Part shown: positions 1 through 64,000 of the stretch, in pieces
How positions within the stretch are numbered: the first letter of the stretch is position 1
How the letters are laid out: each line of letters begins with the position of its first letter
Origin: Actinomycetota bacterium
GTDB taxonomy: Bacteria; Actinomycetota; Thermoleophilia; BMS3ABIN01
NCBI GenBank assembly: GCA_023489275.1
Contig: JAMDDD010000005.1
Coordinates: 1,023-65,022, forward strand
Direction: 5' to 3'
DNA: 64,000 nucleotides
Notes under the pieces: generated by a model
What the model saw: only the letters and a program-made list of their open reading frames with translations
What the model was told of the DNA's origin: nothing
The model's database searches: none
Made by a program: the position numbers and the translations under genes

Positions 1-722
1 TTGCCCTTACCCCAGTTTCCGATCCAACCGCTTACGGCCTGGTGAAGCTGGGAGATGACGGGGAAGTGACTGGCTTTCTGGAAAAGCCCAGCTGGGACCA
101 GATCGATACAAACCTTGTCAACGCCGGCACCTACGTGCTGAAGAGCGAAGTCATCGGCATGATTCCCGCCGGCATTGAGTACTCGTTTGAGCGCGGCGTT
201 TTCCCCCGGCTGGTGGGGAAAGGCCTCTTCGGGTTTGGCAGCAGCGCCTACTGGATGGACATCGGCACGCCGGAAAAATATCTGCAGGCCCACTATGACA
301 TTCTGGAGAAAAATGTCAAAACGAGTGTTTCCGACTGCTTGAACAAGGATTTTATTTGTGTTGAAGATGGCGTCAAGCTGGAGGAAGGCGCCAAGCTGGT
401 GCCGCCGGTGATGATCGGGCCAGGTTCGGTGATCAAGGCCGGCGCTCGGATTGGCCGGATGGCGGTCGTGGGCCCCGGCTGCGTCATTGATGCGGGAAGC
501 ATTATCGAGGAATCCGTCATCCAGGAGGGCTGCGTGCTGGAGAAAAATGTCTCCGTCAAACGGAGCATCATCGCCCGCGGCGCCCGCGTCGGCGACCGGA
601 CGGTGGTAACGGCGGGCGCCGTTATCGGCGAAGAAGCGGTTGTAGGCGCTGATAACATTCTCGCCAATAACATCCGCATCTATCCGCAGACAACCATCCA
701 GGCCGGGACCATAAAGTTTTAG
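1..722 (+). CDS. NDP-sugar pyrophosphorylase (mannose-1-phosphate guanylyltransferase-like), 5'-truncated by the window edge
   Basis: Frame is open from the window start (ALTPVSDPTAYGLV...). FLEKP, NAGTY and YWMDIGTPEKY motifs, followed by C-terminal hexapeptide repeats. Confidence 0.85.
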   Translation, partial: ALTPVSDPTAYGLVKLGDDGEVTGFLEKPSWDQIDTNLVNAGTYVLKSEVIGMIPAGIEYSFERGVFPRLVGKGLFGFGSSAYWMDIGTPEKYLQAHYDILEKNVKTSVSDCLNKDFICVEDGVKLEEGAKLVPPVMIGPGSVIKAGARIGRMAVVGPGCVIDAGSIIEESVIQEGCVLEKNVSVKRSIIARGARVGDRTVVTAGAVIGEEAVVGADNILANNIRIYPQTTIQAGTIKF

Positions 723-809
723 GGCTGCCTGTCCTTAAAGGAGAATAATGGCGAGGCCGGGCGAAAAGGTTGCGGGCCAGGCCGCGTTAACCGTTAGCCC
801 TTTTGCAGC

Positions 810-2102
810 TTACCTTCCGATTCCTTCATAAGTAAATCCAGCGGCCCTGATCTTGTCCGGGTCGAGAAAATTGCGCCCGTCAATGATTAATGGATGGCGC
901 ATTCTTTGCTTCATTTCTGCGAGCGGCAGCTCGGCAAACTCGTCCCATTCGGTAACCAGAACGGCGGCGTCGCTGCCATCGACCGCGGAGAGCACGTCGT
1001 CGCAAAGAAGCACGCCCCGGACCGCCCGGGCGGCGTCCGGGATCGCCACCGGATCATATGCCTTCACGTACGCTCCGTCCCCGAGAAGGCGGGACGCGAG
1101 GACGATCGAGGATGCCTCCCTGAGGTCATTGGTGTTTGGCTTGAACGCCAGCCCCAGGAGAGCTATCGTCTTGTCGGTCAAGGTGCCCAGGTGTTTCTTG
1201 AGTTTGTTGACCACGCGCCGTTTTTGCAGTTCATTGACTTCAATCACCGCCGTGAGCAGCTGAAAATGATAGCCGGAATTGCCGGCGATCTGCTTCAGGG
1301 CCGTGACATCCTTGGGAAAGCACGAGCCGCCGAATCCGATGCCCGCGTTGAGGAAGGAATCGCCGATGCGCTGGTCGTATCCCATCCCCTCGGCGACGAC
1401 GCTGACATCGGCGCCGATCTCATCGCAGACATTCGCTATCTCATTGATAAAAGAAATCTTGGTTGCCAGGAAGGCGTTCGAGGCATACTTGATCATTTCC
1501 GCCGTCGCGAGGCCCGTCATCAGAATCGGCTTGTCCAGTTTCCGGTACAGGCGGGCCACCTTCTCGCCGGCCTCCGGAGCTTGCGAGCCGATGACGATCC
1601 GGTCCGGGTTGAGGAAGTCGCCGATCGCGGAGCCTTCGCGGAGAAACTCGGGATTGGAGACGTAATCGATGCTGCCTATTTTCTGGCGGTTTAACTCGCC
1701 GCTAATCTTGCCGCCGGTCCCAACCGGCACCGTGCTCTTCATCACCAGGATGTGATGCCCGTCAGGCATGCCTGGCAGCGAAGACATCACCGCAAACACG
1801 CGGCTTAAATCCGCGTCGCCGGTGAAAGTGGGAGGCGTGTCGACGGCGATAAACACGATCTCGCATTGCTTGAAAACGTCTTCCAGGGCGGCGGTAAAGT
1901 CCAGGCGCTCCCTGTTTTTTTCAATCAGCTCCGCCAGCCCCGGCTCGAATATGGGGATCTCCCCATTTTTCAGGGATTCAATCTTGACGGCGTCGATGTC
2001 CATGCAGACGACGCGATTGCCCAGCTCGGCCAGGCAGGTGGCGGTGACCAGGCCGACGTAGCCGATGCCGATCATGCCAATTTTTTCTTTTTCTGAACCC
2101 AA
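810..2102 (-). CDS. ugd: UDP-glucose/GDP-mannose 6-dehydrogenase
   Basis: GIGYVG Rossmann motif, KSTVPVGT, NPEFLREGSA, GFGGSCFPKD, FKPNTNDLRE. Confidence 0.93.
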   Translation of the reverse strand: MGSEKEKIGMIGIGYVGLVTATCLAELGNRVVCMDIDAVKIESLKNGEIPIFEPGLAELIEKNRERLDFTAALEDVFKQCEIVFIAVDTPPTFTGDADLSRVFAVMSSLPGMPDGHHILVMKSTVPVGTGGKISGELNRQKIGSIDYVSNPEFLREGSAIGDFLNPDRIVIGSQAPEAGEKVARLYRKLDKPILMTGLATAEMIKYASNAFLATKISFINEIANVCDEIGADVSVVAEGMGYDQRIGDSFLNAGIGFGGSCFPKDVTALKQIAGNSGYHFQLLTAVIEVNELQKRRVVNKLKKHLGTLTDKTIALLGLAFKPNTNDLREASSIVLASRLLGDGAYVKAYDPVAIPDAARAVRGVLLCDDVLSAVDGSDAAVLVTEWDEFAELPLAEMKQRMRHPLIIDGRNFLDPDKIRAAGFTYEGIGR

Positions 2103-2189
2103 TGGTTTCCCGCTTATAAATTGATAAGTTGCTTAAACTTTGATATCATGGAATTGCAGCTGGCAGAAACAGTATAGCCATTGCCGCCC

Positions 2190-3209
2190 TTACCCGGCAA
2201 CGGCCTGAAATACCTGTTCGTAATGATCGGCGGCGCTGTCAACGCTGAATTTGACCTTGACGTAATCGCGGCACTTCCGCGAGTCAATCCGGTCAACAGC
2301 CTCAAGCCGTTCGATCATCTCCTCGATATCGCCGACGACGAACCCGGAAATTCCGTCCGCCACTACCTCCGGCACGGATCCCTCCGGAAAAGCCAGTACC
2401 GGCGTGCCGGCCGCCATCGCTTCAATCATAACCATCCCGAAGGGCTCCGGCCACTGAATCGGGAATAAAAATGCCCTGGCCTTGGAGAACAGATTCCATT
2501 TTTCCGTCAGCGAAACCTCGCCCACGAAGCTGATCTGTTCTCCGTCGATCTCGGGCTTGACCACCGTCTCATAATAATCCCGGTTGACCTGCTGGACGGC
2601 TCCGGCGATGATCAGCCTGCTGCCGGTCCGCTTGGCGACTTCGATGGCGGTGTGAAACCCCTTGTCGGCACAAATCCGGCCGAAGGCAAGCAGGTAGTCT
2701 TCCTTGTCAGCCCGATCGACGAACGGCAGCTCTTCGACATCGATTGGATTGTAGACGGTGCCCGCATATTGCAGGCTCGGACAGCAGCTGCGCTGGTAAT
2801 CGCTGATGGCGACGTAATGGGCCGAGTCGTGGAAGGTTTCGTAAAAGGCGCAGTTATCGCCGCTGAAGGGGCCGTGGAGCGTATGCACCAGCGGCGTGTC
2901 TATCAGCTGGGCAAACGGGACGGCGGCAAAACCGGAATGGTCATGGATGACGTCGAAATCACGGGCCTGACGGAAGCAGCTTGCCACGTTCTTGACATCA
3001 TACATTGTCTGTCCGATGCGATCCGGCATCTGCCGCGGGAAAGGCGACACCAGGTTCGCCCTGGTGACGGAATCGCCAGGAGCAAACAGCGTCACTTCGT
3101 GGCCACGGTCAACAAGCGCGTCCGTGAGGTAGTGGACAACCCACTCAATGCCTCCATAACCCCCCGGCGGGATTTTGATCCAGGGAGGAGCCAGCATGGC
3201 GATCTTCAA
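2190..3209 (-). CDS. Glycosyltransferase family 4
   Basis: PPGGYGGIE N-terminus and WPEPFGMVMIEAMAAGTPV GT4 motif. Confidence 0.9.
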   Translation of the reverse strand: MKIAMLAPPWIKIPPGGYGGIEWVVHYLTDALVDRGHEVTLFAPGDSVTRANLVSPFPRQMPDRIGQTMYDVKNVASCFRQARDFDVIHDHSGFAAVPFAQLIDTPLVHTLHGPFSGDNCAFYETFHDSAHYVAISDYQRSCCPSLQYAGTVYNPIDVEELPFVDRADKEDYLLAFGRICADKGFHTAIEVAKRTGSRLIIAGAVQQVNRDYYETVVKPEIDGEQISFVGEVSLTEKWNLFSKARAFLFPIQWPEPFGMVMIEAMAAGTPVLAFPEGSVPEVVADGISGFVVGDIEEMIERLEAVDRIDSRKCRDYVKVKFSVDSAADHYEQVFQAVAG

Positions 3210-3392
3210 AATGTCACATCCCTTTTCTTAGCTGTTCATACAACTGAATCCGGGTAAGATGCCGCCCCGCACTTCGCTACCGCTCAGCACCGGCTCCGCG
3301 AAGGTTTTGCTTTTAAAGCAGAACCCGGTCGCATCGCTCCCCGGAATGACAAACCGTTTTCCAGCCGGTCCGGATTGGGTGATCACTTTTCC

Positions 3393-4487
3393 TTACAATT
3401 TCTGGTCCGGAGATTCGCCGCGGGCGGTTTCTCCGGTAGCTGCACGGTCACAACCGGCGGCCTTGATCCCTGCCCGTTTCAGGGCCGCGTCCACTCTTTC
3501 GGTCAAGAAGCTGATTATTTGAGCCGGAGTTTCGCCGGTGATGGAGGCGCCGGCTGCCTGCACATGACCGCCGCCTCCTTTTGCCTTGGCGATTCTCTGC
3601 ACGCTGATTCTTTCGGTTGACGATCTCAGGCTGATCCGGTAGAGAGGCGCGCCGCCGCCCTGGTTGCCGGACTGGGCGTAAATGAGGGCAGCCACGAGGA
3701 CGCCGTCGATGGCGCGGAGGCTGTCCACCAGCCCCTCGGTAGCGCTGCCGTCAGCGCCGGTTTCATTAAAGTCTGACATTTCCAGAACCGCCGCGGCCAG
3801 GCGCCCGCCGCAGGCAATCGTCAGCCGGTCAAACATGCGGCAGGAAAGCTTTACTTTTGACAGCGGCACTGTTTCATATACATACCGGAAAATAGCGGTG
3901 TGATCCACCCCCCGGCTGATCAGATCGGCTGCCACCCGGAAAGTGGACGGGGAGGCCGAAGCGTACTGAAAACGCCCGCTGTCAACCAGTATGCCGGTGT
4001 AAAGCGCTTCGGCAATCTCGGGGGATACATTGACTTCCATTCTTTGCAACAGAAAAAACAGAATCTCGGCCGTCGAACTGGCGCCGCCGACGACGAGGTT
4101 GATCTCACCAAAACGGGTATTGTCGGCGTGGTGGTCGATATTGATGATACGCGGCGCCGCCCGAACCAGATCATCATTGCCGATCCGCTCGGCGTTGCCG
4201 CAGTCGACCGCCACCAGCGTGCGGAACTGGTAGTCGTCCGGAAGACCGCCCCGGATCACTTCCGCCAGGCCCGCCAGGAAGCGCCATTCCACGGCGACGG
4301 GCTCAGTCGAAGCCAGATACATGATGCTGTCGACTCCCAACTGGGTCAGCGCCCGGTGGAGGGCAATCATCGAGCCAGCGGCATCTCCATCCGGATTCAC
4401 GTGACAGGTTATCAACACCCTCGCTTCAGCCTTGAGGGCCTCCGCAACGGCTTGCAAAGCCTGTTCGACGGGATTGACGGTTGCCAC
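3393..4487 (-). CDS. nrnA: DHH/DHHA1 phosphoesterase (NrnA-like oligoribonuclease/PAP phosphatase); start uncertain
   Basis: HVNPDGDAAGS, IDHH, GILVDSGRF and GGGGHVQAAG motifs. Confidence 0.85.
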   Translation of the reverse strand: MATVNPVEQALQAVAEALKAEARVLITCHVNPDGDAAGSMIALHRALTQLGVDSIMYLASTEPVAVEWRFLAGLAEVIRGGLPDDYQFRTLVAVDCGNAERIGNDDLVRAAPRIINIDHHADNTRFGEINLVVGGASSTAEILFFLLQRMEVNVSPEIAEALYTGILVDSGRFQYASASPSTFRVAADLISRGVDHTAIFRYVYETVPLSKVKLSCRMFDRLTIACGGRLAAAVLEMSDFNETGADGSATEGLVDSLRAIDGVLVAALIYAQSGNQGGGAPLYRISLRSSTERISVQRIAKAKGGGGHVQAAGASITGETPAQIISFLTERVDAALKRAGIKAAGCDRAATGETARGESPDQKL

Positions 4488-4506
4488 TTGTTTTACCGGT
4501 AGAACA

Positions 4507-5946
4507 TCAACTGCGGGTCTCGCTGGGCTTCCCCGCGGCAGGAACCGGGCCGCCTGTCCCCAGAGGAGCAAGGTAATTGCGGCCGTCAGCGAATTCCTGC
4601 GCCGCTTTAAGGATGCGCCGCATGTGTCCCAACGTCAGGTTTCTGGTTAATAACCCGTGCACCAGAGGCCAGACCCTTTTTGCGACTATGCCTGAACTTA
4701 CGTAGGCTGCCCGGTAGAGCCCGGCCAGCTCCTTGTAGAACTCGGCGGGATCGAGCTTGGTCGGCAGCACCGAGTGAAGGAAATCGTAAAGTTCATAATT
4801 TCTGTAAACAATCTTGCTCTCGATCTCCCGGAAAAGATCCGTTCCCGGCAGCGGCGTCAGCACCGAGAACTGCGGCACATTAATGCCATGCGCCAGCACA
4901 TACTTTCGCAGCCGCTCAAACTCCTGGTGGCCGTAATCCGGCTTGATGATAAATGCGCCGGTCACGGAGATGCCATATCTGTGAATAACTTTTAGCGCTT
5001 CCTCGTTGGCCTCGACACTGTTCCTCTTGTTGACCGCTTTCAGCTCGTTTTGATCGACGCTTTCAAAGCCGATGAAAATATGTGACAGGCCGGCTTTTTT
5101 CCATTTGGCGATGATCCCCGGATGTTTGACAATGGTATCGCTCCGGGCCTGGAAGGAGTACTGTTTCTTAATGCCCCGCGCCTCGAGCTGATCGGCGATG
5201 TCGCTGGCTCTTTTGACGTTTTGCAAGAAATTGTCATCGGTGATCAGAACAAATTTTTCTTTAAGCCCGGCCAGCTCATCGGCCACCCGTTCCGGGCTCT
5301 TGGTCCGGCACCGCCCTTCATAGAATGCCCAGACGCTGCAGAAGTTGCAGCGGTACGGGCAACCCCGGGATGTCTCTATCGCCGCCAGCGGCTTCCAGAA
5401 ATTGAAGAAATACCGGCGGCGGCCGTGGGGCAACAAATCGCGCGCCGGGAAAGGCAGATCGTCCATTTTATCAATCGGGGGGCGCTTCCCGGTGAAGCGC
5501 AGGCCGCTCGCATTATTGATGACCAGGCCGCGAACATCGCTCAAATCAGCGCCGTCGCGGAGCGCATTAACGAGCTCCAGGGAGCCGGCCTCGCCTTCGC
5601 CGACGACGATGCAGTCAACCGCCGGATTGTTGAAATCGGAGGGATTCAGGGAGGCGTGCAGGCCGCCAATAAACACGAATGGCGCGCCGCTCGCCTTTGC
5701 CTTTTCCGCTATTTTCTGGCTCCGGTAAACATCTATGGTAAAGCAGCAACTAATCCCGACCGCACCGGGCTTGTATGAGCGGATGGCGCTTTCGATATCT
5801 TCATCAATGCGCATGTCATGAATACGAACGTCGTGTTCAGCCCGGAGAGCGCCGGCGACCATTTCCAGCCCCAGCGGCTCCACCAGCGCTACCTTGGTAA
5901 ATCCCGGTGTACCAAATTGTGGTGGTTGTACAAGGAGAACTTTCAC
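4507..5946 (-). CDS. B12-binding radical SAM protein (BchE/HpnR-like class B)
   Basis: N-terminal cobalamin-binding domain (EPLGL..GGLH..VVGEGE), SRGCPYRCNFC motif and LTPLPGT. Confidence 0.85.
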   Translation of the reverse strand: MKVLLVQPPQFGTPGFTKVALVEPLGLEMVAGALRAEHDVRIHDMRIDEDIESAIRSYKPGAVGISCCFTIDVYRSQKIAEKAKASGAPFVFIGGLHASLNPSDFNNPAVDCIVVGEGEAGSLELVNALRDGADLSDVRGLVINNASGLRFTGKRPPIDKMDDLPFPARDLLPHGRRRYFFNFWKPLAAIETSRGCPYRCNFCSVWAFYEGRCRTKSPERVADELAGLKEKFVLITDDNFLQNVKRASDIADQLEARGIKKQYSFQARSDTIVKHPGIIAKWKKAGLSHIFIGFESVDQNELKAVNKRNSVEANEEALKVIHRYGISVTGAFIIKPDYGHQEFERLRKYVLAHGINVPQFSVLTPLPGTDLFREIESKIVYRNYELYDFLHSVLPTKLDPAEFYKELAGLYRAAYVSSGIVAKRVWPLVHGLLTRNLTLGHMRRILKAAQEFADGRNYLAPLGTGGPVPAAGKPSETRS

Positions 5947-6090
5947 ATGTGCTTCCTGCCCGTTTTTTATTGCTATGAATCCTAGACGATCGATTGAAAA
6001 GAAGCAAAAAAGGCAATTTGCAGGTTACAGGATAACTGGAGTCCGATTGTCGATGCCGGTTTTTAATTAGCAGGAATCCGGCCAGGAGGA

Positions 6091-8640
6091 ATGATGCACG
6101 ACCTGGGACAGGCCCCGATCAAGGGCATTTCCGAAGCTGAAGCGGCAAGGAGGCTGGCGGCGGAAGGCTTCAATGAGCTGCCTGCGGGAGGCAGACTCGG
6201 CTTTTTCACCAAGCTGCTGAACGTCGCCAGAGAGCCGATGTTCATCCTTCTCCTGGGCGCCGGGTTTCTCTACCTGGCTCTGGGCAACACAACCGAAGCG
6301 CTGGTGCTGCTATTTTTTGTTTTTGTCATCATAGGAATCACATTTTATCAAGAAAGAAAGACAGAGCATGCGCTGGATTCCCTCCGGGATCTTTCCAGCC
6401 CGCGGGCCAGGGTTATCCGCGATGGGGAGGTCAAACGAATCGCCGGACGCGAAGTTGTCCGTGGCGATCTCCTTGTTGTCGATGAGGGCGACCGGGTGCC
6501 GGCGGATTGCGTTCTGCTGTCATGCGTCAATCTTTTTGTTGACGAGTCGCTGCTGACGGGGGAATCGGCCCCGGTGCGCAAGGCTGCCGGCAAGCCGGCA
6601 CGGAAGGCGGGTCCGCCGGGCGGGGAAGGAACTCCTTTTATTTATTCCGGCACCATGGTAGTCAAGGGCAAGGGGTTTGCCAGGGTTCTGGAGACCGGCG
6701 AGGCCACCCGGATGGGAGGAATCGGCAAATCCCTGGAATCTGTTTCCCCGGAAAAGACGCCGCTGCAGAAGGAAAGCGGGCGCCTGGTCCGCAATTTTGC
6801 TCTGGCCGGATTGTCAATTTGCGCTTTTGTGATAGTTCTCTACGGGGCCGTGGAGCGGGCCTGGCTCAGCGGCCTGCTGGCAGGAATTACCCTGGCGATG
6901 GCCATCCTTCCGGAAGAAATCCCGGTGGTGCTAATTGTCTTTCTCGCCCTGGGAGCGTGGCGCATATCGCGGAACCACGTGCTTACCCGGCGCTTGGCCG
7001 CGATTGAGATCCTCGGCGCCGCGACCATCTTGTGCGTTGACAAAACCGGAACCCTGACCGAGAACCGGATGTCAGTGGGCAAGCTTTTTGCAAACGGAGT
7101 TTTTCTTGATATTCCCGGCAGATCCGGGGCGGTCGTCCTGCCGGAAGGATTCCGTGAACTGGTCCGGTACGGCATTCTGGCCAGCCAGAGAGACCCGTTT
7201 GATCCGATGGAAAAAGCAATCGCAGAGCTGGGAAAGCAGGGAGTCGAGCCAGTCCGGCAACCCCAGGATGACTGGAGCCTGGTGCGCTCTTATCCTCTTT
7301 CGGAAAAAATGCTGGCGCTGACACAGGTATGGCGGCCGCCCGAATCGGCGGAGTATGTAATTGCCGCTAAAGGAGCCCCTGAGGCAATTGCAGATCTGTG
7401 CCACATTGATCCGCAAACCGCGAGCGTGATTGAAAAAGAAGCCGGCGAGATGGCGGCGTCAGGGTTAAGAGTCCTGGGAGTAGCCCGCAGCCGGCTGGGA
7501 CTTGTGCGTCTGCCGGACGGCCCTCACGGTTTTAATTTTAAATTCGTGGGGTTGCTGGGGCTGGCTGACCCGGTGCGGCCGGGTGTGCCGGACGCCATCA
7601 GGGAATGCCAGAGCGCGGGAGTTCGCGTTCTCATGATCACAGGCGATTATCCGGGGACGGCCCGTAATATCGCCTCCCGTATCGGGCTCAGGCATGACCG
7701 GGCCGTTGTTACGGGCCCGGAGCTTGATGCAATGACAGAAGAAGAACTCGGCGCGCGCATCGGCGACGCCGCCGTCTTTGCGCGGGTGGTGCCGGCGCAA
7801 AAACTCCGGCTCGTTCGCGCCCTCAAGGCAAGCGGGGAGATTGTCGCGATGACGGGAGACGGCGTCAACGACGCGCCGGCGCTGAAGGCGGCCCATATCG
7901 GGGTCGCCATGGGCGGCCGGGGAACCGATGTGGCCCGTGAGGCCGCGGCGCTTGTTCTCACCGACGATGATTTTTCCTCGATTGTGCAGGCGGTGCGCCT
8001 GGGCCGGCGAATTTATGACAACATCCGCAAGGCGGTGACCTATACCTTCGCCGTGCACACGCCGATCATCGGCCTGACGCTAATCCCGCTTTTTTTTGGC
8101 TGGCCGCTCGTGCTTTTCCCGGTTCACATTGTCTTCCTGGAGCTGATCATCGACCCGGCCTGCTCGATTGTGTTTGAGGCAGAACCGGCGGAATCCGATG
8201 TGATGAGGAGGCCTCCCCGGGACCCCGGAACGCCACTTTTTGGCTGGCAGGGCCTTTCCTTCAGCATACTCCAGGGGCTGAGCGTGCTGGCGGTAGTGAT
8301 GGCTTGCTTCATTTTCTTTTTTTACCGCGGTTATGACGAGGGTTCTGTCCGGGCGCTGACTTTTTCCACCCTGATTTTTGCCAATGCCGGATTGATCATG
8401 GCAAATCGCTCCTGGACCCGGACGATGATCGCCACGCTCAAGTCTCCCAACGCCTCGTTCTGGTGGCTCCTGGCCGGAATTGCTATCGTGCTGACGCTGG
8501 TACTTTATGTTCCGGCTCTGAACCGGCTGTTTCTCTTCGACCGGCTGGCGCTGCCGGAACTCACGGTCAGCCTCGCGGCGGGTGCTTTCATAATTTTCTG
8601 GCTGGAGGCGCTAAAATATCTGCGAAGGCGGCTGACCTGA
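6091..8640 (+). CDS. Cation-transporting P-type ATPase (type II)
   Basis: DESLLTGES, PEE, DKTGTLT, KGAPE, MITGD and TGDGVNDAPALK motifs. Confidence 0.92.
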   Translation: MMHDLGQAPIKGISEAEAARRLAAEGFNELPAGGRLGFFTKLLNVAREPMFILLLGAGFLYLALGNTTEALVLLFFVFVIIGITFYQERKTEHALDSLRDLSSPRARVIRDGEVKRIAGREVVRGDLLVVDEGDRVPADCVLLSCVNLFVDESLLTGESAPVRKAAGKPARKAGPPGGEGTPFIYSGTMVVKGKGFARVLETGEATRMGGIGKSLESVSPEKTPLQKESGRLVRNFALAGLSICAFVIVLYGAVERAWLSGLLAGITLAMAILPEEIPVVLIVFLALGAWRISRNHVLTRRLAAIEILGAATILCVDKTGTLTENRMSVGKLFANGVFLDIPGRSGAVVLPEGFRELVRYGILASQRDPFDPMEKAIAELGKQGVEPVRQPQDDWSLVRSYPLSEKMLALTQVWRPPESAEYVIAAKGAPEAIADLCHIDPQTASVIEKEAGEMAASGLRVLGVARSRLGLVRLPDGPHGFNFKFVGLLGLADPVRPGVPDAIRECQSAGVRVLMITGDYPGTARNIASRIGLRHDRAVVTGPELDAMTEEELGARIGDAAVFARVVPAQKLRLVRALKASGEIVAMTGDGVNDAPALKAAHIGVAMGGRGTDVAREAAALVLTDDDFSSIVQAVRLGRRIYDNIRKAVTYTFAVHTPIIGLTLIPLFFGWPLVLFPVHIVFLELIIDPACSIVFEAEPAESDVMRRPPRDPGTPLFGWQGLSFSILQGLSVLAVVMACFIFFFYRGYDEGSVRALTFSTLIFANAGLIMANRSWTRTMIATLKSPNASFWWLLAGIAIVLTLVLYVPALNRLFLFDRLALPELTVSLAAGAFIIFWLEALKYLRRRLT

Positions 8641-8723
8641 GGCTTGCTGGGCCGGAAGTCGGGAGAGCCGGCATTTCTGCTCATACGGGGCCGGTTCCGC
8701 ATTCTCGATAACTGCCTCCGGCA

Positions 8724-8799
8724 TGGCGCCCCGAGAAGGAATCGAACCTTCGACCTACCGCTTAGGAGGCGGTCGCTCTATCCCCTGAGCTATCGGGGC
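8724..8799 (-). tRNA. tRNA-Arg(CCT)
   Basis: Reverse complement GCCCCGATAGCTCAGGGGATAGAGCGACCGCCTCCTAAGCGGTAGGTCGAAGGTTCGATTCCTTCTCGGGGCGCCA folds as a cloverleaf with anticodon CCT and an encoded CCA end. Confidence 0.95.
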
Positions 8800-8897
8800 G
8801 AAATAGCAGACGGTGGATGGCAGATTGTGGATGACAGATTAACCAAAGCCTTCCATTGTCAATCCGGCATCCAGTCTCCGGCATCGGTTTAATTATT

Positions 8898-9839
8898 TTA
8901 GCCTGTGGCGCAGAGCAAAATTTCTTCCACCATTTGGCTAAAGCTTAAGCCCGCAGATTGAGCCGCCATCGGCAACAGGCTCGTTTCCGTAAAGCCGGGG
9001 ATGGTATTGATCTCCAGGCACCAGAGGCCGCCGCTTTCATCCAGGATCAGGTCTACCCGCCCGAAACCGGCGCACTGGAGGGAATTAAAGGCCTGTAGCG
9101 ATATTTCCACAGCCCGGCTGGCGAGGTCCGGCGGAATCTCGGCCGGGACAACGTAATCGGCTTTGCCGATCGTGTAACGTGACTCAAAATCGAAGAACTC
9201 GGTTTTGGGAATCGCTTCAACGACCGGCAATGCCCGCGGCTCCTTGCCGATAATGCTGACGGCCAGCTCGCGGCCCTTGACATATTTCTCCAGCAACACC
9301 TTATTGTCAAAACTGAACGCAGATATCAAAGCTGCCGGGAGCTGCTCGGCGTTGTGGGCGAACCTGACGCCAAGCGCCGATCCCTGCCCGGAAGGTTTGA
9401 CCACGATCGGGAATTCCAGCTCTTTAGCTATGATCGGCATTGTATCAACCGCGCCCAGTTCCTGGAAAGCGTCCCGGTTAAAGGCGTAAAAACGTGGCGT
9501 TGGGATGCCGTCCGCGACAAATATATGCTTGGAGAGCACTTTGTCCATGCAACGGATCGACGGCAGCACCGCCGAGCCGGTATACGGGATGCCGAGAATG
9601 TCCAGGAGTTCCTGGACGGTGCCGTCCTCGCCGCTTTTGCCGTGCATGGCGATAAAGGCGGCATCCGGTTTCATCTCCTTCAATCGGCGAACGAGACGGG
9701 CGTCAACGTCGATTCCTTCGACGCTGTAGCCAAGCTCCACCAGCGCTTTTTCCACCCGGGCGCCGGACTTGAGCGATATGTTGCGCTCCAGGGACCTGCC
9801 GCCCTTCAAGACCGCTACCTTCCCGATTTTTTTACTCAT
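8898..9839 (-). CDS. ddl: D-alanine--D-alanine ligase
   Basis: GGRSLERNISLKSG, HGKSGEDGTVQ, GSALG and LEINTIPGFTETS motifs. Confidence 0.93.
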   Translation of the reverse strand: MSKKIGKVAVLKGGRSLERNISLKSGARVEKALVELGYSVEGIDVDARLVRRLKEMKPDAAFIAMHGKSGEDGTVQELLDILGIPYTGSAVLPSIRCMDKVLSKHIFVADGIPTPRFYAFNRDAFQELGAVDTMPIIAKELEFPIVVKPSGQGSALGVRFAHNAEQLPAALISAFSFDNKVLLEKYVKGRELAVSIIGKEPRALPVVEAIPKTEFFDFESRYTIGKADYVVPAEIPPDLASRAVEISLQAFNSLQCAGFGRVDLILDESGGLWCLEINTIPGFTETSLLPMAAQSAGLSFSQMVEEILLCATG

Positions 9840-9935
9840 CCCTTCCCTCCCGGTTTTAGGGAAATAGTTATTTCTGAAAACAACTCGCTCATATAGTCAA
9901 TTGTATATTTGCGAGGGCTTGATGAGAATGACGCT

Positions 9936-11177
9936 TTAGTGCAGCGACCGGTACAGCTCCATCTGCTCCTTGATTACTTTCGCCAGACGTTTGATGCCTT
10001 CCTCGATTTTGGCCTCGGTCACGCCGCAAAAAGCCAGCCGCATATGGTTTGCCCCGCTGGAGTCAACCCAGCCGCCCGCGCCCGGCACGAAAGCCACTTT
10101 TTGCTCTTCCAGGGCCAGCGCCAGCAGGTCGGCCGTATCCAGGTATTCCGGCAGTGTCACCCAGATGTAAAAGCCTCCCTGCGGATGCGTCCAGGCTGCC
10201 TCTTCCGGGAAATATTCCTGCAGCGCCCGCAGCATGGCGTCGCGGCGCTTCCGGTAGATCCCGGTGACCTTGCGCACGTAATCTCGCCAGTCGGCCTGCT
10301 TGAAATAGTGATTCACCACCATCTGCGCCAGCGTTGAGGGACACAGGTCGGCCGCCTGTTTTCCCAGGTTAAATTTGGACAGGAGCGGCGCCGCCGCCGC
10401 GATCCAGCCGAGCCTGATCCCGGGCGACATTATCTTGGAGAAGGTGCTGATATAAATGACGTTGTCATCATCGTCAAGCGAGTAGAGCGCCGGCAACGGC
10501 TCGCCCTCGAATCGCAGCTGACCGTATGGGTTGTCTTCCAGGATGATCAGCTGCCGCTGCCGGGCCAGCGCGACCAGTTGATGCCGCCGTTCGAGGCTCA
10601 GGGAGACGCCGGCAGGGTTGTGAAAATTTGGTATCACATAAATGAATTTGGGTTTTATTTTCTTTTTTTGTGCCTGATCCAGATACCTTTCGAGCAGATC
10701 GATCCGCAGGCCCTCGTCATCGAGCGGAATCTGGTGCACGTTTGCCTCGAAGCTGCAAAAAGACGGGATGGCGCCCGGGTAAGTTGGCGCTTCGGCGACG
10801 ATCGTGTCCCCGGGATCAACCAGGACGCGGGTGACCAGGTCGATGGCCTGCTGCCCGCCGGTTGTCACGATCAGGTTGTCGATATCAACGTGCATGCCTT
10901 CCGCCGCCATCACCCTGGCGATGTTCATCTTGGTCTCGTCAAAACCTTCCGTCGGACCGTACTGCAGCGCCGCCGCGGAGGAGTTCATCGATATTTCGTG
11001 CGTGATCTTCGCCAGCGTCCTGGCGGGAAAGCTTTCGGTGCTGGGCAGGCCGCCCGCCAGAGTGATGACGTCCGGCCGGGCCGTGACCGCCATCAGGTCC
11101 CGCATCACGGAAGAGCGCAGGCCGCCGGTCCGTTTGGCATAAAATTCTTCATATTTGTCAATGCCGATTTTGGTCAT
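9936..11177 (-). CDS. PLP-dependent aminotransferase class I/II (LysN/ARO8-like)
   Basis: LAGGLP, LQYGPTEG, PNFHNPAG, EDNPYG and TFSKIMSPGIRLGW. Start placed at MTKIG. Confidence 0.9.
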   Translation of the reverse strand: MTKIGIDKYEEFYAKRTGGLRSSVMRDLMAVTARPDVITLAGGLPSTESFPARTLAKITHEISMNSSAAALQYGPTEGFDETKMNIARVMAAEGMHVDIDNLIVTTGGQQAIDLVTRVLVDPGDTIVAEAPTYPGAIPSFCSFEANVHQIPLDDEGLRIDLLERYLDQAQKKKIKPKFIYVIPNFHNPAGVSLSLERRHQLVALARQRQLIILEDNPYGQLRFEGEPLPALYSLDDDDNVIYISTFSKIMSPGIRLGWIAAAAPLLSKFNLGKQAADLCPSTLAQMVVNHYFKQADWRDYVRKVTGIYRKRRDAMLRALQEYFPEEAAWTHPQGGFYIWVTLPEYLDTADLLALALEEQKVAFVPGAGGWVDSSGANHMRLAFCGVTEAKIEEGIKRLAKVIKEQMELYRSLH

Positions 11178-11276
11178 GGCTTTTGATTCTAGTATCGCCG
11201 GTTTCTTTAAGCAACAGGGCGGGAATGGTAAAATTCTCCTCCTGGGAATACCTTTTTTAATTGGCAAGGAGTCAGA

Positions 11277-11849
11277 ATGGCAATCGTTTGGGCAATCGGG
11301 GTCGGGATCGGGCTTGCCGCGCTGGCGGGGCTGCGGCCGCTTATTCCGCTGGCGGTGTTTATTTTATTTGCCCGCCTGGGCTGGGCATGGGGATTCAAAG
11401 TGGAGGGGACGCCGATGGACTGGTTCCATTCGGTTGCTGCCGTCGCCGTCCTCCTGGCGCTGATCATCCTGGAAATCATCCTGACGAGAACAAACCGATC
11501 GCTGGCGCGAGCCGACACGCGGCTGCAACTGCCGTTGGCGATCATCATCGGCGCGCTTGTTTTTGTCGCAATCCTTTCCGGTGAGTTCTCCAGCAACTGG
11601 CGCTGGCTGGCGCTGGCGGCAGGGGTGGTGCTGGCGCTCCTGGGAAATTACGTCCATACGGGCCTGGCGATAACCGGTGGCGGCAAGGATCCGGGGCCGG
11701 CGCTCGATTTTACGGTGGTGATCCTGTCGGTTTTGATGATGCTGGTGCCGCCGGCTGGTTACCTGCTGCTGCTGGTGGTGCTATGGCTTGCTCTCAGGGT
11801 CAGGCGGCTAAAGCGGATGAAATACAAGGGACTCAGGGTCCTGGCTTGA
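11277..11849 (+). CDS. Membrane protein (DUF4126-like)
   Basis: Several hydrophobic segments, GLAALAGLRP N-terminus and an AGGAG RBS. Confidence 0.6.
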   Translation: MAIVWAIGVGIGLAALAGLRPLIPLAVFILFARLGWAWGFKVEGTPMDWFHSVAAVAVLLALIILEIILTRTNRSLARADTRLQLPLAIIIGALVFVAILSGEFSSNWRWLALAAGVVLALLGNYVHTGLAITGGGKDPGPALDFTVVILSVLMMLVPPAGYLLLLVVLWLALRVRRLKRMKYKGLRVLA

Positions 11850-11895
11850 GAGCCGGTCCCGGAATCTAACTACCGGGACAGGCAAGGGAGAATCC

Positions 11896-12189
11896 TTGAG
11901 GAGAATTCCCATCAAACGTGCTCATGTCTACATTTCCGGCCGCGTCCAGGGCGTTTTTTTCCGGTCCTGGACTGCCGAGCAGGCGCGCCGGCTGGGTCTG
12001 GGCGGCTGGGTTCGCAATTGTCACGACGGTCGCGTCGAGGCGGTGTTTGAAGGCCCAGCGGCCAGCGTTGATCTGATGGTGAAGTCAAGCCATGAGGGGC
12101 CGGCGCACGCCCGGGTCGATACGATTCTGGATGATTACAGCGAGCCGCCGGAGGGGCTGACCGGGTTCCAGGTGAGGCCGTCTGCCTGA
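11896..12189 (+). CDS. acyP: Acylphosphatase
   Basis: SGRVQGVFFR, GWVRN and GRVEAVFEG signature motifs. Confidence 0.92.
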   Translation: MRRIPIKRAHVYISGRVQGVFFRSWTAEQARRLGLGGWVRNCHDGRVEAVFEGPAASVDLMVKSSHEGPAHARVDTILDDYSEPPEGLTGFQVRPSA

Positions 12190-12300
12190 TTCGATGATTC
12201 CCGGTCAAATCCCCACGATTCTTCGCCGCCCTGGGCGGCCCGGAATGACCATTCCATCTGTTATCCGGACTTGCCGGGAGAATACCTGGCGACCGGATGA

Positions 12301-13119
12301 TCAGCCTTGGTGATGATCGTGCCCCTCGACGTGGCTGTGCGGATGAAGATGCTCGATTCCCGCGTGCATATGCGGATGATGATGCACCAGGTTTGCCGCC
12401 ATCAGCAGGTCCTGGTCGGCCAGGACAGTGAGAGCGTCACCATCGCCCGCCACCCGGTGGTCCTCACCGAGGACGACCGCCCGGCGGGCCAGAAACGGCA
12501 CTATCCGCAGGTCCTGGGTGGCGGTGATGATCGTCTTTCCGGCGCGGTTGATCTCTTTTATCAACTGAAGCAGGAAAGCCTCGGTTTTGGGATCGAGCCC
12601 CGCGGTGGGCTCATCAAACAGAAGCACGTCCGGATTGATCGCCAGCACCGACGCCAGCGCCACTTTTTTTTTCTCGCCGCCGCTGAGGTGAAACGGCGGG
12701 CGCTCGCGCAGGTGGTCCAGGCCGAGAATATGGATGGTATCGTTGACGCGCCTGTCAATTTCTGCTGGCGGCAGGCCCAGGTGGAGCGGGCCAAACGCAA
12801 TCTCTTCCAGGACGTTGGGGGAGAAGAGCTGCGCGTCGGAATTCTGGAAGACAAAACCAACCCGGCGGCGGAACGCCTGGGAAAAACCTTCGTCCAGCAG
12901 CGCCGCTTCCGTCAGCGGCTCGCCAAACGCGCTTACTGAGCCGCGGCTGGGAAAGACCAGCCCGTCAAGCATCATCAGCAGCGTCGACTTGCCGGAGCCG
13001 TTCGCGCCCAGGAGGGCAACGCTCTCACCCGGGTCGACTTTGAAGCTGACGCCGGCCAGCGCCACCGCGTCCTCGTAGCTGTATTCAACTGCCTTAATGT
13101 CAAAAATTGCGTCGTTCAT
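12301..13119 (-). CDS. cbiO: ECF transporter ATPase CbiO/NikO with His-rich tail
   Basis: GANGSGKST, LSGGEKK and DEPT motifs; C-terminal HHHPHMH..HLHPHSH..HDHH. Confidence 0.9.
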   Translation of the reverse strand: MNDAIFDIKAVEYSYEDAVALAGVSFKVDPGESVALLGANGSGKSTLLMMLDGLVFPSRGSVSAFGEPLTEAALLDEGFSQAFRRRVGFVFQNSDAQLFSPNVLEEIAFGPLHLGLPPAEIDRRVNDTIHILGLDHLRERPPFHLSGGEKKKVALASVLAINPDVLLFDEPTAGLDPKTEAFLLQLIKEINRAGKTIITATQDLRIVPFLARRAVVLGEDHRVAGDGDALTVLADQDLLMAANLVHHHPHMHAGIEHLHPHSHVEGHDHHQG

Positions 13120-13146
13120 TAACCTGTAATGTTATTCTAAGTTGTG

Positions 13147-14100
13147 TCATCCGAGGGCGCGGTCCGCGCCCCAGGCAACCAGTGCGATGACCACTGCGGC
13201 CGCGAACACCGCCCAGTCGGCGGTCCGGGCGCGGAACCGCCGCAAGGCCACCGGCTCGCCGTTGTAGCCGCGGCTGACCATGGCGGCGTAGATTTCGTTG
13301 CTGAGAGAGTGTGATTTGCCGAGCAGCGTTCCCATGCTGGCGGCGGCAAAATGGCGATCTTCCCTGGGATTGGAGGGGCCGACCATGCGGCTGCGCCGCG
13401 CCGTGAACATGTCTGAGGCCAGGCTGAGCAGCAGGAAGATGTAGCGGTACGTCATGGACAGGGTGAGGATGAAAACCCGGGGCACGTAAAAGACGCGCAG
13501 GGCCTTCAGCAGGTCAGACCAGCGGGTGGTAAGCGCCAAGAGCACCGCCAGGGACACCGAGACCGCCACCCTGAGGATGAGAATGGCGGCGCCCTCCAGC
13601 CCCTGTTTGGTGATGGCGACGGAATCTCCCAGCGACCACGGGCCCAGGTGAACTTCATGGCCAAAATTCCAGATCGTGACCAGCGGATCTCCAGCTTTGA
13701 CAACATTGAATATACTCGGCGCTACGATAATGCCGGCGAAGATCGGGATAAATAGCCAGACCCGTTTTATAAAGAATCCAAGCGAGAGCCGGGAGGCTGC
13801 GGCTCCGGCCAGCGTTACGGCGTACATGCCCAGCAGAATCAGAGGCTGGCGGATCACGGCTGTCGCCAGCAGCAGGCCCAACAGGCCGGCCGTCTTTGCC
13901 CGCGGATCTGCTTTCTGAAGCAATCCGGGGCGCGCGGCAACCTGCTCAGAAAATACACTGTTTTTCAACGCCCGGGTGAGGTTTTGGATAGTTCTCTCCA
14001 CGGCGCTGCGCTTGCGCGTCCGTCCGATGCGGCAACAGGCGCAAGTGGCCGGCCCGGTACCTCTCATCCAGGCAGGGGCTGTGGAGAGCGGCTTAGGCAC
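13147..14100 (-). CDS. cbiQ: ECF transporter T component CbiQ/NikQ
   Basis: DPRAK, TYRYIFLL and AMVSRGY motifs; operon context. Confidence 0.88.
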   Translation of the reverse strand: MPKPLSTAPAWMRGTGPATCACCRIGRTRKRSAVERTIQNLTRALKNSVFSEQVAARPGLLQKADPRAKTAGLLGLLLATAVIRQPLILLGMYAVTLAGAAASRLSLGFFIKRVWLFIPIFAGIIVAPSIFNVVKAGDPLVTIWNFGHEVHLGPWSLGDSVAITKQGLEGAAILILRVAVSVSLAVLLALTTRWSDLLKALRVFYVPRVFILTLSMTYRYIFLLLSLASDMFTARRSRMVGPSNPREDRHFAAASMGTLLGKSHSLSNEIYAAMVSRGYNGEPVALRRFRARTADWAVFAAAVVIALVAWGADRALG

Positions 14101-15109
14101 TTTTGCCGCTCCGGCGGGAAAGAAACGTGACGATCAGGAAAGTAATGGCGCCGATGATGGCCACACCCACAACGCCGGAAACCAGGTAGCCGGGCACCGA
14201 TGACCAGAAACCGCCCTGGGCGCCGTAGCCGGGAAGAATTCCGCGCCAAATTCCTGCAAACCTTCTCATGCCCTCGGGAACGAAACCAAAGCGCTGCCGG
14301 ATTTCAGCCGGGCTCCACTCGCCCCAGGCGGTGGCGCTGGCGATCAGCCCCAACGGCACAAATATCAGCATTAGCAGCAGTCCTATAATTAGTGGTTTTA
14401 GCCGGAAACCTCCACCTGCGTCTGGTGCGGGCGCGGCTGCGCCGCCCAGTAATCCCGGGTGGGCCCGTTGCAAGTAAAGCACTGCCAGGGAGGTGACAGC
14501 CAGCTCGATAAACCCGATCACCGTCGAGTGCACCAGCATCATCGCCGGAATTGTTTGCGATAATCCATACGGCGAGTAAAAGGGAGTGCCGTCGGCGGCA
14601 TGGAAAAGCCCGGGCTGAATCCCGACCTCCACGGCGGTCATAAAGGCAGCCAAATTGATGCCGGCATAAGCGCCTATGCCTGCTCCTATCCAGCGGCGCG
14701 CCCCGCTTGCCGGAGCGCCGGCAGAGAGCAGCCTGTATATAAAATACCCGCTTACCGGCAAAACAAAGGCCATGTTAAAACAGTTGGCGCCGATAGCAAT
14801 AATGCCGCCGTCGCCAAAAAAAAGCGCCTGGATCACCAGCGCCACGGTGACGGAGATGATGGCTGCCCAGGGCCCCAGAACCACGGCCACCAGGGTGCCG
14901 CCTACCGCGTGCCCGGAAGTGCCCCCGGGGACCGGCACGTTAAACATCATGATGACGAACGTGAACGCAGCCCCGATCGCCACCAGCGGCGCCTGCTTGG
15001 CTTTAAGAACTTTTTTTACCTTGTAAGCGGCCGTGTACCAGACCGGCACCATTATTGCCCACAGCCCGCCTGCTGTTTGCGGGCTTATGTAGCCGTCGGG
15101 TATATGCAT
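14093..15109 (-). CDS. cbiM: ECF S component CbiM/NikMN (fused PDGLE-type domain)
   Basis: Starts MHIPDG (metal-binding N-terminus) after the RBS GGAGAAG; GGTSGHAVG, LFFGDGG and AWGEW motifs. Confidence 0.9.
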   Translation of the reverse strand: MHIPDGYISPQTAGGLWAIMVPVWYTAAYKVKKVLKAKQAPLVAIGAAFTFVIMMFNVPVPGGTSGHAVGGTLVAVVLGPWAAIISVTVALVIQALFFGDGGIIAIGANCFNMAFVLPVSGYFIYRLLSAGAPASGARRWIGAGIGAYAGINLAAFMTAVEVGIQPGLFHAADGTPFYSPYGLSQTIPAMMLVHSTVIGFIELAVTSLAVLYLQRAHPGLLGGAAAPAPDAGGGFRLKPLIIGLLLMLIFVPLGLIASATAWGEWSPAEIRQRFGFVPEGMRRFAGIWRGILPGYGAQGGFWSSVPGYLVSGVVGVAIIGAITFLIVTFLSRRSGKSA

Positions 15110-15247
15110 CTGTTCTTCTCCTTTCGGTTCCCTGTCGTAGGCCGGGAGCCAAAGCCACATGAAGACCGGCGCCGCCTGCTGGCGGCAGCTGGGGCCTTCG
15201 TGGCCCGCCGGGGCACACTGATCGTGCCCCCGTCAAACGGAAGGAGT

Positions 15248-15433
15248 CTAGCGGGTCAGATATGCCTTGTGCTCCAGGAGCTTCAGCTCCTGGAGCTTTG
15301 CCTCCACAATCTTTTGTTGCCCCAGAAGATCGGTCAGCACCAGGCGGTCGCCGTCCGGTGTGATTGTGGCCACATCTTCCATGACCATTTCTTCCCGATC
15401 CTGATCTAGAAGATAAACAGTCAACTCACACAT
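15248..15433 (-). CDS. cooT: CooT family nickel-binding protein
   Basis: 61 aa with an MCE N-terminus, MEDV, DLLG and a C-terminal LLEH; GAGGAGG RBS. Confidence 0.8.
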   Translation of the reverse strand: MCELTVYLLDQDREEMVMEDVATITPDGDRLVLTDLLGQQKIVEAKLQELKLLEHKAYLTR

Positions 15434-15887
15434 CAGTGTTCACCTCCTCACCGTTCGCCAATATCTGCTTCACCATGTCGATCGCTTCTTCCATCAAATG
15501 TGGCAGAGGCTGGTGGCTGACGCCCACGAATGCGACTTTGAGCTGGCCCAGGGGGAGGAGTATCTTCCGGGCTCGGGACGAGGAAATAGCAGCCGCCATG
15601 CCCGCTGTCAGCTCCCCCAGGTAAGAGTTGGGAATGACCGCCGCGATAGGTGCCACGACTATATCTGCCTGGGATATCGACACCCGGATGGCGTTCTCCC
15701 CGGTTGCGCCTCTGCTGGCGCGGGCCTTCATCATGTTGGCAGTGGCGGCGGAGTTGGTCCCAAAGACCATGATCTCAATGTCCCCGGGCAGCTCACGCCT
15801 CAGTTGGCTCACAATCTGGTGACCAATGTTGCCGCCCATGCCGTCGATCACGGCTATTACCGGTTTCTTTCTCATGATGAATGACAC
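15426..15887 (-). CDS. DUF3842 family protein
   Basis: IAVIDGMGG, GTNSAAT, GATGENA and GELT..MA.AI..S.A.KIL motifs. Confidence 0.8.
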   Translation of the reverse strand: MSFIMRKKPVIAVIDGMGGNIGHQIVSQLRRELPGDIEIMVFGTNSAATANMMKARASRGATGENAIRVSISQADIVVAPIAAVIPNSYLGELTAGMAAAISSSRARKILLPLGQLKVAFVGVSHQPLPHLMEEAIDMVKQILANGEEVNTDV

Positions 15888-15892
15888 CTTTC

Positions 15893-15950
15893 AAAAACGC
15901 AAAAAACCCCGAAGCCGGGAGCCCAGCGGCTCTTCCTGACCTTCGAGGTC
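15893..15950 (-). terminator. Intrinsic terminator inside the 5' leader of the DUF3842-cooT-cbiMQO operon
   Basis: Minus strand reads CCTCGAAGGTCAGGA...TCCCGGCTTCGGGG followed by TTTTTTGCGTTTTT, just before the RBS. Confidence 0.6.
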
Positions 15951-16018
15951 GGATTGATCACAAAAATTAAGTTACGGAGCTTCGGCTCTCTGACAAGAGG
16001 CTACAGCCTCCCAAAATC

Positions 16019-16047
16019 AGTATAGCCGGTCGGTGGCGGCGGGGCAA
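16019..16047 (-). promoter_or_regulatory. Sigma70-type promoter of the nickel operon
   Basis: Minus strand TTGCCC-N17-TATACT. Confidence 0.6.
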
Positions 16048-16189
16048 CCGGGTCGTACCGGGCATCCTGCCGCTGACTCACGGCAGCGGACAGCCAATGG
16101 CTCCCGCCGGCTAAATATCCACGGCCAGGTTGCCGACAGCAGGTATATCCTGCCCGCTTTAAAAGCGTGGTTTAACCGACCCCAGGGGG

Positions 16190-16582
16190 ATGCCGGAAAT
16201 GATTGATGAAAAAGTACTGGTAGTGGATGATGAAGAAGTAATCCGCGATGTTTGCGCCGAGATACTCGCGGGCGAAGGATATCAGGTCACGACAGCCTCA
16301 ACGGGTCAGGAAGCGCTCCATCTCGTCAGCGAGAACAGCTACGACGCGGTCGTCACGGATATCATGATGCCGGACATGTCGGGGCTGGAGCTGCTCGAGG
16401 TTATCCGGAGCACAAGCATTGACGTCAGCGCCATAGTTATCACCGGCCTGGGCACCTTTGACATGGCTACCCAGTCGGACAGGCTGGGCGCCCGCGAATT
16501 CGTGGTCAAGCCCTTTACGCCCCTCGAGCTAAGCCGCGCCGTGAGCAAGGCCCTGGCCGGGAAGAATTCCAAAGCCGTGTAA
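16190..16582 (+). CDS. Single-domain response regulator receiver (CheY-like)
   Basis: VLVVDDE, TDIMMPDMSG and KPF motifs; no output domain. Confidence 0.9.
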   Translation: MPEMIDEKVLVVDDEEVIRDVCAEILAGEGYQVTTASTGQEALHLVSENSYDAVVTDIMMPDMSGLELLEVIRSTSIDVSAIVITGLGTFDMATQSDRLGAREFVVKPFTPLELSRAVSKALAGKNSKAV

Positions 16583-16620
16583 CGGGCTTCCCGGGTCGCA
16601 CCGCGTCGCGAGCAGCGGAA

Positions 16621-17331
16621 CTAGCCCGGCCGTAACCGCAGCTTCCACACCAGCAGCGCCGCTTCGTACACTATCCGCCGGGACATTTTGGACTGCCCCA
16701 GCTCCCTGTCGGCGAAAGTAATCGGGATCTCCTTAACCCGGAATCCTTTTCGGAGGGCCTGATACGTGAGCTCGATCTGGAATCCGTAACCCTGTGAAGA
16801 AACCGCGTTCAGATCAAGCGTTTCCAGCACCTGGCGGCGGAAACATTTCAGCCCCCCGGTCAGGTCATTTATCTTCACTCCCAGAATCATTTTGGCATAC
16901 ATGCCGCCGCCGCGGCTGATGAGCCTCCGCCCGAGGCCCCAGTTCTCCACGCGCCCGCCCGCCACATAACGGGAGCCAATGACGAGATCGGCGTCTTCGG
17001 CCGCGTCCAGCAAGACAGGCAGATATGCCGGATCATGCGAGAAGTCGCAGTCCATCTCGAGGATAAAATCAGTGTCGGTCTTAAGCGCCTCTTTAAAACC
17101 GGCCAGATACGCCGGGCCGATCCCCTGCTTTTCCGACCGGTGGAGGACAGACAGGTTACCGTATTGCCCGGCCAGCCGGTCAGCAATCTCGCCGGTCCCG
17201 TCCGGGGAGTTGTCGTCGACGACAATGATGCGCCCGCCGAGCCCGCCGGCAGCGAATACTTCCTGAAGCTTACTGACAAAGCGCTCCAGGTTCTCGCACT
17301 CGTTATACGTAGGCAGGATAATTGTGAACAT
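16621..17331 (-). CDS. Polyprenol monophosphomannose synthase (GT2, Ppm1/DPM1-like)
   Basis: PTYNE, VDDNSPDGT, MDCDFSHDP, GYGFQIE and DRELGQSKMS motifs. Confidence 0.9.
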   Translation of the reverse strand: MFTIILPTYNECENLERFVSKLQEVFAAGGLGGRIIVVDDNSPDGTGEIADRLAGQYGNLSVLHRSEKQGIGPAYLAGFKEALKTDTDFILEMDCDFSHDPAYLPVLLDAAEDADLVIGSRYVAGGRVENWGLGRRLISRGGGMYAKMILGVKINDLTGGLKCFRRQVLETLDLNAVSSQGYGFQIELTYQALRKGFRVKEIPITFADRELGQSKMSRRIVYEAALLVWKLRLRPG

Positions 17332-17448
17332 GATCTTGAAAAGAAAAAGCCCGGGCGAACCACCTGAAACAAATCTAGCGGTTTTTACCTGAAAAAGGAA
17401 CTGCCGCCGAATTCCCGCAACGCGAAACCGGAAACTGGAAACTCGTTT

Positions 17449-18225
17449 TTACTTGACCAGCCTCCGGTACATGCTCCTTACCGCCAGCTCCGTCAGGATG
17501 AGCGTCGTTCCCAGCCCGTAGGCGGCTTCCAGAAGCAGCTTCCAGGAGTAGCGGTCCAGCATCACCGAGCGGGTAATATCGATAAAGCTGGTAAAAGGAA
17601 TCGCCCAGGCGACCAGCTGCAGCGCTTCCGGAAACCGCGAGATGGGGAAAAAGGTATCGCAGAGGAACTGTGCCGGGAGCACGAAACCCGCGAAGTAAAA
17701 ACGGAAGTACTCCATCTGTGCGATGCGGCTTGTCACCAGGATGGCGATGGCGGCAAAGTTGAACGATGCCGCGAACATGATGAAAGGGATAAAAACCGAT
17801 TGCCAGTGGTTGATGATTCCCAGTGTCAGCAATATGCTCAGAACCAGCACCGAATTGACGAAGCCGCGGGTCGCTCCCCAAAGAATTTCCGCCAGGCTGA
17901 CTTCGCCGGCGCTGACCGGCGTCGAGATGATGCCCTCAAACGTGTTCTGGATCTTCATCCGGAAGAAGGAGCCGTAAGTGCATTCAAAAGTGGCCTGCAT
18001 GATGGCGGCGCTCCCCAGGATGCCCGCGGCGACAAATTTAATGTACGGCACCCCTTCGATATGGGAGATGTAGGAGCCGATTCCCAGCCCGAAAATGAAG
18101 ATGAACAGCATCGGCTCCACCAGCGCCGGGATGATGTTGAACTTAAGCAGCGCCACATAAACCTGGGCGTTGCGCAGCCAAACGCGCAGGAAAGCCGGCG
18201 TCACCGAGAGCAGGCCTTCGGTCAT
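17449..18225 (-). CDS. ABC-2 type permease (NodJ-like)
   Basis: EP..F.FGLGIG and FECTYGSF motifs with about six TM segments; start overlaps the stop of the ATPase gene. Confidence 0.85.
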   Translation of the reverse strand: MTEGLLSVTPAFLRVWLRNAQVYVALLKFNIIPALVEPMLFIFIFGLGIGSYISHIEGVPYIKFVAAGILGSAAIMQATFECTYGSFFRMKIQNTFEGIISTPVSAGEVSLAEILWGATRGFVNSVLVLSILLTLGIINHWQSVFIPFIMFAASFNFAAIAILVTSRIAQMEYFRFYFAGFVLPAQFLCDTFFPISRFPEALQLVAWAIPFTSFIDITRSVMLDRYSWKLLLEAAYGLGTTLILTELAVRSMYRRLVK

Positions 18226-19139
18226 AACCGGATCTCCCTGCCGGTCAGTTTCAGGAAGACATCTTCCAGGGATGCCGGCCTGATGATGTGATCGGCTTGA
18301 GGCCATGCGGCCAGCATCTGGTCAAAATCACTGGGGGAGCCGCCGTATATGTAGAGGTTCTGGCCGCTCTCCTGGTGACTGACCTCGGGAAAGCGCCCCA
18401 GGATCTCCCCGGCGAGGGCCCGGTCAGCTCTGAGCTCGAGCACGAACGGCGGCACGTGCTTCCGGATTAGCTCCTCGGGGCTGCCTTCGTCGACCCGCCG
18501 GGACTGGTCCATGATCACGATCTCGTCGCACAGCTTCTGCGCTTCGTCCATGTAATGGGTCGTGATTAGCAGCGTTATGCCACGCTCCTTGAGTTCGAGC
18601 AACCGGTCCCAGATGAGGTGGCGCACCTGCGGATCGAGGCCGGTTGTGGGCTCATCCAGAATGATCAGCTCCGGGTCGTTGATGAGCGCCCGCGCCAGAA
18701 TCAGGCGCCGCTTCATGCCGCCGGAGAGCGACGGGACCGGAGTGCCGGCCCTGTCACCGAGATGCATGAAATCAAGCAGATCCCGGCCGCGGCGCCGGGC
18801 CGCCTCGCGGGGCATACCGAAATAACGGGCATAGACCATCAGATTCTGCCAGGTGGTCAGATCGGGGTCGAGATTGTTTTCCTGCGGCACGACTCCCAGC
18901 CGCGCCTTGATCTGACGGGGCGATTCAATCACATCCATACTGAAGACCTTCAAGGAGCCGGACGTGGGCCGGACGATGCAGTAGATCATCTTCATCGTCG
19001 TCGTCTTGCCGGCGCCGTTGGGACCGACAAATCCGTAGCAGCGTCCCCGGGCGACTTCAAAGTCGAGCGACTCGACGGCGACGACTTCGCCGTAACGCTT
19101 ATGCAGCGATCGGGCTTGAACGACCATGGCTTGGTTCAA
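18222..19139 (-). CDS. ABC transporter ATP-binding protein (NodI-like)
   Basis: GPNGAGKTT, LSGGMKRRL, LDEPTTGLDPQ and TTHYMDEA motifs. Confidence 0.9.
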   Translation of the reverse strand: MNQAMVVQARSLHKRYGEVVAVESLDFEVARGRCYGFVGPNGAGKTTTMKMIYCIVRPTSGSLKVFSMDVIESPRQIKARLGVVPQENNLDPDLTTWQNLMVYARYFGMPREAARRRGRDLLDFMHLGDRAGTPVPSLSGGMKRRLILARALINDPELIILDEPTTGLDPQVRHLIWDRLLELKERGITLLITTHYMDEAQKLCDEIVIMDQSRRVDEGSPEELIRKHVPPFVLELRADRALAGEILGRFPEVSHQESGQNLYIYGGSPSDFDQMLAAWPQADHIIRPASLEDVFLKLTGREIRL

Positions 19140-19308
19140 AGTTTAAAGTTCCAGGTTTTCAGGTTCCGGGGATTGGTTTGATTAAATTTTTAAATTCCAT
19201 CACTGAACATGACCCTCCGGTTATTCCCGCAGAGGAACGAGGTTGAATCAAATCAGTCAGACAAGATTCTAAATGACTGCCTGATCATTTAGGGAAATTT
19301 TCATAAAA

Positions 19309-19323
19309 TACAAGTATCTTGTA
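19309..19323 (+). promoter_or_regulatory. Palindromic candidate operator upstream of copA
   Basis: TACAAG-TAT-CTTGTA in an AT-rich stretch about 20 nt before the start codon. Confidence 0.3.
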
Positions 19324-19340
19324 ATAAATATCTGTAATCT

Positions 19341-21791
19341 GTGAGCATCATGAGCGATCCGGGAACAAACAAGATTCTTTTACCGATCGAGGGTATGTCC
19401 TGCGCCTCTTGCGTCGAACGGAACGCCCGGGCGCTGAGGCTGCTTCCGGGCGTGGCCAGGGCGGACGTCAACTTCGCCACCGAGAAGGCGACAGTCGAGT
19501 TCGATCCGGCTATCATCTCTCCGGCCGAACTGGTCGCGGCCGTTCAGAAAGCTGGCTACAAGGTGATCACCGAGAAGGTGACGCTCGCCGTCGGCGGCAT
19601 GTCCTGCGCGTCCTGCGTCGATCGGGTGGAAAAGGCGCTGGCAAAGGCTCCCGGCGTTATTTCCGCTTCCGTGAATTTTGCTACTGAAAAAGCCACCGTT
19701 GAGTTCATCGCCGGCGCGGCCACGGTGGCCGGCCTCGCCACCGTGGTGGAAAAAGCGGGCTACAAGGTGCGCGGAACCGAGGTGGCGGGCGCCGCCGGAA
19801 CCGGCGAGGCGGAAGACATCGAAGCCCGGTCGAGGCGGCGTGAGTACCGGCGCCTAAAATTGAAAGTGGCTGCCGGCGCGGTTATTTCGGTTCCGGTGTT
19901 TCTCGGGAGCATGTTCAGCCTGGGGCCGCTTAGCAATATGTACGTTTTGTGGGCGCTGGCCACCCCGGTGCAGTTCTGGGTGGGGCGGCAGTTCTTTTCC
20001 GGCGCCGTGGCGGCGGCCCGCCACCGGTCGGCAAACATGAATACGCTGGTGGCGGTCGGGTCCCTGTCTGCCTATCTGTACAGCGTTTCCGGCGTTCTCT
20101 TCCATTCTTTCTACCAGCAGCGGGGGCTGGCGCTGCCGATGTACTTCGATACCGCCGCCATCATCATCACCCTGATCCTTTTTGGTCGCATGCTTGAGGC
20201 CCGGGCCAAGGGTCAGACCTCAGAGGCGATCAAGAAGCTGATCGGCCTGAAGCCGAAAACGGCACGGGTGGTCCGGGACGGGACTGAAACAGACGTGCCC
20301 GTCGAGGAAGTTTTGGTTGACGATCTGGTTGTGGTCCGCCCGGGAGAAAAGGTGCCGGTAGACGGCGTTGTCGTTCAGGGCGAGTCAAGCGTTGATGAAT
20401 CGATGATCAGTGGTGAAAGCATGCCGGTGGCAAAATCCCCGGGGGACGAAGTGATCGGCGCCACCGTCAACAGGCTTGGCAGCTTCCGCTTTCGCGCCAG
20501 CCGGGTGGGCAAAGAGACAGCGTTGGCACAAATCATCCAGTTGGTTCAAGACGCTCAGGGCTCGAAGCCCCCGATTGCCCGCCTCGCCGATGTGATCGCC
20601 GGTTATTTCGTGCCGGGCGTTTTTGCCGCCGCCGGGATCACGTTTGTTATCTGGATTATCTTTGGCCCGGAGCCGGCGTTTACCCGGGCGCTGCTCAGTT
20701 TTGTGGCCGTGCTTGTTATCGCCTGCCCCTGCGCTCTGGGGCTGGCGACGCCGACGGCGATCATGGTTGGCACCGGCAAGGGAGCGGAGGCAGGCGTGCT
20801 GATCCGGGGTGGGGATTCGCTGGAGACGGCTCATAAGCTGGATACGATCGTGCTGGACAAAACGGGCACGATTACTCGCGGCGAGCCGGCTGTGACTGAC
20901 ATCTTTGCCGACGGGTGGGATGAAAACCGGATTCTGGAGCTGGCCGCCGCCGCCGAGCGCGGCTCGGAACATCCGCTGGGAGAAGCCATTGTTGCCGGCG
21001 CTTTAAGCCGGGGGATCGCCGCCGGTGAGGCGGAGCGATTTCAGGCGGTGGCGGGACAGGGCATCGAGGCCACCGTCGCCGGGCGCCGCGTGCTCATCGG
21101 CAATCAGGCACTGCTTGAGGGGCGGGGCATCGAACTCGACGGGCTTCAGGAACGCGCCCAGATGCTCGCCGGCGAGGGGAAAACGCCGATGCTGATGGCC
21201 GTTGACGAACGGCCGGCGGCGGTTTTCGGCCTGGCGGATACGATCAAGGATGGTTCCCGCGAGGCGGTGGCTGCCCTTAAGCGCCTGGGGCTGGAAGTGG
21301 TAATGCTGACCGGCGACAACCGGCGGACGGCGGACGCCATCGGCATGGAAGCCGGGGTTGACCGGGTGCTGGCAGAGGTGCAGCCGGCCGGCAAGGCGCG
21401 CGAGGTGGAGCGGCTCCAGGCGGCAGGAAGGAAAGTGGCAATGGTCGGGGACGGGATCAACGACGCGCCGGCGCTGGCCCAGGCGGATATTGGCATCGCA
21501 ATCGGCACCGGGACGGATGTGGCCATGGAGGCGGCTGACGTTACCCTGATCTCGGGGGACCTCAAAGGGGTGGTGACGTCAATTTCACTAAGCCGCCGGA
21601 CCATCCAGATCATCCGGCAGAATCTGTTCTGGGCGTTCTTTTACAACACGGCCCTGATTCCCATAGCGGCGGGGATCCTGTATCCTTTTTTTGGCGTAAT
21701 GCTGAATCCGATTTTCGCTGCCGCCGCCATGGGCATGTCGTCGGTGACCGTGGTGAGCAACTCGTTGCGGCTCAGGCGGTTTAACCCCTAA
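19341..21791 (+). CDS. copA: Cu(I)-translocating P1B ATPase with two HMA domains
   Basis: Two GMSCASC motifs, CPC, DKTGT, SEHP, YN and M..SS. Confidence 0.93.
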
Positions 21792-21912
21792 CCGCCAATT
21801 TTCGCGTTTCTGGTTTCTGGTTTCGAGTTTCGAGATAGAATAAGGGGTGTATCATGATGATTTTGAATAAGCGGCAACCAGAAACCGGCAACCAGAAACT
21901 GGAAACTTTATT

Positions 21913-22722
21913 TTGACTCAGGTCCGTGACCATTACACAATCGCGCAGATTTCTGATATTCACTGCGGCGACCTCCGGTTTGACACTTCCCTGATCGAGG
22001 AGGCGCAGGCGGAAATCAATGACGCCAGCCCCGACCTCATGGTTGTCGCCGGAGACCTGACCGCCAATGGCTACCGGGAGCAGTTTGAGGAAGCCAAACG
22101 CTATATCGATCTCATCCGCTGCCCGGAAAAAATAGTGGTGGCCGGCAATCACGACACGCGCAACGTCGGCTATCTTCATTTTGAGGAGATGTTTGGCGCG
22201 CGTTTCGTCCAGCGGGAGCTGGACTTTCTTATTTCCGTCGCCGGGAAGAAAGAGGAAGTCCAGGAACGCGTCAGGATCCTGGCGCTGGATTCAAACAAGC
22301 CGGATATGAACGACGGCGAGATCGGCCGCCAGAACTATCCCCGCATCGAATCGGCCTTCGCCGACAGGAAGCATTACAAGATTTTCATCCTGCACCATCA
22401 CCTGGTCAGCATTCCCGGCACCGGCCGGGAGCGAAACGTCGTCTGGGATTCGGGGGACGTGCTGGAAGAGCTGATGAATGCCCGCGTCGACCTGGTCCTG
22501 CACGGTCACCGGCATGTCCCGTTCAACTGGCCGGTAGGGAATATGCTGATCGTCAGCAGCGGCACGGGGTGCACCTGGCGGACGCGCGGCTATAACCAGC
22601 CGTCTTATAACCTGATTGAGATCTACCCCGAGGTGATCAGAGTCACCACCAAAGTGCCGGGGGGAGAGACGCTCTCACGCCATCGCTTCCACCGCCAGCC
22701 GCGCCCGCCTCTGCCGGCTTAG
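21913..22722 (+). CDS. Calcineurin-like metallophosphoesterase (Icc/CpdA-like)
   Basis: SDIH, AGDLT, GNHD, HHH and HGHRH motifs. Confidence 0.88.
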   Translation: MTQVRDHYTIAQISDIHCGDLRFDTSLIEEAQAEINDASPDLMVVAGDLTANGYREQFEEAKRYIDLIRCPEKIVVAGNHDTRNVGYLHFEEMFGARFVQRELDFLISVAGKKEEVQERVRILALDSNKPDMNDGEIGRQNYPRIESAFADRKHYKIFILHHHLVSIPGTGRERNVVWDSGDVLEELMNARVDLVLHGHRHVPFNWPVGNMLIVSSGTGCTWRTRGYNQPSYNLIEIYPEVIRVTTKVPGGETLSRHRFHRQPRPPLPA

Positions 22723-22901
22723 GCACTTCCTGATTCCTCTTCTTCCTGCACGCCCTGTTCGATCTCGTCTTTCTTGCCGCGGCGATTTTTCTTGCCGTAT
22801 TTGGTCGTATCATGAAAACCGGCGCCCGAGCGCGGGCGGCCGGCAAATGGATTGCGCCTGACTTGCTTTTTATCTTTGTCTTTTTTGCTTTTTTCTGCCA
22901 T
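22719..22901 (-). CDS. Small Lys/Arg-rich hypothetical protein (60 aa)
   Basis: MAEKSKKDKDKKQVRRNPFAGRPRSGAGFHDTTKYGKKNRR..., co-directional with and directly downstream of dtd. Confidence 0.6.
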   Translation of the reverse strand: MAEKSKKDKDKKQVRRNPFAGRPRSGAGFHDTTKYGKKNRRGKKDEIEQGVQEEEESGSA

Positions 22902-22923
22902 GGTATCTGCAAATTGCCGCATA

Positions 22924-23403
22924 TTACTTCGGCGCCGCCGCCAGATTCCGGCTGTCCGGATCGGGATCTTTACGAAGCAATATTGTCACCGGGCCGTCAC
23001 CCACAAGTTCCACCTGCATCCGCGCGCCAAACACGCCGGTCCTGACCTCGAGGCCTTCGCTTTTTAGCGCGGCGGCGACATCCAGATAAAGCTTTTCAGC
23101 CACGGACGGCGCCGCGGCGCCGGTGAAGCTGGGCCGGTTTCCCCGGCGCGTGTCCGCCAGCAGGGTAAACTGGCTGACCAGCAACACCGAGCCGCCGGCC
23201 TCCTTGACGGAAAGATTCATCCGCCCGCTGCCGTCGTCGAAGATACGCAGGCGCGAGATCCTGGCGGCGATATAATGGGCTTCGGCGCTGCCGTCTTTGC
23301 TGGCAACTCCGAGCAGCACAAGCAGCCCGGGACCAATCGAAGCCACCTGATCGCCGTCCACCTGGATGCTTGCCCTCTTAACCCTTTGCAAAACGGCTTG
23401 CAT
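22924..23403 (-). CDS. dtd: D-aminoacyl-tRNA deacylase
   Basis: QRV, VSQFTL, GNRPSF, FGA.M.V and DGPVT motifs. Confidence 0.93.
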   Translation of the reverse strand: MQAVLQRVKRASIQVDGDQVASIGPGLLVLLGVASKDGSAEAHYIAARISRLRIFDDGSGRMNLSVKEAGGSVLLVSQFTLLADTRRGNRPSFTGAAAPSVAEKLYLDVAAALKSEGLEVRTGVFGARMQVELVGDGPVTILLRKDPDPDSRNLAAAPK

Positions 23404-23466
23404 GGCCCAAGTCTATTTCTATTGAAAAATAGTTGAAAGCCTGCGCGCAATGAAACAGAATCACGC

Positions 23467-23883
23467 ATGATCATGAACCGGCAGATCGGCGAGATCGACA
23501 GCCCCAGAATCGGGCTGCTATTCTGGATTTCCCAGGGCACCTCGAAGCAATCGATGACGGCGGGGGCCGGTCATATCGATGGGACCCCCTTGCCGGGCGC
23601 CGGAGGCAGTTTTGCCATCGCCGGCGACCGGGTGCTTTACGGCGCTCCGTTTCTGAAGCTTGACCAGGTGCGCGCCGGCGACAAAGTCATCCTGCGGATG
23701 CCGTATGCCGGCCTGACCTACCAGGTGAGCGGCGTTACGAAAGTGCCGCCCGATGACGTCAGCGTGCTTGATCTCCGCGGTGATGACTCGATCACCTTAA
23801 GCACCTGCGACCCGGTCTGGCGGGTCGACCAGAGAATAATCGTCTCAGGAAGGTTGATTAACCTTGAGGTGAAACCGTGGTAG
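23467..23883 (+). CDS. Sortase-like catalytic domain lacking the N-terminal anchor, with catalytic His replaced by Asp
   Basis: GAGH..GTPLPG, IAGDR..YGAPF, ITLSTCDP and QRIIV. In-frame TGA at 23434 prevents an N-terminal extension. Confidence 0.7.
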   Translation: MIMNRQIGEIDSPRIGLLFWISQGTSKQSMTAGAGHIDGTPLPGAGGSFAIAGDRVLYGAPFLKLDQVRAGDKVILRMPYAGLTYQVSGVTKVPPDDVSVLDLRGDDSITLSTCDPVWRVDQRIIVSGRLINLEVKPW

Positions 23884-25307
23884 GTTATGCCGGCAGTCCG
23901 AAAGGATCGCCATCGCTGCGCCGCGCCGGGCTTTACCTCCTTTTTGGGGCCCTGCTCCTGGGAACGCTGCTCCGCGGCGGCTACTTTCCCGTTCCCAAAT
24001 GGACTTTTGCGCTGCTGCTTCTGCTTGCCGGCGCTGTGGAAGTGGCGGTGGTGGCTGCTTTCAAGGAGCTGAGCCTGCCGCGGACGCCGTTATTCTGGCT
24101 GCTCGCGGCCTTTTCGGCGTTTGCCGCCATCAGTGGCGCCTGGAGCGCGGCGCCGGGCGAAACGCTGCGGGAATCGGTACTGCTTTTCGGGCTGCTCGCG
24201 GCCGGATATACCGTCTTGAGCCAGCTCCGCTGCCGCCGGACCGAGACGGTTGACCTCATCGCCGCGGGAGTAGTTTATACCACCGCTTTCGCATCAGCAT
24301 GGGGAATCGTCTCCTTCATCATCAGAATGCAGCCTTACAGCGGTTACGTGGACGGTTTTCTCCGGGCCGGCTCGACTTTCGAGTACTCAAATGCCCTCAG
24401 CTGCTTCGGGCTGATGGGGCTGCCGGTCACGTTTGCCATGCTTAAGCGCTCCTCGCCGCGGGACCGGCCGCTTTTCGGGCTGGCGCTGGGCCTGGAGACG
24501 GCGGCGGTGTTGCTGAGCTACGCCAGATTTGGTTACGTGATTCTGTTCTTCCTGAGCCTGTATTTCATCGTCAGCGCGGCAAAGCTGCGCGCGGCCGTTT
24601 TTGTGTCTCTGGCTGCGGGCATTGCGGCCGCGGTGGCCGCCGCGGCTGCGGAAGAAAGTTCGCTGCCCACATTCGGCTTTTTTGCCGTGATTGCTATTTT
24701 CGGCTGCGCCTCGGTGCTTCAGCCGCTGCTGGCGGCGCGGGCGGAACGGGCCGCCCGCCGGCGGGCGCGTCTGGCGGAAGGGGCAGCGGCAGTGGCCGTA
24801 TTGATCGGCGCGCCGCTACTAATTCTCAAGACCGGCCGGCTTCGACAGATCGTCACTTCCCGGTTCGGTCAGGGTATGGAGCCTAGCCATCTTGTGCCGC
24901 ACCGGCTGGACACTTACCGTGGCGTCCTCGACGCTTTTCGGATTCATCCCCTGGCTGGTTTTGGCCTGGGCTCCTTTGCCGGCGTTTACCAGCGTTACGC
25001 CATTGCCTCCTACACAAAGTTTGCCCATAACCTGGTGTTGCAGACCGCGGTTGACACAGGGATCATCGGCGCCGCGCTGATGAGCGCCTGGCTCGCCCTG
25101 GCGGTGGCGCTCTCGATCTGGCGGCTGGCGGCGGCGCGCGCCGAGCCGCTGGCGCGGGCGTTCGCGATCTCAACCCTGGTCTTTATTGCCTACAACATGT
25201 TTGACTGGGAATGGTACGTGCCGGCTCTGGCCGGCTGGTTTGTGGTCGGGTTGATGGTGGTAGCGACCCCGGACCGGCCGGAGAAGGACCTTGGCAGAGC
25301 GTCCTAG
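23877..25307 (+). CDS. O-antigen ligase/Wzy_C family polytopic membrane protein
   Basis: RAGSTFEYSN, LSYAR, HPLAGFGLGSF, AHNLVLQ..VDTGIIG and many TM segments. Confidence 0.8.
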   Translation: MVGYAGSPKGSPSLRRAGLYLLFGALLLGTLLRGGYFPVPKWTFALLLLLAGAVEVAVVAAFKELSLPRTPLFWLLAAFSAFAAISGAWSAAPGETLRESVLLFGLLAAGYTVLSQLRCRRTETVDLIAAGVVYTTAFASAWGIVSFIIRMQPYSGYVDGFLRAGSTFEYSNALSCFGLMGLPVTFAMLKRSSPRDRPLFGLALGLETAAVLLSYARFGYVILFFLSLYFIVSAAKLRAAVFVSLAAGIAAAVAAAAAEESSLPTFGFFAVIAIFGCASVLQPLLAARAERAARRRARLAEGAAAVAVLIGAPLLILKTGRLRQIVTSRFGQGMEPSHLVPHRLDTYRGVLDAFRIHPLAGFGLGSFAGVYQRYAIASYTKFAHNLVLQTAVDTGIIGAALMSAWLALAVALSIWRLAAARAEPLARAFAISTLVFIAYNMFDWEWYVPALAGWFVVGLMVVATPDRPEKDLGRAS

Positions 25308-26182
25308 TGGGTAAGCACGTCGGCGGCCAGAAAGGCGAAGTAGACGATGCCGATAAACCCGTTCATCGTCATGAACGTTCCCACGCGTGACAGGTTGTTT
25401 TTCGTCACCAGCGCGTTTTCAAAGGCAAGAAGGACGGCGGCCACGGCAACGCCGGTAAAGTACAGGAGACCGCGTCCCTGGGCCCATCCGGCGGCGGCGA
25501 TCAGCGCCACGGCGAGCACGTGAAAGACGCGCATCACGATCAGCGCCGGCCCCGCTCCCAGCGAAACAGGCAGGGAGTGAATACCCTCCGCCCGGTCGAA
25601 ATCAAGATCAAGGCAGGCGTAAGCGATGTCGAAGCCGCCGATCCAGAAGGTGATCGCACCCATGAGCAGGAATGGTTGCCACGTTAACCCACCTGTGACA
25701 GCAACCCAGGCGCCTGCCGGCGCCAGCCCGTCGGTCGCCCCCAGAAAGACATGGCACAGGGACGTGAACCGCTTCGTGTAGGGATAGATGACAAACGCGG
25801 CGATCACGATCGGGGACAGGTACCAGGTCAGGGGTGGCAGTTGCGACAGCGCCGCGCCCAGCACCGCCAGCGACAGCAGGGTGAAACCGGCCGCGGCCCT
25901 CAGCGACAGCTTCCCGGCCGCCAGCTCCCGCCCGGCCGTGCGCGGGTTGCGGGCGTCGATGCGGCGGTCAATGATCCGGTTGAGCGACATTGCCAGGCTG
26001 CGCGCCGCCACCATCGCCACCGTAATCCACAGAATCTTCAGCGCCGGCGGGATGCTGTTCCGGGCCAGAAGGGCACCCGCGTAAGCAAACGGCAGCGCAA
26101 AGACGCTGTGCTCCACCTTGACGAATTTTGCCAGCATCGCTGGAAGCCTGAACATCGATGCCGTTTCCGCCTTTGAGGACAC
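25304..26182 (-). CDS. UbiA-family prenyltransferase (MqnP-like)
   Basis: EHSVFALPFAY, NRIIDRRIDARNPRT, YPYTKRFT and GFDIAYACLD motifs. Confidence 0.88.
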   Translation of the reverse strand: MSSKAETASMFRLPAMLAKFVKVEHSVFALPFAYAGALLARNSIPPALKILWITVAMVAARSLAMSLNRIIDRRIDARNPRTAGRELAAGKLSLRAAAGFTLLSLAVLGAALSQLPPLTWYLSPIVIAAFVIYPYTKRFTSLCHVFLGATDGLAPAGAWVAVTGGLTWQPFLLMGAITFWIGGFDIAYACLDLDFDRAEGIHSLPVSLGAGPALIVMRVFHVLAVALIAAAGWAQGRGLLYFTGVAVAAVLLAFENALVTKNNLSRVGTFMTMNGFIGIVYFAFLAADVLTH

Positions 26183-26243
26183 CTTGTCAGAGCCTATCCC
26201 AGTAGGTAATCAGTAGCGAGGCAGAGCGAGAGGGCTATGGCTC

Positions 26244-27677
26244 TCATAACTCGATGCCGTACTCGGACCAGCGCCGGTCGACAAGCTCCTTGATCTCGGG
26301 ACTCATGGCGATGTCATCGGGCCAGGGGCGCGTGTGCCCTTCTTCCGGCCACTTCTTGGTGGCGTCGACGCCCATCTTGGCGCCGTAGTTCGGAGTGGGA
26401 CTGGCGTGGTCCAGCACGTCCAGCGGCCCCTCGCTGATGAGGATGTCCCGGCCGGGATCGACATTGTTAAAAACGCGCCAGGCCACTTCGCTCTCGTCAT
26501 GGACATCAACATGCTCATCGACAATGACGACAAATTTTGTCAGCGACAGCATCCCCAGGCCCCAGACCGCGTTCATGACCTTGCGCCCCTGCATCGGATA
26601 GCTCTTTTTGATTGATATGATTGCACAATTGTGAAAGACGCCTTCCAGTGGCAGGTTCATGTCGGCCATCTCCGGCAGCGTCATCTTCAGCAGCGGCAGG
26701 AACAGCCGCTCGGTGGCCTTGCCCAGGAAGCAGTCCTCCATCGGCGGCCGCCCGACGATAGTGGTGGCGTAAACCGGATCGCGCCGGTGGGTGATGCAGG
26801 TCAGATGAAACACGGGGTAGTCGCCGGCCAGCGAATAATAGCCGGTGTGGTCCCCAAACGGCCCCTCGCAGCGGAGTTCGTCTTTTTCAACGTATCCTTC
26901 CAGCACGATCTCGGCGGTGGCCGGAACTTCCATGCCCACGGTTTTACACCGCACCATCTCTACCGGGCTCCCTTTGAGGAATCCGGCCAGCATCATCTCG
27001 TCGATTCCTTTCGGCAGCGGGGCGGTGGCGGCGTAAGTTGTCGCCGGATCGGTACCGATGGCGACGGCCACTTCGATCCGTCCGGCGGCCATCCGGAAGT
27101 TTTCGGCGCCGTCTTTGTGCACATGCCAGTGCATGCCCGTGGTCGAGCGGTCGAATTTTTGCAGCCGGTACATGCCGGCGTTGCGGCGGCCTTGCGGATC
27201 CTTGGTGAAGACCAGCGGCAAGGTGATGAACGGTCCGCCGTCGCCCGGCCAGGTTTTCAGGATGGGCAGCGCGTCAAGATCCGGCTGATCCATCACGACT
27301 TCCTGACATGGACCGGAGCCAACTATCCTGGGGGCCGATCCGGCCAGATCTTTCAGCTTTCCCAGCGCTTTCACCTTGGCCACCAGTCCCTGCGGCGGCT
27401 GCAGCTCCAGAACCCGTCCCAGCCGGGCCGCAACCTGATCCAGGTTCTCTCCCCCGAGCGCCATGCTCATCCGTTTCATGCTGCCAAACTGGTTGATCAG
27501 GATCGGCATCGTCGAGCCACTGGGGTTGCGGAACAGGAGGGCGGGGCCCCCCGCCTTGCTGACCCGGTCGGTGATCTCAGAAACCTCCAGCTCCGGATCG
27601 ACCGGGGCCGTCACCTCGATCAGCTCACCTTCCCGCTTAAGAAGGTTGATAAATTGCCTTAGATCGTTTATTGCCAT
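26244..27677 (-). CDS. UbiD-family menaquinone biosynthesis decarboxylase (MqnL-like)
   Basis: GPALLF, NAGMYRLQ, EGPFGDHTGYY, GRPPMED and LDHAS motifs. Confidence 0.9.
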   Translation of the reverse strand: MAINDLRQFINLLKREGELIEVTAPVDPELEVSEITDRVSKAGGPALLFRNPSGSTMPILINQFGSMKRMSMALGGENLDQVAARLGRVLELQPPQGLVAKVKALGKLKDLAGSAPRIVGSGPCQEVVMDQPDLDALPILKTWPGDGGPFITLPLVFTKDPQGRRNAGMYRLQKFDRSTTGMHWHVHKDGAENFRMAAGRIEVAVAIGTDPATTYAATAPLPKGIDEMMLAGFLKGSPVEMVRCKTVGMEVPATAEIVLEGYVEKDELRCEGPFGDHTGYYSLAGDYPVFHLTCITHRRDPVYATTIVGRPPMEDCFLGKATERLFLPLLKMTLPEMADMNLPLEGVFHNCAIISIKKSYPMQGRKVMNAVWGLGMLSLTKFVVIVDEHVDVHDESEVAWRVFNNVDPGRDILISEGPLDVLDHASPTPNYGAKMGVDATKKWPEEGHTRPWPDDIAMSPEIKELVDRRWSEYGIEL

Positions 27678-27693
27678 TGTTCCGACAAATTTG

Positions 27694-28359
27694 TCAAATT
27701 ACCGCCAGGGTCGAGATCCAGTCCTCAACGCTAATGGCCGGAAAGTCCGCCGCCAGCCGGGCTACGATCGCGCTGCGCCGGGAGCTGGCGGCGCCATAAT
27801 CGTTGGCCAGCAGGCTCGCGCGGTATGGGCCCAGCTCTTCCTGGCAGCGCCCGTTCTCTCCCGAGACGGCACGGCCGGCCAGGCAGAGCGTCGTAAATAC
27901 CCAGGCGGACATTGCCCAGGAGTCTTCCGGGCCGGCGCCATCGTCCGCAGGCCTCCGCGGCTTCAGGGCGGGGTCCGATGGCGCCGCCTCCGCGCCCACA
28001 TGAGCACAGAGGCTGATCAGATCCGCGAGACAGGCCACGCCGAACAAATCTCCCAGCGCCGCAATATAGGTGAGCCCTTTCGCGTACATATAATCGCCGG
28101 CCAGCAGACTGAAATCAGAAGCGTCCGCCTCGATCAGCCGGCCCTGGTGATGATAGTGCAGCAGGTAACCCTCAAAGATGTACTCGAGCGCAAACAGGTA
28201 ATTTTCGTTGGCGGAGCTCCCGCCGCAGGCGCTGGCAAACAGGTCCGAGACTCCCTCGCCGGCCGGCGGCGGCGTCAACCGGTTGACAAACAGCGGGCTT
28301 TCCGCCGCTATCTGGCGGGACATTTCGGCCAAAGTTATCTCGGCGATGGTTTTCATCAT
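27694..28359 (-). CDS. Hypothetical protein with a degenerate isoprenoid-synthase-like fold
   Basis: E.I.EGYLLHY and LLAGDYMYAKGL resemble polyprenyl synthase helices but there is no DDxxD; lies upstream of ubiD. Confidence 0.55.
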   Translation of the reverse strand: MMKTIAEITLAEMSRQIAAESPLFVNRLTPPPAGEGVSDLFASACGGSSANENYLFALEYIFEGYLLHYHHQGRLIEADASDFSLLAGDYMYAKGLTYIAALGDLFGVACLADLISLCAHVGAEAAPSDPALKPRRPADDGAGPEDSWAMSAWVFTTLCLAGRAVSGENGRCQEELGPYRASLLANDYGAASSRRSAIVARLAADFPAISVEDWISTLAVI

Positions 28360-28390
28360 CAAAGGAAAAGTGATCCAATCCGTACGCTTT

Positions 28391-28458
28391 TGTCATCCTG
28401 AGCGGTGAAGAATCCGGTTTATATGCCCGAGATCCTTCCGCTTCGCGCCAGGATGACA
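28391..28458. repeat. REP/MITE-like palindromic element
   Basis: Terminal inverted repeats TGTCATCCTG...CAGGATGACA; degenerate relatives ending GGAATGAC near 3290-3350 and 12195-12250. Confidence 0.55.
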
Positions 28459-28538
28459 GTTTCCTCATGGTTAAATAACAATTCAGACTAACAGGTTTTT
28501 TAACTTTCAACTTTCAACTTGGAGCCTGGAACTTGACG

Positions 28539-29180
28539 TTAGCAACCTTGATTATTGAGATAAAACGACAGGCTCATCAACTCGGTAGAGAGGTCAACCT
28601 GCCTGACAATCGCCGGTTCTTTTACGTGTGCCCTGATCGGCGCAAAATTAAGCACTGACGGGACTCCGGCCGCCACGACCCGGTCGATCAGTTCCTGGGC
28701 GACGGAAGCCGGCGTGGTGATAATGGCGATGTCGACGCGGTTGCTGGTGATAAAATCCTCGAGCTCATCGGTTGATTTGACATGGCCTACACCCCGGCTT
28801 TTGCCGATAACCGCCGCGGCCGAGTCGAACATGCCGAGGAGATTAAAGCCCTGCTTTTGAAAGGCGCGGTAACGGGCCAGCGCCGTGCCCAGCTTGCCGG
28901 CGCCGATGATGATTGTGTTCCAGGTGCGGTCCAGCCCCAGGCACTTTTTCAGCTCTTCGATCAGGGAGGCGACGTCGTAGCCCACTCCCCGAATGCCAAA
29001 CTCGCCGAAGTAAGAGAGGTCTTTGCGAATCTGCGCCGGATTCGTGCCCACCGCTTCCGCCAACTGGCGCGACGACACGGTTGATGTCCCGCGGGACTGC
29101 ATTTCCTGGAGCTTGCGCAGGTACCGGGAAAGGCGGGGCACGGTAGCGGCCGGCACGCTGTGGTTTTTATTTCCCGCCAT
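28539..29180 (-). CDS. rex: Redox-sensing transcriptional repressor Rex
   Basis: RLSRYLR, QIRKDLSYFGEFGIRGVGY, GAGKLG and NFAP motifs. Confidence 0.95.
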   Translation of the reverse strand: MAGNKNHSVPAATVPRLSRYLRKLQEMQSRGTSTVSSRQLAEAVGTNPAQIRKDLSYFGEFGIRGVGYDVASLIEELKKCLGLDRTWNTIIIGAGKLGTALARYRAFQKQGFNLLGMFDSAAAVIGKSRGVGHVKSTDELEDFITSNRVDIAIITTPASVAQELIDRVVAAGVPSVLNFAPIRAHVKEPAIVRQVDLSTELMSLSFYLNNQGC

Positions 29181-29189
29181 TGCTGCCTG

Positions 29190-30512
29190 TCACTCCCCCC
29201 GCCGGAAAAACTCTGCCGCCGCCGTCACCGTGCGGTCCAGGTCGCCGTCGCTGTGGGCCAGCGACACAAAAGCAGCCTCAAACTGAGAGGGAGGCAAGTA
29301 AACTCCCGCCGAAAGCATGTGCTGGTAAAAACGGGCGAAGCGGCCGGTATCGCTGGTCCTGGCCGAGTTAAAATCGGCAACGGGGCCGGCGGTAAAAAAG
29401 AGCGTCATCATCGAGCCGGTCCGGTTCAGGCTTGCCTCAGGTTCACCGCCGGCAGCCGCTTTCGTGAGGCCATCCGCGAGCCGGAGCGATTTTGCTTCCA
29501 GGGCCTCATAAACGCCCGGCGCCCTTAACTCGGCCAGTGTCGCCAGTCCCGCGGCCATCGCCAGGGGGTTGCCGGAAAGCGTTCCCGCCTGGTAGGTGTT
29601 TCCCGCCGGGGCTACCGTCTCCATGATCTCCCGGCGGCCGCCAAAAGCCCCGACCGGCAGGCCACCGCCAATGATTTTGCCCAGGCAGGACAGATCCGGA
29701 GTGACGCCGTAAAGCTCCTGAGCGCCGCCGTAAGCGACTCGAAAGCCGGTCATCACTTCATCAAAGATCAAAAGGGCGCCAAATTTTAACGTCAGGTCGC
29801 GCAATCCCTGGAGGAATCCGTCCGCCGGCGAAACGACTCCCATATTGCCGGCAACCGGCTCCACGATGATCGCCGCCACCTGGTCGCCCTCGCGGTCCAT
29901 AATCTCGCTGACCGCTCCCAGGTCATTAAAGGGGGCCAGGATCGTATCGGCTGAGGCGCCGGCGGTAACGCCGGGGCTGTCAGGGAGGGACAGCGTCGCT
30001 ACACCCGATCCGGCATGGACGAGCAAGCTGTCAACAGCGCCGTGGTAACAGCCGGCGAACTTGATGATCTTTTCCCGGCCGGTGTAGCCGCGGGCCACTC
30101 TCAGCGCGCTCATGGTGGCTTCGGTGCCCGAGTTTACCATCCTGACCATCTCTACCGATGGCACCGCCCGCACAATCTGGCCGGCCAGCTCCACTTCCAG
30201 TGGCGAGGGCGCCCCAAAGCTGGTTCCATCCCGAAGCGTTTTTTCCAGCGCTTCCCGGACGGCGGGGTGGCAATGGCCCAGAATCAGCGGCCCCCAGGAC
30301 CCGACGTAATCGATATATTCGTTCCCGTCGACGTCAATCATATGGCTGCCGTCACCCCGGGTGATGAACCGCGGCTCCAGGCCCACGGGCCGCATCGCCC
30401 GCACGGGGCTGTTGACGCCGCCCGGAAGCAGCTCGAGCGCTTCCATGTACAGCTGGCGTGATTTTTCAGTTTTCAATTGGCTCCGGCTGATTTGACTTTC
30501 CTGTATATGCAT
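29190..30512 (-). CDS. hemL: Glutamate-1-semialdehyde 2,1-aminomutase
   Basis: [34 protein letters not shown] and [10 protein letters not shown] motifs. Confidence 0.95.
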
Positions 30513-30599
30513 GCCGCGCTCACCTAAATCCGAGGCAAGAGATCGACAGACAGGCGAAACTGGAAACTTTGAATGTTCAACTTTGAGCTTTGAACTGTT

Positions 30600-31574
30600 T
30601 CATCTTCCCAGCCAGGCGGCGACGTCCCTGGCGTGGTAGGTGACGATCATGTCGGCGCCGGCGCGGCGGATCGACGTGAGCGCTTCCAGCACGGCCTGCT
30701 GTTCGTCCAGCCAGCCATTGGCGGCGGCGGCCTTGATGGCGGCATACTCGCCGCTAACGTTATACGCCGCCAGCGGAAACTTCGTCTCCTGCTTGACCCG
30801 CTGAATCACGTCCAGATAGGGCAGCGCCGGCTTGACCATAATAATGTCGGCGCCTTCGTCGATGTCGAGCAGGCATTCGCGGACGGCCTCATCGCTGTTC
30901 CGCGGGTCCATCTGGTAGGAGCGGCGGTCCCCAAATGCGGGGACTGATTCCGCCGCCTCGCGGAAAGGCCCGTAGAAAGCGGACGCATACTTGGCCGCAT
31001 AAGACATGATCGGCGTGCCCGTAAAGCCCTCATTATCAAGCGCCCCGCGAATGGCCGCCACGCGGCCGTCCATCATGTCCGACGGAGCAACTATATCTGC
31101 ACCGGCTTCGGCGTGCGAGAGCGCCATCTTGGCCAGCAATTCGAGCGTCAGGTCATTGTCAACCTGGCCGCCCTGGACGATGCCGCAATGGCCGTGGCTG
31201 GTATACTCGCACAGGCAGACGTCGGTGATCAGCACCAGCTCGGGGACTGCGTCCTTAAGGGCGGCCAGCGCCATCTGGATGATTCCTTCCTCGTCATAAG
31301 CTCCGGAACCGGCTTCGTCTTTCTGCGCCGGTATCCCGAACAGCAGGATTGCCGGGATGCCCAGCTTTAGCAGCTCCCGGGCCTCCTTCACCAGATTGTT
31401 GATCGACAGCTGGAAGCAACCCGGCATGGCGCCGACCTCGCTCCTGATATCGTTGCCGTGGGTCACGAACAGGGGATAGATGAGGCGGTCCGGCAGCAGG
31501 TCAGTCTCCCGCACCAGGTTTCTGATCTGGGGGGTCTGCCGCAGGCGCCTCATCCTATATGCGGGAAAGTACAC
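30600..31574 (-). CDS. hemB: Porphobilinogen synthase
   Basis: [33 protein letters not shown] and MVKPA motifs. Confidence 0.96.
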
Positions 31575-31693
31575 TCAGGGCTCCTTCAACTTTCAAAGCG
31601 AATCTCCGGTTTCATCGTTAACGCTTCCACCGCCGCTTTTTTAAAAACCGGCGCGTTAACCCGTCGCACCATCCGTAATATTAACGGAAAAAA

Positions 31694-32482
31694 TCATCCT
31701 CTGCCCAGCCGGTCTTCCAGCTTTCCCAGGATTTTCCCCACCTCGGCGGCGTAGGCGGGAGCCGCGTCATAGGGAGATTCTTCATCGAGATCGGCCGTCC
31801 GGACGCTGCTGTCAAACGGCAGGCACCCGAGGACGTCGTAATTTTGCTCCAGATCACGGCAAAAACCGGCATCGTCATCAGTTACCTTGTTGATGATTAA
31901 AAAGAGGCGGGAAATGCCTATCTCTCCGGCAAGCCGGGTAATGTCATCGGCCGTCTGCAGACTGCGCTTCCCAGGCTCGGCGACGATCAGCATGGCGTCA
32001 ACGCCGCGAGCCGTCGCCCGGCCCAGATGCTCGATGCCGGCTTCCATATCGACGATCACGACATCCTTTTCTGCCAGCATCAGGTGCGACAGCAACGATT
32101 TAAGCAGCGCCGATTCAGGGCAGATACAGCCACCGCCGCCCGTCATGACCGTCCCCAGTTTCAGCAGCCTCACCCCTTGGGCTTCCACTGACATCGCCGC
32201 CGGGATGTCATCGACGCGCGGGTTCATCTTGAAAACAGGCGCCAGCGATCCAGGCTCGGCCCCTGTCCTTTCCCTGATCAGGTCTTTCATCGCCGAGATG
32301 GGTGTGATCGCCGCCGCGGCCGCTGGCGTGGCGCCGACCGCCCCGGCAAGGTTGGCGTCGGGATCGGCGTCAACGGCAATGACCCGCAGGCCGCGCGCGG
32401 CCATGATCCTCGCGAGCGTTCCGGCGATCGTTGTCTTGCCCACGCCACCTTTCCCGGTTACAGCCAGTTTCAATCCGGCCAA
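31694..32482 (-). CDS. cooC: CooC-type nickel-insertion ATPase
   Basis: GKGGVGKTT, DADPDANL, GGGCIC and DMEAGIEHLGR motifs. Confidence 0.9.
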   Translation of the reverse strand: MAGLKLAVTGKGGVGKTTIAGTLARIMAARGLRVIAVDADPDANLAGAVGATPAAAAAITPISAMKDLIRERTGAEPGSLAPVFKMNPRVDDIPAAMSVEAQGVRLLKLGTVMTGGGGCICPESALLKSLLSHLMLAEKDVVIVDMEAGIEHLGRATARGVDAMLIVAEPGKRSLQTADDITRLAGEIGISRLFLIINKVTDDDAGFCRDLEQNYDVLGCLPFDSSVRTADLDEESPYDAAPAYAAEVGKILGKLEDRLGRG

Positions 32483-33112
32483 ATCGTTCCTCCAGTGGTT
32501 TTTTTGGATTGTTCCATATACAGATTACCCGATTGACGCCAAACAAATATAGTTATTATCATATTTTAATAAGATATCAAGACACGGGAAAGTATTATTT
32601 CCCACCAGCTGCGTTTCCTCAACCGGCCATTTTTCAGCAGGAAAAAGGCCTGACAAAATCAGTCAAAAATTGCGAAAAGTGCTGCTTATGGCAATACCCC
32701 GGGGGGCTTATAGTGGACCAAATTTGAGTTTGCTTAATCATGAATATAAATAATATGCATCATGTAAAAAGCGAATATTAGAGTAAACTTCTTGCATTAA
32801 GAGCGTCTTTATCAACTATCTGTGGTGCATGGTAGCGCAGTAACGGTGGTTGGGTAAGACTTGATCTTGACCGGCTAACGCGGAAACTGGCCCCGGTGGA
32901 GTTACCCGGTCTTCTGATATGCGAGTCAGCTCATGAATTTGAGGCCCTTCTTTTCCGGAACCGTTAATGTGTTCCCGCGACCCCGGATCTTGGGCGCTCT
33001 GGAGGTCCAGGAAAACGTCTACTCGGGGGAGTAGGAGGTGATGGAAAGGTTTAATGCAGAAAGTTGTTTTCAGCCCTAACCAGAATTCGACTAGGAGGAG
33101 GAGGGTGAAGGA

Positions 33113-36100
33113 ATGAAGAGCAGTTTCGGAGGTAATCGCAAGCTGCGGATCCTGTTGGTTATCGCTCCGCTGGCTTTGCTGATAATCCTGGCGGTAGCAA
33201 CGCTGGGGCTTTCCAGCGGCGCCGCGGTGACTCAATATCAAAGTACGGCTGTACCGGGCAATTACGGCGTCAGCAACCAGATGCTTTATGTCGCCAACGG
33301 CACCGACAGCAATGTCAAGGTAATTGACGTGGGCAGCATGAGTGTCGTCGACACCGTTCCGGTGCCGGCCCAGCCGGACGGCCTGCAGGGCCTCGGCTTG
33401 AACTGGGAGGTCCACGGCGTTGTCCCGTCGGCCGACAGAAGCAGCCTCTACACGGTGGGCGCTCTCTCGGGCGGCTACTTAAATGGCAGCAATTGTGACG
33501 GCGGCTGCGGTTATCACATTTCCCAGATCAACACCAAGACCAAAACTGAGATTAGGACCATCCCGCTGCCGACCGCCGCTTACGACCCGGTTGGCTACTG
33601 CGGCCTGGAGTACAACCTCAACAACGTCAACTCGAACTACCTGATCGCGGCAACAATGAACACCACGGACGCCAATCTGACGAACATGTTTGGCGCCCCG
33701 AATCTGGGTCGCACGCCGCAGCAAATGTTAGGCGGCTGGGCCAGTGTCAACCTGACTACCGGCTCGTCCACGTTCCTGAGCACCGACCAGAACGGCGACG
33801 GAGAATCAGGCACCTGCGGTATCGCCTGGAACGCCGCCGGCACGAAGGGCTACGCCTCGCAGATGTTCTCGCCGTTCATCGCCACGATCAACTGGGATGC
33901 GGCCACGGCCACCGGCACGCTCACGGGCTCGGCCATCGACGCTCCCGCCAACAGCGGCATGTATCATCAGGAAACAACAGACCCGTCCACCAATACCCTG
34001 TATGCGGCGAACGAGCAGCTCATCGATGTGATCGACATGAACACCGATACACGGATCACCACCATCGACATGTCCAAGCTGCTGGGCGCTACGGCTCCGC
34101 TGCATACGCATTCTGTGGACTTCACCGATGCGGGCGGCCACAAGGTGCTGTACGCGACGGTGCGGGATTATCCCGACAACAGCCAGGCAAGCATCGTGGC
34201 GCTTGACGTCAGCAATGTAAACAGCCCGGTAGTGATCGGTGAGACCCAGGGTCTTAACTACGAAGCCTGCGGCGTCTACGCCGATCCCAATAAGAGCCTG
34301 TACTACAAGGCTTCGGGGATCATCAGCGGCGCTCAGAGCGCTGCCGACGCCGTATATGGCATAACGGTTACCGCCGGTGGCAGCAATTACACTTCGGTGC
34401 CGACGGTGACGATCAGCGGCGGTGGCGGCAGCGGCGCCAGCGCGTCAGTCAGCGTTTATAACGGTTCTGTCAACGCCATCAACCTCCTCTCCGGCGGCGG
34501 CGGCTACACCACCGCTCCGACGGTGACGATCAGCGGCGGTGGCGGCAGCGGCGCGACGGCGACGGCTTCGATCGTCCCGGTTGCTCCGTTCAACCATAAC
34601 GCTCTCGCTAACGACCTGCTGTTCATCGCCGGCGGCCGCGACAGCAACGTCAAGGTCGTCGACCCGAGCTCGATGAGCATCGTGGACAAGATCCCGGTGC
34701 CGGACGAGGTCACGCCTGGTACGCCGGGAAATCCGACCACCTGCGTCAACTTGCCCTACTATGGCTGCACCAACCTGTACAGCCTCAATCCTGCCTTGAT
34801 GGATTGGGAGGTCCATGGTGTTTCTGTTTCGCCCGACCGCACCAAGATCTATGCGCAGGGCGCCCTCTCCGGCGGCAGTTACGCGACGCCGGGCGACTTA
34901 AACAGCACGTTCAACGTGGGCGACTACAAGCTGTACACGATCGGCACGGCGGATAAGCAGCTCCAGCGCGCAGATTCCCTGCAGCAGGCCAGTGACCCGG
35001 TAAATCCGGTTGGCTTCTGCGGCATGGAATACGACCTGAATAACGAGAACGCGAACTACATGATCTCGACATCGATGAACGCCAGCAACGCCACGCTCAA
35101 AGGCGCTCTGAGCGGCGCCGATCTCTCGAACGTGCGCGGCAGCGGTTATAACGAGCACGGCGGTTGGTACATCTTCAACCTGTCGACGCATCAGAACGTC
35201 AGCTTCCTCGACACGTACGATTCGGCGGCGGGCGAGGTCAACAATGAGTCCTCCACCTGCGGCATTGCCTGGAATGCGAGCGGCACGAACGCTTACGCAT
35301 CGCAGATGTTCCAGCCGTTTATCGACACAATAAGCTGGACGCCGGAGGCCGGGACTAATCCGCCCAGTGGTACTGTGACCGGCAACCTGACGCTGACGTC
35401 AGAAGCAAGTGGCGGCATGCACCAGGAATCCTCGGATAAAACGAATGGAATCCTGTATGTAAGCGATGATAGCGGTTATCTGGATGCTTATAGCATGACT
35501 ACTAACACAGCGATTGGCGAGATCAACATTCGCGGCCTCACCGGTTCGCCGAATGTTATGGTCCACAGCGTTGAGGTGTCTCCGAGCGACCCAAGCGTCA
35601 TCTATGTGCAGGGTCATGACTTGCCAGAAAATCCGGCAGGCACGGTCGATCCGGACAAGGGCGCCACTGAAGGCGGCGTTGCTGTCATCAAGATCGACGA
35701 CTTCGCAAACCCGGGCAGCTCGGCGCACGTGCTGGGAATCATCCCGGATATGGGCTATAACTCCTGCGGCGTGTATGCGATCCCCGACAAATCAACCTGG
35801 CAGGCAGTCCAGAACGCGGTCAAGCCAGCGCTGTCACTGACAAAGGGCAACGTGTACTGGGCCTCGTACAGCGACTATACGAACCACCAGCTGTCGGTTG
35901 ACTTCACGGTCAACGCGGCAGCGACAAGCTCGGCGGCGAGCGGCGTGCAGATTACCGGCGCCACCTTCGACCGGGCCGGCGTGTCCCTGGCAACCCCGAT
36001 GCCGCTTTCGCTTGGCGATTTCGGCGCCGGCGGCAGCGCCTCGTTCACGCTCAAGTACGACGTTTCCAGCCTGGTTGGCAACGTGTTCAAGACAACCACC

Positions 36101-36139
36101 GATGCATCTGCCGATGGCGGCGCGTGGACCTATCCCTAA
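33113..36139 (+). CDS. Secreted 1008-aa protein: two homologous YVTN/YncE-like beta-propellers, a Gly-rich repeat linker and the shared C-terminal YWAS..TYP domain
   Basis: Strong RBS and N-terminal signal/TM segment. Internal duplication of DSNVKV, WEVHGV, CG.EY, TCGIAWNA, YASQMF, HQE, HSV and CGVYA. Confidence 0.8.
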   Translation: MKSSFGGNRKLRILLVIAPLALLIILAVATLGLSSGAAVTQYQSTAVPGNYGVSNQMLYVANGTDSNVKVIDVGSMSVVDTVPVPAQPDGLQGLGLNWEVHGVVPSADRSSLYTVGALSGGYLNGSNCDGGCGYHISQINTKTKTEIRTIPLPTAAYDPVGYCGLEYNLNNVNSNYLIAATMNTTDANLTNMFGAPNLGRTPQQMLGGWASVNLTTGSSTFLSTDQNGDGESGTCGIAWNAAGTKGYASQMFSPFIATINWDAATATGTLTGSAIDAPANSGMYHQETTDPSTNTLYAANEQLIDVIDMNTDTRITTIDMSKLLGATAPLHTHSVDFTDAGGHKVLYATVRDYPDNSQASIVALDVSNVNSPVVIGETQGLNYEACGVYADPNKSLYYKASGIISGAQSAADAVYGITVTAGGSNYTSVPTVTISGGGGSGASASVSVYNGSVNAINLLSGGGGYTTAPTVTISGGGGSGATATASIVPVAPFNHNALANDLLFIAGGRDSNVKVVDPSSMSIVDKIPVPDEVTPGTPGNPTTCVNLPYYGCTNLYSLNPALMDWEVHGVSVSPDRTKIYAQGALSGGSYATPGDLNSTFNVGDYKLYTIGTADKQLQRADSLQQASDPVNPVGFCGMEYDLNNENANYMISTSMNASNATLKGALSGADLSNVRGSGYNEHGGWYIFNLSTHQNVSFLDTYDSAAGEVNNESSTCGIAWNASGTNAYASQMFQPFIDTISWTPEAGTNPPSGTVTGNLTLTSEASGGMHQESSDKTNGILYVSDDSGYLDAYSMTTNTAIGEINIRGLTGSPNVMVHSVEVSPSDPSVIYVQGHDLPENPAGTVDPDKGATEGGVAVIKIDDFANPGSSAHVLGIIPDMGYNSCGVYAIPDKSTWQAVQNAVKPALSLTKGNVYWASYSDYTNHQLSVDFTVNAAATSSAASGVQITGATFDRAGVSLATPMPLSLGDFGAGGSASFTLKYDVSSLVGNVFKTTTDASADGGAWTYP
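34400..34554 (+). repeat. 38-bp direct repeat encoding PTVTISGGGGSGA
   Basis: CCGACGGTGACGATCAGCGGCGGTGGCGGCAGCGGCGC at 34400-34437 and 34517-34554, a 117-nt (39-aa) period. Confidence 0.9.
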
Positions 36140-36201
36140 ATGAGCGGGACTAGGGAAAACGGAGAACGTCATTGATCAAGCTAAGTAAAAAGGAGAACGT
36201 T

Positions 36202-36327
36202 ATGGCTAAGAAAAGCCAGCGGGAGCCTTACGCTAAGCCTGAGCTGGTGAAGCACGAGAACCTGAAGGAAATTACCTTCGAGTGCTCGGGCTGGCAGTGC
36301 AGCGTAGTGGTTCCGTCAGCGCCGTAA
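36202..36327 (+). CDS. 41-aa RiPP-like precursor peptide, copy 1 (MAKKSQREPYAKPELVKHENLKEITFECSGWQCSVVVPSAP)
   Basis: AAGGAG RBS, a near-identical paralog at 40272 differing mostly synonymously, and a YxxPxL..T leader motif. Confidence 0.85.
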   Translation: MAKKSQREPYAKPELVKHENLKEITFECSGWQCSVVVPSAP

Positions 36328-36362
36328 AACGGCGAAGAGAAAGCAGGACGATAGCAACGAAA

Positions 36363-36395
36363 CGGGAGGGCCGGCCTCGCGGGCCGGCCCTCCCG
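36363..36395 (+). terminator. 14-bp GC-rich hairpin after peptide 1
   Basis: CGGGAGGGCCGGCC-TCGCG-GGCCGGCCCTCCCG; no U-tract on the plus strand. Confidence 0.65.
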
Positions 36396-36485
36396 AAAAC
36401 TTGACAGATCGGCGGGCAAGTTTGGCGGATTTGCCGTATAATTAAAAACTGCTTTTCCGCAACCAGAAGAAGGAGAACGTATCGC

Positions 36486-37070
36486 ATGAAAGCTGTAGCA
36501 GGCCAGAACCGGAACGGGAAATGGAGAGGTTCACAGGGAATGATGGCGGTGGCCGCGATGGCGCTGCTTGCCTTCACCATCATCATCGCGGGATGCGGCG
36601 GGGGGTCTGGAAACACAACAGCCTCACAGCTTAATAGCAAGTCAACAGGCACAACAGGGAAAACAGTGGCCTCAACACACAAAACTGGCACGACCGCTAC
36701 TGTTCCCGGGGTTATGGGAAACCAGCAGGTGCTGGCCGGATATACCGCGGACCAGTGCATGTCCGACTTGACGGCGCGGTACGGAAGCAGTGACGTTGCC
36801 GCTCAGGCATGCGCCCAGATCAACAAGGATTACGGAAGTTCCGTGCCCCGCAGCCAGCTAACCACCACTGTTTTGCCTAAAATCGAGCAGCAACATCCGA
36901 ACTGGAAACCGGTGCAGCCGGGAACTCCGCCGCCGTCGCCCGCACCGTCTCAACCGACGTCTGGCGGGCAGTCGCCGCCAGGAGGATCGGGCGGCACGAG
37001 CACGGGCGGCTGGTCCGGCGGCGGTATTCCGATCACGGTGCCGGGGCAGCCCGGAGGTAACGGCCCCTAA
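36486..37070 (+). CDS. Lipoprotein with a small Cys-paired domain and a Pro/Gly-rich tail
   Basis: AAGGAG RBS, lipobox IIAGC, Thr-rich linker, DQC...QAC pair, C-terminus GGWSGGGIPITVPGQPGGNGP. Confidence 0.7.
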   Translation: MKAVAGQNRNGKWRGSQGMMAVAAMALLAFTIIIAGCGGGSGNTTASQLNSKSTGTTGKTVASTHKTGTTATVPGVMGNQQVLAGYTADQCMSDLTARYGSSDVAAQACAQINKDYGSSVPRSQLTTTVLPKIEQQHPNWKPVQPGTPPPSPAPSQPTSGGQSPPGGSGGTSTGGWSGGGIPITVPGQPGGNGP

Positions 37071-37099
37071 GGCCGGACGGCCGGCGCGGCCCAGCGACA

Positions 37100-38149
37100 A
37101 TGACAGGTTATAAGGGGAAGAAAATGCTTGACAGTCTAAGTGAGATCATGGGTCAACGGTTCAGCGACGCCAAGCCAAATGCGGCGACGTATGACGTGCA
37201 CGGCGTCGTCACAAAAGTCTATGCGGATGACCATCTGCTGGCGCTGGCGATCCAGGATTTCCTGAGGCCTTTCCGCGGCCTGCCGGGCGCAGAGCCGGAC
37301 ATCGAGTTCTATCTCCTGACCAAGCCGGATGGCGACAAGGATGCCGGCGGCAGCTTCCGGGCAGCGGAGCTCCTGTATGACTGGAAGGTCCTCCGCTACA
37401 GCCGGGAAGGCCAGCTGCGGTATCAGGAAGTGCCCGGCGCCGGCTCGGTCGCGGCGGATCTCGATGCCGGACTGGCAGTGGCATTTGTGGATAGTGGCAT
37501 GTCGGCGCGGGCCTGGTCTGTGGCGCATGTGATCTTCTTCCCGATCTGGGCTCAGCTTCTGAAGGTAAAAGGCCTTTTCCCCGTGCATGCGGCCGGCATG
37601 GAGCGGCAGGGGTGCGGTCTTCTCTTTCCCGGAAGGAGCGGCAGCGGAAAGTCCACCCTGTCATTGCAGCTCTTGCGGCGCGGCTTCCGGCTGCTGGGAG
37701 ACGATACGGTCTTTGTCAGGGCAAATTCCCATGATGGTGCGGACATGCTCTTCTTTCCGGAGGAAGTTGATGTCTGCCCGGAGACGGTGGACCTGTTCCC
37801 CCAGCTGGCTTTGGCGCGAAATCTGACCGAGGATCGCTGGCAGCCCAAGACCAGGGTGAATCTCGGCGATGTCAGATCGAGCCAGGTGATCGAATCTGCG
37901 GCAGTCAACCTGCTCGTATTCCCGGTTATCGCCCGCGACGGCTGCACGCGTTACGAACGGATCGGGCAGACGGAGGCCCTGGCGGAGCTGATTCTGTTCG
38001 CCTTCCTGTTTATGGACCCGGAGACCAGCAAGGAAAACTTTGGTCTGCTGGCGGGTCTGGTGCGCAGGGCAGGCTGTTTCCGGCTCCACATGGGCCTGGA
38101 CGGCGGTGAGCTTGCCAAAGCTGTTGACGAAATGGTAGCTAGAGTATAA
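37100..38149 (+). CDS. HPr kinase-related P-loop kinase
   Basis: VHAAG, Walker A GRSGSGKST and LLGDDTVFV follow the HprK/PEPCK-like kinase pattern. Start may be 37124. Confidence 0.75.
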   Translation: MTGYKGKKMLDSLSEIMGQRFSDAKPNAATYDVHGVVTKVYADDHLLALAIQDFLRPFRGLPGAEPDIEFYLLTKPDGDKDAGGSFRAAELLYDWKVLRYSREGQLRYQEVPGAGSVAADLDAGLAVAFVDSGMSARAWSVAHVIFFPIWAQLLKVKGLFPVHAAGMERQGCGLLFPGRSGSGKSTLSLQLLRRGFRLLGDDTVFVRANSHDGADMLFFPEEVDVCPETVDLFPQLALARNLTEDRWQPKTRVNLGDVRSSQVIESAAVNLLVFPVIARDGCTRYERIGQTEALAELILFAFLFMDPETSKENFGLLAGLVRRAGCFRLHMGLDGGELAKAVDEMVARV

Positions 38150-38152
38150 AAT
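38124..38152 (+). promoter_or_regulatory. Sigma70-type promoter for the rhodanese-protein cassette
   Basis: TTGACG-N17-TAAAAT overlapping the end of the kinase gene. Confidence 0.5.
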
Positions 38153-38335
38153 TAGCTGCCTTATCCGGCGCAGCCGGGGCGCCGGGTGGTTGGCAAGCTT
38201 GGGGGCTTGCCGCAATCCCGAAGCAGCGACCATCGCTGCGGCAGGAAAAAGGAGGGGTGGGACCGCTTAATGGCCGCGGGCCCGCACAAAGTCCGCTCCT
38301 AGCGGAAAAAACACTAGAGGATGAAGGGAGGAAGT

Positions 38336-40219
38336 ATGCAAATCAGTTCAAAATTGCTTCGCACGGCGATTCTCGTTCTGGGGCTGATGGTAGCGCTTGG
38401 GCTTTATCTGAGCCTGAGCCTTGGACGCATCAGCACGGCCAAGGGCGTCGTCAGCGCCTGTAGCGGAACTGACTGGCAGAAAGTCCAATGCTACGCGGAT
38501 AAGTACATCCAGAACCAGTATCCGGGCGCCAGCGTTGGCGAAGGCGAAGGCAGCGTCGCCGCCGCGCAAAGCACGCCCTCGGGTTTCTACGTAAACCAGG
38601 CAACGCTCAAGAGTAAAGTTGACTCTAACGGTGACGGCACCTATCTGGGTGAGGGCGACGACCTGGCCAAGGCGCCGGTTCTGATCGACAACCTGAACCA
38701 GTTTACGACCTTGATTCCAGGCACCACCTTCCGTTGCAACTGGAATGAGAACAGCTGCTTCGAGCCGGGATCGGTGGCCGACGTCAAGACACAGGTGGAT
38801 GACCACGAAGCAGCCACCGGTCAGGTACCGGCTATTGTTGATTACTGCCTGACCGACCACACGGCGGCGCCGACCACCGGCGCCTGGGGCTACATCGCCC
38901 AGACCGGCGGCCTGGCCACCGACGGCTCCATCCCCAAGGTCTACGGCTTTACCTGGGGACGTGACGGCTGGACCAACACGCCGGTTAACAGCGGCTCCAC
39001 CACCACCAACGGCATCTACACGTACTCCAATACGTATCCAGTCACTTCTCCGGCCGCGACTGCTACCTACACGCCACCGTCCACGGTGCCGGGCAGTTGC
39101 ACCAGCGCCGGCGGCGACGCCGACCTGGTCCGCTGCGCGGCTGAGTGGGCCATCAGCCAGGATGCCGGTGAAGGCAACGTTGGCAACGGCCAGAATGTGG
39201 GCGCCACCATGACCGCCGGCCAGGTGGTTGATGTTAGAGCGGATACGCCTGCAAGCACCGTGAACCTGAACGGTTCCCTGGCTGCGAATCAGATCCCGAT
39301 CAACACTATCTTCAACACCGGTCTGGCTAACGTCAATCCGGCGGCAACGAGCGGCGTTCTCATCGCCAGCGGCTCCCAGGGACCGGGCGGCATCGTCGCC
39401 GAGGGTCTCAGGATGCTGGGATACACCACCGCCACCGGCGGCTATATCCATAGCGGCGTGCCGTACTATAACAACACCCTGTCGGTAAGCCAGGGACAGC
39501 CGAACACCGGCACAGCTTACCCGCTCGATGCGGTCACGGCGCAGTGCACCGCTCCCAGCAACGGCTGCAACCAGATCTATGGTACTCAGGATCTGGGCGC
39601 GGAGATGAACACCACCGCGGCGGCGATCAGCAGCTCCAGCGCTACGGACACCGGTGACACGACCGCGACGGTCAGCAGGACGACGAGTCAGCCGGCTACC
39701 ACCAAGATCGATCTGACCGGTTCTGACAGCTCTGCCGTACATGTCAACAACACCATCCTGCACGCCAGCGACACGGAGAACCTGACCGGCCTGCATCCGG
39801 GTGTGACCTATACCGGCACGCTGAGCGTCTACAACAACATGGCGCTGGTTTCCAGCACGCCGATCAGCTTCACGACGAGCGGCATCGCCTGCGCCAAACC
39901 GGCGCTCGGGCTGACGTCACCTCCGCACGCCTACTGGGCCAGCCTGTCCGACTACAGCGCCGGCATCCTGTCGGTTGACTTCACCATCAATAATAGCGCC
40001 GTCAGCCCGAACGCGGTGGGTGTCCAGATCACCGGCAGCGCCAGCAACAACGGCGTCACCGTCAACTCCGGCATACCTTCGGCGGCGACCAACATCGCCT
40101 CTGGCGGCTCGGCTACGGTGACGGTCACGTACCACATTCCCGCGGGCGTCACATGGTTCCACACAAGCCTGACCGTGAGCGCCCAGGATGAATGCGGAAA
40201 CTCGTATACGTATCCCTAG
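38336..40219 (+). CDS. Secreted tandem rhodanese-like protein with an FN3-like domain and the shared C-terminal YWAS..TYP domain
   Basis: GGGAGG RBS and signal peptide. Domain 1 has VLID..IPG..IVDYCLTDHTA..WGRDGW; domain 2 has VVDVR..LRMLGY. LTGLHPGVTY is FN3-like. Confidence 0.7.
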   Translation: MQISSKLLRTAILVLGLMVALGLYLSLSLGRISTAKGVVSACSGTDWQKVQCYADKYIQNQYPGASVGEGEGSVAAAQSTPSGFYVNQATLKSKVDSNGDGTYLGEGDDLAKAPVLIDNLNQFTTLIPGTTFRCNWNENSCFEPGSVADVKTQVDDHEAATGQVPAIVDYCLTDHTAAPTTGAWGYIAQTGGLATDGSIPKVYGFTWGRDGWTNTPVNSGSTTTNGIYTYSNTYPVTSPAATATYTPPSTVPGSCTSAGGDADLVRCAAEWAISQDAGEGNVGNGQNVGATMTAGQVVDVRADTPASTVNLNGSLAANQIPINTIFNTGLANVNPAATSGVLIASGSQGPGGIVAEGLRMLGYTTATGGYIHSGVPYYNNTLSVSQGQPNTGTAYPLDAVTAQCTAPSNGCNQIYGTQDLGAEMNTTAAAISSSSATDTGDTTATVSRTTSQPATTKIDLTGSDSSAVHVNNTILHASDTENLTGLHPGVTYTGTLSVYNNMALVSSTPISFTTSGIACAKPALGLTSPPHAYWASLSDYSAGILSVDFTINNSAVSPNAVGVQITGSASNNGVTVNSGIPSAATNIASGGSATVTVTYHIPAGVTWFHTSLTVSAQDECGNSYTYP

Positions 40220-40271
40220 ACACTGAACCAGGAATATGGCAAATAAGGCAAAGAAAAGAGGAGAAACCGCA

Positions 40272-40397
40272 ATGACCAAAGAAACAATGCGGGAACCCTA
40301 TGCCAAGCCTGAGCTGGTGAAGCACGAGAACCTGAAGGAAATCACCTTCGAGTGCTCGGGCTGGCAGTGTAGCGTAGTGGTTCCGCCGGCGCCTTAA
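40272..40397 (+). CDS. 41-aa RiPP-like precursor peptide, copy 2 (MTKETMREPYAKPELVKHENLKEITFECSGWQCSVVVPPAP)
   Basis: GAGGAG RBS; 34 of 35 residues identical to copy 1 from R7 onward. An alternative in-frame ATG exists at 40236. Confidence 0.85.
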   Translation: MTKETMREPYAKPELVKHENLKEITFECSGWQCSVVVPPAP

Positions 40398-40443
40398 AGG
40401 CGAAACAAAGAAAGAAGGGCGCAGCTCGCTGCGTCTTTAAGGA

Positions 40444-40473
40444 GAGAGGGCGGCCCGTACGGGCCGCCCTCTC
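40444..40473 (+). terminator. 30-bp perfect palindrome after peptide 2
   Basis: GAGAGGGCGGCCC-GTAC-GGGCCGCCCTCTC. Confidence 0.65.
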
Positions 40474-40961
40474 GCTGCGTTAGCCTCCACCGATCAAGCA
40501 ATCATCCAATTTTACCGAGGATTCCGCTCCGCTCTTGATTTTCGGATTTTGAACCTTGCGCTTGTTAACTTTGGACTTAAAAAGCGGGGACGCACGCCGC
40601 GCCCCCGCCAAGAAGAAGCGGCAATTGCCTCCTCTTCATGGAAACCGGTTGGCAGGAATATCAGGCGCATCGCGAAACACCCCAAATAGTCATTACCACG
40701 GCTTCCAAACATAAAAACAGATATTGAATAGCAAAACCCGGTTTCTAACCAGCCTGATCGAGAAACCTTGACCGCTACCAACAATGTTCTCGCGGGTGCT
40801 GCCCTTCATGGAAAGCCCCTTGGGGGAATACCCTTAGCCCATATTATGAGAAACTCTTCGGCAGAAGACGGTAAAATCTGTAGCGGCGGGGTCCCGGGCA
40901 ATTTTACTTGACGGCCGGCAAAGGGTACCCTTTAATCAGGTTCGTTATTCCAGGAGAAAGC

Positions 40962-41608
40962 TTGCAGCACATCATCGGCCCGCTCATAAATCTGGCCACG
41001 GATACAATCGGCCCGTACGGCGTCATCGCCGTTTTTCTTCTGATGGCGCTTGAGAGCGCCTGCATCCCCATTCCCAGCGAAGTCATCATGCTTCTGGGCG
41101 GCTTCCAGGTTGCCCAGGGCAAAATGACGCTTCTGGAGGTGACGGCCGCGGGCGTCACCGGTAACATGGCCGGTTCCTGGCTGGCTTACGCGGCCGGCCG
41201 GTATGGCGGCCGCGGCGCGCTCGAGCGATATGGCAAGTATATCTTTTTATCAAGTGAAAAACTCGATATGGCGGACAAATGGTGGGCAAGATACGGCAGT
41301 CCGGCGGTATTTTTCTCGCGGATGCTGCCGATCATCCGCACGTTCATTTCGCTGCCGGCGGGAATTGGACGGATGCCTTTTGCCCGTTTTCCGCTTATAC
41401 CGTGGCCGGCTCGATCCCCTGGTCGCTGATGCTGGCGTTTGTCGGTTATAAAGTAGGCGAGAACTGGCAAAGCATCTACGACAAGCTGCATCTGCTTGAC
41501 TACCCCGTTCTGGCCGCGGTAGTCCTTGCTTTATTTTATGCGATCTGGCGCCGGCGCCGCCGCCAGCAGGCCGCCGTTGCCGCTGTCAAAAACGGTCCCG
41601 AAAAATAG
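40962..41608 (+). pseudogene. dedA: DedA family membrane protein with a frameshift (pseudogene or sequencing error)
   Basis: ESACIPIPSE and RMLPIIRTFISLPAG are in one frame; the continuation SAYTVAGSIPW is in another. Adding one T to the T4 run at 41387-41390 restores the frame. Confidence 0.75.
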
Positions 41609-41647
41609 AATTATGGGCAGCCTCTGCCGGAAACCCGCGCCAACCAG

Positions 41648-42547
41648 GTGGCTCCCAAGCAGATGAAGGGCCTCTCTCCCCTGAAACGGCTGCGGCTCAG
41701 CGGCATCGTTCCGGATCGTTCACTGGGACAGAATTTTCTGATTGACGCGAATATTCTGGGCGTAATCGAACGGATGGCGTCACTGAATGCAGCGGACACC
41801 GTCCTTGAGGTCGGACCGGGCGCCGGCGTGCTTACCGAGCTACTGGCCAGGCGCTCCGGGCACGTCCATGCGGTTGAGGTCGACCGGCGGCTGGCGGCGC
41901 TGCTGGAGCAGGAATTTTCCGGCGCCGCGAATTTCAGCCTGCATCAGGTCGACGCGATGAAGCTGCCGTTCGGAGAGCTGCTGCCGCCACCGACCAAGTT
42001 TGTCTCCAATCTGCCATACAGTGTGGCTGCGCCGCTGGTAATGAAGAGCCTGGAAGAAGCTCCGGCCGTCCACCTGTGGTGCCTGATGGTGCAGAAGGAG
42101 ATCGGCAACCGTTTGTTTGCCGCTCCGGGACTGGCCGCGTATGGAAGCATCTCGGTGATAATCCAGCTGTTTACGGAAAAAAAATCCGCGCGGGCGGTGC
42201 CCCGGACCGTTTTCTATCCGCAGCCGCGGGTAAGATCGGTTCTGGTTTCATTCGTCCGCCGGCAAGGCGCGGAGCCTTCACTGGAGGAGTTGCCGCTGAT
42301 AAAACAGGTGGCGCAGGCCGCCTTCCGGCACCGGCGGAAAACTCTGGTAAACAGCCTTGCTGATGCTCCGGCAGAGTCGCTCCCCCCGGCCCTTGGCCGG
42401 CTTGATGTCCGAGGCCGGAAACAGCTGACACTGGATCTTCTGTCCCGGATGGGACTCGAGTCCGGCATCAGGCCGCAGATGCTGTCGCCGGCACAGTTCT
42501 GGCGGCTGGCCCGATTTCTGGAGGACGCTCGTGACAGCGGGCCATGA
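41648..42547 (+). CDS. rsmA: 16S rRNA dimethyladenosine transferase
   Basis: LGQNFL, EVGPGAG, SNLPY and MVQKE motifs. Confidence 0.93.
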   Translation: MAPKQMKGLSPLKRLRLSGIVPDRSLGQNFLIDANILGVIERMASLNAADTVLEVGPGAGVLTELLARRSGHVHAVEVDRRLAALLEQEFSGAANFSLHQVDAMKLPFGELLPPPTKFVSNLPYSVAAPLVMKSLEEAPAVHLWCLMVQKEIGNRLFAAPGLAAYGSISVIIQLFTEKKSARAVPRTVFYPQPRVRSVLVSFVRRQGAEPSLEELPLIKQVAQAAFRHRRKTLVNSLADAPAESLPPALGRLDVRGRKQLTLDLLSRMGLESGIRPQMLSPAQFWRLARFLEDARDSGP

Positions 42548-43418
42548 TCGTCCTGAATCCAGGGACTGGGCAGAAGCGCGGGCTCCGGCCAAGATTAACC
42601 TGTTTCTCTTTGCCGGTCCCCGTCGTGGCGATGGCTACCATCCGGTCTTCTCCCTGATGGAGGAGGTCAGCCTCTACGATGTCCTCCGTGTTCGCCGGGC
42701 CAAACCCGGCAGCGGCGCCTCACTGACCGGGATGGATATTCCTGCCGCCGAGAATATCGTGATAAAGGCGGCGCGGCTGCTTTCCAGGGAAGCAGGTGTG
42801 TCCCTGGATGTGGAGATCGAAATTGTCAAGCGGATACCGGTGGCAGCCGGGCTCGGCGGCGGCAGCTCCGATGCCGCCGCGGCCTTGAAGCTGCTCGCGG
42901 GGGTATCCGGTCTGAATATCAGCGGCCGGGACCTGGCGCGAGTGGCGCTGGCTGTTGGCGCCGACGTGCCTTTTTTTCTGACGCGGGGACCACAGCTGGC
43001 CAGCGGCGCCGGTGAGATCCTTGAAGGAACCGGCGTCCCCGAACATTTTCTGGTGCTGGTGACGCCGGATTGCCGGCTGGCGTCGGGGAAGGTTTATGGA
43101 AGGTTCGACGAGACGGGCGGCGGCAGCGATCTGGCCGCGCATGAGAGCAGGCTGCGACATGAACTCCATAAGGCCGCTGGTTCAGGCGGCATTGCCTCCC
43201 TGCTTCACAATGATCTGGAACCGGCGGCAGTTTCGCTCTGCCAGGAGATCGTTACCGCCCGGCGGGAGCTTCTCGCCTGCGGCGCCGCCGGAGCGCTCGT
43301 CAGCGGCAGCGGCCCGACGGTTTTCGGGATCTTCCCCGACCAGAAAAGCGCGGATGCAGCCGCAGAAAAGCTACGCCTTGATTTCCCGCAAGTCTGGGCA
43401 CTGCGGCCGGTCAATTAG
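42531..43418 (+). CDS. ispE: 4-diphosphocytidyl-2C-methyl-D-erythritol kinase
   Basis: APAKINL, IPVAAGLGGGSSDAA, GADVPF and SGSGPT motifs. Confidence 0.93.
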   Translation: MTAGHDRPESRDWAEARAPAKINLFLFAGPRRGDGYHPVFSLMEEVSLYDVLRVRRAKPGSGASLTGMDIPAAENIVIKAARLLSREAGVSLDVEIEIVKRIPVAAGLGGGSSDAAAALKLLAGVSGLNISGRDLARVALAVGADVPFFLTRGPQLASGAGEILEGTGVPEHFLVLVTPDCRLASGKVYGRFDETGGGSDLAAHESRLRHELHKAAGSGGIASLLHNDLEPAAVSLCQEIVTARRELLACGAAGALVSGSGPTVFGIFPDQKSADAAAEKLRLDFPQVWALRPVN

Positions 43419-43749
43419 AAACGGTTAAAAGTTCTCCCGGATGCCGAAGTTTCGGTTCCCTTTTTCCGGTTATAGATTCCTCAGGGAATTTCTTGCCTTG
43501 CTTTCGGCGTTTTCCCCGATTCTCTTATTTTAACCGCCGGGTAAAATATTCGCAGGCTTTTTCACGCGCGAGAAGCCCGGGCAGAAATTTTTTAAAGTTG
43601 GGTACCCCCACCCTGGCGGGCAAGGCCAGTCAGAACCGGCAGGATCGGCTGGCTTTGCCCGCCGCCCGCGCTTTAGCTGCCTGTTTTTTTACATTTTATG
43701 TAGCGTGGGGCCAGCCTTAAAAATTCGGGCCGGGGGAAGGAGGAAGAAA

Positions 43750-44361
43750 ATGAGCAGCACCGGTTTCCTGAATACGGTCAAGAAAAAAGGCGGATACAGC
43801 CTCGAACGGGAGGCCCGGCAGGCGGCCAACTCCGTTTTTGCTACCATCAAATCCTGGCTGGCTCCGGCAGCTTCCGAAGCGATGAGGAAGACGCTGCCCG
43901 AGGAAGTCTCCCAGATCTGGAGCTATGCTCCGATTGGATTTCGCGCCGGCCCGGCAAGGACCGCTGACGCGGCTTTGGGCCCTCGGCATTTCATTCTCAG
44001 GGTGCAGCAGGCGGGCAGGTACGAGAGCTACCGTGACGCCCGCACTGCGGTTGAATCGGTCATGGAAGCATTAAGCAAGACAATACCGTCTGAGTCTGCC
44101 AAATTTCTGAGCCGGATGGTCTCCCGCGAGCTTACCTCCGTCTCCGCCGCCGGCAAAGGGCGGGCAGCCACACTGTATGGCGGCAGCAACATCGCCAACG
44201 TGATTTCTGATTTCAGTTCCTGGAAAAGTCCGCCGGCTGTCTTTTCTTTTCATGCCCTGGATCCAGAATCCAGAATCCGCTTTATGATATACTCTTTCGG
44301 CCTTCGCTGGCTGCCCATGGGGCGTAGCCAAGTGGTAAGGCAACGGGTTTTGGTCCCGTGA
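43750..44361 (+). CDS. DUF2267-like protein; 3' end doubtful because it runs into the tRNA
   Basis: Two F...V....g....eA..a..sV..aL repeats after an AGGAGG RBS. Confidence 0.5.
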   Translation: MSSTGFLNTVKKKGGYSLEREARQAANSVFATIKSWLAPAASEAMRKTLPEEVSQIWSYAPIGFRAGPARTADAALGPRHFILRVQQAGRYESYRDARTAVESVMEALSKTIPSESAKFLSRMVSRELTSVSAAGKGRAATLYGGSNIANVISDFSSWKSPPAVFSFHALDPESRIRFMIYSFGLRWLPMGRSQVVRQRVLVP

Positions 44362-44392
44362 TTCGGAGGTTCGAATCCTCCCGCCCCAGCCA
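44318..44392 (+). tRNA. tRNA-Gln(TTG)
   Basis: TGGGGCGTAGCCAAGTGGTAAGGCAACGGGTTTTGGTCCCGTGATTCGGAGGTTCGAATCCTCCCGCCCCAGCCA; the usual position upstream of glmU. Confidence 0.95.
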
Positions 44393-44494
44393 GCAAGCAT
44401 CAGATTCTGGACAATATCGCTGCTTTCGGGATCTTCTGCCTTGCCGGAGAGCATCGTTTGCCAAAGGAATCCCGAGCGAGAACCCCGGAGCGAA

Positions 44495-45910
44495 ATGCAG
44501 TTTTCACCAGCTGAAGAAGCGCGTCGCCGGCTGGCCGTTGTCGTCCTCGCGGCAGGTCTGGGCACGCGGATGAAATCAAAGCGGCCCAAGGTGCTCCATG
44601 ATGTGTGCGGGCGCCCGATGATTGCCTGGGTAGGTGACGCCGCCGGCGCCTTGTCACCGGACCGGATGCTCATTGTGCTCGCCCCGCAAGCCGCCGATGA
44701 TGTCCACCAGGTTCTGTCTCAGAACGTGGAGGTTGCCATCCAGGAGCGGCAACTGGGAACAGGAGACGCAGTCCGGGCGGCAAAAAGGCCGCTGGAGGGT
44801 TTTGACGGCGATATTCTGGTGATGTATGGCGACACGCCCCTGATTACCAGCGAAGAGCTTCAGGGATTGCTTCAGGCGCACCGGGCGCACGGACCCGCCT
44901 GCACGCTGATGACGGTGGTCGTTGGCGACCCGTTTAATTACGGCCGGGTGTGTCGCGACGCTGACAGCCGCGTGACTCGCATCGTCGAGGATCGCGACGC
45001 CAGTGAAGAAGAGAAAAAAATTTGCGAGATTAACGCCGGCGTTTACATCTTTGAGTCGGGGGCGTTATGGGAGGCTCTTTCCGATGTTGGCAGCGAGAAC
45101 GCCCAGGGAGAAATCTATCTGACAGACGTGATCGGGATACTTGCTTCCCGGGGCCAGGCCGTGATGGCGCACGAGGTCGCAGATCCGGCCGTCACGATCG
45201 GGGTAAACTCCCGCGGTGAGCTTGCCGAGGCAGCCGGGATGATGCGCGCGCGCATTCTCGATCATCATATGCGGCAGGGAGTCACGGTGATCGATCCCGC
45301 CTCGACTTATGTGGATGCGGAGGTGAAGATCGGCCGCGACACGGTGCTCGAGCCGATGACGGTGCTGGCCGGCACTACCCAGATAGGGGAAGATTGCGTG
45401 ATCGGGCCTTCCAGCCGCGTCGTTGACGCCGTGATCGATGACGGTGTGACGCTGGTTTCGTCTTATGTGTTTCAGGCGGAGATCGGCAGCGGCTGTACCA
45501 TTGGTCCCTTTGCGTATCTCAGGCCCGGCGCCCGGATTTTACCGGGAGCCAAGGCGGGGACTTTCGTGGAGATCAAGAACGCCGTCGTGCATGAAGGTTC
45601 GAAAGTGCCTCATCTGAGCTATATTGGCGACGCCGAGATCGGCGCCGGGACCAATATTGGGGCGGGCAACATCACCGCCAACTATGATGGCAGGAGCAAG
45701 TCGCGAACAGTTATCGGCGCCAGCGTCCATACCGGCGCCGACACGGTGTTCGTCGCTCCGGTCAGCATTGGAGACGGCGCCGTGACCGGGGCCGGATCGG
45801 TGATCACCAGGGACGTTCCCCCGGGAGCGCTGGGCATCTCGCGCCCCGAGCAACGGAACATCGAGGGGTACGCCAGAAAAAAATTTGCACCTAAGGAGGA
45901 AAACGAGTGA
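44495..45910 (+). CDS. glmU: Bifunctional UDP-GlcNAc pyrophosphorylase/acetyltransferase
   Basis: LAAGLGTRMKS, QLGTG, YGDTP, NAQGEIYLTD, GPFAYLRP and HLSYIGD motifs. Confidence 0.95.
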   Translation: MQFSPAEEARRRLAVVVLAAGLGTRMKSKRPKVLHDVCGRPMIAWVGDAAGALSPDRMLIVLAPQAADDVHQVLSQNVEVAIQERQLGTGDAVRAAKRPLEGFDGDILVMYGDTPLITSEELQGLLQAHRAHGPACTLMTVVVGDPFNYGRVCRDADSRVTRIVEDRDASEEEKKICEINAGVYIFESGALWEALSDVGSENAQGEIYLTDVIGILASRGQAVMAHEVADPAVTIGVNSRGELAEAAGMMRARILDHHMRQGVTVIDPASTYVDAEVKIGRDTVLEPMTVLAGTTQIGEDCVIGPSSRVVDAVIDDGVTLVSSYVFQAEIGSGCTIGPFAYLRPGARILPGAKAGTFVEIKNAVVHEGSKVPHLSYIGDAEIGAGTNIGAGNITANYDGRSKSRTVIGASVHTGADTVFVAPVSIGDGAVTGAGSVITRDVPPGALGISRPEQRNIEGYARKKFAPKEENE

Positions 45911-46902
45911 CTCCGAGCAGCATTCAGGCACAGAAAAGCAAGCGCCTGATGGTCTTCTGCGGCCGCAGCGTTCCCGGGCTGGGGGAGAAAATAGCGGAAA
46001 CCCTTCATATCAAGCTTGGCGACATTGAAAACAAGACCTTCAGTAACGGCGAGATATATGTCCGGTACCGGGAGAACATCCGCGGCAGCGATGTTTTCCT
46101 GATCCAGTCCACGAGCGACCCCGTCAATGAAAACCTGATGGAGTTACTGATTATGATCCAGGCGGCGCGGCTGGCCTCGGCGCGGCGGATTACGGCAGTC
46201 ATGCCGTGGATGGGATATTGCCGCCAGGACAAGAAATCCGCCGGCCGTGAGCCAATTAGCGCCAAGCTGGTCGCGGATTTGCTGCAGGTGGCGGGGGCCG
46301 ACCGGGTTCTGACCATGGATTTACACCAGGGCCAGGTACAGGGATTTTTTAATATCCCGGTCGATCACATGACGGCGTTGTCGATTATCTCCGGCTACTT
46401 CCGGCTCAAGCAGATACCGGAAGAGGAAATCGTTGTCGTTTCTCCGGATGTCGGCGGCGTCAAGCGGGCCAAGAAGTTTGCCGAGAAGCTTGGCCCCAAG
46501 GTGGATCTGGCTATTCTGACAAAGACAAGGCCGGAGCATAATGTGGCTGAGATCATGGCGGTTATCGGCGATGTCAAAGACAAGGTCGCCATTATGGTCG
46601 ACGACATGATCGACACCGCCGGCACCATGAAGGCGGGAGCGGAAACGCTGACCGGCATGGGCGCGCGGGAGGTCTATTCAGCATGTACCCATGCCGTGCT
46701 GTCCGGCGCCGCCTACGAGCGGCTGGAAGATTCGCCGATCAAGGAAGTGGTGGTTACCGATACGCTGCCGCTGAATCCGGAGAAAAGCGCCGGCAAGATC
46801 AGGGTGCTGTCGACGGCATCGACACTCGCTGACACGATCCAGTCGGTATTTCTGGACGAATCGGTGAGCCGGCTGTTCGAGGGCGATGACCAGCTGTTTT
46901 AG
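45907..46902 (+). CDS. prs: Ribose-phosphate pyrophosphokinase
   Basis: FSNGE, RQDKK, DLH, VSPDVGG and VDDMIDTAGT motifs. Confidence 0.95.
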   Translation: MTPSSIQAQKSKRLMVFCGRSVPGLGEKIAETLHIKLGDIENKTFSNGEIYVRYRENIRGSDVFLIQSTSDPVNENLMELLIMIQAARLASARRITAVMPWMGYCRQDKKSAGREPISAKLVADLLQVAGADRVLTMDLHQGQVQGFFNIPVDHMTALSIISGYFRLKQIPEEEIVVVSPDVGGVKRAKKFAEKLGPKVDLAILTKTRPEHNVAEIMAVIGDVKDKVAIMVDDMIDTAGTMKAGAETLTGMGAREVYSACTHAVLSGAAYERLEDSPIKEVVVTDTLPLNPEKSAGKIRVLSTASTLADTIQSVFLDESVSRLFEGDDQLF

Positions 46903-46982
46903 TTCAAAGTTCAAAGTTAAAAAAGCCGGGGCTGGCTGCAACTTTGAACCTGGAACTCGGAACTACATGAATTGAGGTTTCA

Positions 46983-47642
46983 ATGAAAAAGGTGGAATTG
47001 AAAGTTAAGGAGAGGGAAAGTTTTGGCAGCTCCGAGGCCAGGCGTCTGCGCCGGACGGGGTGGATTCCTGGAGTGCTTTACGGTTCCGGAGACAGCTCCA
47101 TCCCGCTCGCGGTGGAGGAGAAATCTCTGAAAAAGGCGCTCGGACACGAGGGCGGCGCGGCTATCCTGACGCTTTCATTTGATGGCAAGAAGAAAGAGCA
47201 CCCGGTTATCCTCAAGGAATACCAGAGCATTCCCGCCGGCGCCGGAGTGCTGCACGTGGATTTCATGGAGGTCCGGCTGGACCAGCCGGTTGAGGCAAAT
47301 GTCCGTCTTGAGCTAACCGGTAACGCCATCGGTGTGCGCGATGGCGGCATCATGGACCATACGCTGCGGGAGCTGCATGTCCGCTGCCTTCCAGCCGATA
47401 TCCCCGAGCGTATCACCATAGGGGTTGATGAGATGCAGATCGGCTCTTCGATCAAGGTAGTGAATATTACGGCTCCCAAGGGCGTCGAAATTCTCAATGA
47501 CCCCGATTCGCAAGTAGCCAGCGTAATGGCGCCCACTCTGGTGCAAGAAGAAGTGCCCGTGGAAGCTGCTGAGGCAGCGGAAGCAACGGAGGCGGCGCCC
47601 GAGGGCGGGCAACCTGCCGCAGGGGAATCCGGGACGGAGTAA
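46983..47642 (+). CDS. rplY: 50S ribosomal protein L25/Ctc
   Basis: RRLR..G.IPGVLYG, HVDF and GVRDGG motifs. Confidence 0.93.
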   Translation: MKKVELKVKERESFGSSEARRLRRTGWIPGVLYGSGDSSIPLAVEEKSLKKALGHEGGAAILTLSFDGKKKEHPVILKEYQSIPAGAGVLHVDFMEVRLDQPVEANVRLELTGNAIGVRDGGIMDHTLRELHVRCLPADIPERITIGVDEMQIGSSIKVVNITAPKGVEILNDPDSQVASVMAPTLVQEEVPVEAAEAAEATEAAPEGGQPAAGESGTE

Positions 47643-47849
47643 AAAACATAAAACCGGATATTGGATTCTGGATGCTGGACTTTGGATAAAAACATAAAAC
47701 GATCATCGAATTAGCTCAGGAAACTCCATTTAGGATTTGCTCTGAGCTAGTGGGATCAAAGTAAACAAGAAACTTTGCTGGCTTTGTTAAATCCAAAGTT
47801 CAAGGTCTAATGTCCATAGTCCGGTTTTAGATTATTTCTCCTTCTCTCT

Positions 47850-48473
47850 ATGCGGTTTTTCCGACACAGCCCAAAGAACGATCCGCATGGCAGGGAACTG
47901 TTTCTCGTGGTTGGCCTCGGTAACCCGGGTGAGCGATACGCCCGCACGCGGCACAACGCCGGTTTCATGGCGGCCGAGCGGTTTCGGACCCGGCACGGGC
48001 TGCCGCGCCCCCGGAGCCGCTACGCGGGCCGCTACTCCGAAGGCAGCGCCGCCGGCCGGCGGGTTGCCGTTCTGCTGCCGATGACTTTCATGAACGCTTC
48101 CGGGGATGCGGTTATCCAGGCCGTGACATCCCGAAAGATACCGCTAAAAAATGTCATCGTTGTCCACGACGATCTTGACTTTCCCTTTGGAACCGTCCGC
48201 GTCAGGCGCGGCGGCGGCAGCGGGGGGCACAATGGCCTGAAGAGCATCGCCCGCCGCCTGGGATCGCCGGATTTCTCCCGCGTCCGGATTGGCATTGGCC
48301 GGCCCGATAACCCCCGGTTTGATATCAGCGATTACGTGCTCTCCCGGTTCATGGCCTCCGAAACCGAGCTTGACAGAGTTATTGATGAAGCTGCAAATTG
48401 TGTTGAAGAGATCCTGACCGGTGGAATCGAAGCGGCGATGACAAACTGTAATAAAAAGGATGCTGGATGCTAG
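47850..48473 (+). CDS. pth: Peptidyl-tRNA hydrolase
   Basis: GLGNPG..Y..TRHNAGF, FMNASG, HDDLD and GGHNGLKS motifs. Confidence 0.95.
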   Translation: MRFFRHSPKNDPHGRELFLVVGLGNPGERYARTRHNAGFMAAERFRTRHGLPRPRSRYAGRYSEGSAAGRRVAVLLPMTFMNASGDAVIQAVTSRKIPLKNVIVVHDDLDFPFGTVRVRRGGGSGGHNGLKSIARRLGSPDFSRVRIGIGRPDNPRFDISDYVLSRFMASETELDRVIDEAANCVEEILTGGIEAAMTNCNKKDAGC

Positions 48474-48549
48474 AAGCTGGATGCTAGAAAAACAAGTCCG
48501 TTAAATCGAAAGTCAGATCGGAAATTCAGAAGCCAGCATCCGTTCAACC

Positions 48550-51500
48550 ATGGATCTCACCGCTTATATTAAGGATAATCAAAAATTCCAGGAGCTTGCC
48601 AGCGAGCTCTTTTCGGGCAAGCCTCGCGTTTATGCGGGCGCCTCTTTTCAGGGTTACCTGCTGGCGGCTCTCCAGGCGGAAGCCTGGCCGGGGCGGACGC
48701 TGCTGGTGGCGGCGCCGGATGCGGCGGCTGCCGCCCGTCTCGCTGGCGAGTTGAAAACCTTTGCCGGCGTGCCCGCTCTGCAACTGCCGGCGCGGGGCGC
48801 TCCCTGGGGAAGCGGCCTGAAGCCCTCCCGCCAGTCTACCGGTCTTCGGCACGCCGCCCTGGACTGCCTGGCCGGAGGCAAGCCCTGCATCCTGGTTGCG
48901 GACATCGTGGCGCTGATGGAAAAGGAATTAAACCCGGGCGCCTGGCCGGAGCCGTTAGTGGTCAAAAAAGGCGGCGCCGGCTTCGATGAAATTGTTGGCC
49001 GCTTGGCCGGGCTCGGCTACGAGCGCCTGGCCCAGGTTGAGGACCCAGGCCAGTTCTCGGTGCGGGGCGGGATCATTGATTTCTTCCCCGCTGGCTGGAT
49101 AACGCCGGCGAGGCTGGAGTTCTGGGGAGACGAGCTGGAATCGCTCCGGTCTTTCTCGCCGTTTACGCAGCGGTCACTGGGCAGCATCGAGAGCGTCGTG
49201 GTTTATGCCGCGACAGAACCGGAAGCAAAAGGGCTGGATGGTCCGGGACTGCTGGAAAAGAGCGAGGCCGTCATCGCTCGCGTTGATCCGGCGGCAGCGT
49301 CAGAATCGGCAGGTTCTTTTTGGGAAGACATTAGCGGACAATTACTGCCGGAGGCTGAGGCCGCGGGCTTTTATTTTAGTCCCGGCGAGCTTGAGAACAG
49401 GCTGGATGATTTTTCTGCCGTCGTCTTCGAGAGCCTGCCTCTTAATCAGCCTCACCGCTTCCCTGTTTCCGGGATTGACTTCGGCTCGCGCAAGATAAGC
49501 GACGCCTCGGCTCAGCTTAACCGGCTGGTAAAGGATGGCTACCGCGTTTTTGTCTGCTTCGCTTCCACCGGGGCGGCCTTGCGGGCCGAGCACGGCCTGG
49601 CGGGGGCGGCCTCGGTGCTGCCGGATGGCTCACAGCCGCCTGCCGGCGCCGGCGCCTGGCTCGTCGCCTCTCCCGCACCGGCGGGTTTCTTAAACAGGGA
49701 GCTGAAGCTCGCCGTGCTTGGCGAGCGGTCGCTGCTGAAGCCCAGCCGCTCCTCAAGGAGCCAGCAGCTGGCTCTCGGCGGTCGGACAGTGCTGAGCTTC
49801 CGTGACCTTAGCCCGGGAGATTTTGTCGTCCACGAGGATCACGGCATTGGCATCTTTGATTCGATCCAGACGCGTACGGTCGCCGGCATCACCCGCGACT
49901 ATCTGCTGCTCCGCTTCAAGGGCGACGACAGGCTGTTTGTTCCCCAGGATCATATTGCCAGGGTTTCCCGCTACATCGGCGCTGGCGCCGGGTCGCCGCC
50001 ACTAAATAAACTTGGCGGCCGGGCCTGGACGCTGGCCCGCGCCCGCGCCCGCGGCGCCGCCCGCGAGATGGCGGGCGAGCTGATGACGCTGTACGCGGTG
50101 CGGCAAAGCCTGCCGGGCCACGAATTCGATCCGGACAACCGGTGGCAGATTGAGATGGAAGCCTCTTTTCCTTTTGCCGAGACGCAGGACCAGGCAGCCG
50201 CCATCGAGGACGTCAAGGAGGACATGGAGTCGCCCCATCCAATGGACCGGCTCATCTGCGGCGACGTCGGTTACGGAAAGACAGAGGTGGCCCTGCGGGC
50301 CGCGTTCAAGGCCGCTTCCCAGGGGCGGCAGGTCCTGATGCTGGTGCCGACAACGATTCTGGCCCTGCAGCATTACAACACCTTCAGCGAGCGTTTCCGC
50401 GATTATCCCGTCAATGTAGAGATGATCTCCCGCTTCCGCTCCCAGGCCCAGAGCCGGCGCATCGTGGCCGGCTTCCGGGAAGGAAAGATTGACATTCTCA
50501 TCGGCACGCACCGGCTGCTGTCGTCCGACGTCGCTCCGCATGACCTGGGTCTGGTGATTGTTGACGAGGAGCAGAGATTTGGGGTGTCTCAGAAAGAGGC
50601 GCTTCGCCAGATGCGACTGAAGGTGGACGTGCTCAGCCTGTCGGCGACGCCGATCCCGCGAACCTTGCAGATGTCGCTGGCGGGCATCCGCGACATCAGT
50701 GTTATGGAGACGCCCCCGCCGGGGCGCAATCCCATCCGCACTTATGTCGGCGAATATAACGAGGAGATGGTTGGTGAGGCGATCAGGCGGGAAATGAAGC
50801 GCGGGGGCCAGGTTTTCTTCCTGCATAACCGGGTGGAGACAATCGAGGCACGAGCGGCGGAGCTTCAGGGCCGTTTTCCGGATGTGCGCTTCCTGGTTGC
50901 GCACGGCCGGATGCCGGAAGCTCAGCTCGAATCCGTAATGGTGGCTTTTCTGAGCCGGGAAGCCGATGTGCTTGTTTGTACCTCGATTATTGAAAGCGGT
51001 CTGGATATTCCCACCGCGAACACCCTCATCATCGATCATGCCCAGCTGCTTGGCCTGGCCCAGCTTTACCAGATCCGCGGGCGCATCGGCCGCTCCAGCC
51101 TAACGGCGCACGCTTACCTGTTTTACCCGCCGGCGGCATCGCTGACTTCGGAGGCTATGGCCAGGCTGTCAACCTTAAGCGATTATACCGAGCTCGGCTC
51201 CGGCTTCAAGATTGCGATGCGAGACCTGGAGATTCGTGGCGCCGGCAACCTCCTGGGAGACGAGCAGTCGGGGCATGTTGCCGCCGTCGGTTTTGACATG
51301 TATTGCGACCTGATCAGGCGCGCCGTGGCCGATCTGAAAGGCAAGCCGCTGGAAGACCTGGCGATGGCAAGAGTGGAAATCGACGCTGACGCCTACATTC
51401 CCGCTGATTACATCGGCTTTGAGGCGGCGCGGATAGACATGCACCATCGCATCGCCGCAGCCCGGAGTGAGCAAGAGCTGGCGGAAATCGTCGCCGAGCT

Positions 51501-51822
51501 GGAAGACCGTTTCGGGTCTCCACCGGAAGTGGTGTATAATCTCCTTAATATGCAGGAAATTCGGCTCAGGGCGGCGGTCGTGGGGGCCGCTTCGGTAAGT
51601 TACCGGAAAGGACGCCTGGAGCTGTCAGATATGAGGATCGGCGCCGCCGGCCGCCGGGCCCTCGAGGAAGCGGACCTCAAATTTGCCTTTCACCCGCTCC
51701 AGAAGACCCTGGTGCTCTGGCCCCAAACGGGCGAAGCTGATCAGCGGGAATCGCTTTCTGTTGTTAAGCAAACACTTGATGTTATAATTGATCGTCTTTT
51801 GACGCCAACGGCAAGCCTCTAG
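48550..51822 (+). CDS. mfd: Transcription-repair coupling factor
   Basis: VVHEDHGIG, CGDVGYGKTEVA, DEEQRFGV, SATPIPRTL, DLEIRGAGNLLG and a TRCF C-terminal domain. Confidence 0.95.
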   Translation: MDLTAYIKDNQKFQELASELFSGKPRVYAGASFQGYLLAALQAEAWPGRTLLVAAPDAAAAARLAGELKTFAGVPALQLPARGAPWGSGLKPSRQSTGLRHAALDCLAGGKPCILVADIVALMEKELNPGAWPEPLVVKKGGAGFDEIVGRLAGLGYERLAQVEDPGQFSVRGGIIDFFPAGWITPARLEFWGDELESLRSFSPFTQRSLGSIESVVVYAATEPEAKGLDGPGLLEKSEAVIARVDPAAASESAGSFWEDISGQLLPEAEAAGFYFSPGELENRLDDFSAVVFESLPLNQPHRFPVSGIDFGSRKISDASAQLNRLVKDGYRVFVCFASTGAALRAEHGLAGAASVLPDGSQPPAGAGAWLVASPAPAGFLNRELKLAVLGERSLLKPSRSSRSQQLALGGRTVLSFRDLSPGDFVVHEDHGIGIFDSIQTRTVAGITRDYLLLRFKGDDRLFVPQDHIARVSRYIGAGAGSPPLNKLGGRAWTLARARARGAAREMAGELMTLYAVRQSLPGHEFDPDNRWQIEMEASFPFAETQDQAAAIEDVKEDMESPHPMDRLICGDVGYGKTEVALRAAFKAASQGRQVLMLVPTTILALQHYNTFSERFRDYPVNVEMISRFRSQAQSRRIVAGFREGKIDILIGTHRLLSSDVAPHDLGLVIVDEEQRFGVSQKEALRQMRLKVDVLSLSATPIPRTLQMSLAGIRDISVMETPPPGRNPIRTYVGEYNEEMVGEAIRREMKRGGQVFFLHNRVETIEARAAELQGRFPDVRFLVAHGRMPEAQLESVMVAFLSREADVLVCTSIIESGLDIPTANTLIIDHAQLLGLAQLYQIRGRIGRSSLTAHAYLFYPPAASLTSEAMARLSTLSDYTELGSGFKIAMRDLEIRGAGNLLGDEQSGHVAAVGFDMYCDLIRRAVADLKGKPLEDLAMARVEIDADAYIPADYIGFEAARIDMHHRIAAARSEQELAEIVAELEDRFGSPPEVVYNLLNMQEIRLRAAVVGAASVSYRKGRLELSDMRIGAAGRRALEEADLKFAFHPLQKTLVLWPQTGEADQRESLSVVKQTLDVIIDRLLTPTASL

Positions 51823-51840
51823 CCTGATGGGAGATTACCA

Positions 51841-52884
51841 ATGATAAAAAAACTGATTCTGGCGCTTGCGGTCGTGGCAATTATTCCGCTCGTGGCAATC
51901 GGCTGCGGCAGCCTGCCGAAAAGCGCCGTAGCCGAGGTGAACGGAAAGGTCATTACCCGGGAAGATCTGGACAGCAAGATCGCCGATATCAAGGCGCAGT
52001 ACGGAAATCAAGCCGGAATCCCCCAGGAGGGCACGCCGGAATACACTGATTTTGAGAAACAGGTGACGGAAGAGCTTGTCAATGAAGAAGTAATGTGGTT
52101 TGAGGCGGACAAGCGCGGTCTTGATGTCAGCGACGCTGATATTAACAAGGAAGTTGACCAGATCAAGCAGTCGGCCGGCGGTGAGCAGCAGTTTCAGCAG
52201 GCGCTGAATCAGCAAAATATAACACTCGATCACCTCAAGGATAATATCCGCAAGGGACTGCTTTACCAGAAGCTGCTGGCGGCGGTGACCAAGAATCAGC
52301 CGGCGGTGAGCGACGCGCAGGCCCAGAATTATTATAACCAGCACAAGACCGACCAGACTTTCCAGAAGCCGGAAACCCGCAAGGTGCGCGAGATCGTGGT
52401 GGCGGACCAGGCCACGGCGCAGAAGGTCAAGTCCCAGCTGGACGCCGGCGCCGATTTCGCGACGCTGGCCAAACAATATTCGACCGATACCACCACCAAG
52501 AATAATGGCGGCGACCTGGGCGAGATTCCCAGCCAGCAGAGCGGCCTGCCAGCCGCGGTCGAGCAGGCGATGGACAAGCTAAGCGCCGGTCAGACATCGG
52601 ACCCAATCAAGTCAACGGATGGTTATCACATTATCCGGGTCGATCAGATCATCCCCCCTGGAGTAGCGCCTTTTAGCCAGGTCGAGTCCGAGATCAAAAG
52701 CCAGCTGGCGCAGGACAATCAGCAGCAGGCTTTCATGACATGGCTTAATAAGACCAAGAAAAATTATGACATCAAATACTCCGATGAGTTCAATCCCTAT
52801 AAGACCGCGCCGGTAACAGGCAGCAGCAAACCGGCTTCCACGGCGCCGGCCGGAACTTCCACGGCGCCGGCCGCGGGGCAATGA
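51841..52884 (+). CDS. PrsA-like parvulin PPIase lipoprotein, paralog 1
   Basis: Lipobox AIGC, SurA_N-like region, GADFATLAKQYS, GGDLG and GYHII. Confidence 0.88.
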   Translation: MIKKLILALAVVAIIPLVAIGCGSLPKSAVAEVNGKVITREDLDSKIADIKAQYGNQAGIPQEGTPEYTDFEKQVTEELVNEEVMWFEADKRGLDVSDADINKEVDQIKQSAGGEQQFQQALNQQNITLDHLKDNIRKGLLYQKLLAAVTKNQPAVSDAQAQNYYNQHKTDQTFQKPETRKVREIVVADQATAQKVKSQLDAGADFATLAKQYSTDTTTKNNGGDLGEIPSQQSGLPAAVEQAMDKLSAGQTSDPIKSTDGYHIIRVDQIIPPGVAPFSQVESEIKSQLAQDNQQQAFMTWLNKTKKNYDIKYSDEFNPYKTAPVTGSSKPASTAPAGTSTAPAAGQ

Positions 52885-52952
52885 TCCAGGCCGGCAGCAG
52901 CTGATTTAACCGGCAACAGCACGCAACCGCTGGACAGACGGACGGAGCCGTA

Positions 52953-53975
52953 GTGAAAAAAAGGGCCAGAAGGGTAACATATGCAGCCGCCGCCCTGGCT
53001 GTGCTGGCAGTCCTGCTTGTGCTGGCCGGCTGCGGCAGCAGCTCCGTGAGCCTCGCCAAGGTGAACGGTCAGGACATCACCAAAGCGGAAGTTGACCGCG
53101 AGGTGAAGTTCAGGGACGGCTGCAGTGCCGCCGGTAAGCCAGGTACCGCTCAGTTTAAATCCTACGAAACCCAGATGGTTGACGTTCTGGTCAGCCAGCA
53201 GATCATCAACTCCGAGGCCGCCAAAAAAGGGATCAGCGTTAGCGACAATGAGATCAGCCAGGCCATCACAGAGGAGCAGAACGCTTTGGGCGGCTCGGCC
53301 AAGCTGAAGCAGCAGGAGAGCTGCGCCGGGGTGAGCGACGATCAGCTCCGGAACATGATGAAGGACGACCTTTATTTCCGGAAACTGATCGCAAATGTAA
53401 CAAAAAATGACCCCCCGGTGACCGACGCCGAAGCCCAGGATTACTACAACCAGCATAAAAATGATCAGACCTTCCAGGCGCCGGAGACGCGGCGGGTGCG
53501 CCATATCCTCGTGTCCGACCTGGCGACGGCCCAGAAGATTAAGGCGCAGCTGGACGCCGGCGCCGATTTCGCCACTCTGGCCAAGCAGTATTCGATCGAC
53601 CCCGGCAGCAAGGACAACGGAGGCGAGCTGACCACGTCCGACGGCAGCCCGGACATTCCCAGCCAGAACAGCGGTTTCGTACCCGCGTTCGAGCAGGCCA
53701 TGGACAAGTTAAGCGCCGGCCAGATCTCCGATCCCGTCAAGACGCAGTTTGGCTGGCATATTATCCAGGTTGAGTCTATCAAGCCCGCCGGCCTGGAGAG
53801 CTTCAATCAGGTCAAGGATAGCCTGAAGCAGGGCCTGGCCATGGAGAGGGAACAGCAAACCTTCAATACCTGGATGGCCGGCGCGCGCCAGCGCTACCGC
53901 ATCACTTACTCGCCTGGATGGGCGCCGGCAACCACGGCACCATCCAGCGGGCAGACAACTCCGTCCGGATCGTAA
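52953..53975 (+). CDS. PrsA-like parvulin PPIase lipoprotein, paralog 2
   Basis: Lipobox LAGC, VRHILV, FATLAKQYSID.GS and TQFGWHII. Confidence 0.88.
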   Translation: MKKRARRVTYAAAALAVLAVLLVLAGCGSSSVSLAKVNGQDITKAEVDREVKFRDGCSAAGKPGTAQFKSYETQMVDVLVSQQIINSEAAKKGISVSDNEISQAITEEQNALGGSAKLKQQESCAGVSDDQLRNMMKDDLYFRKLIANVTKNDPPVTDAEAQDYYNQHKNDQTFQAPETRRVRHILVSDLATAQKIKAQLDAGADFATLAKQYSIDPGSKDNGGELTTSDGSPDIPSQNSGFVPAFEQAMDKLSAGQISDPVKTQFGWHIIQVESIKPAGLESFNQVKDSLKQGLAMEREQQTFNTWMAGARQRYRITYSPGWAPATTAPSSGQTTPSGS

Positions 53976-53996
53976 GCGCATGCCGGGGTTATAAGA

Positions 53997-54830
53997 TTGG
54001 CCGGCGGCAGCGTACCCGACTCTAATCAGGCGCGCCTGGCGGACGCATTACTTTTACTGGACGCGGTCGTCCGCCGCCTCCGGCGTGAATGTCCCTGGGA
54101 CCGCGAACAGGACGCCGGTGATATTGTCAGCCATACCCTCGAGGAAACCTACGAGCTAATCGATGCAGTTCATGCGGGCAGCGGCGCCGAGGTCACCGGC
54201 GAGCTGGGGGACCTCCTCTTTCACGTCTTCTTTCTCTCACTGATTGCCGAAGAGCGCGGCTGGGGCGATCTGGTCCGGGTAGCGGCAGGAGTCACAGAGA
54301 AACTGGTGCGACGCCATCCGCATGTCTTTGGTCAGGCAGAGGCAAACACCGCCGCCGAGGTGGTCGAGCGGTGGGAGCAGATCAAGCGGGAGCGCGAAGG
54401 CAGGGAAGGCATCTTTCATGATACGCCGGGATCGTTGCCGGCGGCACTGTTTGCCCGGCGGACGCAATCGCGGGCGGCGGCCGTCGGATTCGACTGGGAT
54501 CGGCCTGAGCCCGTCTTCGCCAAAATCGGAGAAGAGATCGCCGAACTGAGGGCGGCACTCGCGGTCGAGGCGCCGCCGGAGGGGGCGGGCGGCGGCCGCG
54601 GGCCCGGAACGGAAGCGTATCATGAGGTGGGAGACCTACTCTTCGCCGCCGTCAATCTGGCCCGGAAGCTGCAGGTTGATCCGGAGCTGGCGCTCCGGAG
54701 CGCGGCGGACCGTTTTCGCGGCCGGGTGGAGCGGGCTGAGGCGCTGGCCCGGGAAAACGGCGATGACTTCGCCGGCTTGCCGCTCGAGCGCCAGGAGGAA
54801 TATTATCAGCGGGCAAAAAGCGGATTGTAG
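53997..54830 (+). CDS. mazG: Nucleoside triphosphate pyrophosphohydrolase
   Basis: CPWDREQ, EETYE, ELGDLL, KLVRRHPHVF and GFDW motifs. Confidence 0.93.
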   Translation: MAGGSVPDSNQARLADALLLLDAVVRRLRRECPWDREQDAGDIVSHTLEETYELIDAVHAGSGAEVTGELGDLLFHVFFLSLIAEERGWGDLVRVAAGVTEKLVRRHPHVFGQAEANTAAEVVERWEQIKREREGREGIFHDTPGSLPAALFARRTQSRAAAVGFDWDRPEPVFAKIGEEIAELRAALAVEAPPEGAGGGRGPGTEAYHEVGDLLFAAVNLARKLQVDPELALRSAADRFRGRVERAEALARENGDDFAGLPLERQEEYYQRAKSGL

Positions 54831-54887
54831 CTGGCGGACTGTAATTTTGTGAAGCTGGATGCCGGATAACAAAAATCCGATGAAAAG

Positions 54888-56225
<1,338 letters not shown>

Positions 56226-56396
56226 CCAGCCCGCTGCGTGATTTATTTCCGGCGCGCGGGAGCTCCGAGGATCTGGAGGCTGAGGTTGTTGGTTCCCGCG
56301 GGCCGCGGTGCGGCCCAGGCACTCCTTTCCTCCAGTCCGTAGTGTGCGCTTCCCGGCTGTTACCGGGTTTGAAGCTGGAACGAAAGGAGGTGTTGC

Positions 56397-56732
56397 ATGG
56401 CGGAAAAGGACCCGATCGAGGTTGATGACTCAGATTTCGAAGCGGAAGTGCTTAATTCGGAAATACCGGTCCTGGTTGATTTCTGGGCAGAGTGGTGCGC
56501 GCCCTGCCGAATGGTGGCGCCGGTGCTGGAAGAACTGGCGGCGGAGTTCGCCGGCAAGCTGAAAGTTGCCAAGCTTAACGTTGACGCCAACCGGGAGACA
56601 TCTTCCAAGTATGACATTATGAGCATTCCCACCGTGATCCTATTTAAGAACGGCGAAATCGTCAAGCAGGTCGTGGGAGCTCTGCCAAAGGAATCTCTTT
56701 TGAAAGAGCTGGAGTTGGGAGAAGAGGCATAA
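56397..56732 (+). CDS. trxA: Thioredoxin
   Basis: DFWAEWCAPC and SIPT motifs; AAGGAGGT RBS. Confidence 0.93.
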   Translation: MAEKDPIEVDDSDFEAEVLNSEIPVLVDFWAEWCAPCRMVAPVLEELAAEFAGKLKVAKLNVDANRETSSKYDIMSIPTVILFKNGEIVKQVVGALPKESLLKELELGEEA

Positions 56733-56760
56733 TCCAAGAATTCAAAGGCTGGGCGGCGAT

Positions 56761-56783
56761 TAGGCGGGCCTTCGGCCCGCCTA
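56761..56783 (+). terminator. Hairpin after trxA
   Basis: TAGGCGGGC-CTTCG-GCCCGCCTA. Confidence 0.55.
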
Positions 56784-56811
56784 GGCCGTTTCTGCTAGAA
56801 TTTTACTTAAG

Positions 56812-57321
56812 ATGTACTGTGTTAACCACCCCACTGTCGAAACGCTCGTAACCTGCAGCGCCTGCGGTAATCCCATCTGCCCCGACTGCATGGTCCAGAC
56901 GCCGGTGTCGGCAAAATGTCCCGCGTGCGCCAGGATGCCGAAGGCCGCGCTGGTAAGGCTAAAACCGGACCGGATCGCCCTCACCGGGATCATCGGCCTG
57001 GTGGCCGCCGCCGCCGGGGGGTACGTGTTCGGATTGTTTGTCTCGGCGCTCAGCTTCTTTGCCATCATCATCGCCTTTATGCTGGGCGCCGCCGTGGGCG
57101 AGGCCGTTTCCCGGGCCAGCGGCCGTTTCCATGGCCGGGAAATCGCCGCCTGGGCTGCCGGGTGCGCGGCGTTGGGGATCCTCTTTCCGCTCTTTCTGTG
57201 GGGTGTCTCGGCTTACGGGCTGACAGGGCCGACGATTACTTATGTCATTGCCTTCGGGGGCGTGTGGAAACTGCTTTGGATGGCGGCCGCCGCCTACGGC
57301 GCCTGGCAAAGGAACGCGTGA
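56812..57321 (+). CDS. B-box-like zinc finger membrane protein
   Basis: C..HP...C..C...C..C...C..C N-terminus followed by about four TM segments. Confidence 0.7.
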   Translation: MYCVNHPTVETLVTCSACGNPICPDCMVQTPVSAKCPACARMPKAALVRLKPDRIALTGIIGLVAAAAGGYVFGLFVSALSFFAIIIAFMLGAAVGEAVSRASGRFHGREIAAWAAGCAALGILFPLFLWGVSAYGLTGPTITYVIAFGGVWKLLWMAAAAYGAWQRNA

Positions 57322-57324
57322 GGG

Positions 57325-57693
57325 TCAATCAAAAGACGGGTCGCCGGGGCCCCCAGCCTGTGACTTGTCCAGCTCGCGGGCGTAGATTGCGTCTAACTTC
57401 TTGACATTAACGATGATGTAGTCAGGTTCGTCAATTACCGCGTTTAAGTCCCGGTCAAAGATCTTGACGCGGGAAAGCGTCATGTAATCGGAGGGGAAGT
57501 GTCTCAGGAAGTCTGAGGCGCGCCGGGAGGTGGAGCGGGTATCCATGGTGAGCGCCACCTCGCCGACTATTTTTAGCGAATTGATGTAAATAGTCGCCTG
57601 AAAATGGAGCTTCCCGGAGTCGGACCGGAAAGCCTCGCGCAAATCATCGTAATTGTCTGATCCTTCCATTTTCTCCTCTTCTGCTGATGACAT
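57325..57693 (-). CDS. Hypothetical protein (DUF6812-like small beta-barrel)
   Basis: KIVGEV..RASDFL..YMTL..YIIVN pattern and plausible residue composition. Confidence 0.5.
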   Translation of the reverse strand: MSSAEEEKMEGSDNYDDLREAFRSDSGKLHFQATIYINSLKIVGEVALTMDTRSTSRRASDFLRHFPSDYMTLSRVKIFDRDLNAVIDEPDYIIVNVKKLDAIYARELDKSQAGGPGDPSFD

Positions 57694-57747
57694 CCCCTGG
57701 TGATATACGCCTGCGGCTGGACAGTTTTAAACAACAATCTTTCCGAG

Positions 57748-58758
57748 CTAGCCTGCAGCCGCCTTCTGCCGCCGGCGGCCGGAGGCGCCGTCCTGCATTT
57801 CCCACTTGCCGCAGCGGCCTCCCCAGCGGGCCAGCGTCTTGTCTCCGACCTTAATGCGCACGACTTCACAAGTGTTTGAACAACCCTCGCAGACGAAGGT
57901 AGAAGTCTCATAGACAAGCCCGGTGACCTCGAACCCTTTGAAGTTCGTTTCGCCGGGGCTCAATTCCTGCTCCATCGCCAGGATGGCGCAGCCGATCGCT
58001 CCCATTACATGATGGTATGTCGGAACCACCACCTCAACGTCCAGCGCTGCCTCAAAGGCCCGTTTCATGCCCGCATTAGCGGCGACGCCGCCCTGAAATA
58101 CCATTGGCTCCAGCAGGTCCTTGCCCTTGGCCAGGTTATTGAGATAATTGCGAACGAGGGCATGGCAGAGGCCGTAAATGATATCATCGACCGCGACGCC
58201 AACCTGCTGTTTGTGAATCATATCCGATTCGGCGAAAACGGAGCAACGGCCGGCAATATGGGCCGGAGCCGCGGAGCGGAGCGCGTATTCACCAAACGAC
58301 TCGATGGGGATCCCCAGGCGGGTGGACTGATGGTCAAGAAAGGAGCCGGTGCCGGCGGCGCAGACCGAATTCATGGCAAAATCGGTGACGATGCCGTCGC
58401 GCAGCACGATCAGCTTTGAATCCTGGCCGCCGATCTCCAGAACTGTGTTGACATCAGGGATTACTTGTGACGCTGCCACCGCGTGGGCGGTGATTTCGTT
58501 CTTGACCACGTCGGCGCCGACGATGACGCCGGTCAAATGCCTGGCGCTGCCGGTGGCGCCGACCCCGCAGATCTCCAGTTCATCAACGTCGATCATTTCG
58601 GTCAGCTCAACGAGCCCTTCCTGGACCGCCTTGATCGGCTGCCCCTGGGTCCGCCGGTAGACGGCAGCCAGCACGCCGGCATGCTCATCAAGAATGACCA
58701 GGTTCGTGCTCACCGAGCCGACGTCGATGCCAAGATAAGCAGTCTTGCGGTCTATCAT
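57748..58758 (-). CDS. Acyl-CoA dehydratase activase (BadF/BadG/BcrA/BcrD ATPase)
   Basis: GIDVGSVST, EIGGQDSK, CAAGTGSFLD, RCSVFAESD, QGGVA.N and a C-terminal C..C.N.C. Confidence 0.9.
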   Translation of the reverse strand: MIDRKTAYLGIDVGSVSTNLVILDEHAGVLAAVYRRTQGQPIKAVQEGLVELTEMIDVDELEICGVGATGSARHLTGVIVGADVVKNEITAHAVAASQVIPDVNTVLEIGGQDSKLIVLRDGIVTDFAMNSVCAAGTGSFLDHQSTRLGIPIESFGEYALRSAAPAHIAGRCSVFAESDMIHKQQVGVAVDDIIYGLCHALVRNYLNNLAKGKDLLEPMVFQGGVAANAGMKRAFEAALDVEVVVPTYHHVMGAIGCAILAMEQELSPGETNFKGFEVTGLVYETSTFVCEGCSNTCEVVRIKVGDKTLARWGGRCGKWEMQDGASGRRRQKAAAG

Positions 58759-58804
58759 TTTTTTCCTCCACAATTCAAGTTCAAAGTTTCCGGGCTCGTG
58801 CGTG

Positions 58805-60010
58805 CTAGCTGCTTGAGGAGCAAGCCGAGCCCGAAGCTGATTTTGCCGCGCAGCCGGCGCAGCTGTCGCCCGGCATCGTCTCAGGCTTTGCCGCTCTCTT
58901 CCAGGAAGCAAGCGGCGCGCCGCCGCGGCGCGCCTTAAGCAAGTCCACAAACGCTTCCAGCCTGGTGACCATCCCGGCGCGGCCGGTCTGCTCGTCAAAA
59001 GCCAGCGTCAAGACCGGGATGTCGTGCTGCTGCTGCACCTTGGGCAGGATGCTGGTCGCGATATTTTCCGGCATGCAGCCGAACGGCAGCAGCTGGATCA
59101 CGCCGTCGAAGCCGCGCTCGGCGAACAGCACCGTGCTGCCAATCGTCTCCCGGCCCTCGCCGCCAACGTTGTGACTCAGGAAAGGCTCTGCTTTCTCCGC
59201 CAGCAGATGCTTGGAAAAGCCAAAAATCTTGTTGTCTCTCCGGGGAGCGATCCAGTCAGTTACCCAGACGGTCCGCTCCAGGTAAACTCCCATATTTCCA
59301 AGGATTTCCTCAAGGTCAAAATTGCTGAATGGCTCCAGGAGCAGATAAAACTCACCAACGATCCCTACCTTGAAGATGTCCCGCCCGGGGTCCTGCTCGA
59401 CGGAGTTAATTACCGACATTGACTCTGCCGCCGCCGCCGTAACTTCCTCCGGTGAACGGGCCGCCGCCAGGATCTTCTCCGCCCGGCGCAGGGCTTTGTT
59501 GGTGTCCCCCCGGTTTACTTCGAAGGCACGCACCTGCAGCGACCGCCAGGTCAACCGGTCAAAGGCGCGCCCTTTGGTAAATGACGACTTGAGGATTTTC
59601 CATAGTTTCAATATTGATAGACCGGCAGAAAGTTCAGCAAACGTCCGGTAAAAGGCCCTGGGACCGTCCCGGAAAGGTTCCAGCATGATAAAGTCGAAAT
59701 CGTAGCCGAGATCACGGAGGATGCGCTCTTCGACGATGCCGTAATAGCCGAAACGGCAGGGACCGTGGCCGCCGGCCATGGCGATCGTGTTTGCCCCTTG
59801 CTCCAGCGCCTGGATGAAATTTCCCAAATTGATCTTGAGCGGCAGGCAGGCAAATTCGGGGCTATGCTTGACGCCTATTTGCAGGGTCTTCGTGGAGGAC
59901 GGCGGCGGCTTAATATACTCGACTCCGAGGCGGTCAAACAGGTCGTCGAGCAGCAGGTGCAGATTGCCCAGATGCGGGGTCGTCACTTTGATTTCACTCA
60001 CAGGCCTCAT
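58805..60010 (-). CDS. CoA-enzyme activase-associated protein (HgdA/B-like fold)
   Basis: SPEFACLPLK, GPCRFGYY, GIVGE, PFGCMPE and DEQTGRAGMVTRLEAF motifs. Confidence 0.8.
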   Translation of the reverse strand: MRPVSEIKVTTPHLGNLHLLLDDLFDRLGVEYIKPPPSSTKTLQIGVKHSPEFACLPLKINLGNFIQALEQGANTIAMAGGHGPCRFGYYGIVEERILRDLGYDFDFIMLEPFRDGPRAFYRTFAELSAGLSILKLWKILKSSFTKGRAFDRLTWRSLQVRAFEVNRGDTNKALRRAEKILAAARSPEEVTAAAAESMSVINSVEQDPGRDIFKVGIVGEFYLLLEPFSNFDLEEILGNMGVYLERTVWVTDWIAPRRDNKIFGFSKHLLAEKAEPFLSHNVGGEGRETIGSTVLFAERGFDGVIQLLPFGCMPENIATSILPKVQQQHDIPVLTLAFDEQTGRAGMVTRLEAFVDLLKARRGGAPLASWKRAAKPETMPGDSCAGCAAKSASGSACSSSS

Positions 60011-60079
60011 ATCTCAACACCATTCATGGTTTTTATCCAGCATCCGCCATCCAACATTCAACATTTACCATCTATTCTG

Positions 60080-61075
60080 CTATGCGGCGCTCATGGCGGA
60101 CTTCTTCCGGGTGAGCATGTCAACAAATGCCTCGATCCGGGTAACAAGCCCCGCTTCACCGCTATGCTCGTCGACCGTCAGTGACATCAGCGGCACTTTG
60201 TGCTGCCTGGCCCGGTGCTCGATCAGCACCTGGATCAGCGAGTCCGGCCCGCAGGCAAAGGCAAGGACGTAGATGACGCCGTCCACCAAGCGGTTGCCGG
60301 TCCAGTGGTTGATCGCTCCCATGATTTCCTTTTCGTAACTCCAGTAAAGCTGCTTCGGCACATCGGTTGCGGCTTCCATCAATACGTGATGGTCAGTCAT
60401 TTCCGGAACGATCAGCTCCACGCCTGTTTCTTCCAGGCGGGCAATCAGGTTCTGGGTGATATACCCGTCGTAAATATTGTAAGGATGACCGAGGAGCCCG
60501 ATGCGTCTGGGCCCTCCCTTGACCGGGGAACGCCAGCGGGGCCGGTTCAGCTTGCTGGCCGGGAGCAGGTCCAGCGGGCGCCGGCCCGCCACGAGGCTTT
60601 CCTCATAGCGCCGCTGCGCCACCTTGGCCGACTCCAGCGCCGCGACCCCGTCCAGCAGGCCGAGGCCGAACTGTTCCCGGGCAAAATTAATCAGCTGCCA
60701 TTTAAATTCGCTTGGCTTCTCCCGCTGGTTCAGCTTCGGCGTCAGCAACGGCGGCAGGCCGAGGTTGTCGGCCACGGCCCCGACCATGTCCGGGAGCCCG
60801 AGAAACTTGGGGCAGGTGTAAGCCCGCTCTTCGACACTGACCACGCGCGGCACGAACAGCGCGTCGACGCCGCTGTCGCGAAGCGACATACAGTGGCCAT
60901 AGAAAGCTTTCACCGGGACGCAGAGCTCGTTTTCCGCCACCTTAACGCCGGCGGAAAGGATTTTCTTGTTGGTTAGCGGAGAGGTCTCCACTTCCAGCCC
61001 CAAACCTGTCAGAAAAGTCTTCCAGAAGGGCAGGTATTTGTAATAAAGAAGTGATCTGGGAATGCCAACGCGCAT
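60080..61075 (-). CDS. Acyl-CoA dehydratase activase-related protein (DUF2229)
   Basis: VGIPRSL, CVPVK..GH, CPKFLGLPD, FACGPDS and DEHSGEAGLVTRIEAF motifs. Confidence 0.85.
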   Translation of the reverse strand: MRVGIPRSLLYYKYLPFWKTFLTGLGLEVETSPLTNKKILSAGVKVAENELCVPVKAFYGHCMSLRDSGVDALFVPRVVSVEERAYTCPKFLGLPDMVGAVADNLGLPPLLTPKLNQREKPSEFKWQLINFAREQFGLGLLDGVAALESAKVAQRRYEESLVAGRRPLDLLPASKLNRPRWRSPVKGGPRRIGLLGHPYNIYDGYITQNLIARLEETGVELIVPEMTDHHVLMEAATDVPKQLYWSYEKEIMGAINHWTGNRLVDGVIYVLAFACGPDSLIQVLIEHRARQHKVPLMSLTVDEHSGEAGLVTRIEAFVDMLTRKKSAMSAA

Positions 61076-61230
61076 AAAAGTCTTTGATTTAAGGGTTGCC
61101 TTAACTTGCCGCCGGGGGCTGGCAGAGCGCCACCGGAATTTCTCTAAAGAGACTTCCCTTTTTCAGTAACATCCAATCGGAAGGTTAAGTGATAGTAACG
61201 TGATTTGCCGCCGGTTGGCAAACTCCTTTG

Positions 61231-62343
61231 CTACCCACCCTGGATATCCCTCAGACTTTCCCTCCGAACCTGCTTGAAGCTCAGGCCCTCCTTGAGGAGA
61301 AAAGCGCTTCCCACTCCCAGACCGATCGACCCCTCAATTGCCTGCAATCCAATGGAAAAAGCCAGCGCCGTGGACTCGGTGATGCAGTGAAACTCGGGTG
61401 TGCAGGGATTGCCGCCGGCGGTGGATCCGTAGGCGATTGCCAGCGGGATGACGGTTGCCAGCTGAAAGATGCCCACATTGCCCGGCGTCGCCGGGAGCGC
61501 CCCGGCGACGTTAATCAGGATCAGCAGCAGCGTCGCCCCCAGAAAGCCGGTAAACCCGAGATGAAAGGCGTGCAGGGAAAGGAAAACGGCAGTCAGCTGA
61601 GACATCCAGGAGGCCGATGTGGTGCAGAGGATCGCCAGAACCCGCCCCGGGCTTCGCAGGACCTGCTGGCCTTCGCTGAAGCGGGCGACGATGCCATGCA
61701 GCTTTGTCAGCTGCTTGCGCCACCACGGATGTTCCTCGCGGTACCGCGCCTGGGCGGCGGCGGCGCCCGCCTTGATCTTTTCCCGCTTGATTTCCAGCAC
61801 TACCAGAGAAATGCCAAATATCAATGCTATGGCGAGAAGCACGATCGCGCCTCTGCCCGCCCAGGACGGCAGGTTCATCCGGAAAACCCCGTAAAAAATG
61901 ATCGCGGCCAGGACGAATCCATCAAACACGCGCTCGAGCACGATCGTGCCGAAGACGGTAGAGCGGGAGAGAGAATATCCGTTAAGCGACTCGCGACGCG
62001 ATATCACGTATGCGCGGGCCAGCTCGCCGATCCGCGCCGGTACCAGCGCGTTTACCAGAAAACCGATCATCAGCGCCGAGGTCAGGTCGCGCCAGCGGGC
62101 CCGGAAGCCGGGAAACGTAAAATTGTAGATGATTCTCCAACTGGCGACCTTGAGCAAGATGGAGGAGAGATTGGCAATAATCGCCAGAAAGACAAAAAAC
62201 CAGGAGACGCCCGCAAACGCGGACCAGACCTGGCGGTAGTTCACCTGCTTCGTAAGTACGTAAACAACCGCCGCCAGCAGGACGGCCAGCAGCCAGTGGC
62301 GAAGGGCCAGCCTCCCGATCTTGCTGATGGCCGGGAGCCTCAC
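61231..62343 (-). CDS. Lysylphosphatidylglycerol synthase TM/flippase-like protein
   Basis: NALVPARIGELAR, LERVFD and PATPGNVG motifs; polytopic. Confidence 0.85.
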   Translation of the reverse strand: MRLPAISKIGRLALRHWLLAVLLAAVVYVLTKQVNYRQVWSAFAGVSWFFVFLAIIANLSSILLKVASWRIIYNFTFPGFRARWRDLTSALMIGFLVNALVPARIGELARAYVISRRESLNGYSLSRSTVFGTIVLERVFDGFVLAAIIFYGVFRMNLPSWAGRGAIVLLAIALIFGISLVVLEIKREKIKAGAAAAQARYREEHPWWRKQLTKLHGIVARFSEGQQVLRSPGRVLAILCTTSASWMSQLTAVFLSLHAFHLGFTGFLGATLLLILINVAGALPATPGNVGIFQLATVIPLAIAYGSTAGGNPCTPEFHCITESTALAFSIGLQAIEGSIGLGVGSAFLLKEGLSFKQVRRESLRDIQGG

Positions 62344-63173
62344 CGGCGCCCGGCTCCTGCCTCCGCCTCCCGGATCAACTCCTCGAGCGTGACAAACTTA
62401 AGGCCCCGCGATCTGGCTTCCCTGATAATTCCCGGCAGCGCTGCGACTGTTTGCGAGCGGTCTTCCGGCTGCGGTCCCTGCCAGCCGTCATGAAGCAGGA
62501 GAATGCTCCCGGGATTAAGCAGCTCCGCCGTCCGCGAGACAATCACTTCCGTTCCCGGAAGCGCTGTATCCCACACTCCCTTGGTCCAGCCCGCCACCCG
62601 GTAGCCGCGCCCGGTAATGGCCCGGTGGGCCTTCGGACTCAACCAGCCATGGGGAGCCCGGAACAGCGGCGCCGGTTCGGTTATGCCTGCCTGTTTCAGC
62701 GCCCGCTCCCCTTCCTCCAGCTGCCGCAGGGCGGCTCCCGCCCCAGCCCACATGAGAATGTCATGATCGTCTCCGTGGTTGGCCACCCGGTGGCCGCCGG
62801 CCTCGATCCGGCGCACCAGCTCCGGACTCCGCCGCGCATTTTCTCCCAGGATAAAGAAGGTTGCCGTCACGCCTTCGCGCTTGAGGACTTCGAGAATCTG
62901 CTCCGTATACGGAGACCGCGGCCCGTCGTCAAAAGTAAGCGCGACGGAGCTGTCTGCCCCGGACCCGCGATAGAAAGTCTTTCCCAGGAGAGGGAAATTG
63001 GGAACCAGGAAAGAGTAGACAAACAGGCCATCGGCGGCAGCCCCGCCGCCCAGCAAAGCAGCCGCCAACCGTTTGTAGCCGCGATGCCAGAGAATGTGCG
63101 AAACTGATGCATCCGCCAGAAGGGCGCTGAAGCCAAGCGAGCCCAGGATCGACAGGGCCCTTCTTTTAGTCAC
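62340..63173 (-). CDS. Polysaccharide deacetylase (NodB domain)
   Basis: LTFDDGP, NH...H, FRAPHG and ILLLHDG motifs. Confidence 0.88.
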   Translation of the reverse strand: MTKRRALSILGSLGFSALLADASVSHILWHRGYKRLAAALLGGGAAADGLFVYSFLVPNFPLLGKTFYRGSGADSSVALTFDDGPRSPYTEQILEVLKREGVTATFFILGENARRSPELVRRIEAGGHRVANHGDDHDILMWAGAGAALRQLEEGERALKQAGITEPAPLFRAPHGWLSPKAHRAITGRGYRVAGWTKGVWDTALPGTEVIVSRTAELLNPGSILLLHDGWQGPQPEDRSQTVAALPGIIREARSRGLKFVTLEELIREAEAGAGRR

Positions 63174-64000
63174 TTTAGCGCGAAGGCCGTTTCGGGATCC
63201 GGCATGGCGGTAACAGCCTCGTCGATTCCGCCGTCAAGCAGCTTCAGGTAAAGCTGCTCGACCTGCTCCGCGACCAGGTCCCATGAATATTTTGCCAGCA
63301 CGGTTTTCCTGCCGTGCTCCCCCATGCGGTGGCGCAGCTCGGGATCTCTCAGAAGCCGGAGCAGGGCTTCGGCAAAAGCGGCCGGACCGGTTTCGCCGAC
63401 GAGGATGCCCTGCTTGCCGTCCTGCATTACCAGGCGGTAGCCGTTGATGTCGGAGGCCACCACCGGCTTGCCGGAAGCCATCGCCTCGAGCAGCACCACG
63501 CCGAAAGACGCTTTTGTGCAGGGGCTGCAATAAATGTCTGCGGAAGCGTAATAGCTCGGACGGCCGCCGTTGACAAGTCCGGCGAAGTGAATATCCGGGG
63601 CCAGCTCTTTGCTTACCAGCGAGCGGTAATATGGACGCAGGGGACCGTCGCCGACAACAATCAGGCGGCAGTTCGAGTACCGGGATTTGACGATCTTGAA
63701 AGCATCGATCATGGTGCGCAATCCGTTGCGGGGATCGAAGCGGCCGACAAAAAGAATATTCAGTTTGCCGTCATTGAATTCCGGCAGGACGGGGGCGTCC
63801 GGGGTAAAATAATCCGGGTCGACGCCGTTGGGAATAACCTCGTAATCGGTTTCGAAGTAACGGGAGAGCGCCTCGATGCAGGCTTCGGACACTACGATCT
63901 TTCCGTCCATTTTGTCCATGTGTGCCGCTGACTTCTTTGGCAGCATGGCATAACCGCGGCTCCTGTCGAAATATGTGTGGAAGGTTCCCACGGTCACCGG
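63170..64000 (-). CDS. Glycosyltransferase family 4 (PimA-like), 5'-truncated by the window edge
   Basis: VGTFH, IPNGVD and SFGVVLLEAMASGKPVVASDI motifs. Confidence 0.85.
   Translation of the reverse strand, partial: PVTVGTFHTYFDRSRGYAMLPKKSAAHMDKMDGKIVVSEACIEALSRYFETDYEVIPNGVDPDYFTPDAPVLPEFNDGKLNILFVGRFDPRNGLRTMIDAFKIVKSRYSNCRLIVVGDGPLRPYYRSLVSKELAPDIHFAGLVNGGRPSYYASADIYCSPCTKASFGVVLLEAMASGKPVVASDINGYRLVMQDGKQGILVGETGPAAFAEALLRLLRDPELRHRMGEHGRKTVLAKYSWDLVAEQVEQLYLKLLDGGIDEAVTAMPDPETAFALK

Follow-up and report, generated by a model that had tools for sequence, protein, structure and literature searches.

Genomic context of the cassettes

The window, a stretch of 64,000 nt from an Actinomycetota bacterium, carries two cassettes, each composed of a gene for a large secreted protein, a gene for a 41-aa peptide, and a hairpin. 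The features are as follows.

33113..36139, + strand: ORF A, 1008 aa, secreted or membrane-anchored; two beta-propeller regions of YVTN type, CTD at the C-terminus
35801..36136, + strand: CTD of ORF A, 112 aa, predicted beta-sandwich domain
36202..36327, + strand: peptide copy 1, 41 aa, with a lasso-type leader (residues 1-26) and a conserved core ECSGWQCSVVVPSAP
36364..36394, + strand: hairpin 1, GC-rich, 13 bp stem, closing the ORF A-peptide unit
36486..37070, + strand: lipoprotein, 194 aa, lipobox IIAGC
37100..38149, + strand: HprK-like P-loop kinase, 349 aa, between the two cassettes
38321..40219, + strand: ORF B, 632 aa, secreted; CTD at the C-terminus behind a divergent rhodanese-like passenger
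39881..40216, + strand: CTD of ORF B, 147.5 bits to the CTD profile
40272..40397, + strand: peptide copy 2, 41 aa
40444..40473, + strand: hairpin 2, GC-rich, 14 bp stem, closing the ORF B-peptide unit

ORF A and ORF B share a tail domain (CTD): their last ~109 residues are 43% identical (E 2e-15), and no significant alignment was found between the two proteins outside the tails. The peptide genes begin 62 nt (ORF A) and 52 nt (ORF B) after the upstream stop codon, with AAGGAG a few nt 5' of the ATG in copy 1 and GAGGAG upstream of copy 2 as strong Shine-Dalgarno sequences. Their products are 88% identical. These values confirm the repeated arrangement of tail domain, peptide, and hairpin described in an earlier note on this DNA. 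The stems of both hairpins are present as that note described, but neither has a T-run on the + strand, and a consensus scan calls no + strand terminators there. Hairpin 2 has an orthologous counterpart at a locus of relatives (L038).

The note had also described the two large proteins as a double propeller and a tandem rhodanese. In ORF A, whose translation begins with a hydrophobic signal or anchor, beta-propeller repeats are recognized by NCBIfam only (beta_rpt_yvtn, 31.7 bits), while a Pfam scan returns no family. ORF B has no Pfam rhodanese match, or indeed any Pfam family. Two Pfam rhodanese stretches do occur in a paralogue encoded on contig C23, which the ORF B passenger resembles only remotely (E 4e-9, 24% over 345 aa).

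A shared tail domain on unrelated secreted proteins

The CTD comprises ~110 aa and models as a free-standing beta-sandwich without known relative. The AlphaFold2 model has seven strands and a mean pLDDT of 92.5, and the sandwich is complete by itself, which speaks against the earlier suggestion that a beta-strand of the peptide complements an incomplete fold. Comparison with the PDB gave no fold match at E<=0.001 and no sequence match below E 0.6.

Thirteen CTD matches occur in this genome. Their passengers include NosD-type beta-helices (three), GH5, pro-kumamolisin (the sedolisin pro-domain), a BNR propeller, and rhodanese. At their N-termini, the CTD proteins bear Sec-type sequences that lack twin arginines. 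Among the best 150 representatives, the domain lies at the extreme C-terminus in ~140. Residues 111-112 form part of a conserved ...YTYP end, being Y (85% of sequences) and P (95%). Many CTDs also have a Cys ~7 residues from the end, whereas that of ORF A has no Cys.

A conserved peptide with a lasso-type leader

Across 51 distinct sequences (1084 pairs, 29 codons), the peptide shows a dN/dS of 0.15, so it is a real coding gene under purifying selection. In an alignment of 40 sequences, Y10, P13, L15, T25, W31, C33, S34, V37, and P38 are invariant, with Y10, T25, and S34 as the only invariant hydroxyl residues. The conserved C-terminal part reads ITFEC-x-x-W-x-CSV-x-VP. This core is conserved rather than hypervariable and is nearly invariant over nine genera and all paralogues, although A, Q, G, and D also occur at E27.

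The lasso-leader pattern in the N-terminal half of the peptide is new here. Lasso precursors carry YxxPxL at positions -17 to -12 and a Thr at -2, according to the part of PMC10368454 drawn on here. If the core starts at E27, the invariant Y10, P13, L15, and T25 fall at -17, -14, -12, and -2, and by this pattern the N-terminal half is a lasso-type leader. In the ESM-Atlas, the closest cluster with a name is 'Lasso RiPP family leader peptide-containing protein' (feature likeness 0.86), which is a lead only, and none of the 40 peptides matches the Pfam lasso-leader families (e.g., DUF5972), even at E<=10.

The peptide has no signal peptide. Since the CTD proteins have Sec signals, the two partners are, as things stand, made in different compartments. 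A signal-less peptide is a problem for any extracellular partnership.

Linkage and phylogenetic range

Six peptide copies occur in this genome, five of them directly behind CTD genes; conversely, only five of the 13 CTD matches are then followed by a peptide. Searches in other genomes yielded 58 peptide hits at 47 loci, 53 of which were assessable in that they had at least 450 nt of upstream sequence. The adjacency check proposed earlier came out in favor of linkage, with 43 of the 53 sharing the strand of a CTD and lying <=250 nt behind it, and 10 having no CTD upstream. The spacer has a median of 61 nt and usually measures 50-130 nt. It lacks a stem of at least 8 bp in 38 of 43 cases, and in most of the spacer ends inspected a GGAG-type site precedes the start codon. 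Behind 49 of the 58 copies, the downstream sequence folds with z < -2. The adjacency is kept across nine genera.

All 23 other genomes of the family contain the peptide, in 3-12 copies each, compared with none of 17 genomes from other families of the class. In a 301-genome sample of the phylum, it was found in this genome and in all three further family members, the sole other match being leader-only (E 2e-5). The CTD gave the same picture in that sample, with 13 to at least 15 copies per genome in these members and one weak match elsewhere (E 3e-7). Peptide and CTD thus share one phyletic range, covering all searched genomes of one family and essentially none outside it. The MAG records label members of this family variously as Thermoleophilia, Actinomycetes, or Gaiellales.

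Predicted peptide-CTD complex

The peptide is predicted to bind the CTD, as the earlier note had proposed for its CSVVVP segment. In three complex predictions, peptide residues 23-41 dock on the domain with ipSAE values of 0.90, 0.90, and 0.89, against 0.02 for the best of three controls. Of 80 solved complexes, 58 attained this ipSAE mark, as did 2 of 110 mismatched pairs, a calibration that is only approximate here because the predictor received our own unpaired alignments. At least 95% of contacts are common to the runs, and the partner pLDDT is at least 57. As no solved CTD relative exists in the PDB, there is none that the predictor could have remembered.

The modeled interface sets peptide residues 31-37 against CTD residues 95-101. 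Strands 1, 2, and 6 form a pocket that holds the valines of W-x-CSVxV, and CTD residues 111-112 also touch the peptide. Conservation in the interface exceeds that of the remaining CTD positions only slightly (mean entropy 1.60 versus 1.87, one-sided p 0.076), and the interface includes eight of the 21 CTD positions with at least 80% identity.

Kinases and lasso-type machinery

The kinase between the cassettes has the HPr kinase/PEPCK P-loop fold. Its match to Pfam Hpr_kinase_C (2.2e-9) reaches 37.5 bits and passes the cut-off of 33.3; that to NCBIfam HprK_rel_A (TIGR04352; 58.4 bits, 6e-16) stays far below the cut-off of 200. Foldseek relates its fold to PEPCK (1e-9) and HprK/P (1e-6), a PDB profile search returns HprK (8e-6), and the Walker A P-loop residues G178, S180, G183, K184, S185, and T186 are invariant. 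Orthologues with at least 64% identity occur in 19 of the 24 family genomes, with fragments in two more, and an HprK-like match of some type in 23. Gene order around the kinase is the same at loci of relatives.

A second HprK-like kinase, on contig C10, is a paralogue of the window copy (E 6e-65) with lower scores (23.3 bits for Hpr_kinase_C, failing the 33.3 cut-off; 49.6 bits for TIGR04352, cut-off 200). It adjoins genes for a PqqD protein and, in this genome, an NTP_transf_5 protein (1e-59), both on a contig other than the window's. Wherever coordinates were compared, this second type of kinase lies ~100 nt from the PqqD gene. The PqqD protein (C10:31706-32008) scores 67 bits to PF05402; its best NCBIfam match is lasso_PqqD_Bac, 'lasso peptide biosynthesis PqqD family chaperone' (59.7 bits, cut-off 80), identifying it as a PqqD-type RRE (B1). 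PqqD is present in all 24 family genomes, 23 of them over the cut-off.

In the portions of PMC8498205 and PMC10368454 that bear on this point, HPr-kinase homologues phosphorylate linear lasso precursors, the RRE speeds the reaction, and a nucleotidyltransferase adds a hexose to the phosphate. The lasso-type leader ties the HprK-like kinase to the peptide and argues against a mere bystander; the kinases would modify the peptide.

Other parts of a lasso system were not found in this genome, which is 92% complete. No lasso cyclase was detected. The only two AsnB-type genes, on contig C4, reach 268 and 241 bits against an NF033535 cut-off of 525 and fit asparagine synthase better; they sit in a polysaccharide/radical-SAM region. 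Nor was a B2 leader peptidase (Transglut_core3, PF13471) found. The best match (E 0.04) lies in a protein of 723 aa that crosses the membrane several times and has a transglutaminase-type core; judged TgpA-like by eye, it was rejected. Lasso cores have a small residue at position 1 and Asp or Glu at 7, 8, or 9, a pattern absent here. The core E-C-x-x-W-x-C-S-V-x-V-P starts with Glu and has C, S, and V at positions 7-9 in 40 of 40 sequences, so no lasso macrolactam ring can form.

A lipoprotein with a look-alike tail

The lipoprotein between the cassettes consists of a lipobox, a small two-Cys domain, a Gly/Pro/Ser-rich linker, and a C-terminal tail ending in GGWSGGGIPITVPGQPGGNGP. This tail resembles the peptide core only at the level of the motif, a core-only HMM giving no more than 2-4.5 bits. 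The pattern W-x(2-5)-[IM]-x-I-x-VP-x2-3-P is kept in all 12 complete orthologues, and, apart from the six peptides and the lipoprotein, no plausible gene in this genome ends in the W...VP motif. Borne on a long flexible linker, the look-alike tail suggests that the role of the CTD is to dock exoenzymes, at the cell surface, to short ligands of the form W...VxVP.

Interpretation and alternative readings

We read the cassette as a family-specific docking module for exoproteins, made of the CTD and a probably modified, RiPP-like peptide ligand, and give this reading a probability of about 0.5. The CTD is appended to many unrelated secreted enzymes of one uncultured actinobacterial family. The peptide would be made as a RiPP-like precursor whose leader recruits the lasso-type PqqD and the two HprK-like kinases, with the NTP_transf_5 protein encoded beside them in this genome. 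It would probably be phosphorylated, and possibly further decorated, before acting, but would not be cyclised into a lasso. Its conserved C-terminal part would then bind the CTD, W-x-CSVxV lying against residues 95-101. The lipoprotein tail may provide a ligand anchored by lipid, and the peptides may be ligands that are free or attached to a polymer. This reading presumes that the signal-less peptide leaves the cell.

An unlikely alternative keeps the peptide inside the cell, as a cytoplasmic pilot or chaperone that marks, holds, or times the export of the CTD protein and is then left behind or recycled, with the kinases regulating its affinity. It would account for the lack of a signal peptide and of an exporter in the cassettes, for the cytoplasmic nature of the kinases and PqqD, and for one peptide gene per exported protein, as expected of a dedicated chaperone; it also draws on the same predicted interface. 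Yet the CTD proteins carry Sec-type signals. Sec moves unfolded chains, so binding to the folded sandwich would impede export, not assist it. Moreover, the peptide follows only a minority of the CTD genes in this genome, and the similar tail on an exported lipoprotein points to extracellular binding.

Somewhat less probable is an ordinary secreted RiPP, that is, a phosphorylated linear signal or antimicrobial whose adjacency to the CTD reflects shared regulation or ancestry instead of binding. The lasso-type leader and the tailoring enzymes conserved in the family agree with it, and RiPP precursors are often multi-copy. Against it stand the near-invariant core, the linkage at 43 of 53 loci behind several different passengers, the common narrow range of peptide and CTD, and a complex model that passes; leader protease and cyclase were not found, nor was an exporter in the cassettes. 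Adjacency, shared range, conserved core, and model together lend in silico support to the earlier view of the peptide as a partner for the large protein instead of a diffusible antibiotic.

Covalent tagging, in which the peptide is ligated to the CTD, for example at the ...YTYP end or through its cysteines, and yields a modified C-terminus for anchoring, appears very improbable. The contact of the conserved residues 111-112 with the peptide in the model, the Cys near the end of many CTDs, and the two conserved Cys of the peptide are consistent with it. The CTD of ORF A, however, has no Cys, and ligase, sortase-like, and transpeptidase genes are absent from the cassettes; the ligation to the TYP terminus suggested earlier lacks a ligase candidate. 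No fused CTD-peptide frame was seen, as open frames at the listed peptide matches reach <=193 aa, and a search for longer proteins gave one 98-aa protein only, which is weak evidence.

A cofactor subunit like QhpC or PqqA, with core Cys, Trp, and Glu cross-linked into a redox cofactor of the upstream enzyme, merits hardly any credence: despite the conserved E-C-x-x-W-x-C, a PqqD-family protein, and a KP...E[IV]T spacing that may resemble PqqA, the passengers are unrelated enzymes and non-enzymes that mostly need no quinone, the peptide is predicted to touch the CTD that these proteins have in common, E27 varies, and no radical SAM or flavoprotein gene occurs in any examined cassette. The earlier interpretation is thus partly supported: its docking partnership is borne out in silico, while its strand-complementation, ligation, and cofactor proposals are not.

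Relation to known systems

In part, the docking module resembles the phosphorylated or phosphoglycosylated lasso clusters (paeninodin, pseudomycoidin, and Bradymonas bsf). As far as the relevant portions of PMC8498205 and PMC10368454 describe them, these share YxxPxL at -17 to -12 with Thr(-2), one or more HPr-kinase homologues, a nucleotidyltransferase of PF14907 type, and a PqqD-type RRE that is a protein of its own. Here, in contrast, cyclase and B2 protease were not found, the core cannot form the ring, and the precursors are scattered behind secreted-protein genes (3-12 per genome) with a conserved instead of diversified core. Paeninodin-type kinases use a C-terminal Ser, which the present peptide lacks.

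Cohesin-dockerin pairs and comparable non-covalent docking modules on surface enzymes of Gram-positive bacteria offer an analogy in architecture. There, too, many unrelated exoenzymes have a beta-sandwich module in common. The module here is predicted to bind a short conserved partner sequence, and a look-alike of that sequence ends the long linker of the lipid-anchored protein. The present ligand, however, is a 15-19-residue strand rather than a Ca-binding dockerin domain, and for the most part it is encoded on its own, as a peptide that has a RiPP leader and no signal sequence. Neither in sequence nor in fold does the CTD match cohesins.

QhpC, the gamma subunit of quinohemoprotein amine dehydrogenase, is likewise a small ribosomal peptide with leader, Cys, and Trp and a stoichiometric partner of a larger secreted protein. 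The partners here are heterogeneous, and the predicted contact is a non-catalytic tail domain. No QhpD-type radical SAM maturase, subtilisin-like QhpE leader protease, or haem subunit was found among the scanned window proteins, and no QhpD or QhpE in the neighbourhoods of the other cassettes as far as the ORF lists show.

The C-terminal sorting domains of type IX secretion are also ~100-aa beta-sandwich tails on unrelated secreted proteins of one lineage, but the host here is actinobacterial and a cognate peptide gene follows, which T9SS cargo lacks. Neither ORF A nor ORF B matches the T9SS tail families of Pfam and NCBIfam at E<=0.01.

For this family, the partnership of protein tail and peptide looks previously undescribed. 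Many of its secreted enzymes carry the CTD, and docking of the CTD to its ligands may serve to anchor them at the cell surface.

Organization of the two cassettes

The 33113-40473 region carries six + strand genes and two hairpins, arranged as follows.

33113-36139, + strand: ORF A, a large secreted protein of 1008 aa with a Sec-type N-terminus
36202-36327, + strand: peptide gene 1, 41 aa, strong Shine-Dalgarno site, start 62 nt past the upstream stop codon
36364-36394, + strand: hairpin 1, 3' of peptide gene 1
36486-37070, + strand: lipoprotein gene
37100-38149, + strand: gene for an HprK-like protein
38321-40219, + strand: ORF B, a large secreted protein of 632 aa with a Sec-type N-terminus
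40272-40397, + strand: peptide gene 2, 41 aa, strong Shine-Dalgarno site, start 52 nt past the upstream stop codon
40444-40473, + strand: hairpin 2, 3' of peptide gene 2

Alignment of ORF A with ORF B is confined to the last ~109 residues (43% identity, E 2e-15), and the two peptides are 88% identical to each other. The observation of two cassettes, each with a common C-terminal domain (CTD), then a peptide, then a hairpin, therefore stands as the earlier note described it. A Pfam scan returned no family in ORF A, ORF B, the peptide, or the lipoprotein, and YVTN repeats are the sole NCBIfam recognition in ORF A. The passenger of ORF B, that is, the part preceding its CTD, had been read as a tandem rhodanese. 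It is remotely similar (E 4e-9) to a paralogue with two Pfam rhodanese stretches and has no Pfam family of its own, so the wording is softened to divergent rhodanese-like. The HprK-like protein displays an intact P-loop and a PEPCK/HprK fold.

A DedA/VTT-family gene (40908-41429, + strand) follows the second cassette and holds the same position in many related loci. Among NCBIfam models it most resembles the undecaprenyl-phosphate transporter UptA (120 bits, under the cut-off); its constant position may be a matter of synteny alone or may point to a role in exporting envelope polymers. On the + strand, matches to a sigma-70-like promoter (10 of 12) occur upstream of ORF B (38124-38152) and ORF A (32533-32562); with 4 such matches, the region does not exceed what shuffled sequence yields (2.8 +/- 1.6). 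DNA nearly identical to positions 35600-40600 of the window is present in one mine-tailings metagenome run (share 0.97), which may be its source. Two other studies include mine-drainage runs that contain parts of it (shares of at most 0.37). No RNA runs were listed as matching this interval.

Distribution and linkage of the peptide and the CTD

The host genome (1.58 Mb, 92% complete) contains six peptide copies and 13 CTD matches, and five of the six peptides lie directly behind a CTD gene. The passengers of the CTDs in this genome are unrelated and include YVTN propellers, three NosD-type beta-helices, a rhodanese, a GH5 domain, a BNR propeller, and a pro-kumamolisin domain, among others. The peptide is present in all 23 other genomes of the family (nine genera), with 3-12 copies each, and in none of 17 genomes from other families of the class. 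Public records label members of this family as Thermoleophilia, Actinomycetes, or Gaiellales MAGs and as 'Bacterium BMS3Abin01'. Across a 301-genome sample of the phylum, the peptide is confined to the family (3/3 genomes and the host itself), save one leader-only match (E 2e-5). The CTD occurs in exactly those four genomes, from 13 to at least 15 copies, save one weak match (E 3e-7).

The earlier note saw in the peptide a stoichiometric partner of the large proteins, and linkage between peptide and CTD is indeed found across genomes. Forty-seven loci from other genomes yielded 58 peptide matches, 53 of them with at least 450 nt of upstream sequence. A same-strand CTD ends within 250 nt upstream in 43/53 and is missing in 10/53; as the loci were chosen via the peptide, this count speaks for peptide-to-CTD linkage and not the reverse. 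Four of the ten exceptions are orthologues of one stand-alone copy adjacent to a gene that looks LOG-like by eye, and another is the second peptide of a tandem. The spacer between CTD and peptide has a median of 61 nt and holds no stem of 8 bp or more in 38/43 cases. A strongly folding GC-rich stretch (z < -2) follows 49/58 peptide copies, which indicates that the peptide is normally the last gene of its unit. These hairpins mostly have no T-runs, and a + strand scan for consensus terminators did not call them. Tail-less terminators are common in Actinobacteria. Many loci preserve the succession CTD protein, peptide, lipoprotein, kinase, CTD protein, peptide, DedA.

A conserved peptide with a lasso-type leader

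The possibility that the peptide is a repeat element or non-coding was rejected given its dN/dS of 0.15, which indicates purifying selection, its strong Shine-Dalgarno sites, and its conservation at the protein level. It forms 277 clusters in a collection of 5.8 billion proteins; among the 120 clusters listed, all source-given names are 'hypothetical protein' and none carries a Pfam domain.

Residues Y10, P13, L15, and T25 are invariant among 40 peptide sequences and lie at positions -17, -14, -12, and -2 if E27 is taken as the first residue of the core. Lasso precursors are described as having YxxPxL at -17 to -12 plus a penultimate Thr (PMC10368454). Judged by this residue pattern, the N-terminal half of the peptide is a lasso-type leader. 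The nearest named cluster in the ESM Atlas is 'Lasso RiPP family leader peptide-containing protein' (0.86), which serves as a lead only, and Pfam lasso-leader families gave no match to the peptide.

A canonical lasso peptide was considered and rejected. No acidic residue occurs at core positions 7-9 in the 40 sequences, and neither a B2 protease nor a lasso cyclase was found in the host genome at its 92% completeness. Two Asn-synthase homologues in a polysaccharide/radical-SAM region resemble ordinary asparagine synthase more closely than lasso cyclase. They belong to a cluster on another contig (C4:1-18000), where one has Ser replacing the N-terminal catalytic Cys and where ORFs resemble, by eye, several B12-binding-type radical SAM proteins and one SPASM-like protein.

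Further small ORFs share the leader pattern. A seventh, different one lies outside the window (C22:9990-10073, + strand; ...YAEPCLTKLGNIIDITADSVGWASSWCVNDEDDDGQS). It has a YxxPxLxxxGx5T-x leader and an acidic core unrelated to that of the peptide, is not preceded by a CTD gene, and may likewise be acted on by the PqqD/kinase set described below. In a Gaiellales MAG (CAZCCR010000002.1, locus L083:6007-6114), a divergent peptide with the same leader and a different core (EPYEKPELTKLDNIKELSGETCWTCQGSFSF) starts 53 nt behind a divergent CTD (...CLTQYFYP). This pair suggests that variant ligand-domain pairs exist.

Candidate tailoring enzymes

On contig C10 of the host genome, a paralogue of the window HprK-like kinase adjoins two genes: one for PqqD, an RRE-type recognition protein that scores best in NCBIfam against the lasso PqqD chaperone, and one for a PF14907-type nucleotidyltransferase (NTP_transf_5). 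An HprK-like match occurs in 23/24 family genomes; the window-type orthologue (at least 64% identity) is present in 19, with fragments in 2 more. The second kinase type lies ~100 nt from the PqqD gene wherever coordinates were compared. PqqD itself is found in 24/24 family genomes and scores over the cut-off in 23. Beyond these three genes in the C10 region (30515-40090), the opposite strand encodes a CTD protein in which the domain lacks the usual ...YTYP end. Further along, ORFs resemble by eye glycosyltransferases, an O-antigen-ligase-like membrane protein, and a Wzz-like protein.

In lasso clusters that have been characterised, the linear precursor is phosphorylated by HPr-kinase homologues, a step that the RRE accelerates, and a nucleotidyltransferase then attaches a hexose to that phosphate (PMC8498205, PMC10368454). 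By analogy, the simplest inference is that the peptides would be substrates of the HprK-like kinases, PqqD, and NTP_transf_5.

A comparable locus exists in an Elusimicrobia MAG (CAYHPY010000015.1, L084:5959-6081). There, a 40-aa ORF with a leader containing ...PYRKPELVKHG... and ending ...LKPYRKPELVKHGVLSIVEGD lies among glycosyltransferases; a PqqD gene is 1.3 kb away and an HprK-like gene ~4 kb away, and no lasso cyclase was detected. This single outgroup example supports a substrate role in cyclase-free cassettes. It hints that kinase/PqqD cassettes of this kind in other phyla may also use short peptides with such a leader.

CTD fold and predicted peptide binding

AlphaFold2, run on 39 sequences, models the CTD as a seven-stranded beta-sandwich with one short helix. 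Foldseek hits were limited to generic Ig-like sandwiches and did not reach E<=0.001, and the CTD profile matched no PDB sequence below E 0.6. The same profile finds 950 proteins at E<=0.001 among 1.84 billion representatives, and in about 140 of the best 150 (counted from the table) the CTD sits at the extreme C-terminus. One host copy (C12:3925-5628) is internal, ahead of a GH5 cellulase-type domain, and a few representatives elsewhere also have the domain away from the C-terminus. The model reaches pLDDT 92.5 for the CTD alone, on which ground the idea that a peptide beta-strand completes an otherwise incomplete fold, raised in the earlier note, was set aside.

An interface between peptide and CTD, which the same note had considered worth modeling, is predicted. 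Three runs gave ipSAE 0.90, 0.90, and 0.89; the three controls reached at most 0.02. The mark applied is reached by 58/80 solved complexes and 2/110 mismatched pairs, counts that hold roughly here given unpaired alignments of our own. The runs have at least 95% of contacts in common, with partner pLDDT of at least 57. No solved relative of the CTD exists, so the pass does not reflect memory of a known complex. Predicted contacts involve peptide residues 23-28, 30-38, and 40-41, which correspond to the conserved core, and CTD residues 12-20, 22-23, 26, 31-36, 86-102, and 111-112. In the model, W31 to V37 run along CTD residues 95-101, V35 is buried among strands 1, 2, and 6, and the first 22 peptide residues remain unbound. 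Conservation in the predicted interface only slightly exceeds that in the remainder of the CTD (p 0.076), a weak trend that we do not use as support. No fused CTD-peptide proteins were found in a search of longer proteins that scored 8000 candidates sharing most words, which makes it a weak search.

The lipoprotein tail

The lipoprotein comprises a lipobox, a small two-Cys domain, a long Gly/Pro/Ser linker, and a tail ...GGWSGGGIPITVPGQPGGNGP. The motif W-x(2-5)-[IM]-x-I-x-VP-x2-3-P ends 12/12 complete lipoprotein orthologues and mirrors W-x-C-S-V-x-VP-P-x-P of the peptide. A six-frame genome scan for the shared C-terminal motif gave 12 matches: the six peptides, the lipoprotein, and five short or antisense frames. 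An HMM of the core alone scored lipoprotein tails at 2-4.5 bits. The resemblance of the tail to the peptide core is thus a lead at the motif level. If real, it would provide a lipid-anchored CTD ligand outside the cell, which is why we favour docking or anchoring as the role of the CTD.

A proposed docking system and its export

The peptide is proposed to act as a docking partner of the CTD proteins, a reading to which we assign an overall probability of about 0.5. Its solid parts are adjacency and co-distribution; binding is predicted, and modification and surface anchoring we infer. A fuller scheme, which we hold to be rather unlikely in its entirety, is that this Actinomycetota lineage co-opted the front half of the lasso-peptide pathway (leader, RRE, HPr-type kinases, and nucleotidyltransferase) for a new mode of exoproteome assembly and anchoring. 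Its product would be a phospho- or glyco-modified 'address peptide' and not an antibiotic. The W-x-CSVxVP core would serve as ligand of the new beta-sandwich docking domain, present on at least 13 exoenzymes per genome, and each enzyme gene would be co-transcribed with one ligand gene. The lipoprotein would show the same motif on a flexible tether, and the exoproteome would thereby be assembled or anchored in a monoderm cell.

Export bears directly on this proposal. The CTD proteins carry Sec-type signals; the peptide lacks a signal sequence, and the cassettes show no evident exporter gene. The peptide may leave the cell by way of some other exporter. The position of the PqqD, kinase, and NTP_transf_5 genes beside glycosyltransferase, O-antigen-ligase-like, and Wzz-like genes (the last two by eye) hints at attachment of the peptide to an exported polymer. 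The leading rival holds that the peptide acts before the CTD proteins are exported; this is possible and would fit a peptide devoid of a signal, and it is to be weighed with the lipoprotein tail that may present the ligand outside the cell. It is also possible that the predicted CTD-peptide binding is wrong. Tat-dependent hitch-hiking of the peptide on its partner was rejected, as the CTD-protein N-termini listed contain, by eye, no twin-arginine motif.

Relation to known systems and significance

The cassette works partly like the lasso tailoring pathway, and the CTD and peptide work partly like a cohesin-dockerin pair, yet they are members of neither. No description of the CTD-peptide cassette was found in literature searches, Pfam, NCBIfam, or source annotations, and no paper was found describing an HprK/PqqD system that operates without a lasso cyclase.

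If the docking proposal is true, this would be the first RiPP-type peptide to serve as a structural partner of many different secreted proteins. It would extend RiPP function beyond antibiotics, signals, and cofactors to a leader-bearing, enzyme-tailored docking partner for a set of secreted enzymes. It would also supply a candidate substrate type for cassettes that combine an HprK-related kinase, PqqD, and a nucleotidyltransferase without a lasso cyclase, which are widespread but unexplained. The compact 110-aa domain and its ~15-aa tag could serve as a protein-tethering tool, and the CTD, peptide, and enzymes are all small and easily expressed for testing. For the organisms themselves, the docking system would explain how exoenzymes are organized in an uncultured, small-genome (1.2-2.5 Mb) actinobacterial family of the subsurface and mine waters.

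Follow-up and report, generated by a model that had tools for sequence, protein, structure and literature searches.

Two near-identical 41-residue peptides encoded within a 64,000-nucleotide stretch of an Actinomycetota genome (the window) are genuine members of a lineage-restricted, multi-copy family of precursor peptides, and the balance of evidence tilts towards a RiPP family derived from a lasso pathway from which the ring-forming step is missing, with a product that would be phosphorylated by a kinase and be linear or disulfide-looped. The closest precedent is provided by a group from Bacillota, the linear polyphosphorylated peptides (LPPs), in which one Ser of the core is polyphosphorylated by an HprK-like kinase, the leader is removed in an RRE-dependent manner, no cyclase is present and the clusters lie in polysaccharide loci (Popov et al., Nat Commun 2026, PMC13381572). 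Judged by its gene content, the system described here is a parallel actinobacterial variant of LPPs that uses a B1/B2 pair instead of a SpI-type peptidase. The earlier, sequence-only reading of this DNA had proposed a candidate new RiPP class, which was an overstatement: RRE and HprK-kinase pathways lacking a cyclase were described as LPPs in 2026 (PMC13381572), and the present system is therefore a variant, not a new class.

A multi-copy precursor family

Copy A (36202..36327, + strand) and copy B (40272..40397, + strand) are each preceded by a ribosome-binding site (AAGGAG and GAGGAG, respectively) with the ATG 6–8 nt downstream, as had been reported from the sequence. In copy A the leader spans residues 1–26 (Y10, K12, P13, L15 ... 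T25, F26) and is followed by the core ECSGWQCSVVVPSAP; the core of copy B is ECSGWQCSVVVPPAP. Codon comparison of the two copies over codons 7–41 agrees with the earlier count, giving seven synonymous changes (codons 8, 9, 10, 11, 24, 33 and 41) and S39P as the sole non-synonymous change, and likewise with the divergence noted on either side, nucleotide identity being 91% in codons 7–41, 56% in codons 1–6 and 30–35% in the ungapped 60-nt flanks. The purifying selection suggested by this pair extends to 24 copies, for which the Nei–Gojobori method across 29 codons gave a mean dN of 0.108 and a mean dS of 0.877 (ratio 0.12, averaged over the 241 of 276 pairs with finite dS; the copies were chosen by a motif regex, which biases dN downward).

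Homologue searches recovered six frame-preserving copies and one divergent paralogue in the source genome, 33 further protein clusters outside it and, across all 23 related genomes, more than 180 six-frame matches free of internal stops, a recurrence beyond chance. All 23 genomes belonging to the same taxonomic family carry the peptides, at 3–12 copies each, and none of 37 genomes from sister families does.

Leader and core signature

The family leader follows the pattern Y-x-K-P-x-L-V-K-H-x-N-L-K-E-I-T-F, and the leader regex is matched by 85 of 88 small family members. Y10, K12, P13, T25 and F26 are invariant in an alignment of 31 sequences and L15 is present in at least 90% of them, bearing out the assignment of a lasso- or RRE-type leader (Y-x-x-P-x-L with a penultimate Thr, as defined in PMC13381572 and in the earlier note). 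The comparison with lasso-leader HMMs proposed in that note came back negative, as neither peptide passed any curated lasso-precursor model (NCBIfam, E up to 1); the best was lasso_cyano, matched by copy B only (E 0.22; 11.6 bits, cut-off 33).

Counted from the cleavage site in the 85 family members, the core has Ser at position 8 in 79, Cys at position 7 in 73 and Trp at position 5 in 67. None of the 85 carries Asp or Glu at positions 7–9, in line with the claim that a normal lasso cannot arise from this core. No core Ser other than Ser8 is invariant, and the core has no C-terminal Ser, unlike phosphorylated lasso peptides. The C-x-x-W-x-C core of the earlier note is not the conserved unit: the first Cys is dispensable (Cys2 is not kept in a divergent subfamily), position 7 is Ser in one member and Val in another, and the constant feature of the wider family is W5-x-C7-S8, in fixed register from the cleavage site. 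The Pro-rich or acidic tails and core positions 3–4 are variable, and to judge from the alignment they look more like parts of a RiPP core than of a folded protein, while the conservation of Trp5 and Cys7 hints at chemistry beyond the phosphorylation model.

Surface proteins and a kinase beside the peptide genes

Unusually, each peptide gene is the 3′ partner of a gene for a surface protein, and the surface proteins have a C-terminal module in common. Upstream of copy A, across an unstructured 62-nt spacer, lies the gene for a 1008-residue secreted protein (33113..36139, + strand) with a match to YVTN beta-propeller repeats and a module ending in ...GGAWTYP (shared-module profile, residues 887–1014 of the stop-to-stop frame, E 2.7e-37); folding and a terminator scan place a GC-rich, terminator-like hairpin at the end of this unit (36363..36395, + strand; −37.2 kcal/mol, z −4.5, none of 200 shuffled sequences as stable). 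Copy B follows the gene for a 632-residue secreted protein (38321..40219, + strand) that has no family in Pfam or NCBIfam and whose module, ending in ...CGNSYTYP, is matched exactly at the C terminus (E 2.0e-44); two consecutive terminator-like hairpins stand past copy B (40415..40476, + strand; −46.5 kcal/mol, z −5.4, none of 200 shuffled sequences as stable). Farther downstream, a gene for a DedA/VTT-domain membrane protein (40908..41429, + strand; Pfam VTT_dom, 68.8 bits) is the remnant of a conserved block that in relatives comprises GGDEF, DedA, UppP/BacA and PHO4 genes. Between the two units, a 194-residue lipoprotein-like protein (36486..37070, + strand; lipobox ...IIAGC; no family in Pfam or NCBIfam) ends in ...GGIPITVPG.., similar to the tail of the peptide core, ...CSVVVPPAP; its orthologues end in ...IEIVVPPAP, ...IDITVPPAP or ...IQIEVPPAP, and a kinase gene always follows.

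That kinase gene (kinase 1, 349 residues, 37100..38149, + strand) passes Pfam Hpr_kinase_C with 37.5 bits (gathering threshold 33.3), and the P-loop, His and DD segment of its product align to the HprK/P structures 1ko7 and 1jb1. These residues are retained in both kinase paralogues of the genome, and G158, H163, G178, G183, K184, S185, T186, G195, D201 and D202 are invariant among 58 kinase homologues. Neither paralogue passed the models for the HprK-related kinase A/B system (TIGR04352/TIGR04355), the two scoring 58.4 and 49.6 bits where 200 is required, and nothing resembling an RRE was detected in the N-terminal half of the kinase (hhalign probability 1.7%). Of the 18 relatives that encode a full-length orthologue of kinase 1, 15 have it no more than 2.5 kb from a peptide copy, with two contig-end fragments counted in addition, and kinase 1 is a candidate Ser kinase for the peptides; kinase 2 abuts the PqqD gene in the source genome and in all nine relative loci fetched. 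The expectation that the maturation enzymes are encoded elsewhere thus stands for the RRE, on contig C10, but not for the HprK-like kinase, which sits between the copies in conserved synteny and went unmentioned in the earlier note. Among the modifications first entertained (a disulfide or thioether, Ser phosphorylation, a Cys–Trp crosslink), gene content favours Ser phosphorylation as the predicted one.

Candidate maturation enzymes and competing explanations

The window was said to hold no RRE, B2 or cyclase gene, and all matches indeed fell on other contigs. The source genome has a single PqqD/RRE gene (PF05402, 67 bits, contig C10). The best solved relatives of a profile built from nine orthologues are the lasso B1 proteins TbiB1 (E 1.4e-10), PbaB1 (6e-9) and TfuB1 (1e-5); the RRE itself scores 59.7, below NCBI's lasso-chaperone threshold (lasso_PqqD_Bac, cut-off 80). 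A transglutaminase-like B2 peptidase, also sought, was not found in the source assembly (92% complete). Of 23 relatives, 21 have a lasso-type B2 above the Pfam cut-off, and in 20 of them its gene and that for PqqD are no more than 600 bp apart; the B2 of one relative passes NCBIfam lasso_biosyn_B2 (NF033537; 36.9 against 33). Judging by synteny with relative G004, B2 may be missing from the source genome because the assembly has a gap past the end of contig C10. A PF14907 gene, whose product is a possible counterpart of the uncharacterised NTP transferase of LPPs (LppN), adjoins PqqD in the source genome (204 bits); of the 23 relatives, only 12 have it. No SpI-type peptidase was found above cut-off in the source genome (TIGR02228, 51.85), the two sub-threshold matches (33 and 26 bits) being remote from the loci, on C2 and C30. 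No MsbA-type exporter was matched there either (PF00664, E up to 1e-5; 13 of 14 control genomes matched), nor was one seen in the relatives' loci.

Conservation of W5 and C7 almost to the level of S8 also suits an unlikely alternative in which the peptides are matured mainly by crosslinking Trp5 and Cys7, with or without Cys2, through a radical-SAM/SPASM thioether, a Cys–Trp link or an enzymatic disulfide, the kinases being accessory or having other targets. The source genome does contain six SPASM-domain matches, and RRE-Finder (PMC7470986) reports that rSAM enzymes, too, are found together with discrete RREs of lasso type. However, no rSAM/SPASM gene stands beside any inspected peptide copy, kinase-1 cassette or RRE/B2 locus; two of the SPASM genes belong to a glycan island on C4 and two to a heme (ahb/nirJ-type) cluster on C21, and the departures at Cys2 and position 7 noted above also count against a conserved crosslink.

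The RRE/B2 locus is never adjacent to peptide loci, and its link to the peptides rests on the leader motif, on the absence of another substrate and on a shared phyletic pattern that, coming from one lineage, is effectively a single event. This separation, the lack of a detected exporter and the missing B2 gene would also fit unmodified small cytoplasmic proteins, either regulators or HPr-like kinase substrates, whose leader likeness would be fortuitous or vestigial while the RRE/B2 operon serves another substrate; HprK/P itself classically targets a Ser of a small protein. We consider this quite improbable, given that the 16-residue leader register, Thr included, fits both lasso and LPP leaders, that none of the nine fetched RRE/B2 loci of relatives contains another precursor gene, that peptides, RRE, B2 and kinases share one distribution, and that the variable tails and positions 3–4 resemble a RiPP core.

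It is highly improbable that the peptides are true lassos whose ring is closed, possibly through a non-canonical linkage, by a cyclase that is atypical or encoded at a distance: the leader, B1 and B2 are of lasso type and the source genome encodes an Asn-synthase paralogue on C4 that starts MSGIAG, is devoid of the Cys2 nucleophile and scores 268 bits on a lasso-cyclase model, yet this paralogue passes AsnB (392 against 267), fails the lasso-cyclase cut-offs (268 against 525; 56 against 300) and sits in a glycan-biosynthesis island, the acidic acceptor is missing throughout the family, and no Asn-synthase homologue or other cyclase occurs in roughly 20 neighbourhoods (13 kinase-1 loci, nine fetched RRE loci and source contig C10). 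The genome search for an Asn-synthetase-like cyclase returned two Asn synthases, both passing the AsnB model and neither reaching either lasso-cyclase cut-off.

A proposed pathway without ring closure

In the cyclase-less, kinase-dependent pathway that we favour, the one discrete RRE of the genome, a B1 protein of the PqqD family, would bind the leader; an HprK-like kinase (kinase 1 between the copies, its paralogue beside the RRE, or both) would phosphorylate Ser8, possibly several times; and a lasso-type B2 Cys peptidase would cut off the leader after T-F. No macrolactam is expected to form, because no cyclase was observed and Ser, not Asp or Glu, occupies the ring-closing register. The predicted product is a linear or disulfide-looped E-C-x-x-W-Q-C-pS-V-x-V-P-P-x-P, which in some genomes may be further decorated via an NTP_transf_5 enzyme and glycosyl enzymes. 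By synteny, the peptide genes would be transcribed as 3′ partners of the module-bearing surface proteins, and their role therefore probably concerns the cell envelope and not antibiosis.

Two extensions go further. It is conceivable, though we hold it to be rather doubtful, that the mature (phospho)peptide and the core-mimicking lipoprotein tail dock onto or join the '...CGxxYTYP' module, which would act as a lineage-specific sorting or anchoring element in a whole family of surface enzymes, the RiPP being its dedicated partner and a structural adaptor through which those enzymes are tethered to the envelope or a phosphate-linked glycopolymer, and being neither toxin nor signal. A bolder corollary would be that an HprK-type kinase replaced the lasso cyclase, Ser8 being phospho-activated for a non-amide, lasso-like ring.

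Relation to known RiPP systems

Like LPPs, the family combines a discrete RRE and an HprK-like kinase with no macrolactam cyclase, in glycosyltransferase- or polysaccharide-rich loci, and has several precursors in which the Y-x-x-P leader is conserved and the C-termini vary. Set against the LPP consensus YxxPxVLxHQxIxFET (longer form YxxPxVLxHQxIxFETxxS; PMC13381572), the family leader agrees at Y1, P4, hydrophobic 6/7, H9, Q/E10, I/L12 and T16, and disagrees at F14, E15 and S19. The differences extend to the enzymes: a lasso-type B2 Cys peptidase (in relatives) stands in place of the SpI/SipW-type serine peptidase of LPPs, the MsbA-like exporter of LPPs has no counterpart found in the source genome, two kinase paralogues are present, and by profile score the RRE is closer to lasso B1 (TbiB1) than to LppB (9x8z, E 6e-4). 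Core position 8 holds the candidate phospho-Ser, whereas LppK targets Ser3, and the precursors are dispersed beside surface-protein genes, whereas those of LPPs lie inside the cluster. LPPs are stated to be restricted to Bacillota (PMC13381572), whereas this family belongs to Actinomycetota (Thermoleophilia-labelled MAGs).

The systems of phosphorylated and phosphoglycosylated lasso peptides (paeninodin, pseudomycoidin) resemble the family in having an HPr-kinase homologue, an NTP-transferase-type enzyme, discrete B1 and B2 proteins and a Y/W-x-x-P leader, and in phosphorylated lasso clusters the HPr-kinase homologue acts on the linear precursor, according to the review PMC8498205. They differ in possessing a lasso cyclase, Asp/Glu at core 7–9 and a C-terminal Ser as phosphorylation site, none of which was found here. 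Kinases of lasso clusters modify a C-terminal Ser and LppK modifies Ser3, while Ser8 is internal, an observation that runs against phosphorylation at this residue. The canonical actinobacterial lasso systems with a discrete B1 (TbiB1, TfuB1/FusB1), which supply the best solved homologues of the family's RRE, share the YxxPxL leader with Thr at −2, but have a cyclase, a precursor inside the cluster and no kinase.

Implications

The first accounts of LPPs and of phosphorylated lasso peptides are recent, and PMC13381572 describes the biological roles as unknown. An uncultured actinobacterial lineage may have lost the cyclase from a kinase-bearing lasso pathway in an independent event, retaining the lasso B1/B2 pair and recruiting no SpI peptidase. 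The W5-x-C7-S8 motif, in fixed register from the cleavage site, offers a direct hypothesis for the site of modification, and the placement of precursor genes beside surface proteins and a core-tailed lipoprotein, near the lipid-carrier genes DedA and UppP, makes function testable. If the peptides act with the surface proteins, they would provide the first functional lead for this RiPP group, and it would lie in the cell envelope.

Paired precursor genes and the distribution of their family

Two near-identical 41-aa precursor peptide genes, copy A (36202-36327, +) and copy B (40272-40397, +), lie where the sequence-only reading had placed them, each preceded by a GGAG-type ribosome-binding site (RBS), and its count of seven synonymous and one non-synonymous (S39P) codon differences over codons 7-41 was reproduced exactly. 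Nucleotide identity between the copies is 91% across codons 7-41, 56% across codons 1-6 and 30-35% in the flanks. Highly stable hairpins lie 3′ of both (−37.2 and −46.5 kcal/mol; z −4.5 and −5.4; equalled by 0 of 200 shuffles), and folding left the 52-62-nt spacers to the upstream genes unstructured.

The genome carrying the window (G000; 1.58 Mb, 45 contigs, 92% complete) holds six frame-preserving copies, each with an RBS-like tract: two on contig C45, one each on C23 and C21, and two on C30. Six-frame searches recovered the peptide, without internal stops, from every one of the 23 genomes in its taxonomic family (3-12 matches per genome) and from 0 of 37 genomes in eight sister families of the class. 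When a profile of divergent members was searched against a 401-genome sample of the phylum, matches were confined to this family apart from two marginal ones in f22, another family of the phylum. The peptide family forms 33 clusters in a large protein collection, all unnamed or ‘hypothetical’, and where an organism label is given it is that of a Thermoleophilia or Actinomycetota MAG; spread to other phyla was not seen, the named distant members being Actinomycetota MAG proteins. Purifying selection on the peptide, proposed from copies A and B alone, is upheld by 24 copies with mean dN 0.108, mean dS 0.877 and a ratio of 0.12 (Nei-Gojobori), many pairs being saturated at synonymous sites and dN being biased downward by the choice of copies with a motif regular expression.

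A lasso-type leader and a core without an acidic acceptor

The peptides join a lasso-type leader (residues 1-26) to a core that begins at residue 27. Across 31 aligned sequences, Y10, K12, P13, T25, F26, C28, W31, C33, S34, V35, V37 and P38 are invariant and L15, L21, K22, E27 and Q32 are at least 90% conserved, with variation in the two residues between C28 and W31 and in the Pro-rich tail. Among 1.84 billion representatives, a profile search matched 61 proteins with E no higher than 1e-3; 11 long proteins among them, judged on their first 60 residues only, were discounted as spurious repeat hits, and about 30 of the rest are divergent small peptides that share the leader but differ in the core. 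In these peptides the first Cys can be absent, and they carry an acidic or His-rich tail. Counted from the residue after T-F, the core keeps a common register, with Ser8 in 79, Cys7 in 73 and Trp5 in 67 of 85 leader-bearing members and Asp or Glu at positions 7-9 in none, these members being related and found with a core-containing profile, and thus not independent samples.

G000 also encodes a seventh, divergent member of 47 aa on contig C22 (~9972-10115, +; locus L085:1486-1629), with an RBS and a profile E of 1.3e-7. Its leader is of the same type (YAEPCLTKLGNIIDIT), and its core (DSVGWASSW...) keeps W5 and S8 ahead of an acidic two-Cys tail; housekeeping (pentose-phosphate-type) genes surround it, with no enzyme adjacent.

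Two small f22 ORFs, L060:1525-1611 (genome G393) and L061:147-227 (genome G290), have a related leader and a canonical-looking lasso core, with Thr at −2, Gly1 and Asp9 in G393. Neither genome has a kinase 1 homologue. Their standing as lasso-core members is unconfirmed: both lie on short contigs, one of them beside a MOP-family flippase, and the G290 B2 gene is on another contig.

A conserved kinase between the copies

The sequence-only reading had assigned maturation to enzymes encoded elsewhere. The window indeed lacks genes for an RRE (the PqqD-family leader binder, or B1), for B2 (the lasso-type Cys peptidase, Transglut_core3) and for a cyclase, but an HprK-like kinase, kinase 1 (37100-38149, 349 aa), sits between the two copies. 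Its Pfam Hpr_kinase_C score of 37.5 bits exceeds the gathering score (33.3), and its His, P-loop and DD segment, invariant in 58 homologues, align to HprK/P crystal structures. Full-length orthologues occur in 18 relatives at 64-94% identity, with a peptide copy within 2.5 kb in 15; each of the three exceptions has a contig end just past the kinase. Two additional kinase fragments at contig ends also adjoin a peptide. An in-built RRE in the N-terminal half of the kinase was unsupported (hhalign probability 1.7%). Precomputed annotation lists Pfam PF27840 on nearly all kinase 1 and kinase 2 homologues (P0098-P0187).

A sigma-70-like promoter match (TTGACG-17-TAAAAT, 10/12) lies at the 3′ end of the kinase 1 gene (38124-38152, +), 170 nt 5′ of a gene for a 632-aa surface protein; the promoter count of this region, 4 versus a shuffled mean of 3.0, is not above expectation.

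An RRE, peptidase and second kinase in the lineage, with no cyclase

Kinase 2, a second kinase paralogue (35-42% identity), is encoded on contig C10 immediately 5′ of the sole PqqD-domain gene of G000, followed by an NTP_transf_5 gene that only 12 of 23 relatives have. The lineage carries the RRE, B2 and kinase 2 genes as an operon. Of 23 relatives, 21 have a Transglut_core3 gene above cut-off; in 20 of these it is no more than 600 bp from PqqD, and the one example scanned exceeds the NCBI lasso B2 cut-off. Downstream of it are a DUF2079 polytopic membrane protein, which accounts for the ~630-aa gene considered as the missing cyclase, and then glycosyltransferases. Neither B2 nor an orthologous DUF2079 was found in the 92% complete G000 assembly. 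In the closest relative they lie ~20 kb from PqqD on one contig, and because the equivalent position in G000 would fall ~5 kb beyond the end of C10, an assembly gap is the simplest, if unproven, reading of their absence. None of nine fetched RRE/B2 loci from relatives contains a precursor gene.

No cyclase was found. Asn-synthase homologues are absent from the 13 kinase 1 loci and 10 RRE loci inspected, and the two Asn synthases of G000, on contig C4, are AsnB-type proteins in a glycan island that fail both lasso-cyclase models and pass the AsnB model. A canonical lasso pathway is rejected on this lack of a cyclase together with the missing acidic acceptor in the core. The island itself (C4 1-32000) is a large glycan-biosynthesis region. 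Its radical SAM genes comprise several of B12 type (475-509 aa) and two of SPASM type, and it also encodes two AsnB-type amidotransferases, of which one lacks the Cys2 nucleophile, a distant DUF2079 paralogue, and flippase-like and GT-like proteins.

Pairing with surface proteins that share a C-terminal module

The placement of the peptide genes is non-random: at the level of gene synteny they are paired with genes for surface proteins. In the cassette, which recurs across genera, a large secreted protein with a ...Y-x-Y-P terminus comes first; next in order are a peptide gene, a ~190-aa lipoprotein (36486-37070, +, in the window), kinase 1, a ~600-aa secreted protein ending ...CGxxYTYP and a second peptide gene. 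Of 46 distinct Pro-tail copies with flanks, 30 are preceded on the same strand by an ORF ending aromatic-x-[YFL]-[PG], against a background of 29 in 1143 ORFs (2.5%); 12 lack such an ending (several are near misses), and the remaining 4 sit at a contig end.

The partner proteins have in common a C-terminal module of ~120 aa that could not be equated with a known domain, having no significant match in Pfam or PDB (3 of 24 members weakly match CARDB, best E 0.013). Its attachment to bodies as varied as beta-propeller, FN3-like, rhodanese, multicopper oxidase and beta-helix fits the behaviour of a sorting or anchoring module. G000 has 13 module ORFs, with the module C-terminal in 12, and a peptide gene follows only five of the 13, which rules out strict one-to-one pairing from the module side. 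One of these ORFs is a secreted protein beside the kinase 2, PqqD and NTP_transf_5 triad.

The lipoprotein, always 5′ of kinase 1 and with orthologues in loci L035-L046 and L057, ends in a strand-plus-VPPxP tail (...IEIVVPPAP, ...IDITVPPAP) that resembles the tail of the peptide core (...CSVVVPPAP). Lipoprotein and peptides may share a binding partner or recognition step.

Considered as a possible exporter, the genes downstream of the cassette in relatives proved to encode a HAMP-GGDEF diguanylate cyclase (opposite strand), DedA/VTT, UppP/BacA and a PHO4 phosphate transporter (L038:11586-15625, with equivalents in L040, L041 and L043-L046). The window has only DedA left of that block, followed by rsmA/ispE-type housekeeping genes.

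A proposed pathway and its relation to linear polyphosphorylated peptides

From these genes we propose that an RRE would bind the leader, B2 would cut after T-F and a kinase would phosphorylate Ser8, giving a linear or disulfide-looped product with a putative role in the envelope. Earlier studies, reviewed in PMC8498205, support the idea that lasso tailoring kinases act on the linear precursor.

The nearest known system is that of the linear polyphosphorylated peptides (LPPs), defined in Bacillota in 2026; LPP clusters have no macrolactam cyclase, often lie in capsular polysaccharide loci, encode precursors with the motif YxxPxVLxHQxIxFETxxS, undergo RRE-dependent leader cleavage and use a kinase that puts several phosphates on one core Ser (PMC13381572). 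The leader described here agrees with the motif at Y1, P4, 6/7, H9, 10, 12 and T16. However, G000 has neither an archaeal-type SpI above cut-off nor any ABC_membrane exporter, the peptidase in relatives is B2, and the RRE profile is nearer to TbiB1 (E 1.4e-10), PbaB1 (6e-9) and TfuB1 (1e-5) than to LppB (6e-4). In our literature searches, the peptide family, its motifs, DUF2079 and cyclase-less B1/B2/kinase systems had no published coverage apart from the related PMC13381572.

SpI, exporter, peptidase type and RRE all depart from the LPP definition, and we therefore read the system as a parallel, lasso-derived, cyclase-less pathway in this actinobacterial lineage, one that works like the LPPs yet falls outside their family by its definition. 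The suggestion of a candidate new RiPP class is overstated; the finding is real and of interest as an altered form of a recently described kind.
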